Origin: Lachnospiraceae bacterium
Lineage (GTDB): Bacteria; Bacillota; Clostridia; Lachnospirales; Lachnospiraceae
Assembly: GCA_045119215.1 (NCBI GenBank)
Contig: JBGVDD010000098.1
Location: 33,632 to 97,631 of the forward strand
Length of the DNA stretch: 64,000 bases
Direction: 5' to 3'
Part shown: piece after piece, positions 1-64,000 of the stretch
Position numbering within the stretch: position 1 is the first letter of the stretch
Layout: the number at the start of each line of letters is the position of its first letter
Position numbers and translations under genes: made by a program
The notes under the pieces: model-generated
The model's input: the letters and a program-made list of their open reading frames with translations, nothing else
Told to the model about the DNA's origin: nothing
Databases searched by the model: none

Positions 1-177
1 AAAAATATCAGAAATGTATCAGTAGATGTGCTGGTAATTTATCTGGCTTTTTTTGCAGAATGTTCGGTGTTGATAAACTATCGCCAGCCATTGTTCTGGA
101 TGCTGTTTGTCGTAGGACATGAGTTGTTGTACAGATGTGAGCTTGACACTTGCTGTCAAGCTGTGCACCAAGAATGA
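1..177 (+). CDS. possible 3' end of a gene starting upstream of the window (hydrophobic C-terminal fragment, product unknown)
   Basis: Frame +1 is open from base 1 to TGA at 175-177 (..VLVIYLAFFAECSVLINYRQPLFWMLFVVGHELLY..). It is absent from the ORF track because it has no start inside the window. No motif recognised. It competes with the unconvincing antisense ORF 8..196. Confidence 0.25.
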   Translation, partial: KNIRNVSVDVLVIYLAFFAECSVLINYRQPLFWMLFVVGHELLYRCELDTCCQAVHQE

Positions 178-187
178 TATTGTGAGA

Positions 188-420
188 AATTTGCATGCGT
201 AAGCATTGTCCGATTTCGTAACAGTTTAGCCTATGGCTGAACTGTTACTATGAAGATGAGCCAGGTTACGATTCATCATTGACATTTTTTACTCAAAAAT
301 GTACAATTCAAGGTAACTATTCAGTATAGGTCTCAGCATTTACTGCTGAGACCGTGGAAAAATGTAAATTTTACAAAAACGGGGCAATTATGCATGCGTA
401 AGTAGTGCCCCATTTACGCT
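188..420 (-). repeat. composite of one truncated and one near-full copy of a multi-hairpin intergenic repeat family (inverted relative to the copy at 63396-63551)
   Basis: 311-420 aligns by eye with the reverse complement of 63441-63551 (ggtaa..ttcagta.aggtctcagcatttactgctgagaccgt..aaaatgta.attttacaaaaa.cgggcaatt.tgcatgcgtaag..gccc.attt). 188-248 repeats the tgcatgcgtaagcattg.ccgattt module followed by a different hairpin (cgtaacagtt/aactgttac). Hairpin arms: 329-338/344-353 and 381-386/406-411. Confidence 0.8.
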
Positions 421-611
421 AGTACAAGGTATTTCTAAAAGAATTGGAAGAGATAAATAAAGTTTAGAATTTAGAAAAAAAGCAATAATAATATTGATGT
501 AATTTAGGGATTTGAGTAAAAGTCAAAAGCATATCATCAAAGTCATAATTATTTTATATATTGCAATATAGAAAATTAAAGCCTTTGGCGGAAAGGCAGA
601 ATAGGAGCAAA

Positions 612-1901
612 ATGCAATTAAAATTGAGCAATGTTGCAAAAATAAAGGACGCAACGATTAATATTGATGGAATAACAGTTATTGCTGGTGAAAATAATAC
701 TGGTAAAAGTACAATTGGAAAGGTGCTTTATTCTATATTTAATTCAATGAACAATATGGAAGAGAAGATAGCAAAAGAAAAACAAGGTCGAGTAGGCCAT
801 ATTATCTGGCTATTAGTACAAAATTGGTCTATGCAGCATGGGGGGGATACTGCCTCGAGTAAGAAAAATTATAGAAGATGGGCTTTGACACTAACAGAGA
901 AGATAAAAGAGGCTCTGACGGTAGAAAATAATGAAAATATAGAAAAGATTATCAAGCAGTTTACAAAAGAATCGGGATTTGGAAATTCTCAAGGAGAGGA
1001 AGAGGAATTTATAGAAGAATGTGTAATGCAGCTGGAAAGTATTTTAAATATTCCGGATGAAAGAGTAATGATGGAAGTTATTACACGATGGTTTAATAGA
1101 GTATTTGAGAAACAAATTTCACCCTTAATGGAAGAGAATTGTATTTCAGAAATTGAATTGATATTAAAGGATAAATTAGTTCAGTTAAGGTTTAAAAATA
1201 ATACTTGTATAGAGTGTAATTCAGAGGTCAACATTTTGCACAATGCATTTTATATTGATAATCCATTTGTTATTGATTATATGGACCACGGATTTTTTAG
1301 ATCAGAGTTAAAGACGACAGATGAGCATTTGCTAAATTATATTTGTGAAGAGGGGGATATATTTGATAATATTTTTGAGGCTGTGTTGGCAAAAGGTAAA
1401 TTAGAGGAAATAAATGAACTATTGGAAAATATTGTAGGGGGAGATTTTATTGAAAATCAAGAGGGAGGATATTGTCTTGCGTCTCGAAAATTTAGTAAAC
1501 CCATTAATATAAAGAATTTATCTACCGGTTTAAAATCGTTTGCGTTAATAAAAAGACTTTTAGAAAATGGAAGTTTAAAAGAGAAGGATATTTTGATTTT
1601 AGATGAGCCGGAAATACATTTGCACCCAGAGTGGCAATTAGCATATGCTCAGATGATTGTGTTGTTGCAGAAAAAATTTGATTTAACTATGATTATTACT
1701 ACACATAGTCCTTATTTTTTGGATGCCATTGATGTTTTTTCTGCTAAGTATGAAATGTCTGATAAAGTTAATTATTATTTGGCGGAAAGCGTAGAAGAGT
1801 TTTCATATTTGCATAATGTAACAAACAAAATTGATGCTATTTATAAGAAACTATCTGACCCATTACAAAAGTTGGAAAGTATGCGTAGCAGGTTGGTATA
1901 G
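612..1901 (+). CDS. ABC/SMC-like ATPase of the AAA_15/AAA_21 type (predicted defence-type ATPase)
   Basis: ORF 561..1901. Preferred ATG at 612 follows AGGAG (603-607). Walker A GENNTGKST (687-713), signature-like LSTGLKS, Walker B ILILDEPE (1590-1613), H-loop-like ITTHSPYF. About 270 aa are inserted between Walker A and the signature motif. Confidence 0.8.
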   Translation: MQLKLSNVAKIKDATINIDGITVIAGENNTGKSTIGKVLYSIFNSMNNMEEKIAKEKQGRVGHIIWLLVQNWSMQHGGDTASSKKNYRRWALTLTEKIKEALTVENNENIEKIIKQFTKESGFGNSQGEEEEFIEECVMQLESILNIPDERVMMEVITRWFNRVFEKQISPLMEENCISEIELILKDKLVQLRFKNNTCIECNSEVNILHNAFYIDNPFVIDYMDHGFFRSELKTTDEHLLNYICEEGDIFDNIFEAVLAKGKLEEINELLENIVGGDFIENQEGGYCLASRKFSKPINIKNLSTGLKSFALIKRLLENGSLKEKDILILDEPEIHLHPEWQLAYAQMIVLLQKKFDLTMIITTHSPYFLDAIDVFSAKYEMSDKVNYYLAESVEEFSYLHNVTNKIDAIYKKLSDPLQKLESMRSRLV

Positions 1902-1918
1902 ATAAGGGGGGAGAGGAT

Positions 1919-2542
1919 TTGCATATAATAGATGAAAAAAGCAGCACTTTAAAAGATACATCATATGATGAAGACAATAAGGTATATATGGTTGACAGTA
2001 GCCTTGAAGTATGTTCATTTGATGATGTAAAAGAGTGGTATGTGAAAAATAAAATACCTTTAGCAAACCCTAATCCTAAATCTAATGATGCATTGCTTTT
2101 TGATAAAGGGGAGAGCTTTTTTATTGAATTTAAGAATGGAAAGATTAATAATGCGGTAAATTTTGAGATCAATAAGAAAATATACGATAGTTTGCTTATG
2201 CTGTTTGATTTAGGATATGTTGATGAAAATGGGCGAGAGGTTGATTCAATATCTTATACAAGGCAAAACATGAATTACATATTGGTCTATAATTATGAAA
2301 AATATTTAGAAGCCGGACCAACGAGACAAACGAAAGAGGGATTTGAGCGGCAAAGAGTTGAAGTATCATCGTCAAAGCATAGAGATTTATTGTTTTCCAC
2401 TATGAGGAAACTGGCAGATGATGAATTAATTAAGTTTGGTTTAGATCAATTTAAAAATTATCTTTTCAAAGATGTTCATACATATACGGTTGAAGAATTT
2501 CAAGAAAAATTCATAAATGAGCAGTATACTATCAGCATTTAA
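1919..2542 (+). CDS. small protein with PD-(D/E)xK nuclease-like motif
   Basis: Starts 17 nt after the ATPase stop. TTG start follows the purine-rich SD TAAGGGGGGAGAGGA. Motif SNDALLFDKGESFFIEFKNGK gives D57 (2087-2089), E70 (2126-2128) and K72 (2132-2134), with the spacing and hydrophobic strand context of restriction-endonuclease-like folds. Confidence 0.6.
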   Translation: MHIIDEKSSTLKDTSYDEDNKVYMVDSSLEVCSFDDVKEWYVKNKIPLANPNPKSNDALLFDKGESFFIEFKNGKINNAVNFEINKKIYDSLLMLFDLGYVDENGREVDSISYTRQNMNYILVYNYEKYLEAGPTRQTKEGFERQRVEVSSSKHRDLLFSTMRKLADDELIKFGLDQFKNYLFKDVHTYTVEEFQEKFINEQYTISI

Positions 2543-2616
2543 TTTTTCATGAATCTATATATATGAAATTCATAGGTATGAGGTAATAATAAAGCATAAC
2601 GCCCCCAACACAGTCA

Positions 2617-2645
2617 TTGACAATCGTATAGGAATACAGTAAAAT
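2617..2645 (+). promoter_or_regulatory. sigma-A-like promoter (TTGACA-17 nt-TAAAAT)
   Basis: TTGACA at 2617-2622, a 17-nt spacer, TAAAAT at 2640-2645. Lies about 120 nt upstream of the 2763 start codon. Confidence 0.5.
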
Positions 2646-2674
2646 TATTGTACAAGAGAACGGACAAAAGAACG

Positions 2675-2700
2675 AGCACCTGGTAAGGTGCTTTTGTTTT
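2675..2700 (+). terminator. short intrinsic-terminator-like hairpin
   Basis: AGCACC (2675-2680), loop TGGTAA, GGTGCT (2687-2692), then TTTGTTTT. It lies downstream of the ATPase/nuclease pair but also downstream of the promoter-like site at 2617-2645. Confidence 0.45.
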
Positions 2701-2762
2701 GAGAAACGAAAGAGAAGTGGCAAAAATTTACAGGAAGTAGAGTGCAGAGGTAGTGAAATAGA

Positions 2763-3635
2763 ATGAGTGAGAATATGAGAGCGAAATTAAAATGGGTCAT
2801 ACATGGTGTGGTTCTGATAATATCCGTTATTTTTCTTGGGATTGTCTGTGAAAAGGCTTCAAATGCCACCGTAATGGAGACGGGCATACCACAGATTGTT
2901 TGTATTGTTATCACAGCGTTCATAGTGAACATTATAAAGGCTGTCAGAATGTATGTTATTATGTTTGGATATGAATTTTCGATTTGTAAATTCATAAGAT
3001 TTTACATTGTCACAGCGTTTGCCAATATTACCATACCCTTTAAATGCGGTGAACTATACAGAGGGTATTATTTGGGGGATTTACTAGGTTCTTTCTCCGA
3101 AGGATATCTTATGGTTATTTTTGACCGTTTTGTGGATACTTTGGCACTAATTAGTATTGTTATCGGTGTAAATATTTTTCTGGGGACAGATATGGGAGTG
3201 GTTTATCTGTTGCTGTCTGGTTTTTTATTTATTGCGTTGACAGCATATTTACTTTTTCCACCTTTATATAAGTATTGGAATCATTATCTGATATTTAACC
3301 GGAGTTCCAAAAATACTTTGAAGGCATTACATTTTCTGGAAGTATGCCATAAAACCTTTGAAAAAATATCTGGTATTGCCAATGGACGTTTTGTCATGTT
3401 ATATATCATTTCTTTGGCTGCATGGATTGTGGAGATATCCAGTATTCTTATAGTAAACAGTGACGCAAAAAAAAATTATGTAAGTGAATATTTGAAAAAA
3501 ATACTCACCGGTGAAACCACACAATACAATTTTTTCTTTATACTTGGCAGTCTGGTTTTGTTTGCGATTTTGGCAGTAGTTTGTTTGTTTCAAAGAAGGG
3601 AGAAGGGTAAAAATGAAACTAGTAGTTGTATATGA
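2763..3635 (+). CDS. polytopic membrane protein, UPF0104/LPG-synthase-TM flippase-like family
   Basis: Multiple hydrophobic helices. The motif ANITIPFKCGELYRGYYL resembles the conserved P-x-(K/R)-x-GE-x-x-R loop of the UPF0104 family. Confidence 0.6.
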   Translation: MSENMRAKLKWVIHGVVLIISVIFLGIVCEKASNATVMETGIPQIVCIVITAFIVNIIKAVRMYVIMFGYEFSICKFIRFYIVTAFANITIPFKCGELYRGYYLGDLLGSFSEGYLMVIFDRFVDTLALISIVIGVNIFLGTDMGVVYLLLSGFLFIALTAYLLFPPLYKYWNHYLIFNRSSKNTLKALHFLEVCHKTFEKISGIANGRFVMLYIISLAAWIVEISSILIVNSDAKKNYVSEYLKKILTGETTQYNFFFILGSLVLFAILAVVCLFQRREKGKNETSSCI

Positions 3636-5076
3636 TAATTTAATCAAACCAAACGAAATCATTCAGGAAGTCATTGGAAATAAAGGATTTGGAGATGTTG
3701 TTGTCAAAAGAAAGCGCCTGGAAGAATTTTATATGGAAAATCTTAAGACGATTTTTCCGGAACTGAAATGGTATGCTTGTAATAACTTATACGATATCAA
3801 GGGTTTAGAAGAGATGATACGCGCTTACCAGGAGAAAGATGGTGTGCGGGTGTTGCATTGTTTTTCAAACCATATTATTTCGGAACTTGAGAAAGCAAGG
3901 CTGACCTTGGAAAAAGTACACTACATCCATGAAACTGTGAAAATCACAGAGCATCATCGGCCTGTGGGGTTGATGTTTGCAGATGGTAAGGAATATGTAG
4001 AGTTTTTAGCTGAGATTTGTAAGAGGGAAAAGGCAGAACAGATTCTGAAGGAATCCCATTATCCTGCTATTGACATAGAGGGAATGAATTATATTGGCAC
4101 TATAAGCAATTTTATTCAGTGTATTACCGGGAATTTTGACGCACGTTATTTTAATTCTCTCCAGGGGAATGAATATTCTATTCGAAAAGAATCTACGAAT
4201 ATTAAAAAGATAAAAAGTGAGTATACCTACTACCACCTTCTTCCGGACAACATGAAGTGCTGGTTTGTTATGCCCTATGATTATAGGGAAGAAAGGGATA
4301 AATCAAGCTACGAAATGGAGCGGCTTCATATGACAGATATTGCCATTAAATGGGTTCATGGCTCTATTGGCATAGAAGAGTTTGAGGAATTAATGGAAAG
4401 ATATTTTTACTTTTTTGGGATAAGGGGGAAAAAGCCTGTTTCCAGGGAGACATACCAAAGTATCAGCGATAGTCTGTATATAGATAAGGTAAGAGAAAGA
4501 ATTGAACAGTTAAAGGAGCTGTCACAGTTTAAAAAAATTGAAAAACTGTTGTCTAACTGCAAGGAACACAATGATATTGACGAAATTTTCCAGTGGTATT
4601 TAGGGATAAAAGAAAAGGTGGAGAAAAGGGTAAGCTTTAAAACAGAAAGTGTGATAGGTCACGGTGATCCATGTTTTGCCAATGCATTGTACAATAGGTC
4701 TACCAAGACTTTGAAATTTATTGACCCGAAAGGGGCTCTTACCAAAGAGGAGCTTTGGACAAATCCATATTATGATATTGCCAAGTTAAGTCATTCTGTT
4801 TGTGGCCGTTATGATTTTTTTAATAATGCTATGTTTGATATTTCTATTAATGAGGAGTTTGAATATGAACTGAATATTCCCTTTGATAATGAAGAATATA
4901 AAGAAATTTTTAGAGAAAAAGTAGAGGCACATGGATATGATTATTGGACCGTTCGACTGTACGAGGCATCGTTGTTCCTGTCTATGTTGCCATTACATAT
5001 TGATTATCCACATAAAGTGTTTGGCTTTTTGCTAAATGCAATAAATATGCTAAAGGAGATAGAAGAAAATGTTTAG
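3613..5076 (+). CDS. two-domain protein with C-terminal APH/choline-kinase-like phosphotransferase fold
   Basis: RBS GGAGAAGGG. Overlaps the previous gene by 23 nt. Brenner-type motif IGHGDPCFANALYN (Asp codon 4666-4668) followed by FIDPKG, as in aminoglycoside/choline kinase-like enzymes. The N-terminal ~170 aa were not recognised. Confidence 0.6.
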   Translation: MKLVVVYDNLIKPNEIIQEVIGNKGFGDVVVKRKRLEEFYMENLKTIFPELKWYACNNLYDIKGLEEMIRAYQEKDGVRVLHCFSNHIISELEKARLTLEKVHYIHETVKITEHHRPVGLMFADGKEYVEFLAEICKREKAEQILKESHYPAIDIEGMNYIGTISNFIQCITGNFDARYFNSLQGNEYSIRKESTNIKKIKSEYTYYHLLPDNMKCWFVMPYDYREERDKSSYEMERLHMTDIAIKWVHGSIGIEEFEELMERYFYFFGIRGKKPVSRETYQSISDSLYIDKVRERIEQLKELSQFKKIEKLLSNCKEHNDIDEIFQWYLGIKEKVEKRVSFKTESVIGHGDPCFANALYNRSTKTLKFIDPKGALTKEELWTNPYYDIAKLSHSVCGRYDFFNNAMFDISINEEFEYELNIPFDNEEYKEIFREKVEAHGYDYWTVRLYEASLFLSMLPLHIDYPHKVFGFLLNAINMLKEIEENV

Positions 5077-5467
5077 TGAATATACCTTTGTATTTGATAT
5101 TGATGGAACTATTTGTCCTATTAAGAAAAAAGAAGAAAAGTATGAGGATTTGGTTCCATATAGTGAAGTTGTGGAAAAATTACAGTATTATCATGAGAAT
5201 GGTGCAAAGATTGTATTGTTTACTTCAAGAAATATGGCTTCCTACAATGGGAATATTGGATTGATCAACAAAAATACGGCGAAAGTATTAAGCCAGTGGC
5301 TGGAAAAGTGGAATATTCCATATGATGAAATCGTATATGGAAAGCCATGGCCAGGACATAAGGGATTTTATGTAGATGACCGTTCCGTCAGACCGGATGA
5401 ATTTTTGATGAATGACGTGGAAGGTTTGAATAGAATTTGTGAAGAAGCAAGGCAACGACTAAAATAA
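5069..5467 (+). CDS. small HAD-superfamily phosphatase (capsule-biosynthesis-phosphatase-like)
   Basis: Overlaps the previous gene by 8 nt. HAD motif I FVFDIDGT (Asp codons 5096-5098 and 5102-5104), TSR motif II, YGKPW..YVDDR near the C-terminus. At 132 aa it is typical of cap-less mini-HADs. Confidence 0.65.
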   Translation: MFSEYTFVFDIDGTICPIKKKEEKYEDLVPYSEVVEKLQYYHENGAKIVLFTSRNMASYNGNIGLINKNTAKVLSQWLEKWNIPYDEIVYGKPWPGHKGFYVDDRSVRPDEFLMNDVEGLNRICEEARQRLK

Positions 5468-5536
5468 AGCTCACATGCAATGGGGTAAAATATCTAAAAA
5501 GAAGAATACCAGTAACAGTTAGGGAAGGATACAAGG

Positions 5537-6112
5537 ATGAAAGATACACTAAGAAAAATAGGGAAAATAATAGGAGTTTACGCTGGAATATATGTACTTT
5601 GTTCTGTAATATTTGTAGCTTTATTTCATACCTCATTGCTTTCAAAACTACACGTGTTGATGTATCGGGGAATTGTATATTTAGTGTTGGCTGGGATTGT
5701 AGCAGCAGTATGTATGGGGATATGCAGGATGCGATGGAAATCTCTTTTTGATGTGAAAGATATTGTTTTGATGTTTCTGGGATTTTGCTGTGTAAATATG
5801 GTTTTGTTTACTCTTATTCCTGTTACGGTAGAACGTTCTGTATCAGTGTTTACTTTAAGCTATATGATGGAAAATCCGGGAGTGTATACCGTTAGTGATA
5901 TGGAAGATATTTTCCATAAAACTTATGTGTGTGAATTTCAGGCTTTTGATAAAAGGTTTGAAGAACAGATTATTTCAGGAAATGTGGAAGAAAAAGATGG
6001 GGGATATGTATTGACAAAGCGGGGAGAGTTTACAGTAAACTTTTTTCGAACGATATCTTCTTTATTTAACACAGATGAACGACTAATTTATCCAAATGAA
6101 AATACAGAGTAG
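5537..6112 (+). CDS. membrane protein (3-4 TM) with ~80-aa soluble C-terminal domain, function unknown
   Basis: RBS AGGGAAGGA. The N-terminal half is hydrophobic and the C-terminal half is hydrophilic. No motif recognised. Confidence 0.55.
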   Translation: MKDTLRKIGKIIGVYAGIYVLCSVIFVALFHTSLLSKLHVLMYRGIVYLVLAGIVAAVCMGICRMRWKSLFDVKDIVLMFLGFCCVNMVLFTLIPVTVERSVSVFTLSYMMENPGVYTVSDMEDIFHKTYVCEFQAFDKRFEEQIISGNVEEKDGGYVLTKRGEFTVNFFRTISSLFNTDERLIYPNENTE

Positions 6113-6128
6113 GGCGGGGATGGGACAG

Positions 6129-6168
6129 CCTGGGTTATGCAAGGTCATAATCCAGGTTGTTTTTTATT
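6129..6168 (+). terminator. intrinsic terminator of the 2763-6112 operon
   Basis: 11-bp stem cctgggttatg/cataatccagg (one G-U pair), loop caaggt, then TTGTTTTTTATT. It overlaps the last codons of the convergent gene 6135-6635. Confidence 0.65.
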
Positions 6169-6635
6169 AGAAATTTCTTTACCATTTCATCCCAGGCATG
6201 GTCCAAAGATTTATCCATGGTGAAGGTATTTAAAGAAGTACCGGTGATTACTGTGACAGAGCCATTTTCAAATGAAATATTCAGGTAAAGACCAGACACA
6301 TCTAGTAGGGTTAAAGTAGTATCAGCGGCACAAATGGTCTTTTCTGTGTTTTTTTTTGATAATTTCAGTACAAAATGAAAGGAAAGTGGAGTTTTTTTGC
6401 CTTTCATCATGTCCAGACAGATATTTTTACATTCAGACCAGGCAATCAGTTCTGTTTGGAAACTCTCATCCTCTAATTCCTCCGGGGTATAAAAGTCTTT
6501 TCTTCTGTTTCCGTTGATTGCCATGGTATAGAAGGTTTCAATGGAAGCCTCCTTCACCCAGAACTGATCAAAGGTGTTTTGTAAAAGCATATGGTTCATA
6601 AATGCTTTGGTATTTTTTATTTTCAACGAAATCAT
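6135..6635 (-). CDS. conserved hypothetical cytoplasmic protein
   Basis: ORF 6135..6650. The ATG at 6635 follows AGGAGG with a 5-nt spacer. No motif recognised. Confidence 0.6.
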   Translation of the reverse strand: MISLKIKNTKAFMNHMLLQNTFDQFWVKEASIETFYTMAINGNRRKDFYTPEELEDESFQTELIAWSECKNICLDMMKGKKTPLSFHFVLKLSKKNTEKTICAADTTLTLLDVSGLYLNISFENGSVTVITGTSLNTFTMDKSLDHAWDEMVKKFLIKNNLDYDLA

Positions 6636-6828
6636 AAATTCCTCCTGCAAATAAATACAATTATAAAATCAGTATAGCATAATCATACCATAAAAACAAA
6701 CAAATCTCAGATAACCCTTTTCAAATTCTTCTCTATATGTTATAGTAAGTAGTAATGAAAACTACATGTAATTGTGGGGAATAAATGGATTCAAATATAT
6801 ATTTAAGGAATCATACTAGGAGGAAATT

Positions 6829-7668
6829 ATGAGTTATAAAATCGTTGTGGACAGCTGCGGAGAGCTGACGCCTCAGATGAAAGCCAGTCAGAAAATAATC
6901 AACATACCATTGACCTTACAGGTGGACAATAGGGAAATTGTAGATGATGAAAGTTTTAATCAGGCAGAATTTCTAGCACTGGTGGCGGCCAGTGAAAATT
7001 GTCCAAAGTCTGCATGTCCGTCTCCGGAGAAATATCAGATGAGTTGTGAGGGGGAGGAAGAACGAATCTATATCGTTACATTGTCCTCCAATTTAAGCGG
7101 TTCATATAATAGCGCAGTCTTAGGCAGACAATTATACTTAGAGGAGAAGGGGAAAAAGCAGATTCATGTATTTAATTCACGTTCTGCATCTGTGGGAGAA
7201 ACCTTGATTGCATTAAAGATTCAGGAATGCGAAGAAAAGGGAATGAGTTTTGAGCAGGTGGTAGATACCACAGAAAAATATATTCGTGGAATGAGAACCT
7301 ACTTTGTATTGGAAAATCTTGATACCTTGCGCAAAAATGGAAGGCTTAGCAAAGCAAAAGCCCTGGTGGCTACAGCATTAAAAATCAAACCTGTTATGGG
7401 AGAAGACGGTGAAGGGAATATTATTCAGCTAGACCAGACCCGGGGAATGAATAAAGCTATGATGAAAATGTTAGAATATGTAGAGAAGAATATGGAAAAT
7501 CCGGAAGAAAAGGTGGTTGCTATATCACAGTGTAACTGTCCGGAAAGAGCCGAAATCTTAAAAGATGAAGTAAAGAAGCGTTTTCCTGTGAAAGATGTGA
7601 TTGTGGTTGATACAGCGGGAGTCTCAACTATGTATGCTAACGATGGAGGAATCATTATTGCAGTATAA
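6829..7668 (+). CDS. DegV family fatty-acid-binding protein
   Basis: RBS AGGAGG. N-terminus MSYKIVVDSCGEL and overall length and pattern are typical of DegV. Confidence 0.85.
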   Translation: MSYKIVVDSCGELTPQMKASQKIINIPLTLQVDNREIVDDESFNQAEFLALVAASENCPKSACPSPEKYQMSCEGEEERIYIVTLSSNLSGSYNSAVLGRQLYLEEKGKKQIHVFNSRSASVGETLIALKIQECEEKGMSFEQVVDTTEKYIRGMRTYFVLENLDTLRKNGRLSKAKALVATALKIKPVMGEDGEGNIIQLDQTRGMNKAMMKMLEYVEKNMENPEEKVVAISQCNCPERAEILKDEVKKRFPVKDVIVVDTAGVSTMYANDGGIIIAV

Positions 7669-7766
7669 AAAACTGTGGCAAAAATCTTGCATAATTTTAC
7701 AAATGCTGTTACCATAGGTAGTGGTGTGATATATTTTTAAATTAAGAAAAAAGCGAGGGAAATAAA

Positions 7767-8009
7767 TTGAGTCAGGAAAAAGTAGAACGTTATAAAAAAG
7801 AAAAAGCCAACCGTAAAAAAACTATGAAAAAAGCAAAGGTGAGAAAAGCCATGCTTCAGGTAGTGGCGGCAGCAGTAATGGTGGCAGCCATTGGAGGAAT
7901 TGGATATTTTTCCTATAAATCTTATGAGAGTAAGCCAGTGGAAACAGAAGCTGATATGAGAGCTTTTGATGACTATGTAACAAATATTGATGTAGATACG
8001 GCGGAATAA
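7767..8009 (+). CDS. small single-pass membrane protein with Lys-rich N-terminus
   Basis: TTG start 6 nt after GAGGGA. KKEKANRKKTMKKAKVRK is followed by one TM helix (LQVVAAAVMVAAIGGIGYF). Confidence 0.45.
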   Translation: MSQEKVERYKKEKANRKKTMKKAKVRKAMLQVVAAAVMVAAIGGIGYFSYKSYESKPVETEADMRAFDDYVTNIDVDTAE

Positions 8010-8033
8010 AGATAATTTATGAAACAAAGAAAC

Positions 8034-8071
8034 AAAAAACTTGTAGTTGAAGAAAACTACAAGTTTTTTGT
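8034..8071. terminator. bidirectional intrinsic terminator
   Basis: Stem aacttgtagtt (8038-8048) / aactacaagtt (8055-8065), flanked by an A-run and a T-run. Lies between convergent genes. Confidence 0.8.
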
Positions 8072-8091
8072 TTACATTACGTTTACGGCAT

Positions 8092-9078
8092 TTAAAGTTC
8101 ATTTATGTCACAGTCAGAGATTGCTTTTAAAAACCGCATTTCCAATATAGATGGAATTAACGCATCCATCTCATCGTTTCTTGTGTAGGGAACAAACCCT
8201 CCTGCCATGGCAGGGTGTCCTCCACCTTGTCCAAAACCTTCCAAAGCGGATTTTGTAATCTGACCGGAATCATATATATTCCTTGCACTTCGTACAGAAA
8301 TTTTTACCCCTTCATTTTTGTATGAATAAACAATAGAAAAATTTACTTCCGCCAAGTCTAACATAAAATCGGAGATGCTGGCAATTAAGGGTTCCGGACA
8401 TCCGGCACCGGTATTTGCAAAACTTATATCCCCAAAAACTTTAATGGAATTGATTGCCGTAGCGTAGGATTTTAAATCACTTAATTTAACCGTTGCATGG
8501 TCTAATTCTTCAATTAATTTCAAATCACTTTGAGCATACAGCGTATGAAACATTTCCAAATCCAGATTGGATACCCCACGGGTCAGGTTTGCTGTGTCTA
8601 TCTTGATTCCGTATAACAATGCGGTAGCGGTATCCTGAGACATTGGAATTTTATTTTCAATAAAATATTGTGCAACCAGGGAAGCACAGGCACCTATTTC
8701 CGGCCGAATATCGCAGAAACGGTAATTTACTGTTTCAATGGCAGGGTGGTGATCCAGACAGATGATTTCATCCCCCGGTAAATTCTTAATGTTGGAATTT
8801 CCTTTTTGTGCATCCACCAGAATAATCTCGTCGGTAGTGTTGGTTAAATCATTTACATCAACATTGATAATTTCAATATTGAGACACTGTATCATCCGGT
8901 TTGTGGAATAACTGTCTATCTCACCATAATGGCAAATAGAAGAGGAGATTCCTTTATATAATAAAAGCTGCTGCAGTCCAAACGCGGATGCTATTGCATC
9001 CGGGTCTGGAAAGTTATGCGTTTGAATATATACATGTTTGTTTTTTATGTGATTTAAAATGGTATCCAGATTTGTCAT
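8092..9078 (-). CDS. DHH/DHHA1 family phosphoesterase (NrnA-like)
   Basis: Motifs HNFPDPDAIAS, LDHHP and GGGHPMAAG. Confidence 0.85.
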   Translation of the reverse strand: MTNLDTILNHIKNKHVYIQTHNFPDPDAIASAFGLQQLLLYKGISSSICHYGEIDSYSTNRMIQCLNIEIINVDVNDLTNTTDEIILVDAQKGNSNIKNLPGDEIICLDHHPAIETVNYRFCDIRPEIGACASLVAQYFIENKIPMSQDTATALLYGIKIDTANLTRGVSNLDLEMFHTLYAQSDLKLIEELDHATVKLSDLKSYATAINSIKVFGDISFANTGAGCPEPLIASISDFMLDLAEVNFSIVYSYKNEGVKISVRSARNIYDSGQITKSALEGFGQGGGHPAMAGGFVPYTRNDEMDALIPSILEMRFLKAISDCDINEL

Positions 9079-9112
9079 TATCTATACTCCACAAAATTCA
9101 ATACAATTAGGA

Positions 9113-10336
9113 TTATTTATTTTTCTCAAGTTCAGCTAACTTCATTGCACGAACCTTTAATGGAAGTCCGAATAAAGTGATAAATCCGTCAGCATCATGG
9201 TGGTCATACAATTCTCCGGTGGTGAAGCTTGCTAAAGATTCACTATATAATGAGTATGGAGAAGTTGTTCCTGCCTTGATAATATTTCCTTTATATAACT
9301 TAAACTTAACTTCACCGGTTACATACTGCTGTGTAGATTCTACAAATGCCTGAACTGCTTCGCGAAGTGGAGTAAACCACTTTCCTTCATATACAATCTG
9401 AGCAAACTTATTGGCCATATCCTTCTTTGTCTCCATGGTAGCACGGTCCAGGACTAATTCTTCTAACTGATTGTGTGCTTCCATAAGAATGGTTCCACCT
9501 GGGGTTTCGTATACACCGCGGGACTTCATGCCTACTACACGGTTTTCTACGATATCAACGATACCAATACCATGCTTTCCGCCAAGTACGTTTAATTCTT
9601 TAATGATGTCAGAAACCTTCATTTCTTTTCCGTTTACAGAAGTTGGAATACCTTTTTCAAAGGTCATGGTTACATATTCACCTTCATCTGGAGCTTTCTC
9701 AGGGGAAACACCAAGAACTAACAGGTGATCGTAGTTTGGTTCGTTTGCAGGATCTTCCAACTCTAAACCTTCATGACTGATGTGCCATAAGTTACGGTCA
9801 CGACTGTAGCTGGAATCAGCAGAGAATGGAAGGTCGATTCCGTGCTGTTTACAGTACTCAATTTCGTCTTCTCTTGACTGCATGGTCCAAATGTCTGTCA
9901 TTCTCCAAGGAGCAATAATCTTGATGTCTGGAGCAAGAGCTTTGATTCCTAATTCAAAACGAATCTGGTCATTTCCCTTTCCGGTTGCACCATGACAGAT
10001 GGCAACAGCATTTTCTTTGCGGGCAATTTCCACTAGTCTTTTTGCAATGGCTGGACGAGCCATGGAAGTTCCCAATAAATATTTATTTTCATAAACAGCA
10101 CCAGCCTGAACACAAGGAACGATATAATTGTCAGCAAAATCGTCTACCAGGTCTTCAATGTATAATTTTGAAGCACCGGATAATTTTGCTCTTTCTTCCA
10201 GACCATCCAATTCTTCTTCCTGTCCGCAGTTGATGCAGCAGCAGATAACATCATAGTCAAAATGTTCCTTTAACCAAGGAATGATTGCTGTGGTATCCAA
10301 TCCACCTGAGTATGCTAAAACTACTTTTTCTTTCAT
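9113..10336 (-). CDS. argG: argininosuccinate synthase
   Basis: N-terminal [11 protein letters not shown]-loop. Full-length ArgG-like sequence of 407 aa. Confidence 0.95.
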
Positions 10337-10410
10337 GATTCATTACCTCCGTATATGTATTTTGTTACTTTTTATTATGTACTATAAAGTGAACCATAAT
10401 CAATATACAG

Positions 10411-10520
10411 CATAATACATGATTATGCAAGTAAAAAAAGGTATAAAATAAGGTTTACACATTGATTATTAAAAAATATCTTGCATAATATGCATAAAAG
10501 ATGTATAATTATGCAAAATA
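10411..10520. promoter_or_regulatory. ARG-box-like palindromes (putative ArgR operators) in the divergent argG/argC control region
   Basis: cataatacATGATTATGCAagt (10411-10432), tTGCATAATATGCAta (10481-10496) and aTGTATAATTATGCAaa (10501-10517) are AT-rich TGnATA-N-TATnCA-type palindromes. The last two are tandem, spaced about 20 bp apart. Confidence 0.55.
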
Positions 10521-10633
10521 CACAATGTAATTCGTTCAGCAACCTTATCTTGCTATCCACAAGATGATGTGATACAATTACAGGATATTGTAATCCTGCA
10601 AGCGAGCAGGAAAGTAGAAAAGGAGAATGGAAG

Positions 10634-11581
10634 ATGAAAACAAAAATCTTTATTGATGGTTCCGAGGGAACTACAGGACTACGTATACATGAGCGTTTTC
10701 AGGGACGTGATGATATTGAATTATTGAAAATATCCTCAGACCTTAGAAAGGATGTAGAGGAGAGACGAAGATTAATTAATGCATCGGACATCACCTTTTT
10801 GTGTCTGCCGGATGCAGCGGCAAGGGAATCAGTGAGCCTGGTAGAAAATGAAAACGTGAAAATTATTGATACTTCCACAGCTCACAGAACAGAGCCGGGT
10901 TGGGCTTATGGTTTTCCTGAATTGTCAGAGAAACATAGACAAGCTATTATCACGGGAAAAAGAATTGCAGTGCCAGGATGTTATGCGTCAGGATTTATTT
11001 CACTGGTGTATCCTTTGGTAGCAGGCGGCATTCTTCCAAAGGATTATCCAGTCAGCAGCTTTGCTTTGTCAGGATACAGCGGAGCAGGAAAGAAAACCAT
11101 AGGTGTATATGAAAGTGAGGAAAGGGCAAGTGAGCTTTCTTCCGGAAGGGAGTACGCACTGACACAGCAGCATAAGCATTTAAAGGAAATGCAGAAGATC
11201 ACCGGAATTGAGAGAGCACCACTGTTTTCTCCTATTATAGATGATTATTATAGTGGAATGGTAGTTTCAGTTCCATTGTATACAGATTTACTGGACAAGA
11301 AGATGAATCCGGAAACTTTGACAGAGTTTTATGCAGAGTTTTATAAGGAGAAACCGTTTATCCAGGTGGCCACAAAGGATGATGCCGTAGCTGCCAGCGG
11401 ATTCCTGGCAGGGAATGGCTTGTCCGGCTGGGATGGTTTGAAAATCTATGTAACTGGAAATGAGGAAAGAATCGTAGTGTCTTCCCAGTTTGATAATTTA
11501 GGAAAAGGTGCCTCTGGTGCAGCAATCCAGTGTTTGAATTTAATGCTTGGTTGTGAGGAAACAAAGGGACTGAATTTATAA
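10634..11581 (+). CDS. argC: N-acetyl-gamma-glutamyl-phosphate reductase (short type-2 form)
   Basis: MKTKIFIDGSEGTTGLRI, the active-site region VPGCYASG, and a length of 315 aa. Confidence 0.9.
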   Translation: MKTKIFIDGSEGTTGLRIHERFQGRDDIELLKISSDLRKDVEERRRLINASDITFLCLPDAAARESVSLVENENVKIIDTSTAHRTEPGWAYGFPELSEKHRQAIITGKRIAVPGCYASGFISLVYPLVAGGILPKDYPVSSFALSGYSGAGKKTIGVYESEERASELSSGREYALTQQHKHLKEMQKITGIERAPLFSPIIDDYYSGMVVSVPLYTDLLDKKMNPETLTEFYAEFYKEKPFIQVATKDDAVAASGFLAGNGLSGWDGLKIYVTGNEERIVVSSQFDNLGKGASGAAIQCLNLMLGCEETKGLNL

Positions 11582-11608
11582 AGGAAAGTACATAGAGGAC
11601 AGTACATA

Positions 11609-12055
11609 ATGAAAATCAGAGAGATGACAATAGAAGATTATCCCAAGGTCCATGATTTATGGATGAAGATTAGTGGGTTTGGGATTCGAAGCATTGACGA
11701 TTCCAAAGAAGGGGTGGAGCATTTTTTGAAGCGGAACCCAACCACCAGTGTGGTGGCACTGGATGGTGAAAGAATTGTGGGATGTATCTTGTGTGGCCAT
11801 GATGGAAGACGGGGATGTCTGTATCATGTGTGTGTGGATGAGAATTACCGTAAGCATGGGATAGGAAAGCATATGGTGGAGTATTGTGTCAAAGCACTGA
11901 AAAAAGAGGGCGTCAACAAAGTTTCTATCATTGCTTTTACAAAAAATGAGATAGGAAATAAATTTTGGAAAAATTTGGGATGGGAATTTAGAACGGACCT
12001 GAATTATTATGATTACACGATCAATGCAGAAAATGTGACAACATTTAATCCTTGA
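11609..12055 (+). CDS. GNAT family N-acetyltransferase
   Basis: The acetyl-CoA-binding pattern V..YRKHGIGKHM is typical of GNAT motif A. 148 aa. Embedded between argC and argJ. Confidence 0.8.
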   Translation: MKIREMTIEDYPKVHDLWMKISGFGIRSIDDSKEGVEHFLKRNPTTSVVALDGERIVGCILCGHDGRRGCLYHVCVDENYRKHGIGKHMVEYCVKALKKEGVNKVSIIAFTKNEIGNKFWKNLGWEFRTDLNYYDYTINAENVTTFNP

Positions 12056-12093
12056 TTGAAATTTAATAGAAAAAAGAAAGGAAGGAAAATCAT

Positions 12094-13317
12094 ATGGAGA
12101 TAATCAAAGGTGGAGTAACTGCAGCTAAGGGATTTATGTCAGCTAGTACAGCGGCGGGAATCAAGTATGTGGGAAGAACAGACATGGCCATGGTATACAG
12201 TAAGGAGCCTTGTGTATCGGCAGGAACTTTCACAAGCAATGTAGTAAAGGCAGCCTGTGTGCAGTGGGATATGAAGGTTGTAGCCTCAGGAAAACCCATG
12301 CATGCAGTTGTGGTAAATTCAGGAATCGCTAACGCCTGTACCGGAAAGGAAGGCTTTGATGCCTGTGAGGCTACAGCAAAGGCGGTAGAGGAAAGCTTAG
12401 GAGTTCCCTATGACTCTGTGGCTGTTGCATCCACAGGCGTCATTGGAATGCAGCTTCCAGTGGAAAAGCTGGTAAATGGTGTAAAGGCTATGAGTGACAA
12501 GTTAGAGGAAAGTTTAGAAGCGGGAACAGAAAGCTCAAAGGCTATTATGACTACAGATACCATCAACAAAGAAGTGGCAGTAACTTTTGAGGTGGATGGA
12601 AAGACAGTGACTTTAGGTGGTATGGCAAAGGGGTCAGGAATGATTCATCCAAATATGTGTACCATGCTTGCTTTCTTAACTACAGACTTAGTTATCGAAA
12701 AGAGCCTGTTACAGGAAGCAGTAAAGGAGGTTGTCACAGATACCTTCAATATGATTACTGTGGATGGAGATACATCTACCAATGACACTTTGCTTATGAT
12801 GGCAAATGGACAGGCGCAAAATGCTATGATTTCTTCTAAGGATGAAAATTACCAGGCGTTTAAGGAAGCTTTGTTCTTTGTGTGTGAGTATCTGTCAAAG
12901 AAGATGGCAGGAGACGGAGAAGGGGCTACCAAGCTGTTTGAAGCTAAGGTAGTGAATGCAAAGACAAAGGAAGATGCCCGTACACTTTCCCGGGCAATTG
13001 TGGCATCTAATCTTTCAAAAGCTGCTATCTATGGATGCGATGCTAATTTTGGCAGATTTTTATGTGCTATGGGTTACTCTGGGGCACAGTTTGACCAGGA
13101 AGACGTGGAACTGTTTTTTGAGAGTAAGGCAGGAAGACTCCAGGTGTTTAAGCTGGGGACTCCATTAGAGTTTGACGAAGAGCTTGCGGTGAAAATTATG
13201 AAGGAAGATGAAGTTACTATTTTCGTGGATATGCATGAAGGCGGGGAAGAAGCTACAGCCTGGGGTTGTGATTTGACCTATGATTATGTAAAAATTAATG
13301 CGGACTACCGTTCATAA
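12094..13317 (+). CDS. argJ: bifunctional ornithine acetyltransferase / N-acetylglutamate synthase
   Basis: GGVTAAKGF N-terminus and the self-cleavage site region MCTMLAFLTTD. Confidence 0.95.
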   Translation: MEIIKGGVTAAKGFMSASTAAGIKYVGRTDMAMVYSKEPCVSAGTFTSNVVKAACVQWDMKVVASGKPMHAVVVNSGIANACTGKEGFDACEATAKAVEESLGVPYDSVAVASTGVIGMQLPVEKLVNGVKAMSDKLEESLEAGTESSKAIMTTDTINKEVAVTFEVDGKTVTLGGMAKGSGMIHPNMCTMLAFLTTDLVIEKSLLQEAVKEVVTDTFNMITVDGDTSTNDTLLMMANGQAQNAMISSKDENYQAFKEALFFVCEYLSKKMAGDGEGATKLFEAKVVNAKTKEDARTLSRAIVASNLSKAAIYGCDANFGRFLCAMGYSGAQFDQEDVELFFESKAGRLQVFKLGTPLEFDEELAVKIMKEDEVTIFVDMHEGGEEATAWGCDLTYDYVKINADYRS

Positions 13318-13379
13318 AAGGAAATTATGTAGTTATGAACAGATACGGTACATTCTAGAAAAATCAGGAGGAAATAAAC

Positions 13380-14273
13380 ATGTCAGAAATAGAGGATTAT
13401 TTAAAAAAAGCGGAGGTATTAATTGAGGCACTGCCATACATACAGCGTTTTAACCGTAAGGTGATTGTAGTAAAATACGGCGGAAGTGCTATGATAGATG
13501 AAGAGCTGAAGAAGAATGTGATTAAGGATGTCACTTTGTTGAAATTGGTAGGATTTAAGCCTATTATCGTCCATGGTGGTGGTAAGGAAATCAGCAAGTG
13601 GGTAGAAAAGTCCGGTAAGGAAGCAAAGTTTATCAATGGTCTTCGTGTGACAGATGCAGAGACCATGGAAATTGCAGAAATGGTTCTGGGACGTGTGAAC
13701 AAAAGTCTGGTTCAGATGATTGAACAGCTGGGAGTAAGAGCGATTGGAATCAGTGGAAAAGACGGTGGACTTTTGACGGTAGATAAAAAGTATTCCAACG
13801 GGGAAGATATTGGCTATGTAGGCAATATCAAGGAAGTAAATGCTCAGATTCTCTGGGATTTATTAGAAAAGGATTTTCTTCCTGTCATTGCTCCTATTGG
13901 ATTAGATGACAATTTTGAAACCTATAATATCAATGCGGATGATGCAGCCTGTGCTATTGCAGAGGCAATGCAGGCGGAAAAACTTGCCTTCCTGACAGAT
14001 GTGGAAGGGGTTATGAGAGACCCAAAAGATAAGAGTACACTGATTTCAGAACTTACCTTAAGTGAGGCAAAGAATCTGATAGAGGATGGAACTGTAGGTG
14101 GAGGTATGCTGCCAAAATTAAATAATTGTATGGAGGCTATTGAAAAAGGGGTTTCCAGAGTACATATTTTGGACGGACGAATCGCCCATTGTCTGTTACT
14201 GGAAATATTTACCAACAAGGGTATTGGAACTGCTATCCTGGGAGATAAGGAGATGAAATTTTACAATGAGTAA
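13380..14273 (+). CDS. argB: acetylglutamate kinase
   Basis: [15 protein letters not shown] and NINADDAA motifs. Confidence 0.95.
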
Positions 14274-15471
14274 TGAAAATAAAAGTCAATGCTATATTGA
14301 CATGTGTGAAGAAAATATTTTAAAGACCTACAACCGTTTTCAGATTGTGTTAGAAAAGGGAGATGGTGTTTATTTATATGATGCAGATGACAAGAAGTAT
14401 CTGGACTTTGCAGCAGGAATTGCAGTATTTGCCTTAGGATACAATGATAAGGAATACAATGATGCTATTAAGTCTCAGATTGACAAGGTGATTCATACTT
14501 CCAATCTGTTTTACAATATTCCGGCAGCACAGGCGGCAAAGAAGTTAGTTGAAGTTTCTGGAATGAGTAAGGTGTTCTTTACCAACAGTGGTACAGAGGC
14601 TATTGAAGGGGCTATCAAGGTGGCAAGAAAGTATGCATACAATAAAGATGGCAGTACAGATCATGAGATTATTGCCATGGAGCATTCTTTCCACGGAAGA
14701 AGCTTAGGTGCCTTATCTGTGACTGGAAATGTAAAGTATCAGGAAGCATTTAAGCCATTAATTGGAGGAATCAAATTTGCCAAGTTTAATGATTTGGAAA
14801 GTGTAAAGGCTCAAATTACAGATAAAACCTGTGCCATCATTATGGAAACTGTTCAAGGAGAAGGTGGAATCTATCCGGCAGATGTGGAATTTTTAAAGAG
14901 CGTCAAGGCATTGTGCGAAGAGAAGGATATTCTCTTGATTTTAGATGAAATCCAGTGTGGTATGGGAAGAACCGGCTATCAGTTTGCATGGCAGGAATAC
15001 GGTGTGATGCCGGATGTGATGACCTGCGCCAAAGCTTTAGGCTGCGGTGTTCCGGTAGGTGCTTTTGTGCTGGGAGAAAAGGCAGCAAAGAATTCTTTAG
15101 TACCGGGAGACCATGGAACTACCTATGGTGGAAATCCTCTTGCCACAGCAGCAGTGAATGAAGTGTTTGAGTTGTTTGAAAAGCGAGATATTTTAAACCA
15201 CGTAAAGAAGGTCAGCAAATATTTAGAGGAAAAATTGGATGAACTGGTAGCTTCTACAGATATGTTTACCACCCGTCGTGGAAAAGGTCTGATGCAGGGG
15301 TTGGTTTGTGCAGAAGGTGTAAAACCAGGGGACATTGTGAATAAGGCATTGGAACATGGTTTAATTGTGATTACAGCAGGAAGCAATGTGGTACGTATGG
15401 TTCCACCTTTAGTCATTGAAGAGCAACATGTGGATGAAATGATTGCCATAATGAAAAAAATATGCTCATAA
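14266..15471 (+). CDS. argD: acetylornithine aminotransferase
   Basis: Class III aminotransferase pattern: [19 protein letters not shown], and CAKALG carrying the PLP lysine. Overlaps the argB stop. Confidence 0.9.
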
Positions 15472-15499
15472 ATATTGAGAACACAACGGAGAATGAGTT

Positions 15500-16798
15500 A
15501 TGATAGGAAAAAACAGACTTTCCATGCTGGCAGTGGTGCTGTTGCTGGTTTTTATGCTCTGGTATGGACTGGATTCTTCCATAACAGAGCAAAGTCAGAA
15601 TATAGCTAACGGTATTCAGAATGCAGAGATTACAGTGTGGTATTGTGATGAAAGTTTAAAGGACTATGTGGAGAGTGCTGCAAAGAGCTATAGTCAGGCA
15701 TATCATGCAAAAGTTACGGTGGAACAAATCTCAGAAGTAAGCTATATTGAAAAAATCAATGAGCAAAGCGTAGGGGATGAATTTACCGGGCCGGATGTAT
15801 ATCTGGTCAGCAATGATGAACTTGAGATGATGGAACTGGCAGGGCTTACCAAAAAGGTAAAAGATAAAAAAAAGCACTACACTACGGAACACTATTGTGA
15901 TACCGCCTTGCATGCAGTTCGCTACAATGGAGCTCAGATTGCATATCCGGTAAGCTTTGAAACAAGTTTTTTGATTTATAATAAAGATTATGCGGTACTA
16001 AATGAACTGGATGAGAACGGTAATGAGGTTAAAAAAGAAGTGATTCCTACGGATTTTGAGCAAATCAAAGATTTTTCTGAAAACTGTGAGTTGCAAGAAG
16101 GGGTAGAAAATATTTTTCGGTTTGACGTGTCCGACATTTTTTATACCTACTTTGTTGTGGGAAATTATTTACAGTTAGGTGGTATGGATGGAGACAATGC
16201 AGGTGTGGTTGACATCGCAAATCCTCAGGTGAAGTCTTGTCTGGAAGCGTTTCAGGAGATGGCACAGTTTTTTGCCATGGATGTAAAGACGATTAATTAT
16301 GAAACAGTGATGACAGAGTTTGCCCAGGGAAAAACAGTGTATACCATAGGAAAAACAGATGCCGTTAGACGTATTCAGGAGCTTGCAAAGGAAAACGAAA
16401 AAGAAATACCCATTGGTGTGGCTCCTCTTCCTAATATTTCGGAGGAATTAAAAACCAAGGCTCTATCTATCACTACGGCAGCAGTGGTAAATGGTTATAC
16501 AAGACAGGAAGAGGCTGCTTCTGATTTTGCAGATTATCTGGCATACGGTTATGTGGGAAAACTGTATGAAACTACAGGAAAATATTGTGCAAAGCGTGGA
16601 GAAAGTCAGATAGAAGAAGCGTTTCACGATGAAATCTACAGTCAGTACGAAAATTCTGTATCTTTACCGAAATTAATCAATGCCAGCAATTTCTGGGTTA
16701 ATTTAGAAATAGCATTTTTTAATATCTGGAGTGGGGAAGATGTAAGCACACAGATTGAAAGAGTTTCAGAGCAGCTGACGAAACAGCTGAGTAACTAA
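15500..16798 (+). CDS. membrane-anchored extracellular solute-binding protein (family 1, sugar-type)
   Basis: N-terminal TM anchor LSMLAVVLLLVFMLWYGL. The remainder resembles MalE-type binding proteins. No cognate permease or ATPase genes are adjacent. Confidence 0.6.
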   Translation: MIGKNRLSMLAVVLLLVFMLWYGLDSSITEQSQNIANGIQNAEITVWYCDESLKDYVESAAKSYSQAYHAKVTVEQISEVSYIEKINEQSVGDEFTGPDVYLVSNDELEMMELAGLTKKVKDKKKHYTTEHYCDTALHAVRYNGAQIAYPVSFETSFLIYNKDYAVLNELDENGNEVKKEVIPTDFEQIKDFSENCELQEGVENIFRFDVSDIFYTYFVVGNYLQLGGMDGDNAGVVDIANPQVKSCLEAFQEMAQFFAMDVKTINYETVMTEFAQGKTVYTIGKTDAVRRIQELAKENEKEIPIGVAPLPNISEELKTKALSITTAAVVNGYTRQEEAASDFADYLAYGYVGKLYETTGKYCAKRGESQIEEAFHDEIYSQYENSVSLPKLINASNFWVNLEIAFFNIWSGEDVSTQIERVSEQLTKQLSN

Positions 16799-16843
16799 AG
16801 AACATTATATATTATGCTATTTTATTACAAAAAATGATAGAAA

Positions 16844-16888
16844 AAGAAGAGTTTGTCAAATATTGATTACAACTCTTCTTTTTTTTAA
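16844..16888 (+). terminator. intrinsic terminator
   Basis: Stem aagaagagtt (16844-16853) / aactcttctt (16871-16880) followed by T8. Confidence 0.75.
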
Positions 16889-17002
16889 TTCAAAAAATAT
16901 AAAAAATATAAAAAATTTCACTTTTTTGTTGTAAAATTGTAATTTTTTAGATAAAATAAGTGTATCCATATGCATTTAAGGATATCTGTTCCAAAAGGTA
17001 TC

Positions 17003-17608
17003 ATGAAAAGCAAAGTAATAAAATATGTTGTTATAGTGATTCTGTTTGCACTGTGTGGGGGCTATTATTACATCAGGCAATCGCCAGCAGAAGGATGGAA
17101 AATTCCGTCAGAAAGCGTGGAGTGTGAATTGGAAGATGATTTGACAGAACCAACAGATGGTGTAACAGATACGCCCAGAGACGAAGGACAAAAAATAATA
17201 GTTCATGTCTGTGGGGCAGTGGCAACCCCCGGAGTGTATGAACTGAGGGAGGATGCCCGGGTGTATGAAGCTATCAGTCTGGCGGGAGGTGTTACAAAGG
17301 ATGCAGCCGGAGAACGGCTGAATCAGGCACTGCAACTGACGGATGGACAGCAGTTATATGTTCCCTATATTTATGAGGATAGCTCCGCGGTGGGAGAGGA
17401 GAATACTGCAGAACAGGGTATTAACATTAATACAGCAACGAAACAGGAACTTATGACGTTGCCAGGAATTGGAGAATCCAAAGCACAGGCCATTGTTGAC
17501 TATCGTGAAAAACAGGGGAGATTCTCATCTATTGAAGAATTGACGAAAATTTCCGGCATAAAGAATGGTGTGTATGAAAAAATAAAAGAACTAGTAAGGA
17601 TTAGGTGA
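17003..17608 (+). CDS. comEA: competence protein ComEA (SLBB + helix-hairpin-helix DNA binding)
   Basis: The ORF starts at 16970. The ATG at 17003 (MKSKV, signal anchor) has a better RBS. C-terminal ININTATKQELMTLPGIGESKAQAIVDYREKQGRF is an HhH motif. Confidence 0.85.
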   Translation: MKSKVIKYVVIVILFALCGGYYYIRQSPAEGWKIPSESVECELEDDLTEPTDGVTDTPRDEGQKIIVHVCGAVATPGVYELREDARVYEAISLAGGVTKDAAGERLNQALQLTDGQQLYVPYIYEDSSAVGEENTAEQGININTATKQELMTLPGIGESKAQAIVDYREKQGRFSSIEELTKISGIKNGVYEKIKELVRIR

Positions 17609-17612
17609 AAAA

Positions 17613-18302
17613 ATGAGTAAGAAAGTATTGGTTGTGGATGATGAGAAGTTAATTGTAAAAGGGATACGATTCAGCCTGGAACAGGATGGAATGGAAGTAG
17701 ATTGTGCCTATGATGGAGAAGAAGCTCTGGAAATGGCAAAAGAAAATGACTATGATATCATACTATTAGATGTGATGCTTCCAAAATTTACAGGGTTTGA
17801 GGTATGCCAGCAGGTGAGAGAATTCTCTAGTGTTCCTATTATTATGCTTACTGCAAAAGGCGATGATATGGATAAGATTCTTGGCTTGGAATATGGTGCA
17901 GACGATTATATCACAAAACCATTTAATATATTAGAAGTAAAAGCCAGAATTAAAGCAATACTTCGCCGTGGTGCGGCAAAAGAGGAGTCAAAGGTTGACG
18001 AGTCTGTGATAACATGTGGAGAATTGACCTTGGATTTAGAGGGGAGAAGACTTCATATCAGCGGTGAAGAGATTAATCTTACAGCGAAAGAATTTGATGT
18101 GCTGGAATTGTTAGTTACCAATCCGAATAAGGTTTATGGCAGGGAAAAGCTGCTAAATCTGGTTTGGGGAGAAGAGTACCCTGGAGATGTGCGAACAGTT
18201 GATGTACATATTCGTAGACTTCGTGAAAAGATTGAGGCTAATCCAAGTGAACCAAGATATGTTCACACAAAATGGGGAGTTGGATATTATTTTCAGGGAT
18301 AG
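17613..18302 (+). CDS. OmpR-family response regulator
   Basis: Receiver domain (VLVVDDE, ILLDVMLP, KP) plus a winged-helix C-terminus (VHIRRLREKIE, GVGYYF). Confidence 0.9.
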   Translation: MSKKVLVVDDEKLIVKGIRFSLEQDGMEVDCAYDGEEALEMAKENDYDIILLDVMLPKFTGFEVCQQVREFSSVPIIMLTAKGDDMDKILGLEYGADDYITKPFNILEVKARIKAILRRGAAKEESKVDESVITCGELTLDLEGRRLHISGEEINLTAKEFDVLELLVTNPNKVYGREKLLNLVWGEEYPGDVRTVDVHIRRLREKIEANPSEPRYVHTKWGVGYYFQG

Positions 18303-18320
18303 TTATAAGGAGAGATAGAG

Positions 18321-19757
18321 ATGAAGGGTTTCGATGAAGTGTTTCACAGCCTTAGATTGCGTATCTTTTTTGTGGTACTGCTGGTGGGAATGATACCCGC
18401 ACTTTGTATCAAGGCAGGGATTCTCAAATCATACGAGGAGTGGGCTATCTCTGGTAGAAAGATTGAGATTCAGTCTCAGTGTAATAGTATATCCAATCAA
18501 TTACTCAGTGAAAATTATTTGTTTGATGGGAATTCAGAAAGAATTAATGCAGAATTATCCCAGTTGTCCAACATCTATGATGGAAGAATTATCATTGTGG
18601 ACAGTGGCTTGAAAATTGTGGGAGATACCTATCATACAGATGAGGGAAAAACATTGATTGCCCCAGAAGTAATACAGTGTTTTCAAGGGCATAATACGGA
18701 TAATTATGATGATAATGCAGGATATTTGGAGATGACCATTCCTATCATAAATAATGTGGGAGGAAGCGGACAGGAAATCTGTGGAATCATGTGTGTGAAT
18801 GTGTCCACGGACAGCATTCATTCTACAATAGAGCAGCTAAAGCTGAAGTTAGATTTACTGGTATTAATTTTTGCTGTTGTTGTGATTGTGGTGGCAGTGC
18901 TGTTTTCCAGATCTGTTACGGTGCCGTTTAAGAAAATGACGGATTCAATAGCAGAATGGGGAGAAGAGGTAGATGAAAAAACCATTGTAAAAACTATGAC
19001 AGAATATTCAGAAACACACTTGATAGCAGAATCTTTTGCAAAACTTCTTGGAAAGATGAAAAGTGTGGATAAAGCCAGACAGGAATTTGTTTCTAATGTG
19101 AGTCATGAGTTGAAAACTCCCCTGACATCTATGAAGGTATTGGCAGATTCCTTGATTTCCATGGGGGATGCCCCAGCAGAGATGTATCGTGAATTTATGA
19201 CAGATATGTCAGAAGAAATTGACAGAGAAAATAAGATTATCAATGATTTGCTGTCATTGGTGAAGTTAGATAAGACAGAAGCAAAACCAGTGATACAAAA
19301 TATGTCCATTAATCATGTGATTGAGCTGATTATGAAACGATTAAAGCCAATTGCCCAGAAGAGAAATATTGAGTTGGTGTATCAAAGTATGCGCCATGTA
19401 ACTGCGGACATTGACGAAGTGAAATTTACGCTGGCTATCTCAAATCTTGTGGAAAATGCAATTAAATACAATAAAGATGATGGTTGGGTGCATGTGATGC
19501 TGAATGCAGATCATAAGGATATGTATATTACGATCGAGGACTCGGGTATCGGTATTCCTAATGATTGTCTTGACGATATTTTTGAACGATTTTATCGGGT
19601 AGATAAATCTCATTCCAGAGAAATTGGCGGTACCGGCCTGGGACTTGCCATTACGAAAAATGCAATATTGATGCACCACGGAACAGTAAAAGTTACCAGT
19701 AAGGAAGGGGAAGGGACCAAGTTTGTAGTGAGAGTTCCTTTGTCCTATATTGAGTAA
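18321..19757 (+). CDS. sensor histidine kinase (two TM segments, extracytoplasmic sensor, HisKA + HATPase_c)
   Basis: H-box FVSNVSHELKTPLTS, N-box NAIKYN, G-boxes EDSGIGI and GTGLGLAI. Confidence 0.9.
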   Translation: MKGFDEVFHSLRLRIFFVVLLVGMIPALCIKAGILKSYEEWAISGRKIEIQSQCNSISNQLLSENYLFDGNSERINAELSQLSNIYDGRIIIVDSGLKIVGDTYHTDEGKTLIAPEVIQCFQGHNTDNYDDNAGYLEMTIPIINNVGGSGQEICGIMCVNVSTDSIHSTIEQLKLKLDLLVLIFAVVVIVVAVLFSRSVTVPFKKMTDSIAEWGEEVDEKTIVKTMTEYSETHLIAESFAKLLGKMKSVDKARQEFVSNVSHELKTPLTSMKVLADSLISMGDAPAEMYREFMTDMSEEIDRENKIINDLLSLVKLDKTEAKPVIQNMSINHVIELIMKRLKPIAQKRNIELVYQSMRHVTADIDEVKFTLAISNLVENAIKYNKDDGWVHVMLNADHKDMYITIEDSGIGIPNDCLDDIFERFYRVDKSHSREIGGTGLGLAITKNAILMHHGTVKVTSKEGEGTKFVVRVPLSYIE

Positions 19758-19771
19758 GGTGGTGCTGGAAG

Positions 19772-20752
19772 ATGAAGAAAATGAAAAGATATCATAATTT
19801 CACATGTTTTAAAAAAATTATGGCGCTCTTGTGTTGTGTGTGTGTGTCACTTGTGGGGACAGGATGCAATGCAGGAAACGTTGTAGAAGTACAACCTCAG
19901 TTAGAGGACGGTCAGGTAAATATTTACTATCTAAGTAATGTTACCTGTACGCTGGAAAACAGGGTATACAATACCACCACTACAGATGTGGATTCTATGC
20001 TTAAGGAACTATTTAATAAACTAGTGGAGCAGCCCAATGATATAGGGTTGAAGTCGGCGATTCCAGAAGAGGTGGAATTACTAAGTTATCAGATAGAAAA
20101 TAAACTGCTTACGCTGTATTTTTCCGATGAATACTATGATATGAATTCTGTGGACGAAGTGCTTTGCAGGGCAGCGGTGGTGAAAACCCTGTTGCAAGTG
20201 AAAGGAATTAGTGGCATTGAATTTGTTATTAGTAATCAGCCTTTGGTAGACAAGGCGGGGTATACAGTGGGACTTATGACAGAAGATACCTTCTTAGATA
20301 ATATGGGATCTGATATTGATTCTTTCCAAAAGACAGAGTTAAATTTATACTTTAGCAACATGGAAGGAACAGGTCTGGTCCTTGTGAAGAGAACCCTTTC
20401 TTATAATACCAATATCGCCATAGAAAAATTAATCGTAGAGCAGCTGCTAAAGGGTGTGGATTCCCAAGATGGCCTGGGAGTAGTGAAATCTGCACTGCCA
20501 TCCAATGCCAGACTTTTAAGTTTATATGTGAAAGATAGTGTATGCTATGTAAATTTTGATGAAAATTTTGTAAATCAGACAACCAACGTAGAAGAAGAGG
20601 TGATGATTTATTCTTTGGTAAATTCTCTGACAGAGTTAGCCAGTGTTACCAAGGTTCAGATATCAATCAATGGAAATTCAAACAGGATGTTTCGGGAGAA
20701 AGTAAATTTAAATACTATGTTTGAGAGAAATGAAAAATATATTCTACAGTAA
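19772..20752 (+). CDS. gerM: GerMN-domain lipoprotein (GerM-like)
   Basis: Lipobox LVGTGC. Two GerMN-like halves (LYFSD.., VCYVNFDENF). Confidence 0.7.
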   Translation: MKKMKRYHNFTCFKKIMALLCCVCVSLVGTGCNAGNVVEVQPQLEDGQVNIYYLSNVTCTLENRVYNTTTTDVDSMLKELFNKLVEQPNDIGLKSAIPEEVELLSYQIENKLLTLYFSDEYYDMNSVDEVLCRAAVVKTLLQVKGISGIEFVISNQPLVDKAGYTVGLMTEDTFLDNMGSDIDSFQKTELNLYFSNMEGTGLVLVKRTLSYNTNIAIEKLIVEQLLKGVDSQDGLGVVKSALPSNARLLSLYVKDSVCYVNFDENFVNQTTNVEEEVMIYSLVNSLTELASVTKVQISINGNSNRMFREKVNLNTMFERNEKYILQ

Positions 20753-20805
20753 TTTATTTGATGCCTCCACTTAGGTGGGGGCATAGAAATTAGGGAGGGA
20801 ATAAA

Positions 20806-23043
20806 ATGAAGGGGAGACCAATGTGTATTCTTGCCATTGGCATCATTGGGTTGATTTTACTGACTACCATACAGGGGGTTCTTGCCAATGATGTGTTAAA
20901 TCAAAAAGAAAGGTGGATACCGGACAATTCGGAGGAAGTTTTTTATGGCCGGGTAATAAAAAAGCAACCGGCAAAGGGAAAAATAAATCTGATAGTTAGA
21001 GAACAACGAAGTTTAAATATTCTAGTATATATTCAAGAAGATTCATGTCAAATCGGTGACAAAATAAAAATCCAAGGTACAATTTACAGACTACAGAATA
21101 AGAGAAATCAGGGAATGTTTCATCAGGCACTATATATGAAATCTCTTAATATTGATTATACCTGTAGTGGGAAGACAATAGAAGTGATAGAAAAAAACAA
21201 GCAAATATTCAATACCTATAAAGAGGATATCTTTAAATTGCGAATGAAAAGCTACAAAAAATTGTTCCAGGTTTTTCCCGAAAAAATTGCAGGTATTCTA
21301 GGAGGGATGATTTTAGGTGACAGAGGAGGAATGGATGAGGAGACCAAAACATTATATCAGCAAGCGGGAATTCTGCATTTGATCAGCATTTCCGGATTAC
21401 ATATTACTTTCTTAGGAATTTCATTGTATCATTTTATGAGAAAATTTCTGGGATTCTTAGGCAGTGGTCTGATTACTGCTGGATTCCTAGGAAGTTATTT
21501 GCTGTTTTGTGGTGGAAGTATTTCTGCTATGCGGGCGGTGTTGATGTCTATGATAATGATTGTGGGATGGTACCTGGGAAGAACCTATGACTTATTAAGT
21601 GCCATTTCAATTGGGGCAATCCTGATTCTTCTAAAATATCCCTATCAGATATATCAGTGTGGATTTTTATTGTCTTTTGGAGCAGTGCTGGGGATTTGTT
21701 TGGTTTCAAAACAGTTGACGGATAGTTTTGTGTTTGTCTCTACAAGTGAAAAGGGAGTAGGGAATAAGATAAAGCAGGCGGTGCTTACAAATCTTGGAAT
21801 ACAGCTTACCACCTGCCCCATAATTTTATATTTTTATTTTGAGATACCCATGTATGGACTGATTTTAAATCTTCTTTTTATACCGTTTATGAGTTTGATA
21901 TTATTATCGGGAATTTTAGGAATGGTGGCGGGGTTTTGTTCTGTGAGCCCGGGAACTTTTCTGGGTGGAGTAGCGGTGGTATTTCTCAGGGGATATGAAG
22001 GTATGGCTGAATTTAGTGTATCCCTGCCTTATGCAAGACTTCGTTTGGGACAACCTAGGTTGGGAAGTATTCTGATTTATTATCTGTGTCTGGCTATTAG
22101 CATGTATTGTCTTTATAGAATCAATCAACGTAAGTATAATATGATAGCAGGGGAAAAGGAAATCCTGAAAATGACAGATTCTTATGATAGATTCAAGTGG
22201 ATGTGTATGATTTTAATGGTGGTAGCTTTTTCCGTATTAATCTATCATCCGCCGAAAGAACTTAATATTACCATGCTGGATGTTGGACAGGGAGATGCTA
22301 CAGTCATAGAAAGGAAGCATCAGGTATATCTGGTGGATGGAGGAAGTACAGACGTTTCAAAGGTGGGGAAGTACAGAATGATACCCTATTTGAAATCACA
22401 AGGAATTTGTGTTATTGACGGTATTTTTATATCCCATATGGATAATGACCACATTTCAGGATTAAAAGAGCTGATGAAAGAGGGGGAAAAGGGAGAATTT
22501 TTCATAAAAAAGATATATTTACCTTATTTAGAAAATAAAGATGAAGATTATCTGGAAATAGAAGAAATAGGAAAAAAATTGGGGATTGATGTTGTATACT
22601 TAAAAAGAGGGATGAAACTGACTAAGACAGGACTGGAATTTAGGATACTACAGCCAAAGGAGGGAAGTGTATATTCTGGTAAAAATGAGGGGTCTATGGT
22701 TTTTACCTTGGTATATCAAAATTTTTCAATGCTTTTTACCGGGGATATGGAGGGTGTAGGAGAGGTAGAATTGTTAGAACCAGGGGTTTTACATAAAATC
22801 AATGTTTTAAAGGTGGCCCATCATGGCTCAGAATACACTACTTCAGAGGAAATGTTAGAAAGGCTTCAGCCAAAGATTTCATTGATTTCCTGTGGAGAGG
22901 GCAATCGATATGGTCATCCTCATGAAAATCTGATTCACCGTCTGGAGAAAGTCAATAGCAATCAATATATCACTACCCGTCATGGAGCCATATCCTTAGA
23001 GTATAGGAACAACAGAGTGAAGGTAAACACATTTGTGCAATAA
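20806..23043 (+). CDS. comEC: DNA internalisation competence protein ComEC/Rec2 (with metallo-beta-lactamase domain)
   Basis: Polytopic competence domain (GILHLISISGLH). C-terminal MBL motifs LDVGQGDA, SHMDNDH and AHHGS. Confidence 0.9.
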   Translation: MKGRPMCILAIGIIGLILLTTIQGVLANDVLNQKERWIPDNSEEVFYGRVIKKQPAKGKINLIVREQRSLNILVYIQEDSCQIGDKIKIQGTIYRLQNKRNQGMFHQALYMKSLNIDYTCSGKTIEVIEKNKQIFNTYKEDIFKLRMKSYKKLFQVFPEKIAGILGGMILGDRGGMDEETKTLYQQAGILHLISISGLHITFLGISLYHFMRKFLGFLGSGLITAGFLGSYLLFCGGSISAMRAVLMSMIMIVGWYLGRTYDLLSAISIGAILILLKYPYQIYQCGFLLSFGAVLGICLVSKQLTDSFVFVSTSEKGVGNKIKQAVLTNLGIQLTTCPIILYFYFEIPMYGLILNLLFIPFMSLILLSGILGMVAGFCSVSPGTFLGGVAVVFLRGYEGMAEFSVSLPYARLRLGQPRLGSILIYYLCLAISMYCLYRINQRKYNMIAGEKEILKMTDSYDRFKWMCMILMVVAFSVLIYHPPKELNITMLDVGQGDATVIERKHQVYLVDGGSTDVSKVGKYRMIPYLKSQGICVIDGIFISHMDNDHISGLKELMKEGEKGEFFIKKIYLPYLENKDEDYLEIEEIGKKLGIDVVYLKRGMKLTKTGLEFRILQPKEGSVYSGKNEGSMVFTLVYQNFSMLFTGDMEGVGEVELLEPGVLHKINVLKVAHHGSEYTTSEEMLERLQPKISLISCGEGNRYGHPHENLIHRLEKVNSNQYITTRHGAISLEYRNNRVKVNTFVQ

Positions 23044-23160
23044 ATTTCTATTTTTTAAATATAGTTTAAGATTTTGTTTGGAATTTATGAAAAAGAAAAT
23101 ATCCGCATTGAAAAAGGGGAGAAAAGGTGTTAGAATGTGTTAGTTGTCAAAGGGTGCATT

Positions 23161-23230
23161 CATTTTGTGACGAAGGTCAGTGCAGTAAATGCACAGACCT
23201 GCCTGAATTGTTACGAAGGTCACAAATGTT
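23161..23230 (+). repeat. partial, diverged copy of the multi-hairpin repeat family
   Basis: ggtcagtgca-gtaaa-tgcacagacc (23175-23199) followed by ctgaattgttacgaa matches the ggtctcagca-gtaaa-tgctgagacc..ctgaacagttacgaa module of 63503-63546. Paired substitutions keep the stem intact. Confidence 0.6.
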
Positions 23231-23263
23231 CTGTGCCAAATCATGAAAATGGAGCAGATGCTT

Positions 23264-24253
23264 ATGAAGGGTCTAAACGAGGATATTAAAACAGGAAATT
23301 TAAGACAGATTTATCTTTTGTGTGGGGAGGAAGAATATCTTAAAAAAGTTTACAAAGAGAAACTAAGAAATGCTTTTGTGGATAAAGATGATACCATGAA
23401 TTACAATTATTTTTCGGGGAAAAATATCTCCTTGGATGAGGTGATAGCTATGGCAGATACCATGCCATTTTTTGCTGAGAGAAGGTTGATTGTGATTCAG
23501 GATTCAGGGTTGTTTAAATCCTCCAATGAGTTAGGAGAATATTTAAAAAAACTCCCTCCAACCACCTGTATGGTTTTTGTGGAATCAGAGATAGATAAGA
23601 GGAATAAATTATACAAAACAGTAAAAGACAAGGGGCGAATCGTGGAACTTGGCAGACAAAATGCCAATACACTGACTACCTGGGTGCTGTCAAAACTAAA
23701 AGCAGAGAAGAAAAACATAACCAGGGATGCTATGGAACTCTTTTTTACCAGGACAGGGGATGATATGGAACATATTGAGAAGGAATTAGAAAAGCTGGTT
23801 TGTTATTGCATGGAAAAAGATGTGATAGAGAGACAAGATGTAGAACAGATATGTACCATTACAGTAACTAATAAGATTTTTGATATGATTACCTTCATTG
23901 CAGAGCATAAAAAGGAAAAAGCGTTGGCTTTGTATTATGATTTGTTATCACTGAAGGAACCTCCTATGAGAATTTTATTTTTGATAGCAAGACAGTTTAA
24001 TCTATTGTTGCAAGTGAAAGAATTGATTCATCTAGGAAAAGGTCAGGCAGAGATTGCAGGAAAAGTTTCACTGGCACCATTTATTGCAAAGAAATATATG
24101 GCACAGTCTGCAGGATTTTCCAGTGAACAGTTAAGAAGTGCCATAGAGCATTGCGTCAGTGTAGAAGAAGCGGTAAAACAAGGGAGAATGAACGATAAAA
24201 TCGGTGTAGAAATTCTGATAGTAAAATACAGTGAGGATGTAAAAAGAGGATAG
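23264..24253 (+). CDS. holA: DNA polymerase III delta subunit
   Basis: The ORF opens at 23243. The ATG at 23264 lies 9 nt after GGAG. N-terminal IYLLCGEEEYL and overall pattern are typical of HolA. Confidence 0.8.
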   Translation: MKGLNEDIKTGNLRQIYLLCGEEEYLKKVYKEKLRNAFVDKDDTMNYNYFSGKNISLDEVIAMADTMPFFAERRLIVIQDSGLFKSSNELGEYLKKLPPTTCMVFVESEIDKRNKLYKTVKDKGRIVELGRQNANTLTTWVLSKLKAEKKNITRDAMELFFTRTGDDMEHIEKELEKLVCYCMEKDVIERQDVEQICTITVTNKIFDMITFIAEHKKEKALALYYDLLSLKEPPMRILFLIARQFNLLLQVKELIHLGKGQAEIAGKVSLAPFIAKKYMAQSAGFSSEQLRSAIEHCVSVEEAVKQGRMNDKIGVEILIVKYSEDVKRG

Positions 24254-24257
24254 CATT

Positions 24258-24974
24258 ATGGAAAGGAACAGATTAAAAGCAAAAGAGGATATCTTATTTC
24301 AGACAGAAGAACTGATTCAGGCAATTTCTCAGGCAGATGTGGAGCGTTGTAACCAGGCTAGAAAGAAAATATTGGAGAATGCAGATATTATATTTGAAAA
24401 GGAAGAGGATAAATTAAATGCATATAAGATTGTAGCTGCCTCTTATAAGGGGGCTTACAATCAGGCAGAAGCTTTGCCGATAGTGAAAAAGATTGTGCGT
24501 ATTGTAAGGGAAATTTATCCCAAGAATTCACCGGAACAAATCGAAGCTTATGATATGTTGGCTTACACCTATCTTGCAGCAGGAAAGTGTGAAAATGCAT
24601 TGAAAATGGCAGAGCAATTGTTGGAATTCTATAATAGAAAGTATGGAACAGGGGATAAAAAGACTCTGGGCATGCTTGCATTGTGCGGTAAAATAAATTG
24701 GAATATGGGTGAATTTCATGAAGGAGCCAGTCTGATTGAAAGAGCTTTTCACACTGCTTTGGAAAATTATGGAGAAAGGGATAAAGATACCTTGAATTAT
24801 AAAAGAGAGCTGGCAATGTGTAAGCTGTATTTTGGAAAAATAAGAGAGGCGTATGAAGAAATGAATCTAGTTTATGAAGTGGCTTTGGAGGAGTATGGAG
24901 AAAACCATACGTTGACTTTGAAGGCATCTCAGAACCTATTGACAATAGGGAAAGAATTAGAAGCATTGTTGTAA
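24258..24974 (+). CDS. tetratricopeptide-repeat protein
   Basis: Several TPR_12-like repeats (AYDMLAYTYLAAGKCENALKMAEQLLEFY, LNYKRELAMCKLYFGKIREAYEE). Confidence 0.6.
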   Translation: MERNRLKAKEDILFQTEELIQAISQADVERCNQARKKILENADIIFEKEEDKLNAYKIVAASYKGAYNQAEALPIVKKIVRIVREIYPKNSPEQIEAYDMLAYTYLAAGKCENALKMAEQLLEFYNRKYGTGDKKTLGMLALCGKINWNMGEFHEGASLIERAFHTALENYGERDKDTLNYKRELAMCKLYFGKIREAYEEMNLVYEVALEEYGENHTLTLKASQNLLTIGKELEALL

Positions 24975-24983
24975 GGAGGCAAA

Positions 24984-26009
24984 ATGAAAATGAAGATATT
25001 GTCAGTGGCGGTGCCCTGTTACAATTCACAAGCATATATGAGGAAAGCAATTGATTCCTTGTTGGTAGGTGGAGAAGAGGTAGAAATTATTATTGTAAAT
25101 GATGGCTCCACAGATAACACTTTGGATATAGCAAAGGAATATGAAGAGAAGTATCCTAGTATTGTAAAAGTAGTGGATCAGAAAAACGGAGGACATGGTG
25201 CAGCGGTAAATGCAGGATTAAAAAATGCTACTGGATTATTCTTTAAGGTGGTTGACAGCGATGACTGTGTGTCGGAACCTGCGTATCATAAAATAGTAAA
25301 CGTGCTGGAGGAAATCATACGAAAGGGTGACCGGCTGGACATGCTGATAAGTAATTTTATTTATGATAAACAGGGGGCGAAGCGCAAGAAGGTTATGCGA
25401 TATACCTCTGCCTTGCCGGAAAACCGCATTTTTACATGGAATGATGTGAAACATTTTCATAAGGGGCAGTATATTTTAATGCATTCTGTGATTTACCGTA
25501 CACAGATTTTGCGGGACTGTGGTTTAAACCTTCCGGAACACACTTTTTATGTGGATAACATTTTTGTGTTCCAACCACTTCCTTTTGTAAAGTATATGTA
25601 TTATCTGAATGAAAATTTTTATCGTTATTATATTGGCAGAGAGGATCAGTCTGTAAATGAGAAAGTGATGATTCGCAGAATTGACCAGCAGATTAAAGTG
25701 AATAAGTTGATGATTGATTACATGGACTTATCAAAGCTGCGGGGAAACAAAAAACTTTGTAACTACATGATTAGTTATCTGGATATTATTATGACAGTGT
25801 CTTCTATCATGTTGATAAAATCGGGAACAGATGAGAATTATGAAAAGAAAGTAGAGTTGTGGCATTATCTTCATAAGCATGATAAAGCCCTTTATTGGAA
25901 AATACGATGTGGAATTTTGGGACGGTATATGAATCTTCCGGGAAAAGGTGGCAGACAGGTGTCAGTGGTTGGATATAAGATTATGCAGAAATTTTTTGGA
26001 TTTAACTAA
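24984..26009 (+). CDS. family 2 glycosyltransferase
   Basis: LSVAVPCYNSQAYM, IIIVNDGSTDNT and VVDSDD (the DxD motif). Confidence 0.85.
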   Translation: MKMKILSVAVPCYNSQAYMRKAIDSLLVGGEEVEIIIVNDGSTDNTLDIAKEYEEKYPSIVKVVDQKNGGHGAAVNAGLKNATGLFFKVVDSDDCVSEPAYHKIVNVLEEIIRKGDRLDMLISNFIYDKQGAKRKKVMRYTSALPENRIFTWNDVKHFHKGQYILMHSVIYRTQILRDCGLNLPEHTFYVDNIFVFQPLPFVKYMYYLNENFYRYYIGREDQSVNEKVMIRRIDQQIKVNKLMIDYMDLSKLRGNKKLCNYMISYLDIIMTVSSIMLIKSGTDENYEKKVELWHYLHKHDKALYWKIRCGILGRYMNLPGKGGRQVSVVGYKIMQKFFGFN

Positions 26010-26023
26010 TCCTTAGTACTTTA

Positions 26024-26069
26024 AAAGTCAAAATAAAAAGTGCCAAAAGGCACTTTTTATTTTGACTTT
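26024..26069. terminator. bidirectional intrinsic terminator (long stem)
   Basis: aaagtcaaaataaaaagtgcc / ggcactttttattttgacttt with loop aaaa. Lies between convergent genes. Confidence 0.8.
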
Positions 26070-26077
26070 ATCTGTTT

Positions 26078-26764
26078 TTAATTTTGGTTTGGATTACCAT
26101 AGTCCACCTGTTCATGGGAAACTTCAGCAGATGAAGCAAAGAGTTCTTTTCTATATACCAAAGGGTACATAACACAGCACAGTATAATGGCAGTTATCAC
26201 ATCAAACATGGAATGCTGTTTTAAAAATACAGTGGACATACAGATAGATATCATTAATCCAAAGGACAGGGCTTGTATGCCCTTATGTTTCTTTAATGTT
26301 TTTGAATGTCTTACCGCCATGTGGGTTCCAATGGAATTGTAGACATGTATGCTGGGAAATAGGTTGGTGGCGGTATCCGTAGCATACAAAGCTTTTACCC
26401 ATTGGGTAAAAATAGAATTGTCAGTGAATACTTCCGGCCTTAAATGGTGACCATTAGGATAAATCGTTGACACAATCAAGAAAATTGTCATACCCGTAAA
26501 AAGGAAGGTACAATTTCTTCTAAATTCAGGTGCACTGACAAAAAATTCATAAACAATCACCGCCGAAACGTATAAAAACCATAAAAAATAGGGAATGACA
26601 AATACAGAAAGAAATGGTATTTTATCATCGATATCCATATGTACCACATGATAGTCCGTTACATTTTTCTCCAGGTAAATAAACCAGGGCAGATACAGTA
26701 GTGCATAGGAAAACCATATTGCATGGCTATATTTTTTACAGAGGGTTCGAAGTTTTTGTTTCAT
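26078..26764 (-). CDS. PAP2-superfamily membrane protein
   Basis: Six hydrophobic segments. FPSIHV and KQHSMFDV resemble PAP2 motifs C2 and C3. Confidence 0.6.
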   Translation of the reverse strand: MKQKLRTLCKKYSHAIWFSYALLYLPWFIYLEKNVTDYHVVHMDIDDKIPFLSVFVIPYFLWFLYVSAVIVYEFFVSAPEFRRNCTFLFTGMTIFLIVSTIYPNGHHLRPEVFTDNSIFTQWVKALYATDTATNLFPSIHVYNSIGTHMAVRHSKTLKKHKGIQALSFGLMISICMSTVFLKQHSMFDVITAIILCCVMYPLVYRKELFASSAEVSHEQVDYGNPNQN

Positions 26765-26903
26765 GAGAGTTCCTCCTTATATAAATTCTAACCTCAATTA
26801 GCTTTATTATTTTTTTTCGAAAAGGATTATAGCACAGCATTTTTTTAATAACAATCCTAAGATGAAAGAAATAAGAAAATATTAAGAAAAATATTATGCT
26901 TTG

Positions 26904-27788
26904 TTAATTTCCTTTTGGTTCTGATTTTGGTACCAGAAATCCTTCAAATATAAAAGAATGAAAGTATTTTTTTGCCTTTTCATAAGCTTTTGGAGAATCG
27001 ATGGTCCATGCAAAGGTAGAAGCGTGGAACAAGTAACGATTTAATAAAAAGCTAAGATTTTTGGTGTCAAGATAACAGTAGGATATAAAATCCGGACGCG
27101 CCAGTATATTAGTTAATAGATGTTTTACCAAAAAACATAGAAAATAGTTTGTGTCTGCTGCAGTACGGGTTAAATTTCCTGAAAGCTGTCCCCGGACAAT
27201 ATCCGGACGGTAAAGACGATACCAGAAAAGTGCCAGGGTGTTGAAGGATTCAATACAATAATCTCCATGATAATTCTTCAGTTCCTGGTTTACGATGCGA
27301 CAGGTTAGGGTAGAGAGTACAGGAAGCTTAATTTCCACAAGTAAGGGAACCTTTCCATTGACCAGTTGAAGTACCTCTGAAAACAGTGGGATTTTACAAT
27401 CACTGTTTAAAAGACTTAGCTGACAGAGCTCCCGGTATGTTTTTTCACGTACACATAAGTCGATACCACACATACGGCTTAGAGTGTTGTCATGAAAAAC
27501 TACCAATTTGTTGTCCTTGGTTAATTGTACATCTAGTTCGATTCCATAGCCTGCTTTCACTGCTTTTTCAAAGGCTTTTAAAGAATTTTCCGGAGCAGAA
27601 GGGGGTGAAAAGTGATTTTCTGTCCCCGGATGACTGGAAACAATTCTGGTAAACTCGTTGGAAAACAATCCGCGGTGGGCATAGTTTACATGGCAGAATT
27701 TTTGAACTTTTTTTCTTCGAGGGATTCTGGGAAAAATTAGTATAAAATATAGTAAAAGTATGGTTAGAAAAATCATTAGATATGTCAT
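26904..27788 (-). CDS. glycerophosphodiester phosphodiesterase family protein (membrane anchored)
   Basis: AHRG.., APENSLKAFEKAVKAGYGIELDVQLTKDNKLVVFHD. Confidence 0.85.
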   Translation of the reverse strand: MTYLMIFLTILLLYFILIFPRIPRRKKVQKFCHVNYAHRGLFSNEFTRIVSSHPGTENHFSPPSAPENSLKAFEKAVKAGYGIELDVQLTKDNKLVVFHDNTLSRMCGIDLCVREKTYRELCQLSLLNSDCKIPLFSEVLQLVNGKVPLLVEIKLPVLSTLTCRIVNQELKNYHGDYCIESFNTLALFWYRLYRPDIVRGQLSGNLTRTAADTNYFLCFLVKHLLTNILARPDFISYCYLDTKNLSFLLNRYLFHASTFAWTIDSPKAYEKAKKYFHSFIFEGFLVPKSEPKGN

Positions 27789-28036
27789 AGTACGCTCCTT
27801 TATCTTTCTGTTTGCTGTACAGCAGCAGGGTGTGGTATTTATTGTGTTTTTTGGTTTTTTATGGTTGCTATAATATGTTCATAGATTATCACAGAGGATT
27901 CTTAAATTCAATTAAAGTAAATAAAATTAAAAAAAATTTAAAAAAATAAAAAAATATTATAGTATTTTTGTAATAATGATGCTATAATACCGAACGTACA
28001 AATGTAAATACATAAAAGTAATTATGGTGAAAAGGA

Positions 28037-29182
28037 ATGAACAATTACAACAATTTAAGAGAAAGAATGATACAGTTTGGGAAGAAGTATCCGGCAACTA
28101 AGTATCTGGTGATAATGGCACTGGTTTTGGTGGTATTTTTAAGGACAGTGCGAAAAAAAGCCATCGAATTAAAAAATATAAAGTTGTGGGATGCTGCACC
28201 CATGATTACATATGAAGTAAGTCTGGATTATGATCACCCATTGAAAGAGTTAGGAATTGATGTGGGAGATGAGTACAATTTCAATGAGTCACCCCATCAT
28301 TTTATGAATGTTCGCAATGTTGAAAGAAATAGTGAACAGGCGAAAGAACAGTTCCAGACAATGAACAAGGTAGCTTTTGTACCTATGATGCTTACTGTGG
28401 TAGGTGCGGTATGTATTATTGGAATAGCAGGAGATGCCACTTCAGCTCAGGTTGTAAACGCAAGTGCGGCAGAAAGAAATTTGTTGGATGATTATAAGCA
28501 ACAGGATAAAGACACAACAAAACAACCTGTTCAGGTAAAGCGGGAACAAACAATTGTTGCAGCTACACCGGAAGTGCCGGAAATTGTTAACAGCGAATTG
28601 CCCTGGTATCTGTGTTTAGTGAATGATGATTATGAAGTACCAAAAGATTGCAAGCCAGAGTTAGAGAGTGTGGAAGGAAAACAGGTGGATGAACGAATTG
28701 CTGACAGCCTAAAGGAAATGTTGTCAGAGGCCAGAAAAGCAGGAATGAGCTGTAGAATCTGCTCTGCATTCCGCACTCCGGAAAAACAGAAGAGTCTGGT
28801 AGATGCTGATGTAAAAAAGTATAAAGCAAGAGGATATGATGATGCCAAGGCTTTAGAAATGACTTATCTTGGTGTGGCACCGGTAAATCACAGTGAGCAT
28901 CAGACAGGTTTGGCAGTAGATATTATCAGTACATCTCATCCGGTGCTGGATGCGGCTCATGCAGATACCAAAGAAGCCAAATGGTTAAAAGAGCATTGTA
29001 TGGAGTATGGATTTATTGTAAGATATACAGAAGAAAAGATGGAGATTACCCACCGAAAAGCAGAAAGCTGGCATTTTAGATATGTGGGTGTGAGTGCAGC
29101 CAGATACATAATGGAAAACAATCTGAGCCTGGAAGAATACATTGAAATGTATGTCAGTGATGAGATTGAAACAGAAGAATAG
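28037..29182 (+). CDS. membrane-anchored D-alanyl-D-alanine carboxypeptidase family (VanY/M15B-like)
   Basis: SAFRTPEKQ, HSEHQTGLAVDI and WHFRYVG zinc-peptidase motifs, with an N-terminal TM. Confidence 0.8.
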   Translation: MNNYNNLRERMIQFGKKYPATKYLVIMALVLVVFLRTVRKKAIELKNIKLWDAAPMITYEVSLDYDHPLKELGIDVGDEYNFNESPHHFMNVRNVERNSEQAKEQFQTMNKVAFVPMMLTVVGAVCIIGIAGDATSAQVVNASAAERNLLDDYKQQDKDTTKQPVQVKREQTIVAATPEVPEIVNSELPWYLCLVNDDYEVPKDCKPELESVEGKQVDERIADSLKEMLSEARKAGMSCRICSAFRTPEKQKSLVDADVKKYKARGYDDAKALEMTYLGVAPVNHSEHQTGLAVDIISTSHPVLDAAHADTKEAKWLKEHCMEYGFIVRYTEEKMEITHRKAESWHFRYVGVSAARYIMENNLSLEEYIEMYVSDEIETEE

Positions 29183-29264
29183 GGTATATTAACCTATAGT
29201 TTGTCCCGGATGGGGAACAGATGACAAGTTTAATATAAATAAAAAACAATGGAGGTATTGTAGT

Positions 29265-30500
29265 ATGTATTCATTAGACGAAGTAAAAGCAGTAGATATG
29301 GAAATTGCAAAAGCAATTGAAGACGAGCAGGCGAGACAGAATAGTCATATTGAGCTGATTGCGTCGGAAAACTGGGTAAGTAAGGCTGTTATGGCAGCAA
29401 TGGGAAGTCCTCTTACCAACAAGTACGCAGAAGGTTATCCTGGAAAGCGTTATTATGGTGGTTGTGACTGTGTTGATGTGGTAGAAAACCTGGCTATTGA
29501 GCGCGCATGTAAATTATTTGGATGCGACTACGCAAATGTACAGCCTCATTCAGGAGCACAGGCAAATTTAGCAGTGTTCTTTGCTATGTTAAATCCTGGT
29601 GATACAGTTATGGGAATGAACCTTGACCATGGCGGACATTTAACTCATGGAAGCCCTGTAAATATCTCAGGAAAATACTTTAAGATTGTTCCTTATGGAG
29701 TAAACGATGAAGGATTTATTGATTATGACAAATTAAGAGAGATTGCGTTAGAAGCTAAGCCAAAGTTGATTGTAGCAGGGGCAAGTGCTTATGCAAGAAC
29801 GATTGATTTTAAGAAGTTTAGAGAGGTAGCGGACGAAGTAGGGGCTTATTTAATGGTAGATATGGCTCATATCGCCGGCTTAGTAGCAGCAGGTCTGCAT
29901 CCATCACCAATTCCATATGCAGATGTGGTGACCACTACTACCCACAAGACCCTGAGGGGACCAAGAGGTGGTTTGATTCTGGCCAACAAAGAAGCCGCAG
30001 AAAAATTCAACTTTAATAAAGCAGTATTCCCAGGAATCCAGGGTGGCCCACTGATGCATGTGATTGCAGGTAAGGCAGTCTGCTTTGAAGAAGCGTTGCA
30101 GCCTTCTTTCAAGGAATATCAGCAGCAGATTGCAAAAAATGCCCAGGCACTTTGCAAGGGATTGCAGTCTAGAGGAATCAAGATTGTATCTGATGGAACA
30201 GACAATCATCTTATGTTAGTTGACTTGACACCATTTGATTTGACAGGAAAAGAAATCGAAAAATTATTGGATTCCGTTAATATTACATGTAACAAGAATA
30301 CCATACCAAACGATCCAAAATCTCCATTTGTGACCAGCGGTATCCGCCTGGGCTCTCCAGCAGTTACTTCACGTGGATTCAAGGAAGAAGATATGGATGT
30401 GGTAGCTGAGGCTATTGCCCTTATGATTAAAGATGCAAACAATGCAGAAAAAGCAAGAGCATTGGTAAAATCTCTTACAGATAAGTACCCATTAGTATAA
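29265..30500 (+). CDS. glyA: serine hydroxymethyltransferase
   Basis: Full-length SHMT pattern including [14 protein letters not shown] (the PLP lysine). Confidence 0.95.
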
Positions 30501-30521
30501 TGATTTTGGGATTATAATTAG

Positions 30522-30549
30522 AAAAAGGCAGGGGTTCCTGCCTTTTTTG
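30522..30549 (+). terminator. glyA intrinsic terminator
   Basis: ggcagg (30527-30532), loop ggtt, cctgcc (30537-30542), then T6. Confidence 0.8.
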
Positions 30550-30560
30550 ATTACATCAAT

Positions 30561-30590
30561 ATGTTACATGTAAATATGTTACATGTAAAT
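30561..30590. repeat. two tandem 15-bp units, each containing the perfect palindrome TTACATGTAA
   Basis: atgttacatgtaaat occurs at 30561-30575 and again at 30576-30590, followed by the partial unit atgg. Confidence 0.9.
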
Positions 30591-30909
30591 ATGGTCTATA
30601 AAAGAGGAGTGCCCCAAAACCTTTCGGTCTTGAGGCGATTATGAAAAAATTTATCTATGTGTGTAATGAAACACTACTGCAACTCATCTCTAAGTCTTGT
30701 TCAGTATATCAATAAGATATGAATAAATTATGAACGATAAGTGACAATGCTGTAAATATAAACAAAACATTTATGAAGATGATTTGAAATTATACTATTA
30801 TGCACAAAGGAAATATCCTATTTTTTTGGTTGACGAAAAAGAAAAAATATGTAAAACTAGAGTTATAATTTTGAAAAGAAATAAAAAAGAAAGCAAAGGA
30901 AGGAAAATT

Positions 30910-32556
30910 ATGTCGACAAATCAGAAAACCTATGTTGTAGGACACAAGAATCCGGATACCGATTCTATTTGTTCTGCAATTTGTTATGCAGAATTAAAAA
31001 GAAGAATTACAGGAGAAAATTATCAGGCTAGACGTGCTGGAAATGTAAATGAGGAAACACAGTATGTGTTGGATTATTTTAAGGTGGATGCCCCTGAAAT
31101 GTTAGAAAATGTATATACACAGGTGTCAGACATCCAGATTATGAAATTAAACGGTGTGGCTGCCAATATTTCTATGAAAAAGGCATATACTCTGATGAAG
31201 AGTGAGAGTGTTACCACACTTCCTGTTACAGATTCCAATGGGTTATTACAAGGAATCATCACCATGGGTGATATTGCAAAATCCTATATGGCAGTTTATG
31301 ATAACAATACCTTATCTGAAGCACGTACCCAGTACAGAAATATTATTGATACTATTGATGGAAAAATGTTAGCTGGAAATGAACATGCATACTTTATGAA
31401 TGGTAAGGTTGTAGTAGCCCTGGCAACATCTGATATTTTAAGTTCTCATATCAGAGAAGATGATTTGGTGATTGTGGAAGACAATATTCAGGCAATGGAG
31501 TGTGCATTAGAACAGCATGCAAGCTGTATTATAGTTTGTGAAGGTGCACAGGTTCCGGAAAATGTGATTGAGAGAGCGGAAAAACACAGCTGTGTCATTA
31601 TATCTACCTCCCATGACACATTTACCGTAGCAAGATTGGTAAATCAGAGTGTTCCAATCAATCGTTTTATGAAGAAGGATGATATGGTATCCTTTAGCTT
31701 AGATGAATCTATTGCTGATGTAAAGGCTGCCATCAATAAATCCAGACATAGAGATTTTCCTGTAATTGATGAGAATGGAAAATATGTTGGTATGATTAAC
31801 CGTGCAAGTTTATTAAAGGCAGATCACAAGAAGGTAATCTTAGTGGACCACAATGAGACAACCCAGGCAGTGGATGGTTTAAAAGATGCTGAAATTATGG
31901 AGATTATAGATCATCACAAAATCGGAGATATAGCAACGGATGCACCGATTTATTTTAGAAACCAGCCAGTGGGATGTAGTGCAACCATCGTATATCAGAT
32001 GTATAAGGAAAATGAACAGATGGTAACAAAGGAAATTGCCGGTATGTTGGCATCGGCTATTATTTCAGATACTTTAATGTTCCGTTCTCCAACCTGTACA
32101 CCGATGGATAAGAGCAGCTGTCTGGAATTGGCTGAAATTGCAGGAATTAATGTAGAAGAATACGCTATGGCAATGTTTAAGGCAGGAAGTAACTTATCTG
32201 GTAAGACACCAGAGGAAATCTTCTTCCAGGATTTCAAAAAGTTTAATGCAGGTAATGTAAGCTTTGGCGTAGGACAGATCAGTTCCATGGCCAGTGATGA
32301 ATTGTTTGAGATTGCAGATCGTTTAAGACCTTATATGGAACAGGCAAGAGAAGAACAGGGTGTGGATATGATTTTCTTCATGTTGACAGATATTTTAGAA
32401 GAGTCTACCAACCTTATCTACTCCGGAGAGAATGCAGCGTCCTTAGTGGAAAAGGCATACCATGTACCATGTGAAGAGGGAGATTACTACAAACTTGCCG
32501 GTGTAGTATCTAGAAAGAAACAGATTATTCCTTCTTTCATGTCTGTATTGCAGTAA
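30910..32556 (+). CDS. ppaC: family II inorganic pyrophosphatase with CBS/DRTGG regulatory insert
   Basis: The ATG at 30910 follows AAGGAAGGA. VVGHKNPDTDSICS (DHH motif I), a CBS pair, VDHNE, DHHK, and a DHHA2 C-terminus. The ORF-track extension back to 30784 lacks protein-like sequence. Confidence 0.85.
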   Translation: MSTNQKTYVVGHKNPDTDSICSAICYAELKRRITGENYQARRAGNVNEETQYVLDYFKVDAPEMLENVYTQVSDIQIMKLNGVAANISMKKAYTLMKSESVTTLPVTDSNGLLQGIITMGDIAKSYMAVYDNNTLSEARTQYRNIIDTIDGKMLAGNEHAYFMNGKVVVALATSDILSSHIREDDLVIVEDNIQAMECALEQHASCIIVCEGAQVPENVIERAEKHSCVIISTSHDTFTVARLVNQSVPINRFMKKDDMVSFSLDESIADVKAAINKSRHRDFPVIDENGKYVGMINRASLLKADHKKVILVDHNETTQAVDGLKDAEIMEIIDHHKIGDIATDAPIYFRNQPVGCSATIVYQMYKENEQMVTKEIAGMLASAIISDTLMFRSPTCTPMDKSSCLELAEIAGINVEEYAMAMFKAGSNLSGKTPEEIFFQDFKKFNAGNVSFGVGQISSMASDELFEIADRLRPYMEQAREEQGVDMIFFMLTDILEESTNLIYSGENAASLVEKAYHVPCEEGDYYKLAGVVSRKKQIIPSFMSVLQ

Positions 32557-32557
32557 G

Positions 32558-33175
32558 ATGAAGCAGGAGTGGAAACCGGGAAATATGCTTTATCCCTTGC
32601 CGGCAGTAATGGTAAGCGTAGCTGACCGGGAGGGGAGAGACAATATTATTACGGTAGCCTGGGCAGGGACCATCTGTACCAATCCGCCAATGCTGTCTAT
32701 TTCTGTACGACCGGAAAGATATTCCTACCATATGTTGAAAGAGACTATGGAATTTGTTGTAAATCTTACCACAGAGCAGTTGTGTTATGCCACAGATTAC
32801 TGTGGGGTTCGTTCTGGAAAAGAGGTGGACAAATTTAAGGAAATGAAGCTTACAAGGCAGAAGGCAAGCAAGGTGAAGGTACCCATGATTAAAGAAAGTC
32901 CGGTAAACATTGAGTGCCGGGTTCGTAAGATTGAGGAGCTGGGAAGCCATCATATGTTTATTGCCGATGTGGTGGCAGTTCATGCAGATGAAGCTTATTT
33001 AGATGAAAATAATAGATTTGATTTGTCTTTAGCAAAGCCTTTGGTGTATTCCCATGGAGAATATTATTCTATGGGAAAAAAGCTGGGAAAGTTTGGATAT
33101 AGTGTGTGCAAGAAGAATAAAGCTACAAGAAATATCCAAAAGAAGAACAAAAATACCCAAAGTCGAAGAAAGTAA
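32558..33175 (+). CDS. flavin reductase-like (FMN-binding split-barrel) protein with basic C-terminal tail
   Basis: LYPLPAVMVS..NIITVAWAG is typical of flavin reductase-like domains. The last ~30 aa are Lys/Arg/Asn-rich. Confidence 0.75.
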   Translation: MKQEWKPGNMLYPLPAVMVSVADREGRDNIITVAWAGTICTNPPMLSISVRPERYSYHMLKETMEFVVNLTTEQLCYATDYCGVRSGKEVDKFKEMKLTRQKASKVKVPMIKESPVNIECRVRKIEELGSHHMFIADVVAVHADEAYLDENNRFDLSLAKPLVYSHGEYYSMGKKLGKFGYSVCKKNKATRNIQKKNKNTQSRRK

Positions 33176-33228
33176 ATACAAAAATCAGGGAAAATAGAAT
33201 CAAAAAATAGAATAAGAAAAAGTAAAAA

Positions 33229-33266
33229 GGATATGCAAAGTGAAAACACTTGCATATCTTTTTTGT
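33229..33266 (+). terminator. intrinsic terminator
   Basis: ggatatgcaaagtg / cacttgcatatct (one bulge), loop aaaa, then TTTTTGTTTTT. Confidence 0.7.
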
Positions 33267-33302
33267 TTTTGGGAATTATTAAGACGGAAGGGATGTGGAT
33301 GG

Positions 33303-33929
33303 ATGGAGGATAGTATTTATTTAAAACTAAACCGAGATATAAAAACGAAAGAGGAGAGAATTAACATAGGAAAGTTAGCCAGTATCACAGGAAGTAATCA
33401 TGAGGTATTGGCAAAAGTGAAAAGTCTCACAGTCTGTTATTTGCAGCCCAAAATACAAAAGAGAGAAATCATTTCTGTTGCCAAAGTGATAGAAGTAATG
33501 CTAAAGGAATACCCTAAATTACAGGTACAATCCATTGGTGAGATGGAATGTATTGTGGAGTACATTGGGGACAAGAAGAAAAGTAAAGTGATAGATGTAC
33601 TAAAAATTGCTTTTGTGTCTGCCATAGCTTTTTTTGGAGCAGGCTTTGCCATTATGACCTTTAACGAGGACGTATCTGTGGGGAAGGTTTTTGAAAAGAT
33701 TCATTTTCTGGTGTATCAGGTTCCCAAGGAGGGCTATGGAATATTGGAATTTACCTATTCTCTTGGTCTGGCAGCGGGAATTATTATTTTCTATAATCAT
33801 ATTGGCAAAAGAAATATAACCAAGGACCCTACACCCATTGAGGTACAAATGAGGGTGTATGAGAAGGATGTGAATAATGCATTGGTAGAAACTGCCCAGA
33901 GAAAAGGAGAACTTCATGATGTGGATTAG
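33303..33929 (+). CDS. spoVAA: stage V sporulation protein AA
   Basis: The ORF opens with GTG at 33240 inside the upstream terminator, so the ATG at 33303 is preferred. The soluble N-domain plus two TM helices, and the position upstream of spoVAB, match SpoVAA. Confidence 0.7.
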   Translation: MEDSIYLKLNRDIKTKEERINIGKLASITGSNHEVLAKVKSLTVCYLQPKIQKREIISVAKVIEVMLKEYPKLQVQSIGEMECIVEYIGDKKKSKVIDVLKIAFVSAIAFFGAGFAIMTFNEDVSVGKVFEKIHFLVYQVPKEGYGILEFTYSLGLAAGIIIFYNHIGKRNITKDPTPIEVQMRVYEKDVNNALVETAQRKGELHDVD

Positions 33930-34332
33930 GCATTTGCTCATGATTATTATTGGACTGAGTGCCGGACTAATTGTGGCAGGAGGGATGTTTACTGCCCTGT
34001 TTACCGTAGGATTACTTCCTAGATTTGCTGGAAAGACAAGAACGTCAACCCATGTAAAAATCTATGAAAATGCTGTGATTTTGGGAAGTATCTGGTGGAA
34101 CCTTGTGAGCGTTTACGAAATTTCCCTTCCCTTTGGCGGGCTACTTACCGGACTGTTTGGATTTTTTGCCGGAATCTTTGTGGGCTGTCTTGCACTTGCC
34201 ATTGCGGAAATGTTAAATGGAATTCCTATCTTTGCAAGAAGAATTAATTTTCGTCGGGGGTTGGGAATTGTAGTGTTCTTTCTGGCTGTGGGAAAGGCTG
34301 TGGGGAATACAATTTATTTTTGGAATCGATAG
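33916..34332 (+). CDS. spoVAB: stage V sporulation protein AB
   Basis: RBS AGGAG. Overlaps the spoVAA end. A 138-aa four-TM protein (IIGLSAGLIVAGGMFT.. LLPRFAGKTRT). Confidence 0.8.
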   Translation: MMWIRHLLMIIIGLSAGLIVAGGMFTALFTVGLLPRFAGKTRTSTHVKIYENAVILGSIWWNLVSVYEISLPFGGLLTGLFGFFAGIFVGCLALAIAEMLNGIPIFARRINFRRGLGIVVFFLAVGKAVGNTIYFWNR

Positions 34333-34369
34333 ATAATATATTAAGAAATGGGAAAGAAGGTTTAATGTT

Positions 34370-34819
34370 ATGAATCAGAAACAAAAAGAAGCCTACAATG
34401 AATATGTGGAACAGATTACACCGAAGCCAGAACTGGGAGTTCATATGTTAAAGGCATTTATTACAGGAGGATTAATTTGTACCTTTGGACAGGTGATTTT
34501 GAATGTGTGTGAAAATCTTGGACTGGATAAAGATACTTCGGGCTGTTGGAGCTCCTTGATTTTAGTGTTGTGTAGCGTGATTTTGACCGGATTCAATCTT
34601 TTTGTAAAGATAGCTGATTTTGGTGGAGCAGGGGCATTGGTACCTATCACGGGCTTTGCCAACTCTGTGGCAGCTCCAGCCATAGAATTTCAGGCAGAAG
34701 GGGATGTGTTTGGAGTTGGATGCAGAATCTTTCAGATTGCAGGTCCTGTGATTTTATATGGAATTTTTACCAGCAGTATTTTAGGAGTGGTATATTGGCT
34801 GCTAACCCTGGGAGCATGA
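34370..34819 (+). CDS. spoVAC: stage V sporulation protein AC
   Basis: YVEQITPKP..KAFITGGLICTFGQ..FGGAGALVPITGFANSV closely follows the SpoVAC pattern. Confidence 0.9.
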   Translation: MNQKQKEAYNEYVEQITPKPELGVHMLKAFITGGLICTFGQVILNVCENLGLDKDTSGCWSSLILVLCSVILTGFNLFVKIADFGGAGALVPITGFANSVAAPAIEFQAEGDVFGVGCRIFQIAGPVILYGIFTSSILGVVYWLLTLGA

Positions 34820-34938
34820 TTCCTTTGTGGTACAGGGAACCCGGTTCGCGGAACCATACTACCATTGTAAATATGCAGATTTTATGGTAAAATGAAGAAG
34901 TTTAGAAATTATAGAATATAAATACAGTGGAGAGAATT

Positions 34939-36858
34939 ATGTTATATCAGATATGCAATGGAGCGGTACAGTTTGCTGATGAAGTGATACTGGAGCATAT
35001 AAATTTTGAAATAAGAAATACAGAAAAGATTGCTGTGGTGGGAAGAAATGGCTGTGGAAAAACCACATTGCTTAAGTTAATTTCCGGTCAGATTGGTCTT
35101 ACTAAAAGGGACAGCGATGAGGATATCTTCATCGCTAAGGCCGGGAACCCGGAGATTGGTTATTTAAAGCAGATTGCATTTGATGATCCGGAACTTTCTA
35201 TGGAGAAGGAAATTCGAAAGGTTTTTGCTCCCATAGAAAAAATGAAGGCTGATTTGGAACTGATGGCAAAAGAGTTAGAAACGGATCACTCCGAGAGAAA
35301 GGTGAAGGAATTTACCAACCTACAGGAATATTTTACATCTATCGGTGGCTATTACTATGAGAAAGAATACGAGACATTGATTGTAAAATTTGGATTTTCT
35401 TCAGAAGATAAGAAAAAAGCATTAAAAGAATTTTCTGGTGGACAGCAGACAAAGATTGCGTTCATAAAATTATTGCTTAGCAAACCGGATATTCTGCTTT
35501 TGGACGAGCCTACCAACCATCTGGATGTGGAGACCATCAGGTGGTTAGAAGGATACATAAAAAATTATCCTAAGGCAGTAGTGGTAGTTTCTCATGACCG
35601 TATGTTTTTGGATAATGTGGTAGATGTAGTTTATGAAATTGAATATCATACTGCCAAACGTTATCCCGGAAACTATACAGACTTTATGAAGCGGAAGAAA
35701 GAAAACTATGACAAACAGTTAAAGGATTATACGCTTCAGCAAAAAGAAATTAAGCGCCTGGAAGAAATTATTGAAAAATTCAAAAATAAACCAACTAAGG
35801 TTGCTATGACCAGGTCGAAATTAAAAGCAATTGAACATATGGAAAAAATACAGAAGCCGGAACGTTTTGATACTAAGTCATTTCATGCCAATTTTCAGCC
35901 TACGGTCACCACAGGAAATGATGTGCTGTTTGTAAAGGATTTGGAAATTGGATATGACAAGCCACTGTCTAAGGTATCTATCGATATCAAACGGGGAGAT
36001 AAGTTGGGTATTATCGGGGGAAATGGACTGGGAAAATCAACATTTTTAAAAACTATAGTGGACAAAATTCCAGGATTATCAGGAAGTTTTACCTATGGAA
36101 CTAATGTTGAGATAGGATACTTTGAACAGCAGATGGCCATGTACCGAAGTGAAAAGAATGTGTTAGATGATTTTTGGGATGAGTTCCCAGAACTTTCCCA
36201 GACGGAAGCAAGAAATATGCTGGGGGCATTTTTGTTTCGTGGAGATGATGTTTTCAAGTCTGTAAATATGCTTTCCGGTGGAGAAAAGGTACGTTTAGCA
36301 TTGTGTAAAATATTCAAGAGAAGACCAAATGTGTTGATACTGGATGAGCCCACCAACCACATGGATATTGTGGGAAAAGAAACCCTAGAGTCTATGTTGC
36401 AGGAGTTTGAGGGAACTGTGCTGTTTGTTTCCCATGACAGATATTTTGTAAAACAGGTTTCTAACAGACTGTTGGTATTTGAAGAAGGAGAAGTAAAAGA
36501 ATATCCTTTTGGATATGATGATTATATAGAACAACAACAAAAACAGGCGGCACTGGAGACGGAGGCCACTGGTAAGGTAGAAAAATTGGGGGGGGCTGAA
36601 ACAAAAAAGCCCTATTATAATCCGGGAAAAGAAATTGCAAAGCTAGAAAGAAAACTAAAGAAAATGGAAGATACTATGGCAGAGAAGGAAGATAAGATAG
36701 AGGAATACAAGAGTCAGCTCTTAGATACCGAAATTCAGTCAGATTATGTCAAACTTGGGGAAATTCAGGATGCCATAGATGGGTTGGAAGCAGAACTTTT
36801 AGAAGATATGGAACAGTGGGAAGAATTGGCACAGCAGATTCAGGATGCGAAAGTATAG
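34939..36858 (+). CDS. ABC-F family ATPase (two ABC cassettes, no TM domain, C-terminal coiled coil)
   Basis: Two Walker A sites (GRNGCGKTT, GGNGLGKST), two signatures (FSGGQQ, LSGGEK) and two Walker B sites (LLLDEPTNHLD, LILDEPTNHMD). ATG at 34939 follows GGAGAG. Confidence 0.9.
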   Translation: MLYQICNGAVQFADEVILEHINFEIRNTEKIAVVGRNGCGKTTLLKLISGQIGLTKRDSDEDIFIAKAGNPEIGYLKQIAFDDPELSMEKEIRKVFAPIEKMKADLELMAKELETDHSERKVKEFTNLQEYFTSIGGYYYEKEYETLIVKFGFSSEDKKKALKEFSGGQQTKIAFIKLLLSKPDILLLDEPTNHLDVETIRWLEGYIKNYPKAVVVVSHDRMFLDNVVDVVYEIEYHTAKRYPGNYTDFMKRKKENYDKQLKDYTLQQKEIKRLEEIIEKFKNKPTKVAMTRSKLKAIEHMEKIQKPERFDTKSFHANFQPTVTTGNDVLFVKDLEIGYDKPLSKVSIDIKRGDKLGIIGGNGLGKSTFLKTIVDKIPGLSGSFTYGTNVEIGYFEQQMAMYRSEKNVLDDFWDEFPELSQTEARNMLGAFLFRGDDVFKSVNMLSGGEKVRLALCKIFKRRPNVLILDEPTNHMDIVGKETLESMLQEFEGTVLFVSHDRYFVKQVSNRLLVFEEGEVKEYPFGYDDYIEQQQKQAALETEATGKVEKLGGAETKKPYYNPGKEIAKLERKLKKMEDTMAEKEDKIEEYKSQLLDTEIQSDYVKLGEIQDAIDGLEAELLEDMEQWEELAQQIQDAKV

Positions 36859-36871
36859 AAGAGGGAAAAAG

Positions 36872-37246
36872 ATGGGAGAACAGGAAAAGAAATCTATTAT
36901 CATTATTGATGATGATGTAGCAATGTTAAGGTTAATGAATAAGTGTCTGGCAGGGTATCAGGTTGCTACAGCCATAAACAAGACAATAGCGTTAAAGTTT
37001 CTGGAAAAAAGGCAGGTGGATTTGATTTTACTGGATTATGAGATGCCAGAGCAAAATGGTGTGGAGTTGTTAAAAGAACTAAGACAAAAACCTGAAATGA
37101 AACAAATTCCTGTGATTTTTATGACGGGGACAGATTCAACAGATAGTATTTCACAGATGAAGTCCATGGAGCCACAAGATTTGTTAGAAAAACCAATCAC
37201 AAAAGAAAGGTTGTTGTCTACTGTAGAACGAGTGATAGGAACATAA
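36872..37246 (+). CDS. single-domain (CheY-like) response regulator
   Basis: [25 protein letters not shown], and a final KP. No output domain. Confidence 0.85.
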
Positions 37247-37259
37247 TGGGGGAAAACAT

Positions 37260-40200
37260 ATGAATGATAAAGAAAGATACTATTTATATGATTGTATTGA
37301 TAAGGTAAGTAATTCAACGGCTCCTGGAAAAAATCTTATGTTAATTAACCACAATAATATGCTAATGGTTCAAGAGGAAAGCGTTAGTCGAATAGCAAAA
37401 TACCATAGATTTGAAAATATTCAACTTCGTAGGCCTTATGAACCTTTTTTGGATATTATTGGGGAGTATTTAAGAGAGAGAATCCAAAAGGGGTTGGAAT
37501 TGGAGAATTTTTTTCAGGAGGCTCAGGTCTATCCTCTTCACCAGGAAATTTTTGAAAGTTATGTGAGGGAAGGGTTTTGTCATCGCAGAGAAGAGATTCT
37601 TCTTGGAGAAGTAGACTATGAGAAGGAGCGTTTTGTAAAAGAGATTCTATCCATGTTGTATTTGGTTTCCAGGGAGAAAAAGATTGTATTGTTGCTTGAT
37701 GAATTAAACCAGGCAACAGATACCACGTTGCAAATGATTCAAACCATATTTTTAGATGGGAAATACACCAATATTAAAATTGTGGCAATTACCAATGGAA
37801 TTGGAGAGGTGTTACCTTTTGCACAGGAAGAGCATAAGAAATTTATGCTGATGTGTGAAGAGAATAATGTGGTGTATAACTGGATATTTGAAGGCTCACA
37901 TACTGGAATGCCCAAGGAAAAAAATAAGAAACAACGGGATGTCCAGGAAGATATTATTGTTATAAACAATTTGATACGCACTTTGGACTATACGGCGGCC
38001 TCCTATTATCTGAAATCTATTTTTGAGCAAAAAGAAAAGGAGCCTATGGATTTGTCCCCACTACAGGAAAAGGAATTAATGCTGCTGCATTTGGAGGCCA
38101 GTGCCCTATCCCAGATGTATACAGATGCTTTGTGGATGTGTGAGAGCTTATCCAAAATAGAATTTGAATCTTCCTATGAACAGAAAATTACAGAATTTGA
38201 GAGCACTTATTGGAAATGTAAAATCCTCATGTATAGCGAGCGTGAGACGGAAGTTGAGGATGGTATTTTAGAGCTTAGAAGACTTTCAAAAGAATTAGAC
38301 AACGAATTTTTTGAGTTTCAGATTGAATTATTGGAAAATATGTCCAAATACTCCGGATGGATGAATATGTGGATATGTGAGCTGGAAGTGGATGTATCCT
38401 ATCGCTTGATTCAATGGTGTGAGAAATATGGCTATCTGAACCATCTGGCTCATATTTATGTATACAGTTACAACAGTGACTACATGAGTTTTTCAAAAGT
38501 AGAAGGGATGGAAGAGAGGATACCTGAATTTCATAAAGGAGTGGCATTGGCAGAAAAACTGGACAATTGTTGGTTTCTTGTGGAAGCCTACCGAAAAAAC
38601 ATTATGTTAGCCTCTATTCATGGGTACTTTGACGTATGCATATATTTTTATCAGGCTAGTTTAAAGGTAATTAAACGCAGTCAGGACAAAGTAAAAGAGG
38701 CAGGTACATATAATGGAATTGGGTATTCTTACTGTGGTTTGGAGAAGTATGAGGAGGCTAATGAATATTATAACAAAGCATTGGAATTGTTTTATCATCT
38801 TGAGCTGCCGGCGGACATTGTAGAAACTTTGTATAATTTGGGAATCAATGCAATGCTTTCAGGAGATTATCATAGTGCAAGTAGTTATTTTCTGTCGGCT
38901 GATAATACTCTTCGAACCTTGAAGCAGACCACAATTAAGACATGTAATATATCAAAATTGTTCGGACTGGTAGCATTGACCTTGTATCGGGAAGGGGAAA
39001 TGTACCAGGCACAGTTGTATCTAAACCGTGCAGAGCAGTTTTTGGGTTATGTGCTGGATAAGGAAGATGAGGAAAAAGAATATTTTGCTGATGACAGCAT
39101 GTTTCTTGTATATTTCTTAAGAGCAATGTTTAAAAGAGGCGAGCAGGATGATAAAATGGCTGCCAGGTATTTCAAGAAAGCGGAATTTTATCTTTATCGT
39201 TCTACTGGCGGCGTTTTTTTAAACTATCCTGAGTTTATTTTTGATTATTACTCATTTTTAATGGAAATTGGGAAAAAAGACAGGGCAAAGCTGGAAATGC
39301 AGAAATTTATCATATACTGCAAGGAACATCACTATGTGTATCGTCTGCAAAAGGTAGATGAATTTATGAAAGCACAAAAGTGCCCTGAAAAAAATAAACA
39401 TGCCATTTCTTATGGTATGGAAAGTACAGGAGGAATCAGTTCAAACGATATTTATGAGCTGATAAAAAGAAAGCGAGCACAGACAGAAACGGAATCTTTG
39501 CGTCGAACCATACGTTTCTTTCATGTGATGCAAAAATTTACGAATCAGATGAAAGGAACTATAGAGCAGGAATTACAGGATATTATTCCTGTTTTTAAGA
39601 GTTATTTTTATATCGATAAGGTGTTTTGTGTCAGATGCTGCAAGGAAGGCAATCAGGCAATATACAGCGATTTGGGGTATGATATCCCCCAGGAGAGAAT
39701 TGAAGAACTGGTGGATTTTTTCCGTAGAAAATCAGGAAGTTTCTTTGTGTCAAAAGATGGAATGGATCATGAGCAATATGATAGAATAGTTCAGATATTT
39801 GATTTTGAGCATATTTATACTTTTGCTGCCGTTCCGGTATACAACAATGATATCTTAATTAGTGTTTATGTTGCGTATATAGAAATAAAAACTACATGGA
39901 CCACAATTTCTGAAAAATCCATTATGGAGCAGGAAGATTTGGAGGTTTATGAATATGTGTTCAGTCAGATTTCAAATGCGGTGGAAAAACTTGAAGTTAC
40001 CAAGGAATTGGTAAAGGCAAATGAGAAGTTAACAGAACAAATGACGCAGTTGGTTGAATTGAAGGAGCAGGCAGAAGTAGCAAATGAGGCAAAGTCAAAT
40101 TTTTTGGCCAATATGAGTCATGAAATCAGAACACCTATGAATGCCATTATCGGTATGGCAGAGATTGCATTACGTGGGGAAATGGACAAGGAACAAAGAA

Positions 40201-42218
40201 GCTTGATAGAGCAGATTTCCTCTTCGGGAAAAACGTTACTTTCCATTATCAATGATATTCTGGATTTCTCGAAAATCGAATCAGGAAAGATGGATATTAT
40301 TGAGGATGAGTATCAGCCCCTACAGCTTATTTCAGACATCGAAAATATTATAACCACCCGATTGGAGGGAAAACCGGTAGAATTCCTGGTAGATTTGGCA
40401 CCGAATCTTCCTTGTGTGTTGTACGGTGACAGTATACGTCTCAAACAGGTGATTATCAATATTGCCAACAATGCTGTGAAATTTACCAAGCGTGGTGCGG
40501 TAATATTGCATATGGATTATCAATATATGGCAGAAGGGCAAATTATGCTGAATATCTCAGTTGAGGATACGGGAATTGGAATCAAGAGAGAAGACTTAGG
40601 AAAATTATTTCAATCTTTCCAGCAGGTAGACAGCAGACGGAATCGTAATATTGAAGGAACGGGGCTTGGGCTGGCAATCAGTAAGCAGCTACTTACTCTT
40701 ATGCATGGGGACATTTTGGTGGAAAGTGAATACGGAAAGGGAAGTACGTTTCATATTAAGCTTCCGCAAAAGGTGAAGGATAGCCGGGAATGTATTGTAA
40801 AACAGGACACAGAATTTTTATTGATTTCATTGATTGATAATCTGTATGTGGCAAGACAGTTACAGAAAGACTGCCAGAGGTTAGGAATAGAGTACAAAAA
40901 TTTCAATACGGAGCGCCAATTGTTAGAATTTGCAGATTCCAGACAGCGTTATCTCATTGTTGATGAGAAACTATGCACCCATAAAGTTTTGTTTTATTTG
41001 AAAAATAATCCGTGGATTCAGGGAGGAGTGCTGGAAGATTTTAAGAGTGATTTCGCCCAGAAGGAAGGATTATATAAACTAAAGAAGCCATTAGAGGTAT
41101 TTGGTCTGGCTGAATTTGTAGGAGACCAGGTTACACTAGTGGGTAAAGGGGAGGAAGAAACCAACAGTGGTATCTTTGTTGCACCGGATGCCCAGATTCT
41201 CGTAGTGGATGACAATGCTGTTAACTTATCGGTGGTAAAAGGCTTGTTATCCCCATTGCAAATGCAGGTGGACACAGCCAATAGCGGATGGGAAGCATTG
41301 GAAAAAATTTCAGTGTTGAAATATGATTTGATTTTTATGGATCATATGATGCCGGAAATGGATGGTGTGGAAACTACCAAAAGAATTAGAAGGGACTACA
41401 AAGATTATGATTCCATACCGGTAATAGCCTTGACTGCAAATGCAGTGTCCGGCACCAGGGAAATTTTAATGGAATGTGGAATGAATGATTTTGTGGCAAA
41501 ACCAATAGAGTATAATATTATTGTGTCAAAAATCAAACAATGGTTACCTCAAGATAAATTACAAACAGTATCAAAGGAAGAATGGACAAATGCAGAAGCC
41601 TCAAATAAAAATAGGGCAAGGCTTCAGATTCCAGGGCTGGATACCAAATATGCATTAAGCCTTATCGATGATGAAGAATTGTATCTGTCAGTGCTGAAAG
41701 AATATTATAAGGGGGTCAGCCGTAAAAGCGAATTAATTGTAAAATATGAAATGCAGGAAGATGTGGAGAATTATACCGTGGAGGTTCACGCATTGAAAAG
41801 CTCATCCAAGCAAATTGGAGCCATGGAATTATCCGCTCTTGCAGCCAAATTAGAAAAGGCGGGCAAAGAGAAAGATGTGGCGTTTATTCATCAAAATACA
41901 GGTGAATTAATTGAAAAATACACTTATATCAAGCGTTGTATCCAACCATTTTGTCAAATTCAGGAGGAAGAAGTACAAAAAAATATGATGTCCAGAACAG
42001 AGTTATTGAGCTGTTTTTCTAATTTAAGAATTGCATTGGATCAGTTGGATTTGGATGAAATGGACGGTATTATGGATTATATGTTAGGATTTGACTATCA
42101 AGAAGAGGAAGAGGAATTCTTTGGGAAATTAGAAAATGCTGTGGATGAAATTGATTCTGAGGCTTGTGAAGAGGTATTGAAACAGTGGGAAAGCAAATTG
42201 GGAGAAACAAAAAATTAG
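37260..42218 (+). CDS. giant soluble hybrid sensor histidine kinase: degenerate AAA_16/STAND-like + TPR + GAF-like + HisKA/HATPase + pseudo-receiver + REC + Hpt
   Basis: No TM segment seen. Walker-B-like [11 protein letters not shown] with no P-loop upstream. TPR-like repeats ([28 protein letters not shown]..). H-box [14 protein letters not shown] (His codon 40119-40121). NAVKFT, EDTGIGI and [32 protein letters not shown] (Asp codon 41340-41342). Hpt [14 protein letters not shown] (His codon 41787-41789). Confidence 0.85.
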
Positions 42219-42234
42219 GAGATAAGCAATTTAT

Positions 42235-43329
42235 ATGAAGATATTAACTACATTACCAAAAAACGATGGTTACACTATGCCAGCAGAATATGAAGAACAT
42301 TATGGGTGTGTGATGATATGGCCGGAGCGGCCGGATTCTTGGGCTTTTGGAGCAGTGGCAGCCAGAAAGGCATTTGTACAGGTTGCTACTGCCATAGCAG
42401 AAAGCGAAAAGTTAATTATGCTCTGCAGCTTTGAACAGTATGATACTGCCAGGGAAATGTTGCCGGAGCATATTAAGGTGGTAGAAATGTCAACCGATGA
42501 TTCCTGGGCCAGGGATGTATGTCCCACTTTTGTAAAAAATTCAGCCGGACAGATACGAGGAATTGACTGGGGTTTTAACGCCTGGGGTGGTTTGGAAGAT
42601 GGACTGTATTTTCCCTGGGATAGGGATAACAAAGTGGCACGAAAAGTCTGTGATTTATTAGATAAGGATACTTATGATGCCAGAGAGTTTATCCTTGAGG
42701 GTGGGTCCATCCATTCCGACGGAGAAGGAACCATCATGGTAACAGAGGCTTGTCTATTAAGTCAGGGAAGAAATCCTAAACTATCAAAGGAAGAAATAGA
42801 AGAAAATTTGAAAAATTATCTGGGAGCAGAAAAAGTTTTGTGGCTTCCTTGCGGGATTTATCAGGATGAGACCAACGAACATGTAGATAATATCTGCGCT
42901 TTTGTAAAACCTGGTGAGGTAGTTCTGGCATGGACAGAGGATACGAAGGATCCCCAGTACGAAATGTCAAGTGCCTGTCTTGAGTATTTAGAAAAACAGA
43001 CAGATGCAAAGGGAAGGAAACTTGTGGTTCATAAGCTACCATTGCCAAAGCCAGTGTATATGCAGGAGGAAGAATGTGTGGGACTGCTTCATTTTCAGGG
43101 GGAACCTACCCGCAGGGAAGGGGAACGGCTGGCGGCTTCTTATGTGAATTTCTATATAGCAAATAAAACCATTGTGATGCCGGGATTTCAGGATGAAAAT
43201 GACAAGGTGGCAAAGAAAATTTTGGAGGAACTGTTTCCGGAAAGAAAAGTGATTCAGATAGATGCCAGAGATATTCTTATCGGGGGTGGCAATATTCACT
43301 GTATTACCCAGCAGATTCCAGTATTTTGA
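42235..43329 (+). CDS. aguA: agmatine deiminase
   Basis: MPAEYEEH..MIWPERPDSW, DDSWARD, and the C-terminal GGGNIHCITQQ with the catalytic Cys. Confidence 0.9.
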   Translation: MKILTTLPKNDGYTMPAEYEEHYGCVMIWPERPDSWAFGAVAARKAFVQVATAIAESEKLIMLCSFEQYDTAREMLPEHIKVVEMSTDDSWARDVCPTFVKNSAGQIRGIDWGFNAWGGLEDGLYFPWDRDNKVARKVCDLLDKDTYDAREFILEGGSIHSDGEGTIMVTEACLLSQGRNPKLSKEEIEENLKNYLGAEKVLWLPCGIYQDETNEHVDNICAFVKPGEVVLAWTEDTKDPQYEMSSACLEYLEKQTDAKGRKLVVHKLPLPKPVYMQEEECVGLLHFQGEPTRREGERLAASYVNFYIANKTIVMPGFQDENDKVAKKILEELFPERKVIQIDARDILIGGGNIHCITQQIPVF

Positions 43330-43373
43330 GGGAGTGGTTTAGATAGTTTATAACACAGAATTTGAAAGGATAG

Positions 43374-44264
43374 GTGGATATGAGAAAAGTTGTGGTGGGC
43401 GCAGTTCAGATGAAATGCGAAAAGGAAAGAGAAAAAAATATTGCAAAAGCAGATACCATGGTCAGGGAGGCGGCAAAAAAAGGTGCTCAGATTATTTTGT
43501 TGCCGGAGTTATTTGAAAACCTTTATTTTTGCCAGGAAAAAAGGTATGATTATTACGATTTGGCAGAAAGCCTAGAGGAAAATAAAGCGGTAAATCATTT
43601 TAAAGCCCTTGCCAAGGAGTTAGAAGTGGTGTTGCCTATCAGCTTTTATGAAAAGGATCAAAATGTTTTATACAACACAGTGGCAGTGATTGACGCCGAT
43701 GGCAGTGTTTTGGGCATTTATAGAAAAACCCATATTCCGGACGATCATTTTTATCAGGAAAAGTTTTACTTCACTCCAGGCAATACTGGTTTTCAGGTGT
43801 GGAAGACAAAATATGCAACCATAGGTGTGGGAATCTGTTGGGATCAATGGTTCCCGGAATGTGCCAGGGCAATGGCCATAAAGGGAGCAGAAATGTTATT
43901 TTATCCCACAGCTATTGGCTCGGAACCTATTCTGGAATGTGACAGTATGCCTCACTGGAGAAGATGTATGCAAGGTCATGCAGGTTCTAATCTTATGCCG
44001 GTAATCGCAGCAAACCGCATTGGAGAAGAAGTGGTGCAGCCATGCGAAGAGAACAATATGCAATCTTCTTCTCTAAGCTTTTATGGTTCTTCCTTTATGA
44101 CCGATGGAACCGGTGAGATTTGCTCCCAGGCCTCCAGAGATAAGGAAGAGGTTTTGATTACAGAGTATGATTTGGAGGCTTTGGCAAAAGACCGGTTAAG
44201 CTGGGGAATTTTCCGTGACAGAAGAGAAGAATGTTATGATATATTGGCTGGAGGAGAAAGGTAG
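43374..44264 (+). CDS. aguB: N-carbamoylputrescine amidase (CN-hydrolase family)
   Basis: Nitrilase-superfamily E-K-C pattern (LLPELF, YRKTHIP, GVGICWDQWFPE). The start could be the ATG at 43380. Confidence 0.85.
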   Translation: MDMRKVVVGAVQMKCEKEREKNIAKADTMVREAAKKGAQIILLPELFENLYFCQEKRYDYYDLAESLEENKAVNHFKALAKELEVVLPISFYEKDQNVLYNTVAVIDADGSVLGIYRKTHIPDDHFYQEKFYFTPGNTGFQVWKTKYATIGVGICWDQWFPECARAMAIKGAEMLFYPTAIGSEPILECDSMPHWRRCMQGHAGSNLMPVIAANRIGEEVVQPCEENNMQSSSLSFYGSSFMTDGTGEICSQASRDKEEVLITEYDLEALAKDRLSWGIFRDRREECYDILAGGER

Positions 44265-44551
44265 TGTCGTTTAAGGGAGTTATTGTTTATCTGATTCTTA
44301 TAAATATAGCAGGTTTTTTGTCAATGTATGTGGATAAATATAAGGCAAAGAAACACAAGTGGCGGATACCGGAAAAAACACTGTTTTTGTTTGCTATCCT
44401 TGGTGGAAGTGTGGGCTCTATTTTGGGGATGCAGATTTGCAGGCATAAAACGAAACATTGGTATTTTGTTGTGTTTATGCCTTTGATTTTAATACTCCAG
44501 CTTATTTTAGGTTTTGCTTGCATTCAGTTAAAAAATGGGTTAATATTATAG
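44264..44551 (+). CDS. DUF1294-family small membrane protein
   Basis: The GTG start overlaps the aguB stop (TAGTG). YVDKYKAKKHKWRIPEKTLFLFAILGGSVGSILGMQICRHKTKH matches the DUF1294 pattern. Confidence 0.75.
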   Translation: MSFKGVIVYLILINIAGFLSMYVDKYKAKKHKWRIPEKTLFLFAILGGSVGSILGMQICRHKTKHWYFVVFMPLILILQLILGFACIQLKNGLIL

Positions 44552-44634
44552 ATACGGAATTTTAAGTACCAGAGCTTGCCGGTTTCGTAAGAAATGCAAG
44601 GCATAAAGAATTATAGATAGAAAGGGAAAAATGT

Positions 44635-45045
44635 ATGAAAAAGACAAGTAGTAAAGCAGCAGCAAAACACAATGCAGCAAAGGTAGCCGCAAGAATGGCA
44701 TCAGCAGCAGACAAGATTCAGGAAGTGGCAGGAAATGTAGTGCAGGAAGTGGAAGGTGCAATGAGTGCCATGGAGACAGCCAGTGATGCACAGGTAGCTC
44801 AGGTAAAGGAAGAAGTAAAGGCGGTAGTAGAAATGGTAAAAGAAGTGAAACCGGAAGTGACGATTCAGTTTAGACATTATGAAGTGAATATGGAAGAAGT
44901 GACAAAGAGGGTAAAAGAAGACTTTGAGGTAAGAGGTCATCGTGGAGAGGAAATCAAGAAAATTCAGATTTATGTAAAACCGGAAGACTTCACAGCATAT
45001 TACGTGATTAACGATTTTGAAGCTGGAAAAGTAAATTTATTCTAA
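44635..45045 (+). CDS. hypothetical protein (Ala/Lys-rich N-terminus, compact C-terminal domain)
   Basis: RBS AAGGGA. Coding-like sequence of 136 aa. No motif recognised. Confidence 0.55.
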   Translation: MKKTSSKAAAKHNAAKVAARMASAADKIQEVAGNVVQEVEGAMSAMETASDAQVAQVKEEVKAVVEMVKEVKPEVTIQFRHYEVNMEEVTKRVKEDFEVRGHRGEEIKKIQIYVKPEDFTAYYVINDFEAGKVNLF

Positions 45046-45060
45046 TTTGATTCATTATGT

Positions 45061-45098
45061 AAAAAGGCAGGCACTTATCAGAGTGCCTGCCTTTTTGC
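45061..45098 (+). terminator. intrinsic terminator
   Basis: ggcaggcact (45066-45075) / agtgcctgcc (45082-45091), then T5. Confidence 0.85.
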
Positions 45099-45105
45099 GT
45101 AGTAT

Positions 45106-45134
45106 GTATTTTTTCTAAGAAAATCTCCATACTA
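45106..45134 (+). promoter_or_regulatory. possible forespore (sigma-G/F-type) promoter upstream of spoVAD
   Basis: GTATT (45106-45110), a 17-nt spacer, CATACTA (45128-45134). The -10 matches the CATnnTA consensus exactly. The -35 matches GnATR at 4 of 5 positions. Confidence 0.35.
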
Positions 45135-45188
45135 ATTAGTAATCGAAAAGTTAAGAAAAAGCAAGTCTGGAATAATATGGAGGTTTTT

Positions 45189-46220
45189 ATGAGTCAGGTG
45201 GAAATGATTGGAAAGCAGAGCTTAGAATTTACGGATGGTCCCTGGATACTGGAAAGTGGAAACGTAGTGGGACAAAAGGAAGGTGAGGGACCTTTAGGGG
45301 AATATTTTGATATGATAGGCGAGGATGAAATGTTCGGGTGTGAAAACTGGGAGAGTGCAGAAGGGGAATTACAAAAGGAAGCTCTTACTCTGGCGTTAGG
45401 TAAAGCCGGCATCAAGGCGAAGCAAGTAAGATATTTATTTGCGGGGGATTTGCTGGGGCAAAATATGGCAAGCAGTTTTGGGCTGGAGGATATGAATATA
45501 CCAATGTTTGGTCTGTACGGGGCCTGTTCTACAGCAGGAGAAAGTTTGTCCTTAGCTTCCCTTACAGTGGCAGCAGGGGCAGCAGATTTGACAGCAGCAG
45601 TAACATCAAGTCACTTTGCCAGTGCGGAGAAACAGTTTCGGTTTCCCCTTGCCTATGGAAATCAGCGTCCCCCTTCATCTACCTGGACCGTTACAGGAAG
45701 TGGAGCTTTTTTGGTTGGACGAAAAAGAGGAATTGCCAGGGTTACAGGGATTACCACTGGAAAGATTGTAGATTATGGCATAAAGGATACGATGAATATG
45801 GGAGGATGTATGGCTCCGGCAGCGGCAGACACCATATATGCAAATTTTAAGGATTTCAATCGCCAGGTAGATTATTATGATAAGATTATTACGGGAGATT
45901 TAGGAGAGATTGGAGTGGAAATCCTAATAGATTTATTAAATCAAAAAGGATATGATATAAAATCCAGAATTTTGGATTGCGGAATGATGATGTTTGACAA
46001 GGAAAAGCAAGGTACCAATGCAGGGGGCAGTGGATGTGGCTGTTCTGCAACAGTATTGTCTGCCTTTATTCTAAAGCAGATAAAGGAAGGTATCTGGAAA
46101 AGAGTGCTGTTTGTGCCCACAGGAGCACTGATGTCACCGGTTTCCCACAATGAAGGAATGAGTGTGCCGGGGATTGCCCATGCAGTTTGTCTAGATGGGG
46201 GATTGCAAAAAAGCAGGTAA
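45189..46220 (+). CDS. spoVAD: stage V sporulation protein AD (thiolase-like fold)
   Basis: IGKQSLEF..VVGQKEGEGPLGEYFD and the following thiolase-like pattern. The ATG at 45189 lies 5 nt after GGAGG; an alternative ATG is at 45177. Confidence 0.9.
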   Translation: MSQVEMIGKQSLEFTDGPWILESGNVVGQKEGEGPLGEYFDMIGEDEMFGCENWESAEGELQKEALTLALGKAGIKAKQVRYLFAGDLLGQNMASSFGLEDMNIPMFGLYGACSTAGESLSLASLTVAAGAADLTAAVTSSHFASAEKQFRFPLAYGNQRPPSSTWTVTGSGAFLVGRKRGIARVTGITTGKIVDYGIKDTMNMGGCMAPAAADTIYANFKDFNRQVDYYDKIITGDLGEIGVEILIDLLNQKGYDIKSRILDCGMMMFDKEKQGTNAGGSGCGCSATVLSAFILKQIKEGIWKRVLFVPTGALMSPVSHNEGMSVPGIAHAVCLDGGLQKSR

Positions 46221-46295
46221 AATGCTAGTATGGGATGGGGCCGCATCCCCCAAAAGAGAAAAAGGTAACAGTGAAAGGTACGGTGGGTTAGTAAG

Positions 46296-47663
46296 ATGGA
46301 GAGACAAAAGGAAATCAAAATTGAAGACTATACTATGAAAAAGATGGTTTGGATGTCTGTTCCCATATTTATTGAGTTGTTTTTGCAGCTTTTAGTAGGA
46401 AATGTGGATCAGATTATGATAAGTCATCATTCCCAGAATGCTGTGGCTGCCATAGGGAATGCCAATCAGATTATGGGGATTCTTATTATCTTTTTGAATG
46501 TGATGGGGTCAGGTACCACCGTGGTCTTGGCACGGTTTCTTGGAGCAGATAATAAGAAAAAGATTGCAGAAACCTGTGTGTCTTCTGTTTTTATGCTGAT
46601 TCTTCTGGGACTTTTAGCAAGTATAATTCTGGTGGGATTACACCGGCCGGTTTTTCTGTTAATGAAAATCCCACAGGATATTTTAGAAGATGCCTGCAGT
46701 TATATGTTTATCATAGGCTTTTGCGTTGTCGTTCAGGCGGTATATATCGGTTTTGGTGCAATGTTAAGGGCGTATGGCATGAATAAAGAGATTACCGTAA
46801 TATCCTTTATCATGAATATTCTTAATGTAGTTGGAAATGGTATCTTAATTTATGGAATGTTCGGTTTGCCGGCACTTGGAATTAAGGGTGTGGCAATCTC
46901 AACCAATATAAGTAAATGTATTGGTCTGGTATTGATAATTCTTACTTTTATCAAGAAAACGGGGATTAAGCTGTCCCTTAGCTACCTAAGGCCGCTGCCT
47001 TTGGACACCATAGGAAAGATTTTAGCAGTAGCCATTCCTTCCGGGGCAGAGGGTATTTCCTATAATATGTCCCAGATGATTGTGCTTGGTGTGGTGAACA
47101 CCATAGGCACTGCAGTGGGAACTTATGTGATTACCACCAAGGTTTATCTGGGAATGGCTGCCAATGTGGCATATATTTATTCTGTGGCTATCGCTGCCGC
47201 CATGCAGGTGGTGGTGGGCTACCTGGTAGGTGCAAAGAGAAAAGATCTGGTGGCAAAAAAGGTCTGGGCAGTACAGTTGGTGGCAACAGTGGTTTCTGTG
47301 GGGGTAAGTATTGTTTTGTACTTTTATTCTGATTTGTTTTTTGGAATGTTTACCAAAGATGAGAGAATTTTACAGCTTGCCCATCAGGTGTTATTGGTGG
47401 AAATTATCCTGGAAATTGGAAGGTCCATCAATATTGTTATGGTAAAAGCCCTGATTGCTACCGGAGATGTAAAATTTCCGGTGATCTGTGGAATCATCTG
47501 TCAGTGGATTGTGGCAGCACTATTTTCTTATATCTTAGGCATTGTGTGTGATTTAGGTCTGGTGGGTGTGTGGATTGCCCTTGCCATGGATGAATGTGTG
47601 AGAGGATTTATTTATTTGATTCGATTCCGTCGGGCAAAGTGGATGCAGATGAAAACATTATGA
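46296..47663 (+). CDS. MATE family efflux transporter
   Basis: 12-TM pattern. The N-terminal SVPIFIELFLQLLVGNVDQIMISH is typical of MATE/NorM proteins. Confidence 0.8.
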   Translation: MERQKEIKIEDYTMKKMVWMSVPIFIELFLQLLVGNVDQIMISHHSQNAVAAIGNANQIMGILIIFLNVMGSGTTVVLARFLGADNKKKIAETCVSSVFMLILLGLLASIILVGLHRPVFLLMKIPQDILEDACSYMFIIGFCVVVQAVYIGFGAMLRAYGMNKEITVISFIMNILNVVGNGILIYGMFGLPALGIKGVAISTNISKCIGLVLIILTFIKKTGIKLSLSYLRPLPLDTIGKILAVAIPSGAEGISYNMSQMIVLGVVNTIGTAVGTYVITTKVYLGMAANVAYIYSVAIAAAMQVVVGYLVGAKRKDLVAKKVWAVQLVATVVSVGVSIVLYFYSDLFFGMFTKDERILQLAHQVLLVEIILEIGRSINIVMVKALIATGDVKFPVICGIICQWIVAALFSYILGIVCDLGLVGVWIALAMDECVRGFIYLIRFRRAKWMQMKTL

Positions 47664-47722
47664 TGTATAGACTTCCCATTCTTTGGAAATCCTATGGTTA
47701 CAGAAAAAAGGAGAGTGAAAGA

Positions 47723-48079
47723 ATGGACTATGTAAATGCTTTTTGGGTAGGTGGGGTGATTTGTGCTTTGGTGCAAATTCTCATGGACCGAACCAAGATG
47801 ATGCCGGGAAGAATTATGGTTTTGTTGGTGTGTAGTGGAGCAGTGCTCTCAGCCATCGGAGTATATCAGTGGCTGGTAGATTTTGCAGGAGCGGGAGCCT
47901 CAGTACCACTGTTAGGCTTCGGACATACCTTGTGGAAAGGAGTTCGGGAAGCCATTGATGAAAAGGGCTTTATTGGGATTTTTTCCGGTGGATTTCAAAG
48001 CTGTGCCACAGGGGTATCCGCAGCTCTGATCTTCGGCTACCTTGCCAGTCTGATTGCAAAACCGAAGATGAAAAAATAG
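47723..48079 (+). CDS. spoVAE: stage V sporulation protein AE (SpoVAEb-type)
   Basis: The ATG at 47723 follows AAGGAGAG. FWVGGVICALVQILMD..VDFAGAGASVPLLGFGH matches SpoVAE. The upstream part of ORF 47594.. overlaps the MATE gene end. Confidence 0.85.
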   Translation: MDYVNAFWVGGVICALVQILMDRTKMMPGRIMVLLVCSGAVLSAIGVYQWLVDFAGAGASVPLLGFGHTLWKGVREAIDEKGFIGIFSGGFQSCATGVSAALIFGYLASLIAKPKMKK

Positions 48080-48145
48080 AATTTGGGGACGTTCCTTTTG
48101 TCATAAGGAGTGTCCCCTTGTCAAGTACAAAAAAGGAGAAGTGTT

Positions 48146-49588
48146 ATGAAAAGAAAAAGTTTGGAAATTGTATTGTGTATGATGATGGTGGGTTCACTCA
48201 TTGCCTGTGGTAGTCCGGAAGAACCGGACCATGAGGCACCTAAGGTATCACAGGAAAGTGAGGAGAATACAGAATCCACAGAGGTGGCAGAACCTACCAA
48301 GGAGGTAGAAGAGGAAGAAGCTGAGGAAAGTACACAGAATACAGAGGAAAAAGAAACTGATGTGGAAAAGACAGAGCCTGTGATCAATGAAGAAACAAGG
48401 GAATTATCCAAAGAGGAATTGGATGAGCTTACAAAATTTGCTCAGGAATATAGTACCTATGGATTTCTTTTATCGGAATATGATGCCCCGGAGGATGTGG
48501 AACTTGGGGAGGTATTCCATACAGGAGCCGGTTTTGGGGAAGAGATGAGCACCCCGGAAGTGGAAGCGTATTTAAAGGAATGTAATCAGGAAGAACTGTA
48601 TACAGATTGTGTGAAGGTATCTGCCAAAAATGTAGAAGCTGTATTACAGAAAAATTTAGGCCTTGGTCTGGCAGATATGCATACCAAGATGGATGGGGTT
48701 TATTTAGCGGATTATGATGCCTATTATCACGAATCCGGGGATACCAATTACATAGCATTTATCTGTGAAAGCGGGCAGGTAAAGGGAGACATCTATACTG
48801 TAAAGTTTGTAAATGAAAGAAAAGAATTCTGGCCCACATATGCCATGGAAACCACATTAGAAAAAACGGCAGACGGCTATCATTTCTTATCTAACCGATT
48901 TTTAGAAGATACAGACGATATAGAAATAGAAAATGAGGAACCAGATACAGCAGAGGTTGAAAACTCCTATACCATTGTAATTGATGCAGGGCATCAGCAA
49001 AAGGGGGATTCCTCCACAGAGCCTATTGGACCAGGGGCTTCAGAAAAAAAGGCTAAGGTGGCAGGAGGTACCAGGGGTGTGGCCACAGGGCTTGCAGAGT
49101 ATGAATTGACGTTGCAGGTGGCATTAAAGCTTCAGACAGAAATGGAAAGCAGAGGCTACAATGTACTTATGGTGCGTACTTCTAATGATGTTAATATCAG
49201 TAACAGCGAACGGGCAGCTATAGCCAATGATGCTAATGCAGATGCATTTATTCGGATTCATGCTAATGGTTCCAAAAACAGTAGTGCCAATGGAGCTATG
49301 ACCATTTGTCAGACAGCGTCCAATCCTTACAACGGAAATCTTTACTCACAGAGTAAGGCATTATCCAGTGCAGTTTTGGATCATCTGGTATCCTCTACCG
49401 GATGTAAAAAGGAATCTGTCTGGGAAACAGATACCATGAGTGGAATCAACTGGTGCCAGGTACCGGCAACCATTGTAGAAATGGGCTATATGACCAATGC
49501 AAATGAAGATGCTCTGATGGCAACCGATGAGTATCAGCAAAAGATTGTTACAGGAATTGCAGATGGGATAGAAGAATATTTGCAATAG
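48146..49588 (+). CDS. N-acetylmuramoyl-L-alanine amidase lipoprotein (Amidase_3 C-terminal domain)
   Basis: The ATG at 48146 follows AAGGAGA. Lipobox LIACGS, an acidic low-complexity linker, and C-terminal [26 protein letters not shown]. Confidence 0.85.
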
Positions 49589-49603
49589 TGACATAATATA
49601 GGG

Positions 49604-49646
49604 ACGGTTCTTTTGTCATGATATCGTGACAAAAGAACCGTTTTCA
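49604..49646 (+). terminator. intrinsic terminator (15-bp stem)
   Basis: acggttcttttgtca (49604-49618) / tgacaaaagaaccgt (49627-49641), then TTTTC. Confidence 0.8.
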
Positions 49647-49670
49647 TTTCTTAAGATTTTTTGAACCATA

Positions 49671-49733
49671 TTGACTTCGAAGAAAAAGTGTATATAATGT
49701 GTACTATAACAAGTAATACACTTGGTACAGTAA
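49671..49733 (+). promoter_or_regulatory. sigma-A promoter with overlapping inverted repeats (putative GntR/YtrA operator)
   Basis: TTGACT (49671-49676), a 16-nt spacer, TATAAT (49693-49698). The arm AAGTGTAT (49686-49693) is inverted as ATACACTT (49726-49733), and a third GTGTAcTA copy lies at about 49698. Confidence 0.6.
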
Positions 49734-49755
49734 TAGTTCAGAAAGGAGGAGAAGG

Positions 49756-50133
49756 ATGATTATAATTGATTATAAAGATCCGAGACCAATTTACGAACAG
49801 ATAATAGAAAAGCTGCAGGAGTTGATTGTTAAGGGGATTTTAGAACCGGACAGCCAGCTGCCTAGCGTAAGAAGCTTAGCCATGGAACTATCCATTAACC
49901 CAAATACCATTCAGAAAGCCTATGGTGAGTTAGAACGAAGAGGGTATCTGTATACGGTGAAGGGAAAGGGAAGCTTTGTAAGCTTTCATGAGGAACTACT
50001 AAAGGAAGCCCAGGAGTCATCCAAGGCAAAAATTCGAAAAGCCGTAGAAGAAGGCAGGGAGGTAAAACTGACCCAGGATGAGGTGTTGGAGATTATCAAG
50101 GAAGTATTTCAAGGAGGGATGAAGAATGATTGA
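49756..50133 (+). CDS. GntR-family transcriptional regulator (YtrA-like, short)
   Basis: The winged-helix pattern LPSVRSLAMELSINPNTIQKAYGELERRGYL. 125 aa. Confidence 0.9.
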   Translation: MIIIDYKDPRPIYEQIIEKLQELIVKGILEPDSQLPSVRSLAMELSINPNTIQKAYGELERRGYLYTVKGKGSFVSFHEELLKEAQESSKAKIRKAVEEGREVKLTQDEVLEIIKEVFQGGMKND

Positions 50134-51028
50134 AGTGTCCAATATAAGTAAAACCTTTGATGATATCAAAGCAGTGAATGACATTTCCATAACCATAAGC
50201 GAAAAGAATGTCTTTGGACTTATTGGAACCAACGGTGCAGGAAAAAGTACCTTTATGAGGATGCTTACAGGGGTGTTAAAGCCAGATAGCGGAAGTATTT
50301 TAGTAGATGGAATTTCGGTGTACGAATCAGAAGAAGCAAAGCGTTTGTTCTTCTATATCTCTGATGACCAGTATTTTCCCCCAAGCGCCAAGGTAAGCGA
50401 TATGGAAAATTATTATAAATTGTTTTACAAAGATTTTGACAGCGCAAAACTAAACGGATATTTACAACGTTTTGAATTAGATAAAAACAGGAAAATCAAC
50501 ACCTTTTCTAAGGGTATGAAAAAGCAGTTGTCTATTTTGCTTGGGGTTTGCTCCGGATGTAAATATTTATTCTGCGATGAGACATTTGATGGCCTTGACC
50601 CGGTAATGCGTCAGGGGGTGAAGAGCATTTTTGCAAAAGAGATGGAAGAAAGGGGGCTTACTCCGGTGATTGCCTCCCACAATCTTCGGGAATTGGAAGA
50701 TATCTGTGATTATGTAGGGTTGCTACATAAAGGCGGCGTACTGCTATCGAAAGACTTAGAACAGATGAAGAGTAATATCTTTAAGGTTCAGTGTGTTTTT
50801 TCAGATAAGGATAAGGAATTTGAAACCTTGAAAAAGATGGAGGTCTTACACACAGAGAGAAGAGGTTCCCTGGTCACTTTGACCATTCGTGGGGAGCGAA
50901 AGAACATTGTATCGATTATTGAAAGTACAAATCCGGTCTTTTGTGAAGTGCTTCCTTTAAGCTTAGAGGAAATATTTATCAGTGAAACGGAGGTAGTGGG
51001 CTATGACATCAAAAAGCTTATTTACTAA
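50126..51028 (+). CDS. ABC transporter ATP-binding protein
   Basis: Walker A GTNGAGKST, signature-like FSKGMKKQ, Walker B LFCDETFDGLD. Confidence 0.9.
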   Translation: MIEVSNISKTFDDIKAVNDISITISEKNVFGLIGTNGAGKSTFMRMLTGVLKPDSGSILVDGISVYESEEAKRLFFYISDDQYFPPSAKVSDMENYYKLFYKDFDSAKLNGYLQRFELDKNRKINTFSKGMKKQLSILLGVCSGCKYLFCDETFDGLDPVMRQGVKSIFAKEMEERGLTPVIASHNLRELEDICDYVGLLHKGGVLLSKDLEQMKSNIFKVQCVFSDKDKEFETLKKMEVLHTERRGSLVTLTIRGERKNIVSIIESTNPVFCEVLPLSLEEIFISETEVVGYDIKKLIY

Positions 51029-53126
51029 TTTTACAAAGAACGAAATAAAAAATAAATTTGCTTTATTTATTTGTGTGGTCTTGACGTTTGTAATGCTTTA
51101 TCCCATTTACTTGGCATTCCAACTTCAGGAAACTGCTAGAAAATTAAAAATTGGAGCAATCCAGAGAAGTGATGTGGTTCAGGGACTTATTTATGATGTT
51201 GGTGGAAGTAATACTATGGTTGTGGTATTTACCGTATTTTTTGCTACAATTATAGGTGTGCTAACCTTTGGGTATCTCTATTCCAAACCTCAGGTGGATT
51301 TGCTGCACAGCTTGCCAATCAGCAGAAAAAAGATTTTTCTTGGAAAATATCTGGCAGGATTTTTAGTATATGAAATTCCACTTGTGATTTTTAACTTTAT
51401 CGGATTAGGGATGATTTGTGTTGCAGGATACGGTTGTATGCCGGTAGTAAAATCTGCTTTTGTGGGGATTATCACCCATACTCTTGGATATTTAGTGTGC
51501 TATAGTACTGCAGTGTTGGCTGTAGTGCTGACGGGAAATTATCTTACCGGAATTTGTGGAGTTGGTTGCTTTCAATTGTATGGTATGGCAGTGGTTGGAA
51601 TTTGGGAAATGATTCTGGAGTCGGATTCACTGACTTATGATGTTTATCATACCAACGCATGGGAGAAGATTTCCAAGGTATCCCCGGCTGGGGCATATGG
51701 AATGCTGTCTAAATGGGCAGAATTCGGAGGAGATGGAAAATTTCATGTGTCAGAATTAAGCTTCTGGATGCTTTATGTCTTTGGATTTATGGCAATTATG
51801 AGTGTTTTGGCTTATGTGTTATTTATGAAACGTCCTTCGGAAGGTACCACCAAATCCATGGCTTTTCCTGTCACAAAACCAGCAATAAAAGTGGTGATTA
51901 TGACGGTGGCTACTATTTTAGGTGTGGAAATGTTTGCGCTTATCACCAAAAACAGTATTGGATGGAAATTAGTAGGTTTGGCGTTTGTGGCATTGGTATT
52001 GCATATCTTATTCCAGCTATTGTTAGAGCAGGATGTAAAGGCTATATTTAAGGGATTTATCAGCAGTACCATTACGGTAGCGTTGGCTGGTATCGTAATT
52101 TTTTGCAGCGGCATCATTGGAACCATGTATGACAATTACAGTTATAATCCAGAGAAGATAGAGAGTATGTCCATACAAATTTCCAATAATATGGCAACAA
52201 ATTGTTATCAGTTTGGTCCGTATTATGATATGAAGACAAAACGATATCTTTATGGTGATGACTATGGTTTGCAGTTTATGAAAATCACTGATAAAAAGTT
52301 TATCAAAGAATTCATGACAGAAATTCGCAAAGACCTTAGGGATGTAAAGATAACAGATGAAAATGCTCATACCGACACAGTGAATGTGTGCTATTATACC
52401 ACCTCAGGGGAGAAGCTCTATCGAAGCTATCAGGTGAACTGGCCAAAGTCAGCATACTATTTTGAAAAGGCAGCTATGCAGCAGGAATACTATCAGGGTA
52501 TGAACCAGGCAAATCAAATGGAAAAAACAGATATCACAGGGATTATTTATCTGTATGATGTAGAAGACGGAGAGTATTCTTCAAAAAATCTAGAACTTTC
52601 TAAAGAGGAAATTGAGAAAATCTTTGACACATACAATAAAGAGTATAACAGTAAAAATATTGAAAAACTCAGTGAGAGTACTCCAGTGGCTTTCCTGGCA
52701 TATGAAGGCAAAACAGGATATAGCAACGATACTATCGCTACAGTCTGTGTCTATGATAGCTTTGAAGAAACCATCAAATTGTTAAAAGAGGCTGGAGTCT
52801 CATTGGAGAAGAAACAGTTGGATGCCTCGACGGTGAAAACAGTAGAAGTAAGCTATACAGTAGATGGAGAAGGAGTTGTGAGGGTGGAATATACGGATGT
52901 GGAAAGTATTGACAAAATACTAAATGTTGTGGATATATATCCATATTGCCAGTATACCAACTACATGAATTCAGAGGAAAACTACCTTTATTCGGTGTGG
53001 GCATATGAAGACAACAAAGATGACGGTGGAAAAATGATGGGATTTGTAAAGAAAGTGCCAGACTGGATAGCTCAGGATATTCAGGATAATATGAAAAATA
53101 TAGAACGATATGAGGAAGAATACTAA
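51003..53126 (+). CDS. ABC-2-type permease-like membrane protein with large C-terminal soluble domain
   Basis: About 10 hydrophobic segments in the first ~370 aa, then a hydrophilic domain of ~330 aa. Translationally coupled to the ATPase gene. Confidence 0.65.
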   Translation: MTSKSLFTNFTKNEIKNKFALFICVVLTFVMLYPIYLAFQLQETARKLKIGAIQRSDVVQGLIYDVGGSNTMVVVFTVFFATIIGVLTFGYLYSKPQVDLLHSLPISRKKIFLGKYLAGFLVYEIPLVIFNFIGLGMICVAGYGCMPVVKSAFVGIITHTLGYLVCYSTAVLAVVLTGNYLTGICGVGCFQLYGMAVVGIWEMILESDSLTYDVYHTNAWEKISKVSPAGAYGMLSKWAEFGGDGKFHVSELSFWMLYVFGFMAIMSVLAYVLFMKRPSEGTTKSMAFPVTKPAIKVVIMTVATILGVEMFALITKNSIGWKLVGLAFVALVLHILFQLLLEQDVKAIFKGFISSTITVALAGIVIFCSGIIGTMYDNYSYNPEKIESMSIQISNNMATNCYQFGPYYDMKTKRYLYGDDYGLQFMKITDKKFIKEFMTEIRKDLRDVKITDENAHTDTVNVCYYTTSGEKLYRSYQVNWPKSAYYFEKAAMQQEYYQGMNQANQMEKTDITGIIYLYDVEDGEYSSKNLELSKEEIEKIFDTYNKEYNSKNIEKLSESTPVAFLAYEGKTGYSNDTIATVCVYDSFEETIKLLKEAGVSLEKKQLDASTVKTVEVSYTVDGEGVVRVEYTDVESIDKILNVVDIYPYCQYTNYMNSEENYLYSVWAYEDNKDDGGKMMGFVKKVPDWIAQDIQDNMKNIERYEEEY

Positions 53127-53134
53127 GAATAGTA

Positions 53135-53171
53135 TAAAAAAAGCTTCAGGCAATTGCCTGAGGCTTTTTTA
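53135..53171. terminator. bidirectional intrinsic terminator
   Basis: A-run, gcttcag..ctgaggc stem, T-run. Lies between convergent genes. Confidence 0.75.
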
Positions 53172-53177
53172 TGTAAA

Positions 53178-54299
53178 TTAATGTTGACTGATTTCTAAAG
53201 GTCGTTCCATATAGATAACTCTGGTAATAGAGCCTTTGGTATTTAAAACATCCTGTAAATTTTTTGTCTTGGAACTTCCGGAATCAAAAATCATAAACTT
53301 GTCCGCAGTAAGGGTATCCCCGCCTTCATAGCCACTGATTACCACCCAGTGCATTCCGCCTGGACGCTGTAAACAGACTGCCGGCATGTAGCCTTGATCT
53401 AATAAATCATAACATTTTTGAAGTGCATACTGACCGGATACGAATACCTGATACCATTGATCAGGGAGATTTCCCCAAATCAGATTACCACTTCCGGTAT
53501 ATAAATTTTTGTTTCGTGCAAGAGACACCGGATTGGTTGGGATTCCATGGTAAGTCATAATCAATGCAATATCACAGGTAAGACAACCGGACCGGGCCAG
53601 GGAGTAGGAAGAGTTTCCTAACATAATACTTTTGTATTGATTCTGGCATTGATTATAAGGAAAGGTACTATACTCTGTATAACTCATAGAATAATCATTT
53701 AGAATCACTTGTGGATACGGTTCCTTCCAATGGGCATAAAGTGTGGTATTTTTTGTGACCTTTACTTTTGCATCAGAGGTAATTAAAGTGCCACCTACTT
53801 TCTTTGTATGCCAGCCATCAAAAGCATATCCTTTCCTTTCAGGCGTTGCCAAAGTACCATATTGTTTTCCATACGTTTTTGTGTAGTTTTTTTTGCTAAC
53901 CTTTCCACCATTAGGGTTGAGCTTGATTTTGTACTTGTTTACACTCCAATGGGCATATAAGGTATGATTCTGGTTGTTCTTTACCTTTGTGCGGGATTTT
54001 ACCTGAGTACCCTTCTTTGGTTCTGTAAACCAGCCTAAAAAGGTGTATCCTCTCCGGGCAGGCACCGTTAAGGTTCCATATCTTTTCTTGTATGTTACGA
54101 TTTTATCCGGACATACATTTTTTGTTTTGTAATTCAAGGAAAAGCTTACCTGAATCTGAGAGGGGTTTTCCGCCTCCTGAACCACTGGAGTGGGTGTTTT
54201 AGAAGCTGCAAAAGATTCTGCTGGGGAATACAGGCTACCTATGACAATAGCTCCCAAGGAGCAGAAAAGCAGCTTTTTTATTTTACTGTGCTGTACCAT
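53178..54299 (-). CDS. secreted protein: two Listeria-Bacteroides-type repeats + C-terminal C39-like (papain-fold) cysteine peptidase domain
   Basis: Signal peptide ..SPAESFAASK. Repeats YGTLTVPARRGYTFLGWFTEPKKGT and YGTLATPERKGYAFDGWHTKKVGG. Candidate catalytic residues: Cys in ARSGCLTCD and His in GGMHWVVISGY. Confidence 0.65.
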   Translation of the reverse strand: MVQHSKIKKLLFCSLGAIVIGSLYSPAESFAASKTPTPVVQEAENPSQIQVSFSLNYKTKNVCPDKIVTYKKRYGTLTVPARRGYTFLGWFTEPKKGTQVKSRTKVKNNQNHTLYAHWSVNKYKIKLNPNGGKVSKKNYTKTYGKQYGTLATPERKGYAFDGWHTKKVGGTLITSDAKVKVTKNTTLYAHWKEPYPQVILNDYSMSYTEYSTFPYNQCQNQYKSIMLGNSSYSLARSGCLTCDIALIMTYHGIPTNPVSLARNKNLYTGSGNLIWGNLPDQWYQVFVSGQYALQKCYDLLDQGYMPAVCLQRPGGMHWVVISGYEGGDTLTADKFMIFDSGSSKTKNLQDVLNTKGSITRVIYMERPLEISQH

Positions 54300-54456
54300 T
54301 TTTCTTCTTGTTCCTTTCTATGCCATTATTTTCTTGATTTTATTTTCTATTTTTCTCTTTTTACAGAGATTTTTTTATCTCTTTTGATGACATTCCTTTA
54401 TATTATACAATTTTTTTAACAGTGATGCAACAAAAAATTATTATTTACCTAAAGGT

Positions 54457-55800
54457 TTAATTCAACAGAAATTTTCTTAAGTTTTTAAAGTGAAGTATAC
54501 AAAGAAGAATCTGACTGGTCAACAGTCCGATAAAATATCCATTCATTCCTAATTTTGGCATAACAAACACTACGAAAACCAGTCGTAAGCATACACAGCA
54601 TAGATTATTAAAAAAACATCCGGCCATTTTTCCCAGACCATTCAAGATACTTTCCAAGGTGGTGGAGGCACACAGGAAAGGAGCAATAAAGGCTATTTTT
54701 CTTAGATAATTTCCACAGACCGCATCAGAGAATAAAAACAATCCAATCCATTTTCCTAAAAAAAGAAAAGCAAGATTTAGACAGCAGCCAAAAAAGAAGG
54801 AGAGACATAAGGATTTTCGTATGATTTGAATCAGTTTCTTCTTGTTTCCTAAGGAGTGTTGTTCTGAAACAGAGGGAAGAAGTACTGTGGACATAGAATT
54901 TATGATTGTGGTGGGAAATAGTAAGATGGGAAGAGCCATGGCAGCAAAGGCACCATATAATGATAATGCCTGGTTTCTCTCCCATCCAAAGGAGACTAAG
55001 GCCATGGGGAGTAATAAAGCCTCAGCGCTTTGTAATAGAGAAAGTACAAAGCGGTTGCTGCTTACCGGAATGCTTAAGGAAAGGATGAGTTTGGACATGG
55101 CGAGTTTCTGAGATAAACGTAAGGAAACTTTGGTAAGTTTTCTACCATAAAAATAGCAGGTTGTCATAAATAAGGAGGAGACAATCTCTCCAATAAGGCT
55201 CCCTATCAATGCAATGTATATTCCGGTAGGTTTATTGCAGGCTTCATAAATTCTAAAAATTAACATAATGGAAAAAATGCGAACTAACTGTTCCAATAAC
55301 ATGGATAGTGAGGGAAGCAGCATTTTTTTCTGCCCATAATAATATCCACACATACAGGCGTGAAGTGCCGAAAAGGGAAAAGATAGAGCCAGAAGTCGAA
55401 AGAGTGGATACAATTGTGGTTCTTTGTAGATATTTAAAGCAAGAAAGAAAGATGAAGAGTATAGAATCCCTGTGGTAATCATAGAAAAAAGGAAGGAAAG
55501 TAAAAAGCCTGTGGATAGGATCTGTCGCTGCTGGTTTCTTTGTTCGCTTCTGGTATATTCAGAAACCAATTTGGAAATAGCAACGGTAATTCCACCGATG
55601 GCAAAAGCGTGACATAGGGAGGTTAGGGGAAATATCTGTTGATAAATTCCCATTCCAGCCGAACCAATTTTATGATTGAGGAATATTCTATAGTAAAAGC
55701 CTAAAAATCTGTTCAGAAATCCTGTGATGGTAAGCAAAAGTGTGTTTTCTAAGAAGAGTTTCATGTCTTTTGAGAGAGAAGTATGTAAAGATGAATACAT
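54457..55800 (-). CDS. MOP-superfamily flippase (SpoVB / polysaccharide-biosynthesis-protein family)
   Basis: About 12-14 TM segments. The N-terminal NTLLLTITGFLNRFLGFYYRIFL is typical of SpoVB/MurJ-like proteins. Confidence 0.7.
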   Translation of the reverse strand: MYSSLHTSLSKDMKLFLENTLLLTITGFLNRFLGFYYRIFLNHKIGSAGMGIYQQIFPLTSLCHAFAIGGITVAISKLVSEYTRSEQRNQQRQILSTGFLLSFLFSMITTGILYSSSFFLALNIYKEPQLYPLFRLLALSFPFSALHACMCGYYYGQKKMLLPSLSMLLEQLVRIFSIMLIFRIYEACNKPTGIYIALIGSLIGEIVSSLFMTTCYFYGRKLTKVSLRLSQKLAMSKLILSLSIPVSSNRFVLSLLQSAEALLLPMALVSFGWERNQALSLYGAFAAMALPILLFPTTIINSMSTVLLPSVSEQHSLGNKKKLIQIIRKSLCLSFFFGCCLNLAFLFLGKWIGLFLFSDAVCGNYLRKIAFIAPFLCASTTLESILNGLGKMAGCFFNNLCCVCLRLVFVVFVMPKLGMNGYFIGLLTSQILLCILHFKNLRKFLLN

Positions 55801-55869
55801 GGGTTACACCTAAGTTTTTTACAAATGTATATGCTACCATCCGGGGAGATAGAACGAAAAGGAGTAATT

Positions 55870-57021
55870 ATGATATATCTGGATCATGCAGCAACTACCA
55901 GGGTGTATCCTCAGGTTATGGAAGAGATGGAACCTTATTTCTATGAAAAATACGCCAACCCTTCCGGTGCCTATGACATTAGCGTGAAAAATAAGGAGGC
56001 AGTGCAAAGGGTTAGGGAGAAATTAGCCTGTGTGCTAGGAGGAAAACCTGAAGAAATATTTTTTACATCCGGAGGAAGTGAATCGGATAATTGGGCAGTC
56101 AAGGGAGTTGCACTGGCAAATATAGATAAGGGAAAACATATTATTACTACCAAAATAGAACATCATGCTGTAATCAATTCCTGTAAATATCTGGAAAATT
56201 TCGGGTATGAGATTACGTATCTAGATGTAGATAGTCAGGGGAGAGTTCGGTTAGAGGATGTGGAAAACTCTATTAGAGATGATACCATACTGATTTCCAT
56301 TATGGCGGCCAACAATGAAATTGGGACTTTGCAGCCTATAGAAGCTATTGGGTGGCTGGCAAAAAAATATGGGATTTTATTTCATACAGATGCTGTGCAG
56401 ATGTTTTGCCAACTCCCTATAGATGTAAGAAAAGGAGAGATAGATTTATTGTCCGCTAGTGCCCATAAGTTTGGTGGTCCAAAGGGAATTGGATTTTTGT
56501 ACGTCAAAGAGGGAACAAAGCTAGAACCCTATATTCACGGAGGTAGTCAGGAATACAAAATGCGGGCAGGAACAGAAAATGTTCCATATATTGTGGGAAT
56601 GGGAAAAGCAGTGGAAATCTGTACGAAAAAAATGTATGCTACCATTGCAAGAGAGCAGTATCTGCGGGATTATCTGATTCGCAGAGTATTAGAGGAAATC
56701 CCGGGGGTGAAGTTGAATGGACCTTCTCGAAACAGATTGCCCGGGAATGTGAATTTCTGTTTCGAGCACTTGTCAGGTGCCTCCCTTTTAATTTTGCTGA
56801 ATGAGAATGAAATTTATGCATCGGCAGGATCCGCTTGCAATGCAGGCAGTAGTGAGCCATCTCATGTACTGAAGGCTATTGGTGTTTCAAAAGATTATAT
56901 TGAAGGTGCCATCCGATTTACTTTGGGAGAGGAAAATACGAGACAGGAAATAGACAAAGTAGTCAGCCTTTTGAAAAAATATGTCAGGGAGCTACGGGAT
57001 AATGATAATGCTACAGGCTAG
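55870..57021 (+). CDS. nifS: cysteine desulfurase (NifS/IscS class)
   Basis: The ATG at 55870 follows AAAGGAG. IYLDHAATT, SAHKFGGPKG with the PLP Lys, and GSACNAG with the catalytic Cys. Confidence 0.85.
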   Translation: MIYLDHAATTRVYPQVMEEMEPYFYEKYANPSGAYDISVKNKEAVQRVREKLACVLGGKPEEIFFTSGGSESDNWAVKGVALANIDKGKHIITTKIEHHAVINSCKYLENFGYEITYLDVDSQGRVRLEDVENSIRDDTILISIMAANNEIGTLQPIEAIGWLAKKYGILFHTDAVQMFCQLPIDVRKGEIDLLSASAHKFGGPKGIGFLYVKEGTKLEPYIHGGSQEYKMRAGTENVPYIVGMGKAVEICTKKMYATIAREQYLRDYLIRRVLEEIPGVKLNGPSRNRLPGNVNFCFEHLSGASLLILLNENEIYASAGSACNAGSSEPSHVLKAIGVSKDYIEGAIRFTLGEENTRQEIDKVVSLLKKYVRELRDNDNATG

Positions 57022-57105
57022 CTTGACATGTAATAATGTGAAATGATAAACTAGGAATGTATCATAGTTAATGATAAGAGCCTACAAAACAAAGGAGGCA
57101 GGAGA

Positions 57106-57555
57106 ATGAAATGTCCATTTTGTGGAAACGAGAATACTAAGGTGGTGGATTCTAGGGCAGCGGAGGACAATTATGCTATTCGAAGACGTAGAATCTGTGA
57201 AGTATGTGGAAAGAGATTTACTACATATGAGAAGATTGAATCTATTCCTTTTATGGTAATAAAAAAGGATAATACCAGAGAGCCCTATGATCGCTCAAAG
57301 ATTGAGTCAGGAATTTTTAGAGCCTGTCATAAACGTCCTGTGTCTGTAGCCCAGGTGAATCGGCTGATTGATCAGGTGGAGGCAGAGATTTTTTCCAGAG
57401 ATGAAAAAGAGATTACTACAAAAGAAATCGGTGAGAGTGTTATGGATAAACTAAAGGATTTAGAGGCAGTGGCCTACGTTCGTTTTGCTTCTGTGTATAG
57501 AGAGTTTAAAGATGTGAATACTTTTGTGGACGAATTGAAAAATTTATTGGGATAA
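57106..57555 (+). CDS. nrdR: transcriptional repressor NrdR
   Basis: MKCPFCG..C..CG zinc ribbon plus an ATP-cone. Confidence 0.95.
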   Translation: MKCPFCGNENTKVVDSRAAEDNYAIRRRRICEVCGKRFTTYEKIESIPFMVIKKDNTREPYDRSKIESGIFRACHKRPVSVAQVNRLIDQVEAEIFSRDEKEITTKEIGESVMDKLKDLEAVAYVRFASVYREFKDVNTFVDELKNLLG

Positions 57556-57575
57556 AAAAGATTACAATAATACAA

Positions 57576-57606
57576 AGTGCTGACATATACTGTCAGCACT
57601 TTTTTG
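57576..57606 (+). terminator. intrinsic terminator after nrdR
   Basis: agtgctgaca (57576-57585) / tgtcagcact (57591-57600), then T5. Confidence 0.8.
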
Positions 57607-57615
57607 GAGGATACT

Positions 57616-58953
57616 ATGGAATTACCAGAAAAATTTAAAGAGAGAATGAAAGAACTGCTTCAGGATGAATATGAACAATTTTTGGCATCCTATGAAAAGA
57701 AAAGAGAATACGGTTTGCGATTGAATACCTTGAAAGATATCCCTAAGGAGTTGGAAGATTCCCTAAAGGATATGTTTGGCTTGGAGCCCATCGATTGGTG
57801 TAAGACAGGGTACTACTATAAGGAAGCTTCCAGACCTGGAAAACATGGATTCCATGAAGCAGGGGTGTACTATATCCAGGAACCAAGCGCAATGATTACA
57901 GCAGAGATGGCTCAGGTGGAGCCAGGAATGAAGGTATTGGATTTATGTGCTGCACCGGGAGGAAAGAGTACCCAGCTTGCCTGCAAATTACAGGGAGAGG
58001 GACTGCTTATCTCAAATGAAATTAACAAGCTTCGGGCAGGAATTTTATCCCAGAATATAGAAAGGATGGGGGTGAAGAATGCTATTGTCACCAATGAATC
58101 CCCTGGTCATTTGGCAGAGAAGCTGCCGGAGTTTTTTCATTGTGTGGTAGTAGATGCCCCATGTTCTGGAGAGGGAATGTTCAAAAAGGAAGAAAATGCC
58201 GTGGCAGAGTGGAGCGAGGAAAATGTGGCTTTATGTGCCAAACGTCAGGCAGAAATTCTTGATTGTGCAGCAACTATGCTGCTTCCGGGAGGGAAACTTT
58301 GTTATTCAACCTGTACTTTTGCAAAAGAGGAAAATGAAATGCAGATTACATCTTTTCTTGAGAGACATCCAGAGTTTTCCTTATTAGAACAACATAGAAT
58401 CTGGCCCCATAAACAACAGGGAGAGGGACATTTTGCGGCCCTTTTGCAAAAAGAGGGAATACTTGGATTTGAAAAGAATTCTTCTTTATCAGGAAAACAA
58501 AAAGAAAAAAAGATTCTTGATAAGCAACAGGATAAGCTTTTTTGGGAATTTTTAAAAGAGAACGCCAGGGACAACTTCGTGGCCATGATAGAGGAACGGA
58601 AAGAAGATTTACTGTTATTTGGGGATAATTTATTTTTGCTTCCACAGCAAAGTCCTGATTTAAAAGGGTTGAAGGTGGTTCGACCAGGGATTCAAATAGG
58701 AACCTTTAAGAAAAACCGTTTTGAACCTGCACATTCCCTTTCCCATGTTCTGTCTGTGAGAGATTTTCAAAGAAATCTGAATTTAAATAAAGAGGATGCT
58801 GGTGTCTTAAAATATTTAAAAGGGGAAAGTCTGGATGGGGAAGATATAGGAAAAGGTTGGTGTTTGGTCAGTGTAGAGGGGATACCTTTGGGATTTGGAA
58901 AAGTAAGCAATGGAATCTGTAAAAATCATTACCCTAAGGGATTGAGAGTTTGA
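57616..58953 (+). CDS. RsmB/RsmF (NOL1/NOP2/Sun) family rRNA cytosine-C5 methyltransferase
   Basis: The ATG at 57616 follows GGAGG. LDLCAAPGGKST, DAPCSGEGMF and TCT motifs, with a C-terminal PUA-like extension. Confidence 0.85.
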   Translation: MELPEKFKERMKELLQDEYEQFLASYEKKREYGLRLNTLKDIPKELEDSLKDMFGLEPIDWCKTGYYYKEASRPGKHGFHEAGVYYIQEPSAMITAEMAQVEPGMKVLDLCAAPGGKSTQLACKLQGEGLLISNEINKLRAGILSQNIERMGVKNAIVTNESPGHLAEKLPEFFHCVVVDAPCSGEGMFKKEENAVAEWSEENVALCAKRQAEILDCAATMLLPGGKLCYSTCTFAKEENEMQITSFLERHPEFSLLEQHRIWPHKQQGEGHFAALLQKEGILGFEKNSSLSGKQKEKKILDKQQDKLFWEFLKENARDNFVAMIEERKEDLLLFGDNLFLLPQQSPDLKGLKVVRPGIQIGTFKKNRFEPAHSLSHVLSVRDFQRNLNLNKEDAGVLKYLKGESLDGEDIGKGWCLVSVEGIPLGFGKVSNGICKNHYPKGLRV

Positions 58954-59114
58954 TAAAAAATATTGAAAAAAATGGAAAAAATCGACAAAATTAGATAGAT
59001 TAGTATAAAAAAACATGATATAATGTACAGAGATTGCGAGGATAAAGTAATAGATTGGGGAAAATGAGGAACGCAGAAGCGTTCTTGAAACTATATCAAA
59101 AAGGCGGGAAAAGG

Positions 59115-60665
59115 ATGGCAACAAAAAAAAGAAGAACTATGGATAGGCGGATAGCAAGGATTACGTTCATCGCTGTAGTTGTAATAATGATTATGTTACT
59201 GGTAGGACTTGGATATTTGGGACATCAATTTAGGATATCTTTACAGCATCAAGGAATGACAAAGGATGATATCATGATATCTATACTGCCGATTTATATT
59301 GGCATGGTGGGTGGCTTTGCTCTGTTGGCAATATTTTTAATGATTGCTTTTCGATATCAGAAAAAGACAAATCTGATGTTAGAACAGATGGTATACACAG
59401 ATGAGGTTACCGGTGGTGTGTCCTTTGGGCGGTTTAAAGGGGAAGTAGAAGAACACATTAAGAAAAATTCTCGGAAAAATTTTGCTATTATCAGTATAGA
59501 TGTGGACAAATCTAAGTATATAGAAGAAATATTTGGAACAGAAGAGTATACTAAGGTGATTCAGGTGTTATGGAATACATTGTGTCATGAAACAAGAAAT
59601 AGTGAGTGTTGCGGACACAAAGAGGCAGATATGTTTTATGCTGTGTTTGAGTATGTAGATGATAAGTCATTAATTCGAAGGCTGGAACGAATGAACGATG
59701 AGTTAAAAAGTACCATTGAGCAGGGAAATGTATTTTATGACATAAAAACTTCCATAGGCGTGTATGTAATGAAAAATCGAAGGCATTCTGCAGAGAGACT
59801 GTTTTATCGAGCAGATATGGCGAGAAAGACGGTAAAAGGACAGCATGATAAGTTATATGCTTTCTATACGGAAGAAATGAAGAAAATCCATACCAAAAAC
59901 AGGGAAATGGAAAGCAAAATGGAAAAAGCATTAGCAAAGGGAGAATTTTATGTGTGCTATCAGCCAAAGTATTCCACCCAGGATAGAAAAGTTGTGGGGG
60001 CAGAGGCCTTAGTCCGTTGGAAAATGAACGGAGAAAGTATTGTTCCGCCTTCAGATTTTATTCCACTGTTTGAAAGTAATGGTTTTATCAAAGAATTGGA
60101 CAAGTTTGTGTTTGAACAAGTATGTAAGGATGTGAGTGCCTGGCTGGATAAGGGGTTGGATGTAAGACCCATATCCGTCAATTTATCACAGCTTCAGTTG
60201 TATAACCCGGATTTTATAAAGGATTATGCAAGTATTCTGGAACGGTATGATTTAGATTCCAAGTATGTGCAGTTGGAACTGACAGAAACTGCTATGTTTG
60301 ATAATCCTGTAGTTATGGCAAAGATAATAAATCAGTTACATAATATGGGATTTGAAGTTTTAATGGACGATTTTGGAACAGGATACTCATCTTTGAATAT
60401 GTTAAAGGATGCAGATGTGGATACCATTAAGATTGATAAGAGTTTCGTGGATGATATTGGAAATAATCAAAAGGTGGAGAGAATCATTGCTACCATAATT
60501 TCTCTGGTACGTTCTATGAATATGAGAGTAGTGGCTGAGGGGGTGGAGAATGAGATGCAGTATAAATTTTTGAATTTAGTAGAGTGTGATGAAATCCAGG
60601 GATTTTATTTTTCAAAACCTATTGATGCAGTTTCCTATGAAAAGTTACTTGAAAAGAAGGAATAA
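59115..60665 (+). CDS. membrane-anchored degenerate-GGDEF / EAL domain protein (c-di-GMP phosphodiesterase)
   Basis: Two TM helices. The GGDEF position reads KEADMF. The EAL set is intact (GAEALVRW, ELTE, DDFGTGYSS, KIDKSF, EGVE, QGFYFSKP). Confidence 0.8.
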   Translation: MATKKRRTMDRRIARITFIAVVVIMIMLLVGLGYLGHQFRISLQHQGMTKDDIMISILPIYIGMVGGFALLAIFLMIAFRYQKKTNLMLEQMVYTDEVTGGVSFGRFKGEVEEHIKKNSRKNFAIISIDVDKSKYIEEIFGTEEYTKVIQVLWNTLCHETRNSECCGHKEADMFYAVFEYVDDKSLIRRLERMNDELKSTIEQGNVFYDIKTSIGVYVMKNRRHSAERLFYRADMARKTVKGQHDKLYAFYTEEMKKIHTKNREMESKMEKALAKGEFYVCYQPKYSTQDRKVVGAEALVRWKMNGESIVPPSDFIPLFESNGFIKELDKFVFEQVCKDVSAWLDKGLDVRPISVNLSQLQLYNPDFIKDYASILERYDLDSKYVQLELTETAMFDNPVVMAKIINQLHNMGFEVLMDDFGTGYSSLNMLKDADVDTIKIDKSFVDDIGNNQKVERIIATIISLVRSMNMRVVAEGVENEMQYKFLNLVECDEIQGFYFSKPIDAVSYEKLLEKKE

Positions 60666-60689
60666 ACAATAAAGAATAAAGTATAAAAA

Positions 60690-60730
60690 TAAAGAACAGT
60701 CAACTGACGGGATTGACTGTTCTTTTTGTT
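60690..60730. terminator. bidirectional intrinsic terminator
   Basis: agaacagtcaa (60693-60703) / ttgactgttct (60713-60723), with an A-rich 5' flank and a T-run 3' flank. Confidence 0.8.
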
Positions 60731-60756
60731 TACGATAACTATTTAGTTGCAAAAAA

Positions 60757-61020
60757 TTAGTTAATAGAGTTAACCGCTTTTGTTAAACGAGAAACTTTTC
60801 TAGCTGCATTGTTTTTGTGATAAACACCCTTTGAAGCAGCCATGTCAATTTTCTTTGTAGCAATTGCTAAAACATCTTTTGCAGCAGCAGCGTCTTTTGC
60901 AGCGACAGCAGCTTCTACCTTTTTGATGTATGTCTTAACTTCAGACTTGATTGCCTTGTTTCTTTCAGTTTTTGTAGCGATTACGCTGATTCTTTTTTTT
61001 GCAGATTTAATGTTAGCCAA
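60757..61020 (-). CDS. rpsT: 30S ribosomal protein S20
   Basis: MANIKSAKKR... TTG start 9 nt after GGAGG. Confidence 0.95.
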   Translation of the reverse strand: MANIKSAKKRISVIATKTERNKAIKSEVKTYIKKVEAAVAAKDAAAAKDVLAIATKKIDMAASKGVYHKNNAARKVSRLTKAVNSIN

Positions 61021-61195
61021 ATCCGTACACCTCCGTGAATTTTTGTTGTTATAATTTTACTTTAATTAAAAATGTTACAGTTGGCTTACATCAAACGGAC
61101 ACGGACGTTAATGTAAACACACCATGTAATCATAAAACAGGATAAGAGTCTTGTCAATATTTTTTATTAAAATTATTGAATAAATTGGAAGAAAA

Positions 61196-62137
61196 ATGCA
61201 TATATTACCATTATCAAATTTAGTGAAGGGAGTATGCAGGAAAGTGGATAATAGGATTCGAACAGACCTGGCATTGGAAGCGAAAGAAACATTTGATGCG
61301 GATAATGTGGAAGTACAGGGTGTAAAAATTGAAGAAAATTATGACAAGGAAAATGATATTCATGTAACTAAGGTTGTGATAGAAACAAGAGATGGTGCCA
61401 GAATTATGGGAAAGCCCATAGGAACCTATCTTACTTTAGAGGCTCCTGACATGGTGATTCCTGACAAAGGATATCATAGAGAAATTTCTAAAGTTGTGTG
61501 TAAATACCTTAAGGCTCTCTTAGGAGAAGTAAAGGATTGTTCTATCCTTGTGGCTGGATTGGGAAATCGGGAGGTGACACCAGATTCTTTGGGCCCTTTA
61601 GTTGTATCCAATCTCCTGATTACCAGACATGTGATTAAAGAATACGGTGCCTATGGCATGGGGGAGGATAATGTGAATTCCGTCAGCAGTATTGTTCCTG
61701 GGGTGATGGCACAGACAGGCATGGAAACAGCGGAAATTCTAAAGGCGGTGGTGAAGGAGACAAGTCCCGATGTATTGATAGTAATAGATGCGTTGGCAGC
61801 TCGCAGTGTCAAAAGGCTAAATAAAACCATTCAGATTACAGATACGGGAATTCATCCGGGTTCCGGGGTAGGAAATCATAGAAATGCCATCAATAAGGCA
61901 TCCATGGGTATTCCGGTTATTGCTATAGGAGTTCCAACGGTGGTGGATGCGGGGGTAATTGTTCGGGATGCAATTGAGAATCTAGCGGTATATGGACAGG
62001 GAAAGGTAGACATTTCATCCAGTTTAAACAGTATGTTTGTTACACCAAAGGATATTGATGAGACGGTGAAACGTATTAGTTTCACCATATCAGAGGCGTT
62101 AAATATGGCATTTTCCAGTCACCTGGATGAAGCGTGA
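61196..62137 (+). CDS. gpr: GPR germination protease (spore endopeptidase)
   Basis: IRTDLALEA, LVAGLGNREVTPDSLGP, IDALAARS and DTGIHPGSGVGN. The exact start is uncertain; a downstream in-frame GTG at about 61243 is possible. Confidence 0.9.
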   Translation: MHILPLSNLVKGVCRKVDNRIRTDLALEAKETFDADNVEVQGVKIEENYDKENDIHVTKVVIETRDGARIMGKPIGTYLTLEAPDMVIPDKGYHREISKVVCKYLKALLGEVKDCSILVAGLGNREVTPDSLGPLVVSNLLITRHVIKEYGAYGMGEDNVNSVSSIVPGVMAQTGMETAEILKAVVKETSPDVLIVIDALAARSVKRLNKTIQITDTGIHPGSGVGNHRNAINKASMGIPVIAIGVPTVVDAGVIVRDAIENLAVYGQGKVDISSSLNSMFVTPKDIDETVKRISFTISEALNMAFSSHLDEA

Positions 62138-63347
62138 GATAAAGGAGAGGCATGTGAAAAAAAATAATATTCTAACCATTGCAATCTGGATATTATTGAC
62201 AGTATTTATCATGGAAACTATGTGGGTGATGTTCGGAAAAACTATGTTTGAGCGTGTAAGGCATGGAAATATTACTTTATTGTATAAGCTGCCGGATTAC
62301 GGAGCGAATCTTTGTGTGCCGGGGGTATTTGGGGAACAGAAAATCATGGGTACAAAAGGGGATGCTATGGGCACAATAGATGATTTCTTGTATTGTTTGT
62401 TTGTGCCCGGAGTGGCAAAAAGTGTCACAAGTGAAAGAGTTGAGAAGAGATTAGAAGATGAGGGGGCCTATGAAAAAATATTATTTGGAGAAGCACAGGA
62501 TGAAAATTATATCAATAAAGAGGGGGAACTCATATTACTTGAACCGGAGGAAAAAAAGAAAGAAAACCTGGAAACTCCAAAGGTAGAAGAACTTACCAAT
62601 GAAGATTATGTCAGGAATACATATTATACTGTGGATGCAACTACTTATACACTGTCAGGAGAGTTAAACGGACAACAGATGATGGAGAAGGATTTTTCAA
62701 TAAAAAAGGATGAAAGCCAACCCCAGATATTAATTTATCACACCCATTCCCAGGAAGCTTTTATCGATTCCACACCGGGAGACAGTAGTACCAGCATTGT
62801 AGGTGTGGGAGAGTACCTAAGTGAAATTCTAAGAGAAAAATATCATTATCAGGTATTACATGACACCACGGAGTTTGATATGAATAATGGCTCTTTAGAC
62901 AGGAATAAAGCATATACTTATGCAGAACAGGAAATTAGTGGATTGTTAAGCCAGTATCCATCTGTTGAGGTAGTGATAGATTTACATAGAGATGCCTGTG
63001 GTGAGGGGACAAAATTTGTCACAGAGTGTAATGGAAAGCCTACAGCCAGATTTATGTTTTTTAATGGTATGAGTAGAACCTGCAACTTAGGGGAGATATC
63101 TTATCTGCCCAATGAATACCGGGAAGATAATATGGCCTTTGCATTTCAGTTACAGCAAAAGGCAGCAAAGTATTATCCGGGGCTTACCAGAAAGATTTAC
63201 TTAAAAGGATACCGTTATAATCTGCATTTAAAGAGGCGTTGTTTGTTAGTGGAGTGTGGAGCACAGAACAATACTCTTCAGGAAGAAAAAAATGCCATGG
63301 AGCCATTGGCACATATTCTTTCTTTGGTATTGGAAGGAGAAGAATAA
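62127..63347 (+). CDS. spoIIP: stage II sporulation protein P
   Basis: ILIYHTHSQEAF and VIDLHRD motifs, with an N-terminal TM. An alternative GTG start at 62154 follows AAGGAGAGG. Confidence 0.9.
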   Translation: MKREIKERHVKKNNILTIAIWILLTVFIMETMWVMFGKTMFERVRHGNITLLYKLPDYGANLCVPGVFGEQKIMGTKGDAMGTIDDFLYCLFVPGVAKSVTSERVEKRLEDEGAYEKILFGEAQDENYINKEGELILLEPEEKKKENLETPKVEELTNEDYVRNTYYTVDATTYTLSGELNGQQMMEKDFSIKKDESQPQILIYHTHSQEAFIDSTPGDSSTSIVGVGEYLSEILREKYHYQVLHDTTEFDMNNGSLDRNKAYTYAEQEISGLLSQYPSVEVVIDLHRDACGEGTKFVTECNGKPTARFMFFNGMSRTCNLGEISYLPNEYREDNMAFAFQLQQKAAKYYPGLTRKIYLKGYRYNLHLKRRCLLVECGAQNNTLQEEKNAMEPLAHILSLVLEGEE

Positions 63348-63395
63348 TCCTCTTTTCTTATTTTGGAATTTATGATACAATAAACTCTATGCAAT

Positions 63396-63551
63396 GTTAC
63401 GAATTACCGTATCTGTTCAGAATAACTGAACAGATACGGTAAATCGGGCAATGCTTACGCATGCAAAATTGCCCGATTTTTGTAAAATGTACATTTTCTT
63501 ACGGTCTCAGCAGTAAATGCTGAGACCTGTACTGAACAGTTACGAATTACC
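63396..63551 (+). repeat. full copy of the multi-hairpin intergenic repeat, bounded by a 13-bp direct repeat
   Basis: GTTACGAATTACC occurs at 63396-63408 and 63539-63551. Hairpin 1: 63407-63420 / 63426-63439. Hairpin 2: atcgggcaat (63443-63452) / attgcccgat (63468-63477) followed by TTTT. Palindrome aaaatgtacatttt at 63484-63497. Hairpin 3: ggtctcagca (63503-63512) / tgctgagacc (63518-63527). Confidence 0.85.
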
Positions 63552-63576
63552 TATATATACATTAACGGAGGATATT

Positions 63577-64000
63577 ATGGCACATATTGACCAGAGTAAA
63601 ATTAGAAATTTCTGCATTGTGGCACATATTGACCATGGAAAATCCACATTGGCAGATAGAATTATAGAAAAAACAGGATTGTTGACCAGCAGGGAAATGC
63701 AGGCACAGGTTCTTGATAATATGGATTTGGAAAGAGAACGTGGCATTACGATTAAAGCCCAGGCAGTGCGTATTGTTTATAAGGCAAAAGATGGGGAGGA
63801 GTATATCTTTAATTTAATTGACACTCCGGGACACGTAGACTTTAACTATGAAGTATCCAGAAGCCTTGCAGCTTGTGATGGCGCTATTTTGGTGGTAGAT
63901 GCAGCTCAGGGAATTGAAGCTCAGACTTTGGCAAATGTTTATCTTGCCCTTGACCATGATTTAGAGGTATTTCCGGTCATCAACAAAATTGATTTACCAA
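63577..64000 (+). CDS. lepA: elongation factor 4 (LepA), 5' part; continues beyond the window
   Basis: [57 protein letters not shown]. The frame stays open to the window end, so it is absent from the ORF track. Confidence 0.95.

Follow-up and report, generated by a model that had tools for sequence, protein, structure and literature searches.

HEC-02 (Hma-embedded candidate 02) is a validated defence pair of an ABC ATPase and a NERD-like PD-(D/E)xK protein with a (D/E/Q)xK motif, and in the tested example, from Dickeya dianthicola NCPPB 3534, it was shown that phage defence needs both genes (Payne, Hughes, Fineran & Jackson, 2024, bioRxiv 10.1101/2024.01.29.577857). WonAB is a validated, prophage-borne system composed of an ABC ATPase and a small variant PD-(D/E)xK nuclease; its protection against phages requires both genes, and K71 of WonB is essential (Adams et al., 2025, Nat Microbiol, PMC12137116). 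WonB is toxic when overproduced, and only when WonA is present and active; a simple toxin–antitoxin model was excluded experimentally and it was reported that WonAB shuts down the infected cell (PMC12137116). PD-T4-4 of E. coli is another validated pair of an ABC ATPase and a PD-(D/E)xK nuclease partner (described in Adams et al., 2025, PMC12137116). The wider 'OLD-ABC ATPase + novel REase' operon, with which WonAB is grouped, goes back to a prediction by Krishnan et al. (2020; cited in PMC12137116). In Septu (PtuAB), the PtuA of retron I-A, PARIS (AriAB), Gabija and OLD, ABC ATPase sensors are also coupled to nucleases, as we propose for the pair described below, and their effectors are of the HNH (PtuB) or TOPRIM (AriB, GajA, OLD) type.

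Here we analyzed two neighbouring genes near the start of a 64-kb stretch of Lachnospiraceae DNA (the window), which are at present annotated as 'AAA family ATPase' (gene 1) and 'hypothetical protein' (gene 2).

Organization of the locus

Gene 1 (612-1901) and gene 2 (1919-2542) are both located on the forward strand, read from the sequence as intact, and separated by a spacer of 17 nt (1902-1918). The ATG start of gene 1 is at 612, behind an AGGAG at 603-607, and its TAG stop codon is at 1899-1901, which results in a 429 amino acid protein. The program-made list of open reading frames begins this gene at a TTG at 561; we used the 429 amino acid form, which equals the call in public data (P0121, 100% identical). 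Gene 2 starts with the TTG at 1919 and encodes 207 amino acids, and an identical protein is present in the public collection (P0508). Direct reading of the spacer gives a purine-rich Shine-Dalgarno region on the forward strand (1904..1916, AAGGGGGGAGAGG), and the N-terminus that follows, MHIIDE, is kept in homologues. These coordinates confirm the initial annotation, which had described two same-strand genes of about 429 and 207 amino acids lying 17 nt apart, the second with a TTG start after a purine-rich Shine-Dalgarno sequence.

A consensus scan of the region gave a candidate sigma-70-type promoter on the forward strand at 279..307 (TTGACA-17-TACAAT, 11/12), about 300 nt 5' of gene 1; promoter-like sites number 21 in the region against 15.2 expected, which is not a strong enrichment. 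Directly 5' of the gene 1 ribosome-binding site, at 551..576, there is a palindrome (ATTTTATATATTGC/GCAATATAGAAAAT, 93% complementary) that is a possible operator; the sequence is AT-rich, so a chance origin is also conceivable. On the 3' side of gene 2, a second consensus promoter (2617-2645), which probably serves the next operon, precedes a bidirectional terminator-like hairpin found by consensus scan at 2674..2693, the first one 3' of gene 2, whose link to the pair is uncertain. The Rfam scan of positions 1-3000 returned nothing beyond one sub-threshold snoRNA artefact. At 0.31, the GC content of the pair lies below the window median of 0.38 and is the lowest of any 1.9-kb segment in the 64 kb, which agrees with the earlier description of this part of the window as the most accessory-looking.

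The ATPase encoded by gene 1

The gene 1 protein contains a Walker A motif (IAGENNTGKST, 24-34), a signature-like motif (LSTGLKS, 303-309), a Walker B motif (ILILDEPE, 327-334) and an H-loop (TTHSPYF, 363-369). About 270 residues lie between the Walker A and the signature motif, and the inserts consist of a helical part of about 120 residues (helices 49-165) and a beta-rich part (178-215). The motifs and the long insert had all been noted previously, and all are present. Pfam matches are to AAA_21 (8.5e-18) and AAA_15 (1.8e-16). The AF2 model (pLDDT 84.6, pTM 0.85) matches the heads of Rad50, SMC and PtuA in Foldseek with E ~1e-8 and a probability of 1.00. Across 43 homologues all of the ATPase motifs are unchanged, with G26, K32, S33, Q168, S304, G306, D331, E332 and H365 invariant. 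Gene 1 is thus an ABC ATPase of the SMC/Rad50/PtuA class (the SMC/Rad50/OLD-like branch), and Pfam, AF2 and Foldseek agree with its initial assignment as an ABC/AAA_15-21-type ATPase.

The predicted restriction-endonuclease-fold protein encoded by gene 2

The gene 2 protein has no match in Pfam or NCBIfam. Its segment NDALLFDKGESFFIEFK yields D57, E70 and K72, the residues named in the initial annotation. The gene 2 family, for which Pfam and NCBIfam have no model, groups into at least 1,394 clusters at 50% identity, and in 108 diverse relatives, down to ~33% identity, D57, E70 and K87 are invariant while K72 is conserved in at least 90%. K87 belongs to a helix motif, K87-I-Y-D90-S-L. Both open reading frames have hundreds to thousands of homologues and, since D57, E70 and K72 are also (nearly) invariant, the pair is far beyond what chance would produce.

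In the AF2 model of gene 2 (pLDDT 84.2, pTM 0.80), D57 opens a strand (58-61), E70 and K72 lie on the strand 66-72, and a helix (78-97) and a further strand (118-124) follow. The model confidently places the three residues on a predicted canonical restriction-endonuclease-type hairpin, and the predicted structure fits the PD-(D/E)xK superfamily, in which an alpha-beta-beta-beta-alpha-beta core bears the conserved D...(D/E)-x-K on successive beta strands. The D...ExK arrangement of restriction endonucleases, read earlier from the single sequence, is therefore conserved in the 108 relatives and fits the modelled core. The top Foldseek matches are nearly all PD-(D/E)xK nucleases (NucS/EndoMS, EcoO109I, OkrAI, bunyavirus endonucleases, Hjc, RecU, XPF and Cas4) and none is significant: no structure, solved or viral, reaches significance in the PDB (best E 0.15) or BFVD (best E 0.057), and the family profile gives only noise against PDB sequences. 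The Pfam family NERD is reached by one of the 108 family members, with E 0.0049. The C-terminal region of ~80 residues (126-207) contains invariant F173, L175, F178, Y181, F183, T188, E193 and F194.

In PADLOC, Pfam and NCBIfam, gene 2 matches no model for the HNH (PtuB) or TOPRIM (AriB, GajA, RloB-type) effectors of Septu, PARIS, Gabija and AbiL. Its predicted restriction-endonuclease-type core is a different fold from these effectors, and the earlier view that the effector is neither HNH nor TOPRIM holds for all three collections.

Comparison with described defence systems

The PADLOC comparison was an HMM scan of 5,027 models, in which matches are to single models and are not system calls. 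The best matches of gene 1 are to HEC-02A (PDLC04213, 2.4e-23; PDLC04214, 7e-21) in two partial stretches, with a small lead over PD-T4-4_A (9.9e-23). In BLASTP, gene 1 shares 28% identity with HEC-02A over the C-terminal 141 amino acids (E 2e-11), and the gene 1 family HMM scores HEC-02A at 48.6 bits, WonA at 29-47 bits and HEC-01A at 1.6 bits. By sequence, gene 1 is closest to HEC-02A and is also related to WonA. The nearest solved structure is PtuA, at 5e-8 by sequence for the C-terminal lobe only, which is also among the top Foldseek matches.

Gene 2 matches only HEC-02B models in PADLOC (PDLC04226, E 8.4e-4, residues 15-88, 68 of 171 model positions). When the 108 family members are compared with the 5,027 models, the result is essentially HEC-02B alone, with 16 matches to five models and a best value of 2.4e-5. 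The hhalign profile–profile comparison between the gene 2 family and HEC-02B gives P = 0.0041; this likeness requires the family profile, as a single HEC-02B sequence against the gene 2 profile is not significant (E 0.067). Against the WonB profile, P is 0.0054 over the D...ExK, the helix and the next strand. In hmmsearch the gene 2 family scores a Microcystis 'Novel REase' at 10.0 bits, a B. fragilis protein at 9.1 and WonB at 7.6 bits at most, with PIN and TOPRIM controls at -2 bits. The likeness to HEC-02B, WonB and 'Novel REase' proteins does not exceed 10.6 bits and is confined to the catalytic core, so that gene 2 appears akin to HEC-02B and WonB through this core only (P about 0.004-0.005). 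The PD-T4-4_B models match neither gene 2 (E up to 1) nor any of the 108 family members (E up to 1e-3), although PD-T4-4 has the same two-gene architecture.

The pair has the layout of HEC-02: an ABC ATPase gene comes first, and its neighbour on the same strand encodes a small PD-(D/E)xK protein. In a MAFFT alignment of gene 1, four distant family members, three WonA proteins and HEC-02A, the signature type is shared between gene 1 (STGLKS) and HEC-02A (AEGLRK). Both ATPases have an RL[LI]xxGxLxE helix before Walker B and a C-terminal hairpin plus helix; gene 2 and HEC-02B have the D-x13-E-x-K spacing in common, and in both the helix that follows carries a K-[IV]-x-D-[ST]-L motif. However, gene 1 is 87 amino acids longer than HEC-02A (429 vs 342) and has a bigger helical insert, whilst gene 2 is 38 amino acids longer than HEC-02B (207 vs 169) and has its own conserved C-terminal region. 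The genes are 17 nt apart here and overlap by 4 nt in HEC-02, and no Hma embedding of the HEC-02 kind was seen among the copies of this pair. Matches of the gene 2 family to the HEC-02B models get no further than E 8e-4 to 2e-5 and span ~40% of the model; because they are this weak, the pair counts as a divergent relative rather than a clean HEC-02 member.

WonAB resembles the pair in being prophage-borne and in the catalytic lysine, which is K71 in WonB and K72 in gene 2, and DCVFFDKSDFCFVEFK of the Microcystis 'Novel REase' is comparable to DALLFDKGESFFIEFK of gene 2. The signature of WonA is SSGQQE, and an essential Arg lies in its PAGRS Q-loop region, whereas STGLKS and D-[DN]-P-F occupy these positions in the gene 1 family; neither WonA-type motif was found in the gene 1 family in the above alignment, an outcome that is alignment-dependent. 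WonB proteins differ in size (138-178 amino acids), in their ELKG and in an N-terminal part unlike that of gene 2. The PADLOC HMMs catch the family of the pair only marginally. It is missed by the published WonAB/'Novel REase' hit tables as far as these are readable; the 'novel REase' family was compared through the tables of Adams et al. (2025, PMC12137116), and gene 2 signature peptides are absent from the compared portion.

Linkage, distribution and mobility

In all 62 genome loci with room for it, from ~8 phyla, the ATPase gene lies directly upstream of gene 2 on the same strand. The co-divergence of the two genes has a Spearman coefficient of 0.62 overall, and of 0.27 (p = 0.08) when close relatives are left out. 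The nearest neighbours of the pair, 107 ORFs including 4 integrases, are spread over 173 Pfam families and there is therefore no conserved third gene. The family is common in gut anaerobes; its distribution centres on host-associated anaerobes and the prophages that they carry.

In the present genome the genes on either side of the pair are envelope and housekeeping genes and do not form a defence island; elsewhere, too, the neighbours are mostly housekeeping genes, e.g., PolC, CarB and GuaA. Other settings are found in single loci: directly after DndH (L012), after ParB, an RHH protein and a MobL relaxase (L085), and in Akkermansia (L056) inside a type I R-M operon in the order HsdS, a 599 amino acid protein, the pair, HsdR. 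In IMG/VR prophages the complete pair is located between a serine integrase and an endolysin, or just 5' of the terminase. The pair is thus a real, mobile accessory two-gene cassette that is also carried by prophages.

Some other possibilities were considered and set aside. Embedding in type I R-M operons is not a general rule, as the neighbours of 1,000-1,700 amino acids are mostly PolC, CarB and an SLH protein and the Akkermansia locus is the sole true HsdS...HsdR case. The PADLOC matches of neighbours to 'mad3', 'GajB', 'DndA/SspA' and 'C3a214' are probably housekeeping ABC transporters, UvrD-type helicases, cysteine desulfurases and GlgB. Defence-island enrichment among the nearest neighbours is mild at best, with a few defence matches beside the 4 integrases. 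In the look-up for empty sites, by exact matches to the two downstream flanking proteins, every contig that reaches that far also bears the pair, and hence no presence/absence polymorphism is seen among near-identical strains. The search of the plasmid collection gave zero matches.

Discussion

The explanation that we consider likely is that the two genes form a defence cassette against phages or mobile elements, in which an ABC ATPase sensor would be coupled to a small PD-(D/E)xK nuclease effector, in the class of HEC-02, WonAB and PD-T4-4. A defence role is the best reading because an ABC ATPase, a conserved D...ExK core, strict linkage and mobile accessory behaviour occur together. By analogy with these systems, the gene 1 protein (proposed sensor/regulator subunit) would form a head-to-head dimer via its Walker A, signature, Walker B and H-loop motifs, and this dimer would keep the gene 2 nuclease (proposed effector) in complex. 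The variable inserts of gene 1 may sense an infection cue, and ATP binding or hydrolysis would then license or release the nuclease, whose putative metal site (D57/E70/K72) would cut nucleic acid, either DNA or tRNA/rRNA. The outcome would be destruction of the invader or, as in WonAB, shutdown of the infected cell.

Several observations were counted against a defence role: the housekeeping flanks, the low gene 2 scores, the missing significant structural match, the isolated NERD match, D-[DN]-P-F in place of PAGRS, and the weak co-divergence once close relatives are removed.

One different option is that the cassette chiefly serves its carrier element, either as an addiction or toxin–antitoxin-like stabiliser or as a weapon against rival plasmids, ICEs and phages; the nuclease would then be the toxin and the ATPase would control it. 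The locus beside the MobL relaxase and ParB, the prophage moron positions near integrases, lysis genes and terminases, the low GC, a location that differs from genome to genome and the toxicity of overproduced WonAB nuclease (PMC12137116) all fit this option. Yet most copies are chromosomal, between housekeeping genes and with no recognisable element, and for WonAB a simple toxin–antitoxin was excluded, its nuclease being toxic only beside an active ATPase (PMC12137116). We regard this option as unlikely; it also largely overlaps with defence, as a prophage-borne defence system benefits the element too.

Even less probable, in our view, is that gene 2 is an inactive adaptor or sensor derived from a restriction-endonuclease fold, with the effector function carried by the ATPase or by an unlinked partner. 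The lack of significant structural or profile matches to characterised nucleases and the extra C-terminal region (126-207) with its own invariant motif would suit such a protein. However, inactivated restriction-endonuclease folds usually lose their catalytic residues, and here D57 and E70 are invariant and K72 is kept in at least 90% of a very divergent family, as catalytic constraint predicts; the equivalent lysine, K71, is essential in the analogous WonB (PMC12137116). A housekeeping module for DNA repair or chromosome maintenance, of the RecF/RecN or SbcCD kind, might be suggested by the Rad50 and SMC heads among the best structural matches of gene 1 and by neighbours such as PolC, CarB and GuaA. 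This is highly improbable, as the pair is patchy across phyla without conserved synteny, is carried by prophages and mobile elements, has a GC content atypical for the window and includes no long coiled coil or Mre11-type partner, and the nearest sequence relatives of gene 1 are all defence ATPases.

Returning to the defence cassette, the candidate defence pair of the initial annotation stands as the best reading, whereas the unnamed, new PD-(D/E)xK logic that it implied does not, since HEC-02, WonAB and PD-T4-4 share the architecture. The expected co-occurrence of the two genes is found throughout, and the expected defence-island setting is barely visible. Structure and profile searches secure the ATPase, whilst gene 2 has no significant Foldseek match and reaches HEC-02B models weakly. 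The ABC-ATPase + PD-(D/E)xK design is thus already known, and the pair is a divergent, unannotated branch of it and a probable defence system. More tentatively, with a confidence somewhat short of even, we suggest that it is a distinct branch of the ABC-ATPase + REase-fold defence superfamily, perhaps with another trigger and target than HEC-02 or WonAB. Such a difference is possible because gene 1 does not have the WonA Q-loop Arg and gene 2 has an extra conserved C-terminal module.

The pair opens no new mechanistic class. If functional, it would join HEC-02 and WonAB as a third sequence branch, well separated from both, which would help to sort the universal features (D...ExK, the K-x-x-D-[ST]-L helix and the ATPase head motifs) from specificity modules, for which the ATPase inserts and the nuclease C-terminus are candidates. 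The immune repertoires of Lachnospiraceae and other gut anaerobes, and of their phages, are poorly charted, and a functional pair would add a widespread defence module to these bacteria and their temperate phages.

Gene pair and predicted protein structures

A direct reading of the sequence bears out the initial annotation as to the position of both open reading frames. Gene 1, on the forward strand, runs from an ATG at 612 to a TAG at 1899-1901 behind AGGAG at 603-607. It encodes a 429-aa ABC ATPase with the motifs GENNTGKST, LSTGLKS, ILILDEPE and THSPYF, and the distance from Walker A to the signature motif is ~270 residues. Gene 2, encoding 207 aa, starts 17 nt after gene 1 (TTG at 1919, to 2542), follows a purine-rich Shine-Dalgarno run (1904-1916) and contains N56-D57 ... 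E70-F-K72. Its TTG start is supported by the N-terminus MHIIDE, which is kept in homologues, and the exact proteins of both genes occur as called genes in public data.

Gene 1 matches Pfam AAA_21 (8.5e-18) and AAA_15 (1.8e-16). Its AlphaFold2 model, with 43 homologues as input, is confident (pLDDT 84.6, pTM 0.85) and in Foldseek retrieves Rad50, SMC heads and PtuA of Septu and type I-A retrons (E ~1e-8, probability 1.00). The sequence itself comes nearest, among solved structures, to PtuA and to OLD-family proteins, over the C-terminal lobe only. Between Walker A and the signature lie a five-helix insert (49-165) and then a beta-rich insert (178-215). In the homologue alignment G26, K32, S33, Q168, S304, G306, D331, E332 and H365 are invariant, and with its catalytic residues so conserved the protein is expected to be an active ATPase.

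Gene 2 has no match in Pfam or NCBIfam, yet it has 499 close relatives, and an exhaustive profile search (E of 1e-3 or better) gives a family of 1,394 clusters at 50% identity, nearly all of 170-220 aa. An alignment of 108 diverse family members (mean column identity 27%) keeps S55, D57, E70, F71 and K87 without exception, and K72 in at least 90%. In the confident AlphaFold2 model (pLDDT 84.2, pTM 0.80) D57 opens strand 58-61, and strand 66-72 carries E70/K72 ahead of helix 78-97 and strand 118-124; this predicted layout is the PD-(D/E)xK arrangement. Foldseek returns nothing significant for the model (best E 0.15 in PDB, 0.057 in BFVD), and the top lists, in which each match is non-significant, consist almost entirely of PD-(D/E)xK nucleases (NucS/EndoMS, EcoO109I, OkrAI, HincII, bunyavirus cap-snatching endonucleases, Hjc, RecU, XPF and Cas4). 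Assignment to the PD-(D/E)xK fold class is well supported because of the motif conservation and the modelled topology, and we infer nuclease activity.

Linkage and genomic context

A scan with one genome per species found 66 loci, in Lachnospiraceae and other Clostridia, Negativicutes, Streptococcus, Campylobacter, Treponema, Fusobacterium, Akkermansia, Succinatimonas and Flexilinea. The two genes had been read as one module, and homologues of both do co-occur in other genomes: in 62/62 loci with enough upstream DNA, the next gene upstream, on the same strand, is a gene 1 homologue. Overall the two genes co-diverge (Spearman 0.62, p = 4e-7), weakly so when the most similar fifth is left out (0.27, p = 0.08). 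No third gene is kept beside the pair, as the 107 nearest flanking ORFs match 173 Pfam families, each in at most 4 loci.

The neighbours are mostly housekeeping genes (PolC, CarB, GuaA, transporters, amylases, ribosomal S9), and a minority of contexts tell more. Four integrases are among the neighbours. DndH is immediately upstream in a Clostridium locus (L012), an HD-CE protein is downstream in a Lachnospiraceae MAG (L016), and in Akkermansia (L056) the order is HsdS, a 599-aa protein, the pair and HsdR. In IMG/VR contigs, complete pairs are found between a serine integrase and an endolysin (L087), beside an integrase and a tail gene (L088) and directly before the genes for terminase and portal (L089, L090); in MT835532.1 (L085), deposited as 'UNVERIFIED Bacteriophage sp.', ParB, RHH and MobL relaxase genes are immediately upstream. 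The flanks in the window hold no defence genes: upstream are a 406-aa unknown protein and CotH, and downstream LPG_synthase_TM, three unknowns, DUF5721, DegV, DHH, ArgG and ArgC. With a GC of 0.31 the pair is the lowest 1.9-kb segment of the 64-kb window (median 0.38). Together, the linkage, the contexts and the low GC describe a horizontally moving, self-contained two-gene cassette, cargo of prophages and other elements.

Several of these loci have features of their own. The 599-aa protein of Akkermansia sp. (L056:1865-3661) has no Pfam hit and is, beside the pair, a second insertion within a type I R-M operon. The gene for the HD-CE protein (L016:3754-7536; 1,261 aa, PF24391, 2.4e-17) directly follows the pair and may also belong to a conflict system. 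With ParB_N, RHH, MobL relaxase, DUF3848, BspA-type LRR and SpoVG-like proteins near the pair, L085 has the look of a plasmid open to mobilisation, or of an integrative element, and not of a phage. An IMG/VR contig (L091:5977-6285) has a lone, shortened gene 2 relative (102-aa ORF, 30% identity, no ATPase upstream), probably a decayed copy. Among same-strain metagenome contigs (L074/L079, L080, L073, L082), several independent assemblies break within gene 1 or gene 2, and contigs open with a truncated copy of the pair, a possible sign of strain-level heterogeneity or of related copies at the locus.

As pattern matches only, the surrounding DNA holds a near-consensus promoter (279-307, ~300 nt upstream of gene 1), a 26-nt palindrome abutting the gene 1 ribosome-binding site (551-576), weak 26-nt inverted repeats (555-580 and 2538-2563, 73% complementary), a second consensus promoter (2617-2645, TTGACA-17-TAAAAT) and the first terminator-like hairpin with a T-run after gene 2 (2674-2693). 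The inverted repeats enclose the cassette with little to spare: one copy lies just ahead of the gene 1 ribosome-binding site and the other at the gene 2 stop codon. They may be scars of an insertion or, in such AT-rich DNA, a product of chance. The second promoter probably belongs to the next operon; the order of promoter and hairpin ahead of the next start at 2763 suggests an attenuator-type leader (2617-2762), in which Rfam finds nothing. In the intergenic region 178-611 the first promoter lies between two copies of a 30-nt direct repeat, at 187-216 and 386-415 (80% identity, 199 nt apart). The region also has strong hairpins at 218-231/235-248 (93% complementary) and ~331-355 (stem GGTCTCAGCA...TGCTGAGACC); it matches no Rfam family. 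The downstream operon (2763-6112) encodes an LPG_synthase_TM-domain membrane protein (290 aa) and proteins of 487, 132 and 191 aa for which precomputed Pfam data give no hit. This operon probably serves envelope modification, and is placed outside the two-gene system because it is not conserved beside the pair in other genomes.

Relation to known systems

The premise that no named system uses such an effector fold is out of date, since HEC-02 and WonAB both join an ABC ATPase to a PD-(D/E)xK nuclease. HEC-02 from Dickeya, whose second protein is NERD-like, protects E. coli and requires both genes (bioRxiv 10.1101/2024.01.29.577857). WonAB, from the Vibrio cholerae WASA-1 prophage, has a variant PD-(D/E)xK nuclease (catalytic lysine K71) that needs an active ATPase, and works by abortive infection, arresting translation while the DNA stays intact; it was linked both with PD-T4-4 and with a predicted operon, 'OLD-ABC ATPase + novel REase', found in ~1% of genomes (Adams et al. 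2025, PMC12137116).

In PADLOC, gene 1 matches HEC-02A best (2.4e-23), with PD-T4-4_A (9.9e-23), AriA, NsnB and PtuA close behind; gene 2 matches HEC-02B models only (8.4e-4 and 0.016). One model labelled HEC-02B (PDLC04146, PADLOC-DB v2.0.0) matches gene 1 (7.7e-20, residues 180-410) and not gene 2, and therefore seems to cover an ATPase family. With the gene 1 family HMM, HEC-02A reaches 48.6 bits, the WonA proteins 46.7, 42.3 and 29.3, and HEC-01A 1.6. The signature STGLKS is of the same type as AEGLRK in HEC-02A, against SSGQQE in WonA. In the alignment the gene 1 family has D-[DN]-P-F where WonA has its essential PAGRS arginine and HEC-02A has PTRE. Gene 1 and HEC-02A share an RL[LI]xxGxLxE helix and a C-terminal hairpin plus helix, so that motif detail favours HEC-02A over WonA.

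The gene 2 family profile aligns with that of HEC-02B (46 sequences) at P = 0.0041, over D...ExK and the following-helix motif (K-I-Y-D-S-L versus K-V-R-D-T-L), and with that of WonB (8 sequences) at P = 0.0054; HEC-02B against WonB gives only 0.13. In hmmsearch the family profile scores HEC-02B at 10.6 bits, two 'Novel REase' proteins at 10.0 and 9.1 and WonB at <=7.6, with PIN and TOPRIM controls at about -2 bits. Against 5,027 PADLOC models the hits of the 108 members are essentially confined to five HEC-02B models (16 hits, best 2.4e-5), and PD-T4-4_B models receive none; Pfam NERD is matched once, at 0.0049. Gene 2 signature peptides are absent among the matches listed in the hit tables of Adams et al., which cover complete RefSeq genomes only. 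The pair is of the same kind as HEC-02 and WonAB and, judged from sequence, probably belongs to the same broad superfamily with its ATPase nearest HEC-02A, while the gene 2 family is separate and barely touched by existing models.

Proposed function

The most probable mechanism, drawn from the analogous systems HEC-02, WonAB, PARIS and Septu, is that an ATPase dimer would hold the nuclease, the ATPase inserts would sense an infection cue, and the ATP cycle would license the nuclease to stop infection by cutting invader DNA or host RNA. The carriage of the pair by prophages and other elements also leaves some room for an addiction or competition module that serves the element itself, although we consider this improbable. 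Somewhat less probable still is that gene 2 is a non-catalytic adaptor with an REase fold, a reading to be set beside the invariant D57 and E70. A housekeeping repair module, for all the housekeeping genes among the neighbours, is very unlikely given the distribution, mobility and composition of the pair.

The location and the motifs given in the initial annotation stand, and its interpretation holds in part: the pair is a probable defence cassette, but the supposed lack of a named system with this effector fold does not stand. The design of an ABC ATPase with a PD-(D/E)xK protein is already familiar to specialists; the gene 2 family is large and unannotated, is widespread in gut anaerobes and in the prophages they carry, and is apparently missed by current detection models.

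Follow-up and report, generated by a model that had tools for sequence, protein, structure and literature searches.

Genes A, B and C, which encode a flippase-like membrane protein, a predicted kinase and a predicted cap-less HAD phosphatase, likely make up the conserved centre of a system for glycosylating the cell surface, which would proceed by an NDP-sugar route and whose parts are scattered across a rumen Lachnospiraceae-type genome. What is seen directly in the sequences and structure models is the gene structure, the folds, the catalytic residues, the conservation of the neighbourhood, the fusions of A to B and of the HAD phosphatase to a nucleotidyltransferase, and the homology of the kinase, phosphatase and nucleotidyltransferase to a trio known from other loci. 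The genes lie in a 64,000-nucleotide stretch of Lachnospiraceae DNA, hereafter the window, and are followed by a fourth gene, D:

2617..2645, + strand: promoter-like site (TTGACA, 17 nt, TAAAAT; 11/12 matches, by consensus only)
2674..2693, both strands: terminator-like hairpin with T-run (consensus scan)
2763-3635, + strand: gene A, ORF of 290 aa
3613-5076, + strand: gene B, ORF of 487 aa
3613..4128, + strand: B residues 1-172, nucleotidyltransferase-fold domain (structure model, alignment)
4135..5076, + strand: B residues 175-487, predicted small-molecule kinase domain of APH/choline-kinase fold (model, invariant residues)
5069-5467, + strand: gene C, ORF of 132 aa
5537-6112, + strand: gene D, ORF of 191 aa
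6122..6169, + strand: intrinsic terminator at the operon end (folding), overlapping the 3' end of a convergent DUF5721 gene

Gene layout and transcription signals

An ORF listing recovered all four plus-strand genes where the initial annotation, made from the sequence alone, had placed them, together with the 69-nt gap between C and D and the two overlaps, A with B by 23 nt and B with C by 8 nt, that it had described. The motifs that it had quoted are all present in the translations, IPFKCGELYRGYY in A, HGDPCFAN...FIDPKG in B and DIDGT in C. The terminator that it had claimed at 6129-6168 was borne out by folding of 6105-6185, which gave an 18-bp hairpin at 6122-6163 followed by a U-run (-27.3 kcal/mol; z = -4.16, none of 200 shuffles folding as well); the consensus scan had not picked it up. 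The convergent DUF5721 gene (6135-6650, - strand) reaches with its stop into this hairpin, so the terminator may act in both directions.

Upstream of A lie a gene for an ATPase and a gene for a 207-aa protein. The promoter-like site at 2617-2645 stands between this pair and A, upstream of the hairpin at 2674-2693, and a second, weaker one is found at 2699-2727; the consensus scan that gave such sites found 34 of them where 33.4 are expected by chance. The hairpin at 2674-2693 probably ends the upstream pair and sets it apart from the operon. Parts of B and D have identical counterparts in two short metatranscriptome contigs; this is no proof of transcription.

Conservation of A-B-C in related loci

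The conserved unit is A-B-C, and not the four genes. Among 80 related loci, A adjoins B in 76 and C adjoins B in 74, while D is present in none, so that the four-gene operon of the initial annotation is not co-conserved as a whole and has a core of three. Overlapping stop and start codons are usual (4 nt shared by A and B in 30 loci, 8 nt by B and C in 28). A-B-C is a widespread module, so far uncharacterised.

It had also been suggested that the four genes and the upstream pair form one accessory locus; this was considered here as a six-gene accessory (defence) island with a joint function. The two units are adjacent, on the same strand and of low GC (31.2% and 34.7%, versus 37.8% for the genome), and the ATPase matches the defence ATPases HEC-02A (E 3e-23), PD-T4-4_A and AriA. 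However, the ATPase is found in a single one of the 80 related loci, at a different place downstream, and the 207-aa gene in none; the terminator-like hairpin stands between the two units, and PADLOC gave no match for A-D. A joint island is therefore extremely improbable, and the pair is best read, from these sequence comparisons, as an unrelated defence module.

D consists of three N-terminal membrane helices and a C-terminal domain of ~95 aa. It has no match in Pfam or NCBIfam, and Atlas gives unnamed clusters only. Its family was found in 3 of 100 other genomes of the bacterial family and in 1 of 400 other genomes of the order, where the neighbours of the homologues are PMT_2, GT87, a 7-TM protein and GtrA. 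D belongs to a rare family located beside GT-C-type or GtrA membrane proteins, outside the conserved cassette, and probably assists a GT-C-type enzyme.

Partners of the cassette were counted in the 77 loci in which B was called as an ORF. A GT2 is present in 57 of them, a polytopic protein of the c4/c5 type in 52, a GtrA-like gene in 20, and a nucleotidyltransferase or HAD-nucleotidyltransferase fusion in 60. In 48 loci the nucleotidyltransferase comes after C, and in 8 it forms a fusion with C, next to B; its G-x-x-S-R-F...K loop is kept in 55-60 of 61 sequences. Elsewhere the genes run in the order GT-C-like membrane protein, GT2, A, B, C, nucleotidyltransferase, GtrA. No TM segment is predicted in the GT2, and its top NCBIfam matches, all polyprenyl-phosphate glycosyltransferases, are weak (ArnC, AglJ, PpgS and Dol-P-hexose transferase, the first three far under their cut-offs). 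Of 20 c4/c5 proteins scanned, none reaches a Pfam cut-off or matches a GT-C family.

The initial annotation had remarked on the lack of a glycosyltransferase or nucleotidyltransferase. This is correct at the window locus, but not in related loci nor in the rest of the genome, and the absence is a local accident. An orthologue of the GT2 (63% identity) is encoded on contig C195, in a polysaccharide locus, between GtrA and a c4-like 8-TM protein, and an orthologue of the nucleotidyltransferase (54-56% identity) on contig C35, in a second polysaccharide locus. Kinase, phosphatase and nucleotidyltransferase are all present in the genome with their catalytic residues, the last being unlinked to the other two. 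The cassette parts of this genome are spread over three contigs, and their joint function is assumed.

Domains and catalytic residues of the three proteins

B joins two domains. The first ~170 residues, which the initial annotation had left unplaced, adopt a nucleotidyltransferase fold in the structure model: by VIA-align, residues 1-172 match IspD 1vpa (Z 12.3, rmsd 3.0, 155 aa), 2xwn (Z 12.3) and 1wvc (Z 12.1), all three over 155-159 aa at rmsd 3.0-3.2, and the Atlas lead is NTP_transf_3 (0.88). The canonical feature of such domains is an N-terminal G-x-G-x-R loop followed by a Lys; in the alignment, the consensus MxxxVVYDN has no glycine loop, and the E. coli relatives of B likewise lack it. 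Since this loop is missing, residues 1-172 are not classed as an active nucleotidyltransferase; the domain is probably degenerate, and non-catalytic or regulatory.

The catalytic signature of APH/choline kinases is an H-x-D-x4-N loop plus a metal-binding Asp. The motif of this kind that had been assigned to the C-terminal half of B is matched by the fold (Z 14-15) and by the residues: H350, G351, D352, N357, D371, K192, K199 and E203 are invariant in 37/37 sequences, and also in 9/9 sequences that include the E. coli relatives. Foldseek retrieved APH(3'), maltokinase, LicA and glucosamine kinase at E about 1e-4, among 63 matches at E <= 1e-3, and VIA-align gave Z values from 15.4 to 12, among them 15.4 (5jy7), 15.2 (3tdv) and 14.3 (4r77), over 240-260 aa. 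B has no Pfam match, and its NCBIfam match to APH_3p is at E 0.035 (13.6 bits, for a cut-off of 205); PF01636 is weakly matched by the E. coli and Citrobacter relatives. The C-terminal half is a predicted kinase whose catalytic residues are intact.

Some of the best structural matches are choline and ethanolamine kinases (LicA, Z 14.3; 3dxq, Z 14.6), and the coupling of a kinase to a nucleotidyltransferase-like domain is reminiscent of LicC/LicA pairs. B might then phosphorylate choline, ethanolamine or glycerol, from which a nucleotidyltransferase would make a CDP-alcohol to be added as a phospho-substituent. We find this very improbable: sugar kinases match equally well (maltokinase, Z 15.4; NahK, Z 13.8), the cassette has no LicD-type transferase or choline transporter, the HAD phosphatase would be superfluous in such a route, and the setting of GT2, GtrA and polytopic protein points to a sugar.

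C scores 127.1 bits against TIGR01689 (capsule-biosynthesis phosphatase), its best family, the next one giving 30 bits, which agrees with its earlier likening to the capsule-biosynthesis-phosphatase subgroup. The curated cut-off is 162 bits (an orthologue scores 127.8), and C is a close outlier of the subfamily and not a member by the NCBI rule. It matches PDB 1xpj at E 4.4e-35, and residues D10, D12, T14, K92, D103 and D104 of HAD motifs I-IV are kept in 65-66 of 66 sequences. We predict a cap-less HAD phosphatase of the EcbF/BcbF type. Of 60 other genera in the bacterial family, 2 gave TIGR01689-like genes, one of them a weak match; this patchy spread fits a variable surface decoration.

A is a polytopic protein with at least 6 hydrophobic segments. 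It has no curated family match of its own in Pfam or NCBIfam (the A of the window does not match PF03706 at E <= 0.1); 34 of 46 aligned orthologues match PF03706 (best E 8.4e-18). Its structure model (pLDDT 90.2) aligns by VIA-align with MprF 6lvf_B (Z 12.7, rmsd 4.3, 220 aa, chain residues 55-341) and with 9j8q (Z 11.6), the next match being at Z 7.0 only; Foldseek alone was weak (E 0.3). As modelled, A resembles an MprF-type flippase-like protein (LPG_synthase_TM / UPF0104-like), which supports the UPF0104-like reading first given to it. All five B-family representatives of 762-818 aa are A-B fusions that carry an N-terminal A-like domain (hhalign probability 85.6-97.6%, E 5.5e-6 to 2.9e-12), and three of these five match PF03706. 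That a soluble sugar kinase should be fused with a flippase-like domain is unexpected.

Given such fusions, B could act on a lipid-linked substrate instead. They mirror MprF, in which a cytosolic enzyme modifies a lipid and its own flippase domain moves it, and with neither glycosyltransferase nor nucleotidyltransferase at the window locus, B and C might alternately phosphorylate and dephosphorylate a lipid-linked or polyprenol substrate that A holds, without any nucleotide sugar. The position of the nucleotidyltransferase after C or fused to it, and the fact that the proteobacterial trio described below functions without an A-like gene, make this unlikely. In particular, the cassette normally comes with a GT2 upstream and a nucleotidyltransferase downstream, and both cognate genes are kept in this genome; the phospho-modification cycle proposed by the initial annotation is therefore less likely than nucleotide-sugar synthesis.

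A homologous trio in capsule loci and the nature of the sugar

Relatives of the kinase, the HAD phosphatase and the nucleotidyltransferase occur together in Proteobacteria. In the E. coli O78 O-antigen cluster, identities are 28% for the kinase (E 1e-26), 47% for the HAD (E 1e-34) and 31% for the nucleotidyltransferase (E 2e-29). In a K4-like kps locus of E. coli, they are 41% for the HAD (E 4e-34) and 34% for the nucleotidyltransferase (E 2e-41), and the kinase-like gene, split by IS1, matches as fragments (E 3e-5 and 9e-18). The trio is also present on capsule plasmids.

In the available text of the published work, Pasteurella multocida type B bcbE and bcbG mutants have no fructose side chain, and BcbF is predicted to serve the same step (PMC13552107). 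K4 fructosylation requires kfoE, and the knock-out loses the fructose side chain, according to the portions available of three reports (PMC8858990, PMC3673904, PMC10609508). As the record of the K4-like locus carries no kfo gene names, it is from gene order that we infer kfoE to be the kinase-like ORF. The trio is not universal for fructose, since in C. jejuni HS1 a single 849-aa protein adds it and the trio is absent from the locus table (PMC7901785). As far as sequence comparison and these accessible texts go, relatives of the kinase, phosphatase and nucleotidyltransferase lie in capsule loci genetically tied to fructosylation. The earlier statement that the pathway is not a described one thus holds in part: the accessible text of the cited papers contains no biochemistry, but relatives are linked to fructosylation by genetics.

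The activated sugar is most likely fructofuranose, possibly as NDP-fructofuranose, or another ketose, by analogy with the capsule loci that harbour the homologous trio and in which the fructose side chain depends on it; this link to fructose is indirect. That the same pathway logic serves a sugar other than fructose, whether another ketose (xylulose, sedoheptulose, tagatose) or an aldose, is a possible but rather doubtful variant. B is only 25-32% identical to its E. coli relatives, the trio occurs as well at E. coli O78 and further loci for which the texts consulted report no fructose, and sequence fixes no specificity. On the other hand, HAD identity between phyla is 41-52%, which speaks for a conserved substrate, and the printed genetic phenotypes of relatives, in the text available, concern fructose only. 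Moreover, no isomerase, dehydratase or epimerase accompanies the cassette, so the precursor should be a central metabolite.

Proposed pathway

For the NDP-sugar route, the following is inferred throughout, from the enzymatic steps and their sequence to the choice of sugar, lipid carrier and acceptor. B and C, with the nucleotidyltransferase of contig C35, would convert a sugar phosphate into a nucleotide-activated sugar, a candidate route being fructose-6-P -> fructose-2,6-P2 -> fructose-2-P -> NDP-fructose. The TM-less GT2 of contig C195, which has GtrA and the polytopic GT-C-like protein as neighbours, would attach the sugar to undecaprenyl phosphate. The resulting lipid-linked intermediate would be flipped or scaffolded by A, which is physically coupled to B; outside the membrane, the polytopic protein would hand the sugar on to a wall polymer.

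Comparison with known systems

Like MprF, whose N-terminal flippase-domain fold it has, A can be fused to a cytosolic enzyme, but its partner is a kinase and not an aminoacyl-PG synthase, and sequence identity is 8%. The cassette GT2, with its weak matches to polyprenyl-phosphate GTs, the GtrA-family protein and the large polytopic protein recall GtrA/GtrB/GtrC (CsbB/GtcA/YfhO), and the gene order on contig C195 is that of gtrA-gtrB-gtrC. Unlike Gtr-type systems, the cassette has a GT2 without TM helices and polytopic proteins that match no GT-C family, and it adds a kinase-coupled MprF-like protein and a dedicated donor-synthesis module.

MurNAc recycling by AmgK, MurU and MupP uses an APH-fold anomeric sugar kinase, a nucleotidyltransferase and a HAD phosphatase. 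The enzyme combination is the same, the sequence relationship being undetectable beyond fold; that pathway recycles the cell wall, whereas A-B-C sits in a surface glycan context. In the GDP/ADP-heptose route, HddA or HldE kinase makes a bisphosphate, the HAD phosphatase GmhB removes one phosphate and the nucleotidyltransferase HddC activates the product. By analogy, this kinase/HAD-IIIA-like phosphatase/nucleotidyltransferase logic would be the one proposed here, and the cassette nucleotidyltransferase matches HddC weakly (E 2e-5 to 3e-3). However, the heptose kinases are of the GHMP or ribokinase type, whereas that of the cassette has an APH fold, and the cassette has no isomerase.

The closest relatives are the K4 kfoE region and bcbE/bcbF/bcbG of P. 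multocida, which appear to hold the homologous trio, with a mini-HAD, a protein of 514-540 aa that combines a nucleotidyltransferase-like part with a kinase fold, and a nucleotidyltransferase of ~240 aa; TIGR01689, the best family of C, is named after EcbF and BcbF. Unlike the A-B-C cassette, these capsule loci lack a GT2, GtrA, a polytopic protein and a flippase-like A; assembly there takes place in the cytoplasm and depends on an ABC transporter. KfoE is called a 'fructosyltransferase' in the available text of reviews, on the basis of knock-outs, whereas the fold found here is that of a kinase.

Gene layout and conserved neighbourhood

The locus was initially annotated as a coupled four-gene unit (A to D) devoted to some phospho-modification, with the alternative that the two genes 5' of A belong to it as well. 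Its features are as follows.

Features of the locus (window coordinates)
561-2542, upstream pair: AAA_15/AAA_21 ATPase (446 aa), then a 207-aa protein
2617-2645, promoter-like site upstream of A (scan)
2674-2693, terminator-like hairpin upstream of A (scan)
2763-3635, + strand, ORF A (290 aa), flippase-like membrane protein
3613-5076, + strand, ORF B (487 aa), kinase-fold protein
5069-5467, + strand, ORF C (132 aa), mini-HAD phosphatase
5537-6112, + strand, ORF D (191 aa), membrane protein
6135-6650, - strand, convergent gene with a DUF5721 match (E 8.6e-52)

Scanning a single genome for each species gave 306 related loci, and 80 of them were retained. These are mostly from Lachnospiraceae and Oscillospiraceae; further loci come from MAGs labelled Treponema, Selenomonas, Melainabacteria, Saccharibacteria, Elusimicrobium and Alphaproteobacteria, and from a Salinibacillus isolate. 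Cultured carriers detected by the scan include Pseudobutyrivibrio ruminis AD2017, Lacrimispora xylanisolvens DSM 3808 and Lachnotalea glycerini DSM 28816. In tblastn searches of the 80 loci, B has A as its neighbour in 76 and C in 74, but D was detected in none, so that the four-gene unit is not borne out. The six-gene alternative fares no better, as the ATPase was found once, in another position, and the 207-aa gene never (0/80). The conserved unit is A-B-C, to which D is attached locally.

Clustering of flanking ORFs gave a canonical order: a polytopic protein (cluster c4 or c5), a GT2 glycosyltransferase, A, B, C, a nucleotidyltransferase and a GtrA-like small membrane protein. The c4 (~540 aa) and c5 (~960 aa) proteins have 8-14 TM segments and belong to no Pfam family; the GT2 (~266 aa) is TM-less, and the nucleotidyltransferase measures ~245 aa. 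Among the 77 of 80 loci in which B was called as an ORF, to which all counts of partner genes refer, GT2 is present in 57, c4 or c5 in 52, the nucleotidyltransferase or a fusion of it in 60 and GtrA in 20, some flanks being too short (at least 1.8 kb upstream in 68 loci, at least 1.3 kb downstream in 70). The nucleotidyltransferase is immediately 3' of C in 48 of the 77, and a long HAD-nucleotidyltransferase form immediately 3' of B in 8.

Some loci are more elaborate. In L069, L070, L071, L074 and L078 (Lachnotalea, Konateibacter, Galacturonibacter and relatives), four genes lie between HAD and nucleotidyltransferase, which encode a 226-aa protein with one TM segment and proteins of the CotH-kinase, VTC-domain and DUF4956 types, and a GT2/GT4 fusion, GtrA and a SASA esterase are found upstream. 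In L017, L025, L027, L036, L040 and L049, a polytopic protein of ~640 aa (cluster 9), Acyl_transf_3 and radical-SAM/SPASM proteins often follow the HAD-nucleotidyltransferase fusion.

Signals and transcript

ORF calls gave the overlaps of 23 nt (A/B) and 8 nt (B/C) and the 69-nt gap from C to D that had been claimed. The claimed closing terminator was recovered too: folding of 6105-6185 revealed, at 6122-6163, a hairpin with an 18-bp stem and a U-run on its 3' side (-27.3 kcal/mol, z = -4.16, none of 200 shuffles equally stable), which a simple consensus scan did not pick up. The stop of the convergent DUF5721 gene falls in this hairpin, which the operon and that gene share. The hairpin at 2674-2693 is most simply the end of the preceding pair. 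GC content is 34.7% in the operon, 31.2% in the upstream pair and 37.8% in the genome. Neither a riboswitch nor a leader RNA was detected in an Rfam scan of window positions 1-8000, the sole match being a chance snoRNA (E 0.13). A tRNA scan detected none flanking the locus, hence no integration site was found.

Two metatranscriptome runs yielded short identical contigs at 4453-4616 (within B) and 5828-5978 (within D), together with pieces over the 207-aa gene. Such contigs cannot reveal transcript ends, most of A to C is without RNA cover in these two runs, and the short contigs within B and D do not establish transcription. Gut metagenomes of 10 studies, bovine ones included, contain the stretch. 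At window positions 1-320, especially 218-248, DNA-run depth was 281-910 versus ~5 elsewhere, and loose ends were numerous at 218 and 248; the pattern resembles that of a repeat, or of a sequence common to many organisms in the samples.

B is a two-domain protein of a large family

Pfam and NCBIfam searches gave no match for A, B or D, and nothing useful came from searching solved structures with a profile of the B alignment. We rely for B on a structural model built with 36 homologues (pLDDT 85.9). In it, residues 175-487 are predicted to form an APH/choline-kinase-type kinase, in agreement with the kinase fold first proposed: VIA-align Z scores were 15.4 for maltokinase, 15.2 for APH(2''), 14.3 for LicA and 13.8 for N-acetylhexosamine kinase, and Foldseek gave 63 matches at E <= 1e-3. 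The catalytic residues H350, D352, N357 and D371, whose loss would have spoken against a kinase, are invariant in 37/37 relatives and also in 9/9 sequences including E. coli homologues. Residues 1-172, which the initial annotation could not place, are modelled as a nucleotidyltransferase fold (IspD 1vpa, Z 12.3, rmsd 3.0 over 155 aa; glucose-1-P cytidylyltransferase, Z 12.1). The glycine-rich loop is absent from this domain, which is thus probably not a functional nucleotidyltransferase.

The B family counts more than 2000 relatives, and has 2936 representative clusters at E <= 1e-3, 2045 at 1e-10 and 516 at 1e-30. This large uncharacterised enzyme family is here given a two-domain fold and fixed partners.

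Partners of B, and the neighbouring genes

The flippase-like assignment of A was supported. Of its orthologues, 34 of 46 match PF03706 (LPG_synthase_TM). The A model (pLDDT 90.2) has a good match to the MprF flippase domain only (Z 12.7 and 11.6; next 7.0). Five of the best 150 B-family representatives are 762-818 aa long, and each of the five has an A-like domain at its N-terminus (hhalign probability 85.6-97.6%), with a PF03706 match in three. A and B thus cooperate physically, at least in some organisms, and given these natural A-B fusions B may act on a substrate carried by a lipid. A non-MprF role is suggested for the UPF0104 flippase-like fold. Complex prediction for A and the GT2 of the same genome scored 0.00 ('no answer'), which speaks neither for nor against binding.

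C does resemble capsule-biosynthesis phosphatases, as had been noticed: its best family is TIGR01689 (EcbF-BcbF), with 127 bits, below the cut-off of 162, and the next-best family reaches 30 bits. All its HAD catalytic residues are kept in 65-66 of 66 sequences.

D is rare: besides this genome, 3 of 100 from the family and 1 of 400 from the order encode it. In all four cases its neighbours are membrane glycosylation proteins (PMT_2, GT87, a 7-TM protein or GtrA), and the 7-TM neighbour is related to a cassette-associated family. D is probably an accessory of a GT-C-type enzyme, recruited to the operon. As for the upstream pair, the ATPase matches defence ATPases (HEC-02A, E 3e-23; PD-T4-4_A; AriA; PtuA-like) and the 207-aa protein has a weak match to HEC-02B only (E 8e-4). 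The pair is likely a two-gene anti-phage module, unrelated to the operon.

The missing parts lie elsewhere in the genome

The remark that glycosyltransferase and nucleotidyltransferase are lacking holds for the window locus, a trimmed version of the cassette, but not for the genome, where the missing parts are on two other contigs. On contig C195, a polysaccharide locus that includes an initiating sugar transferase encodes GtrA, a GT2 of the cassette type (63% identical) and an 8-TM protein resembling c4, in gtrA-gtrB-gtrC order. The nucleotidyltransferase (L083:5712-6458, 54-56% identical) is on contig C35; its G-x-x-S-R-F...K loop is intact, and it belongs to a second polysaccharide locus, which has an ABC-2 exporter. 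Each gene lies at least 16 kb from the ends of its contig, so the dispersal is real. That the window locus might be a decayed remnant was rejected, since all family-invariant residues are present in its proteins.

Proteobacterial relatives and fructose genetics

By tblastn against plasmids, relatives of the kinase domain adjoin HAD relatives in capsule loci. In annotated E. coli genomes, loci of four kinds contain a trio made up of a mini-HAD, a protein of 514-540 aa with nucleotidyltransferase-like and kinase parts, and a nucleotidyltransferase of 234-247 aa; pairwise BLAST supports homology of all three proteins with their cassette counterparts.

E. coli loci containing the trio
L087:7001-9728, O78 O-antigen cluster, ETEC H10407 and other O78 strains
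O-antigen-type locus with WavE-family proteins
kps locus with a glycerophosphotransferase
L093:10270-12615, K4-like kps locus, strain WP7-S18-ESBL-09

The O78 cluster has a WavE-family gene besides the trio, and the annotation of all these genes is hypothetical. The O78 repeat unit as published is not known to contain fructose; an acid-labile substituent may have been overlooked. Names such as KfoE or BcbG are absent among the best 120 relatives of the O78 protein. A Butyrivibrio MAG encodes a WavE-like protein (L013:9414-10475) 28% identical to that of O78, in a locus with B, HAD and nucleotidyltransferase present and A and GT2 absent; it points to two alternative transfer routes for one donor.

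The K4-like locus reads epimerase, 546-aa protein, 686-aa GT2, IS, 477-aa protein, HAD, kinase-like, nucleotidyltransferase-like, sugar dehydrogenase, GT2, an order in keeping with what reviews describe for E. coli K4 from kfoA to kfoG. The kinase-like gene of WP7-S18-ESBL-09 is split by IS1 into fragments of 379 and 146 aa. Going by gene order, kfoE would be the kinase-like ORF. According to excerpts of the papers concerned, K4 capsule fructosylation needs kfoE (PMC8858990, PMC3673904, PMC10609508), whose product reviews label a fructosyltransferase; in P. multocida, the fructose side chain is missing from bcbE and bcbG mutants, and BcbF is predicted to work with BcbE/BcbG, no bcbF mutant being obtainable (PMC13552107). 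These excerpts give knock-out phenotypes and no biochemical mechanism, and none of them accounts for the activation of fructose or other ketofuranoses in bacteria for capsules, O-antigens and wall polymers. Among the titles listed for NDP-fructose or fructose-2-phosphate, none concerns bacterial glycan synthesis.

Discussion

The simplest reading of the cassette is a self-contained route in which kinase, phosphatase and nucleotidyltransferase would convert a central sugar phosphate into an NDP-sugar; which sugar is used, in what order the steps run and what the N-terminal domain of B does are inferred. Proteobacteria would consume the donor in the cytoplasm, with proteins of the WavE family or other unassigned ones as candidate transferases. 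In Firmicutes the GT2 would move the sugar from the donor to a lipid carrier, A and/or GtrA would assist in flipping the lipid-linked sugar, and the polytopic protein would transfer it outside the cell.

Fructose fits as the sugar because no sugar-modifying enzyme accompanies the cassette, and because of the kfoE, bcbE and bcbG genetics. It is possible, if on balance doubtful, that B, C and the nucleotidyltransferase together make an undescribed NDP-beta-D-fructofuranose via fructose-2,6-bisphosphate and fructose-2-phosphate, KfoE/BcbG-type proteins being the pathway kinases; that in Firmicutes an MprF-like protein, to which the kinase is bound or fused, channels the labile donor at the membrane, from where it passes to undecaprenyl phosphate and then, outside the cell, to wall polymers via unclassified polytopic transferases; and that fructosylated wall glycans are common in rumen and gut Clostridia. 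If the simplest reading, with fructose as the sugar, is right, WP7-S18-ESBL-09 would produce an unbranched capsule. The analysis as a whole suggests that gut and rumen Clostridia, and possibly some E. coli O and K antigens, have sugar decorations labile to acid that went unnoticed.

A link to the unsolved question of fructose activation is plausible. Gram-positive cassettes would now be tied to the kfoE and bcbEFG loci, and the question is directly testable with three soluble proteins. The window locus takes its meaning from a conserved cassette that is scattered in this genome, and this cassette would be Gtr-type glycosylation combined with a kinase/phosphatase/nucleotidyltransferase activation route, the same logic as in heptose activation.
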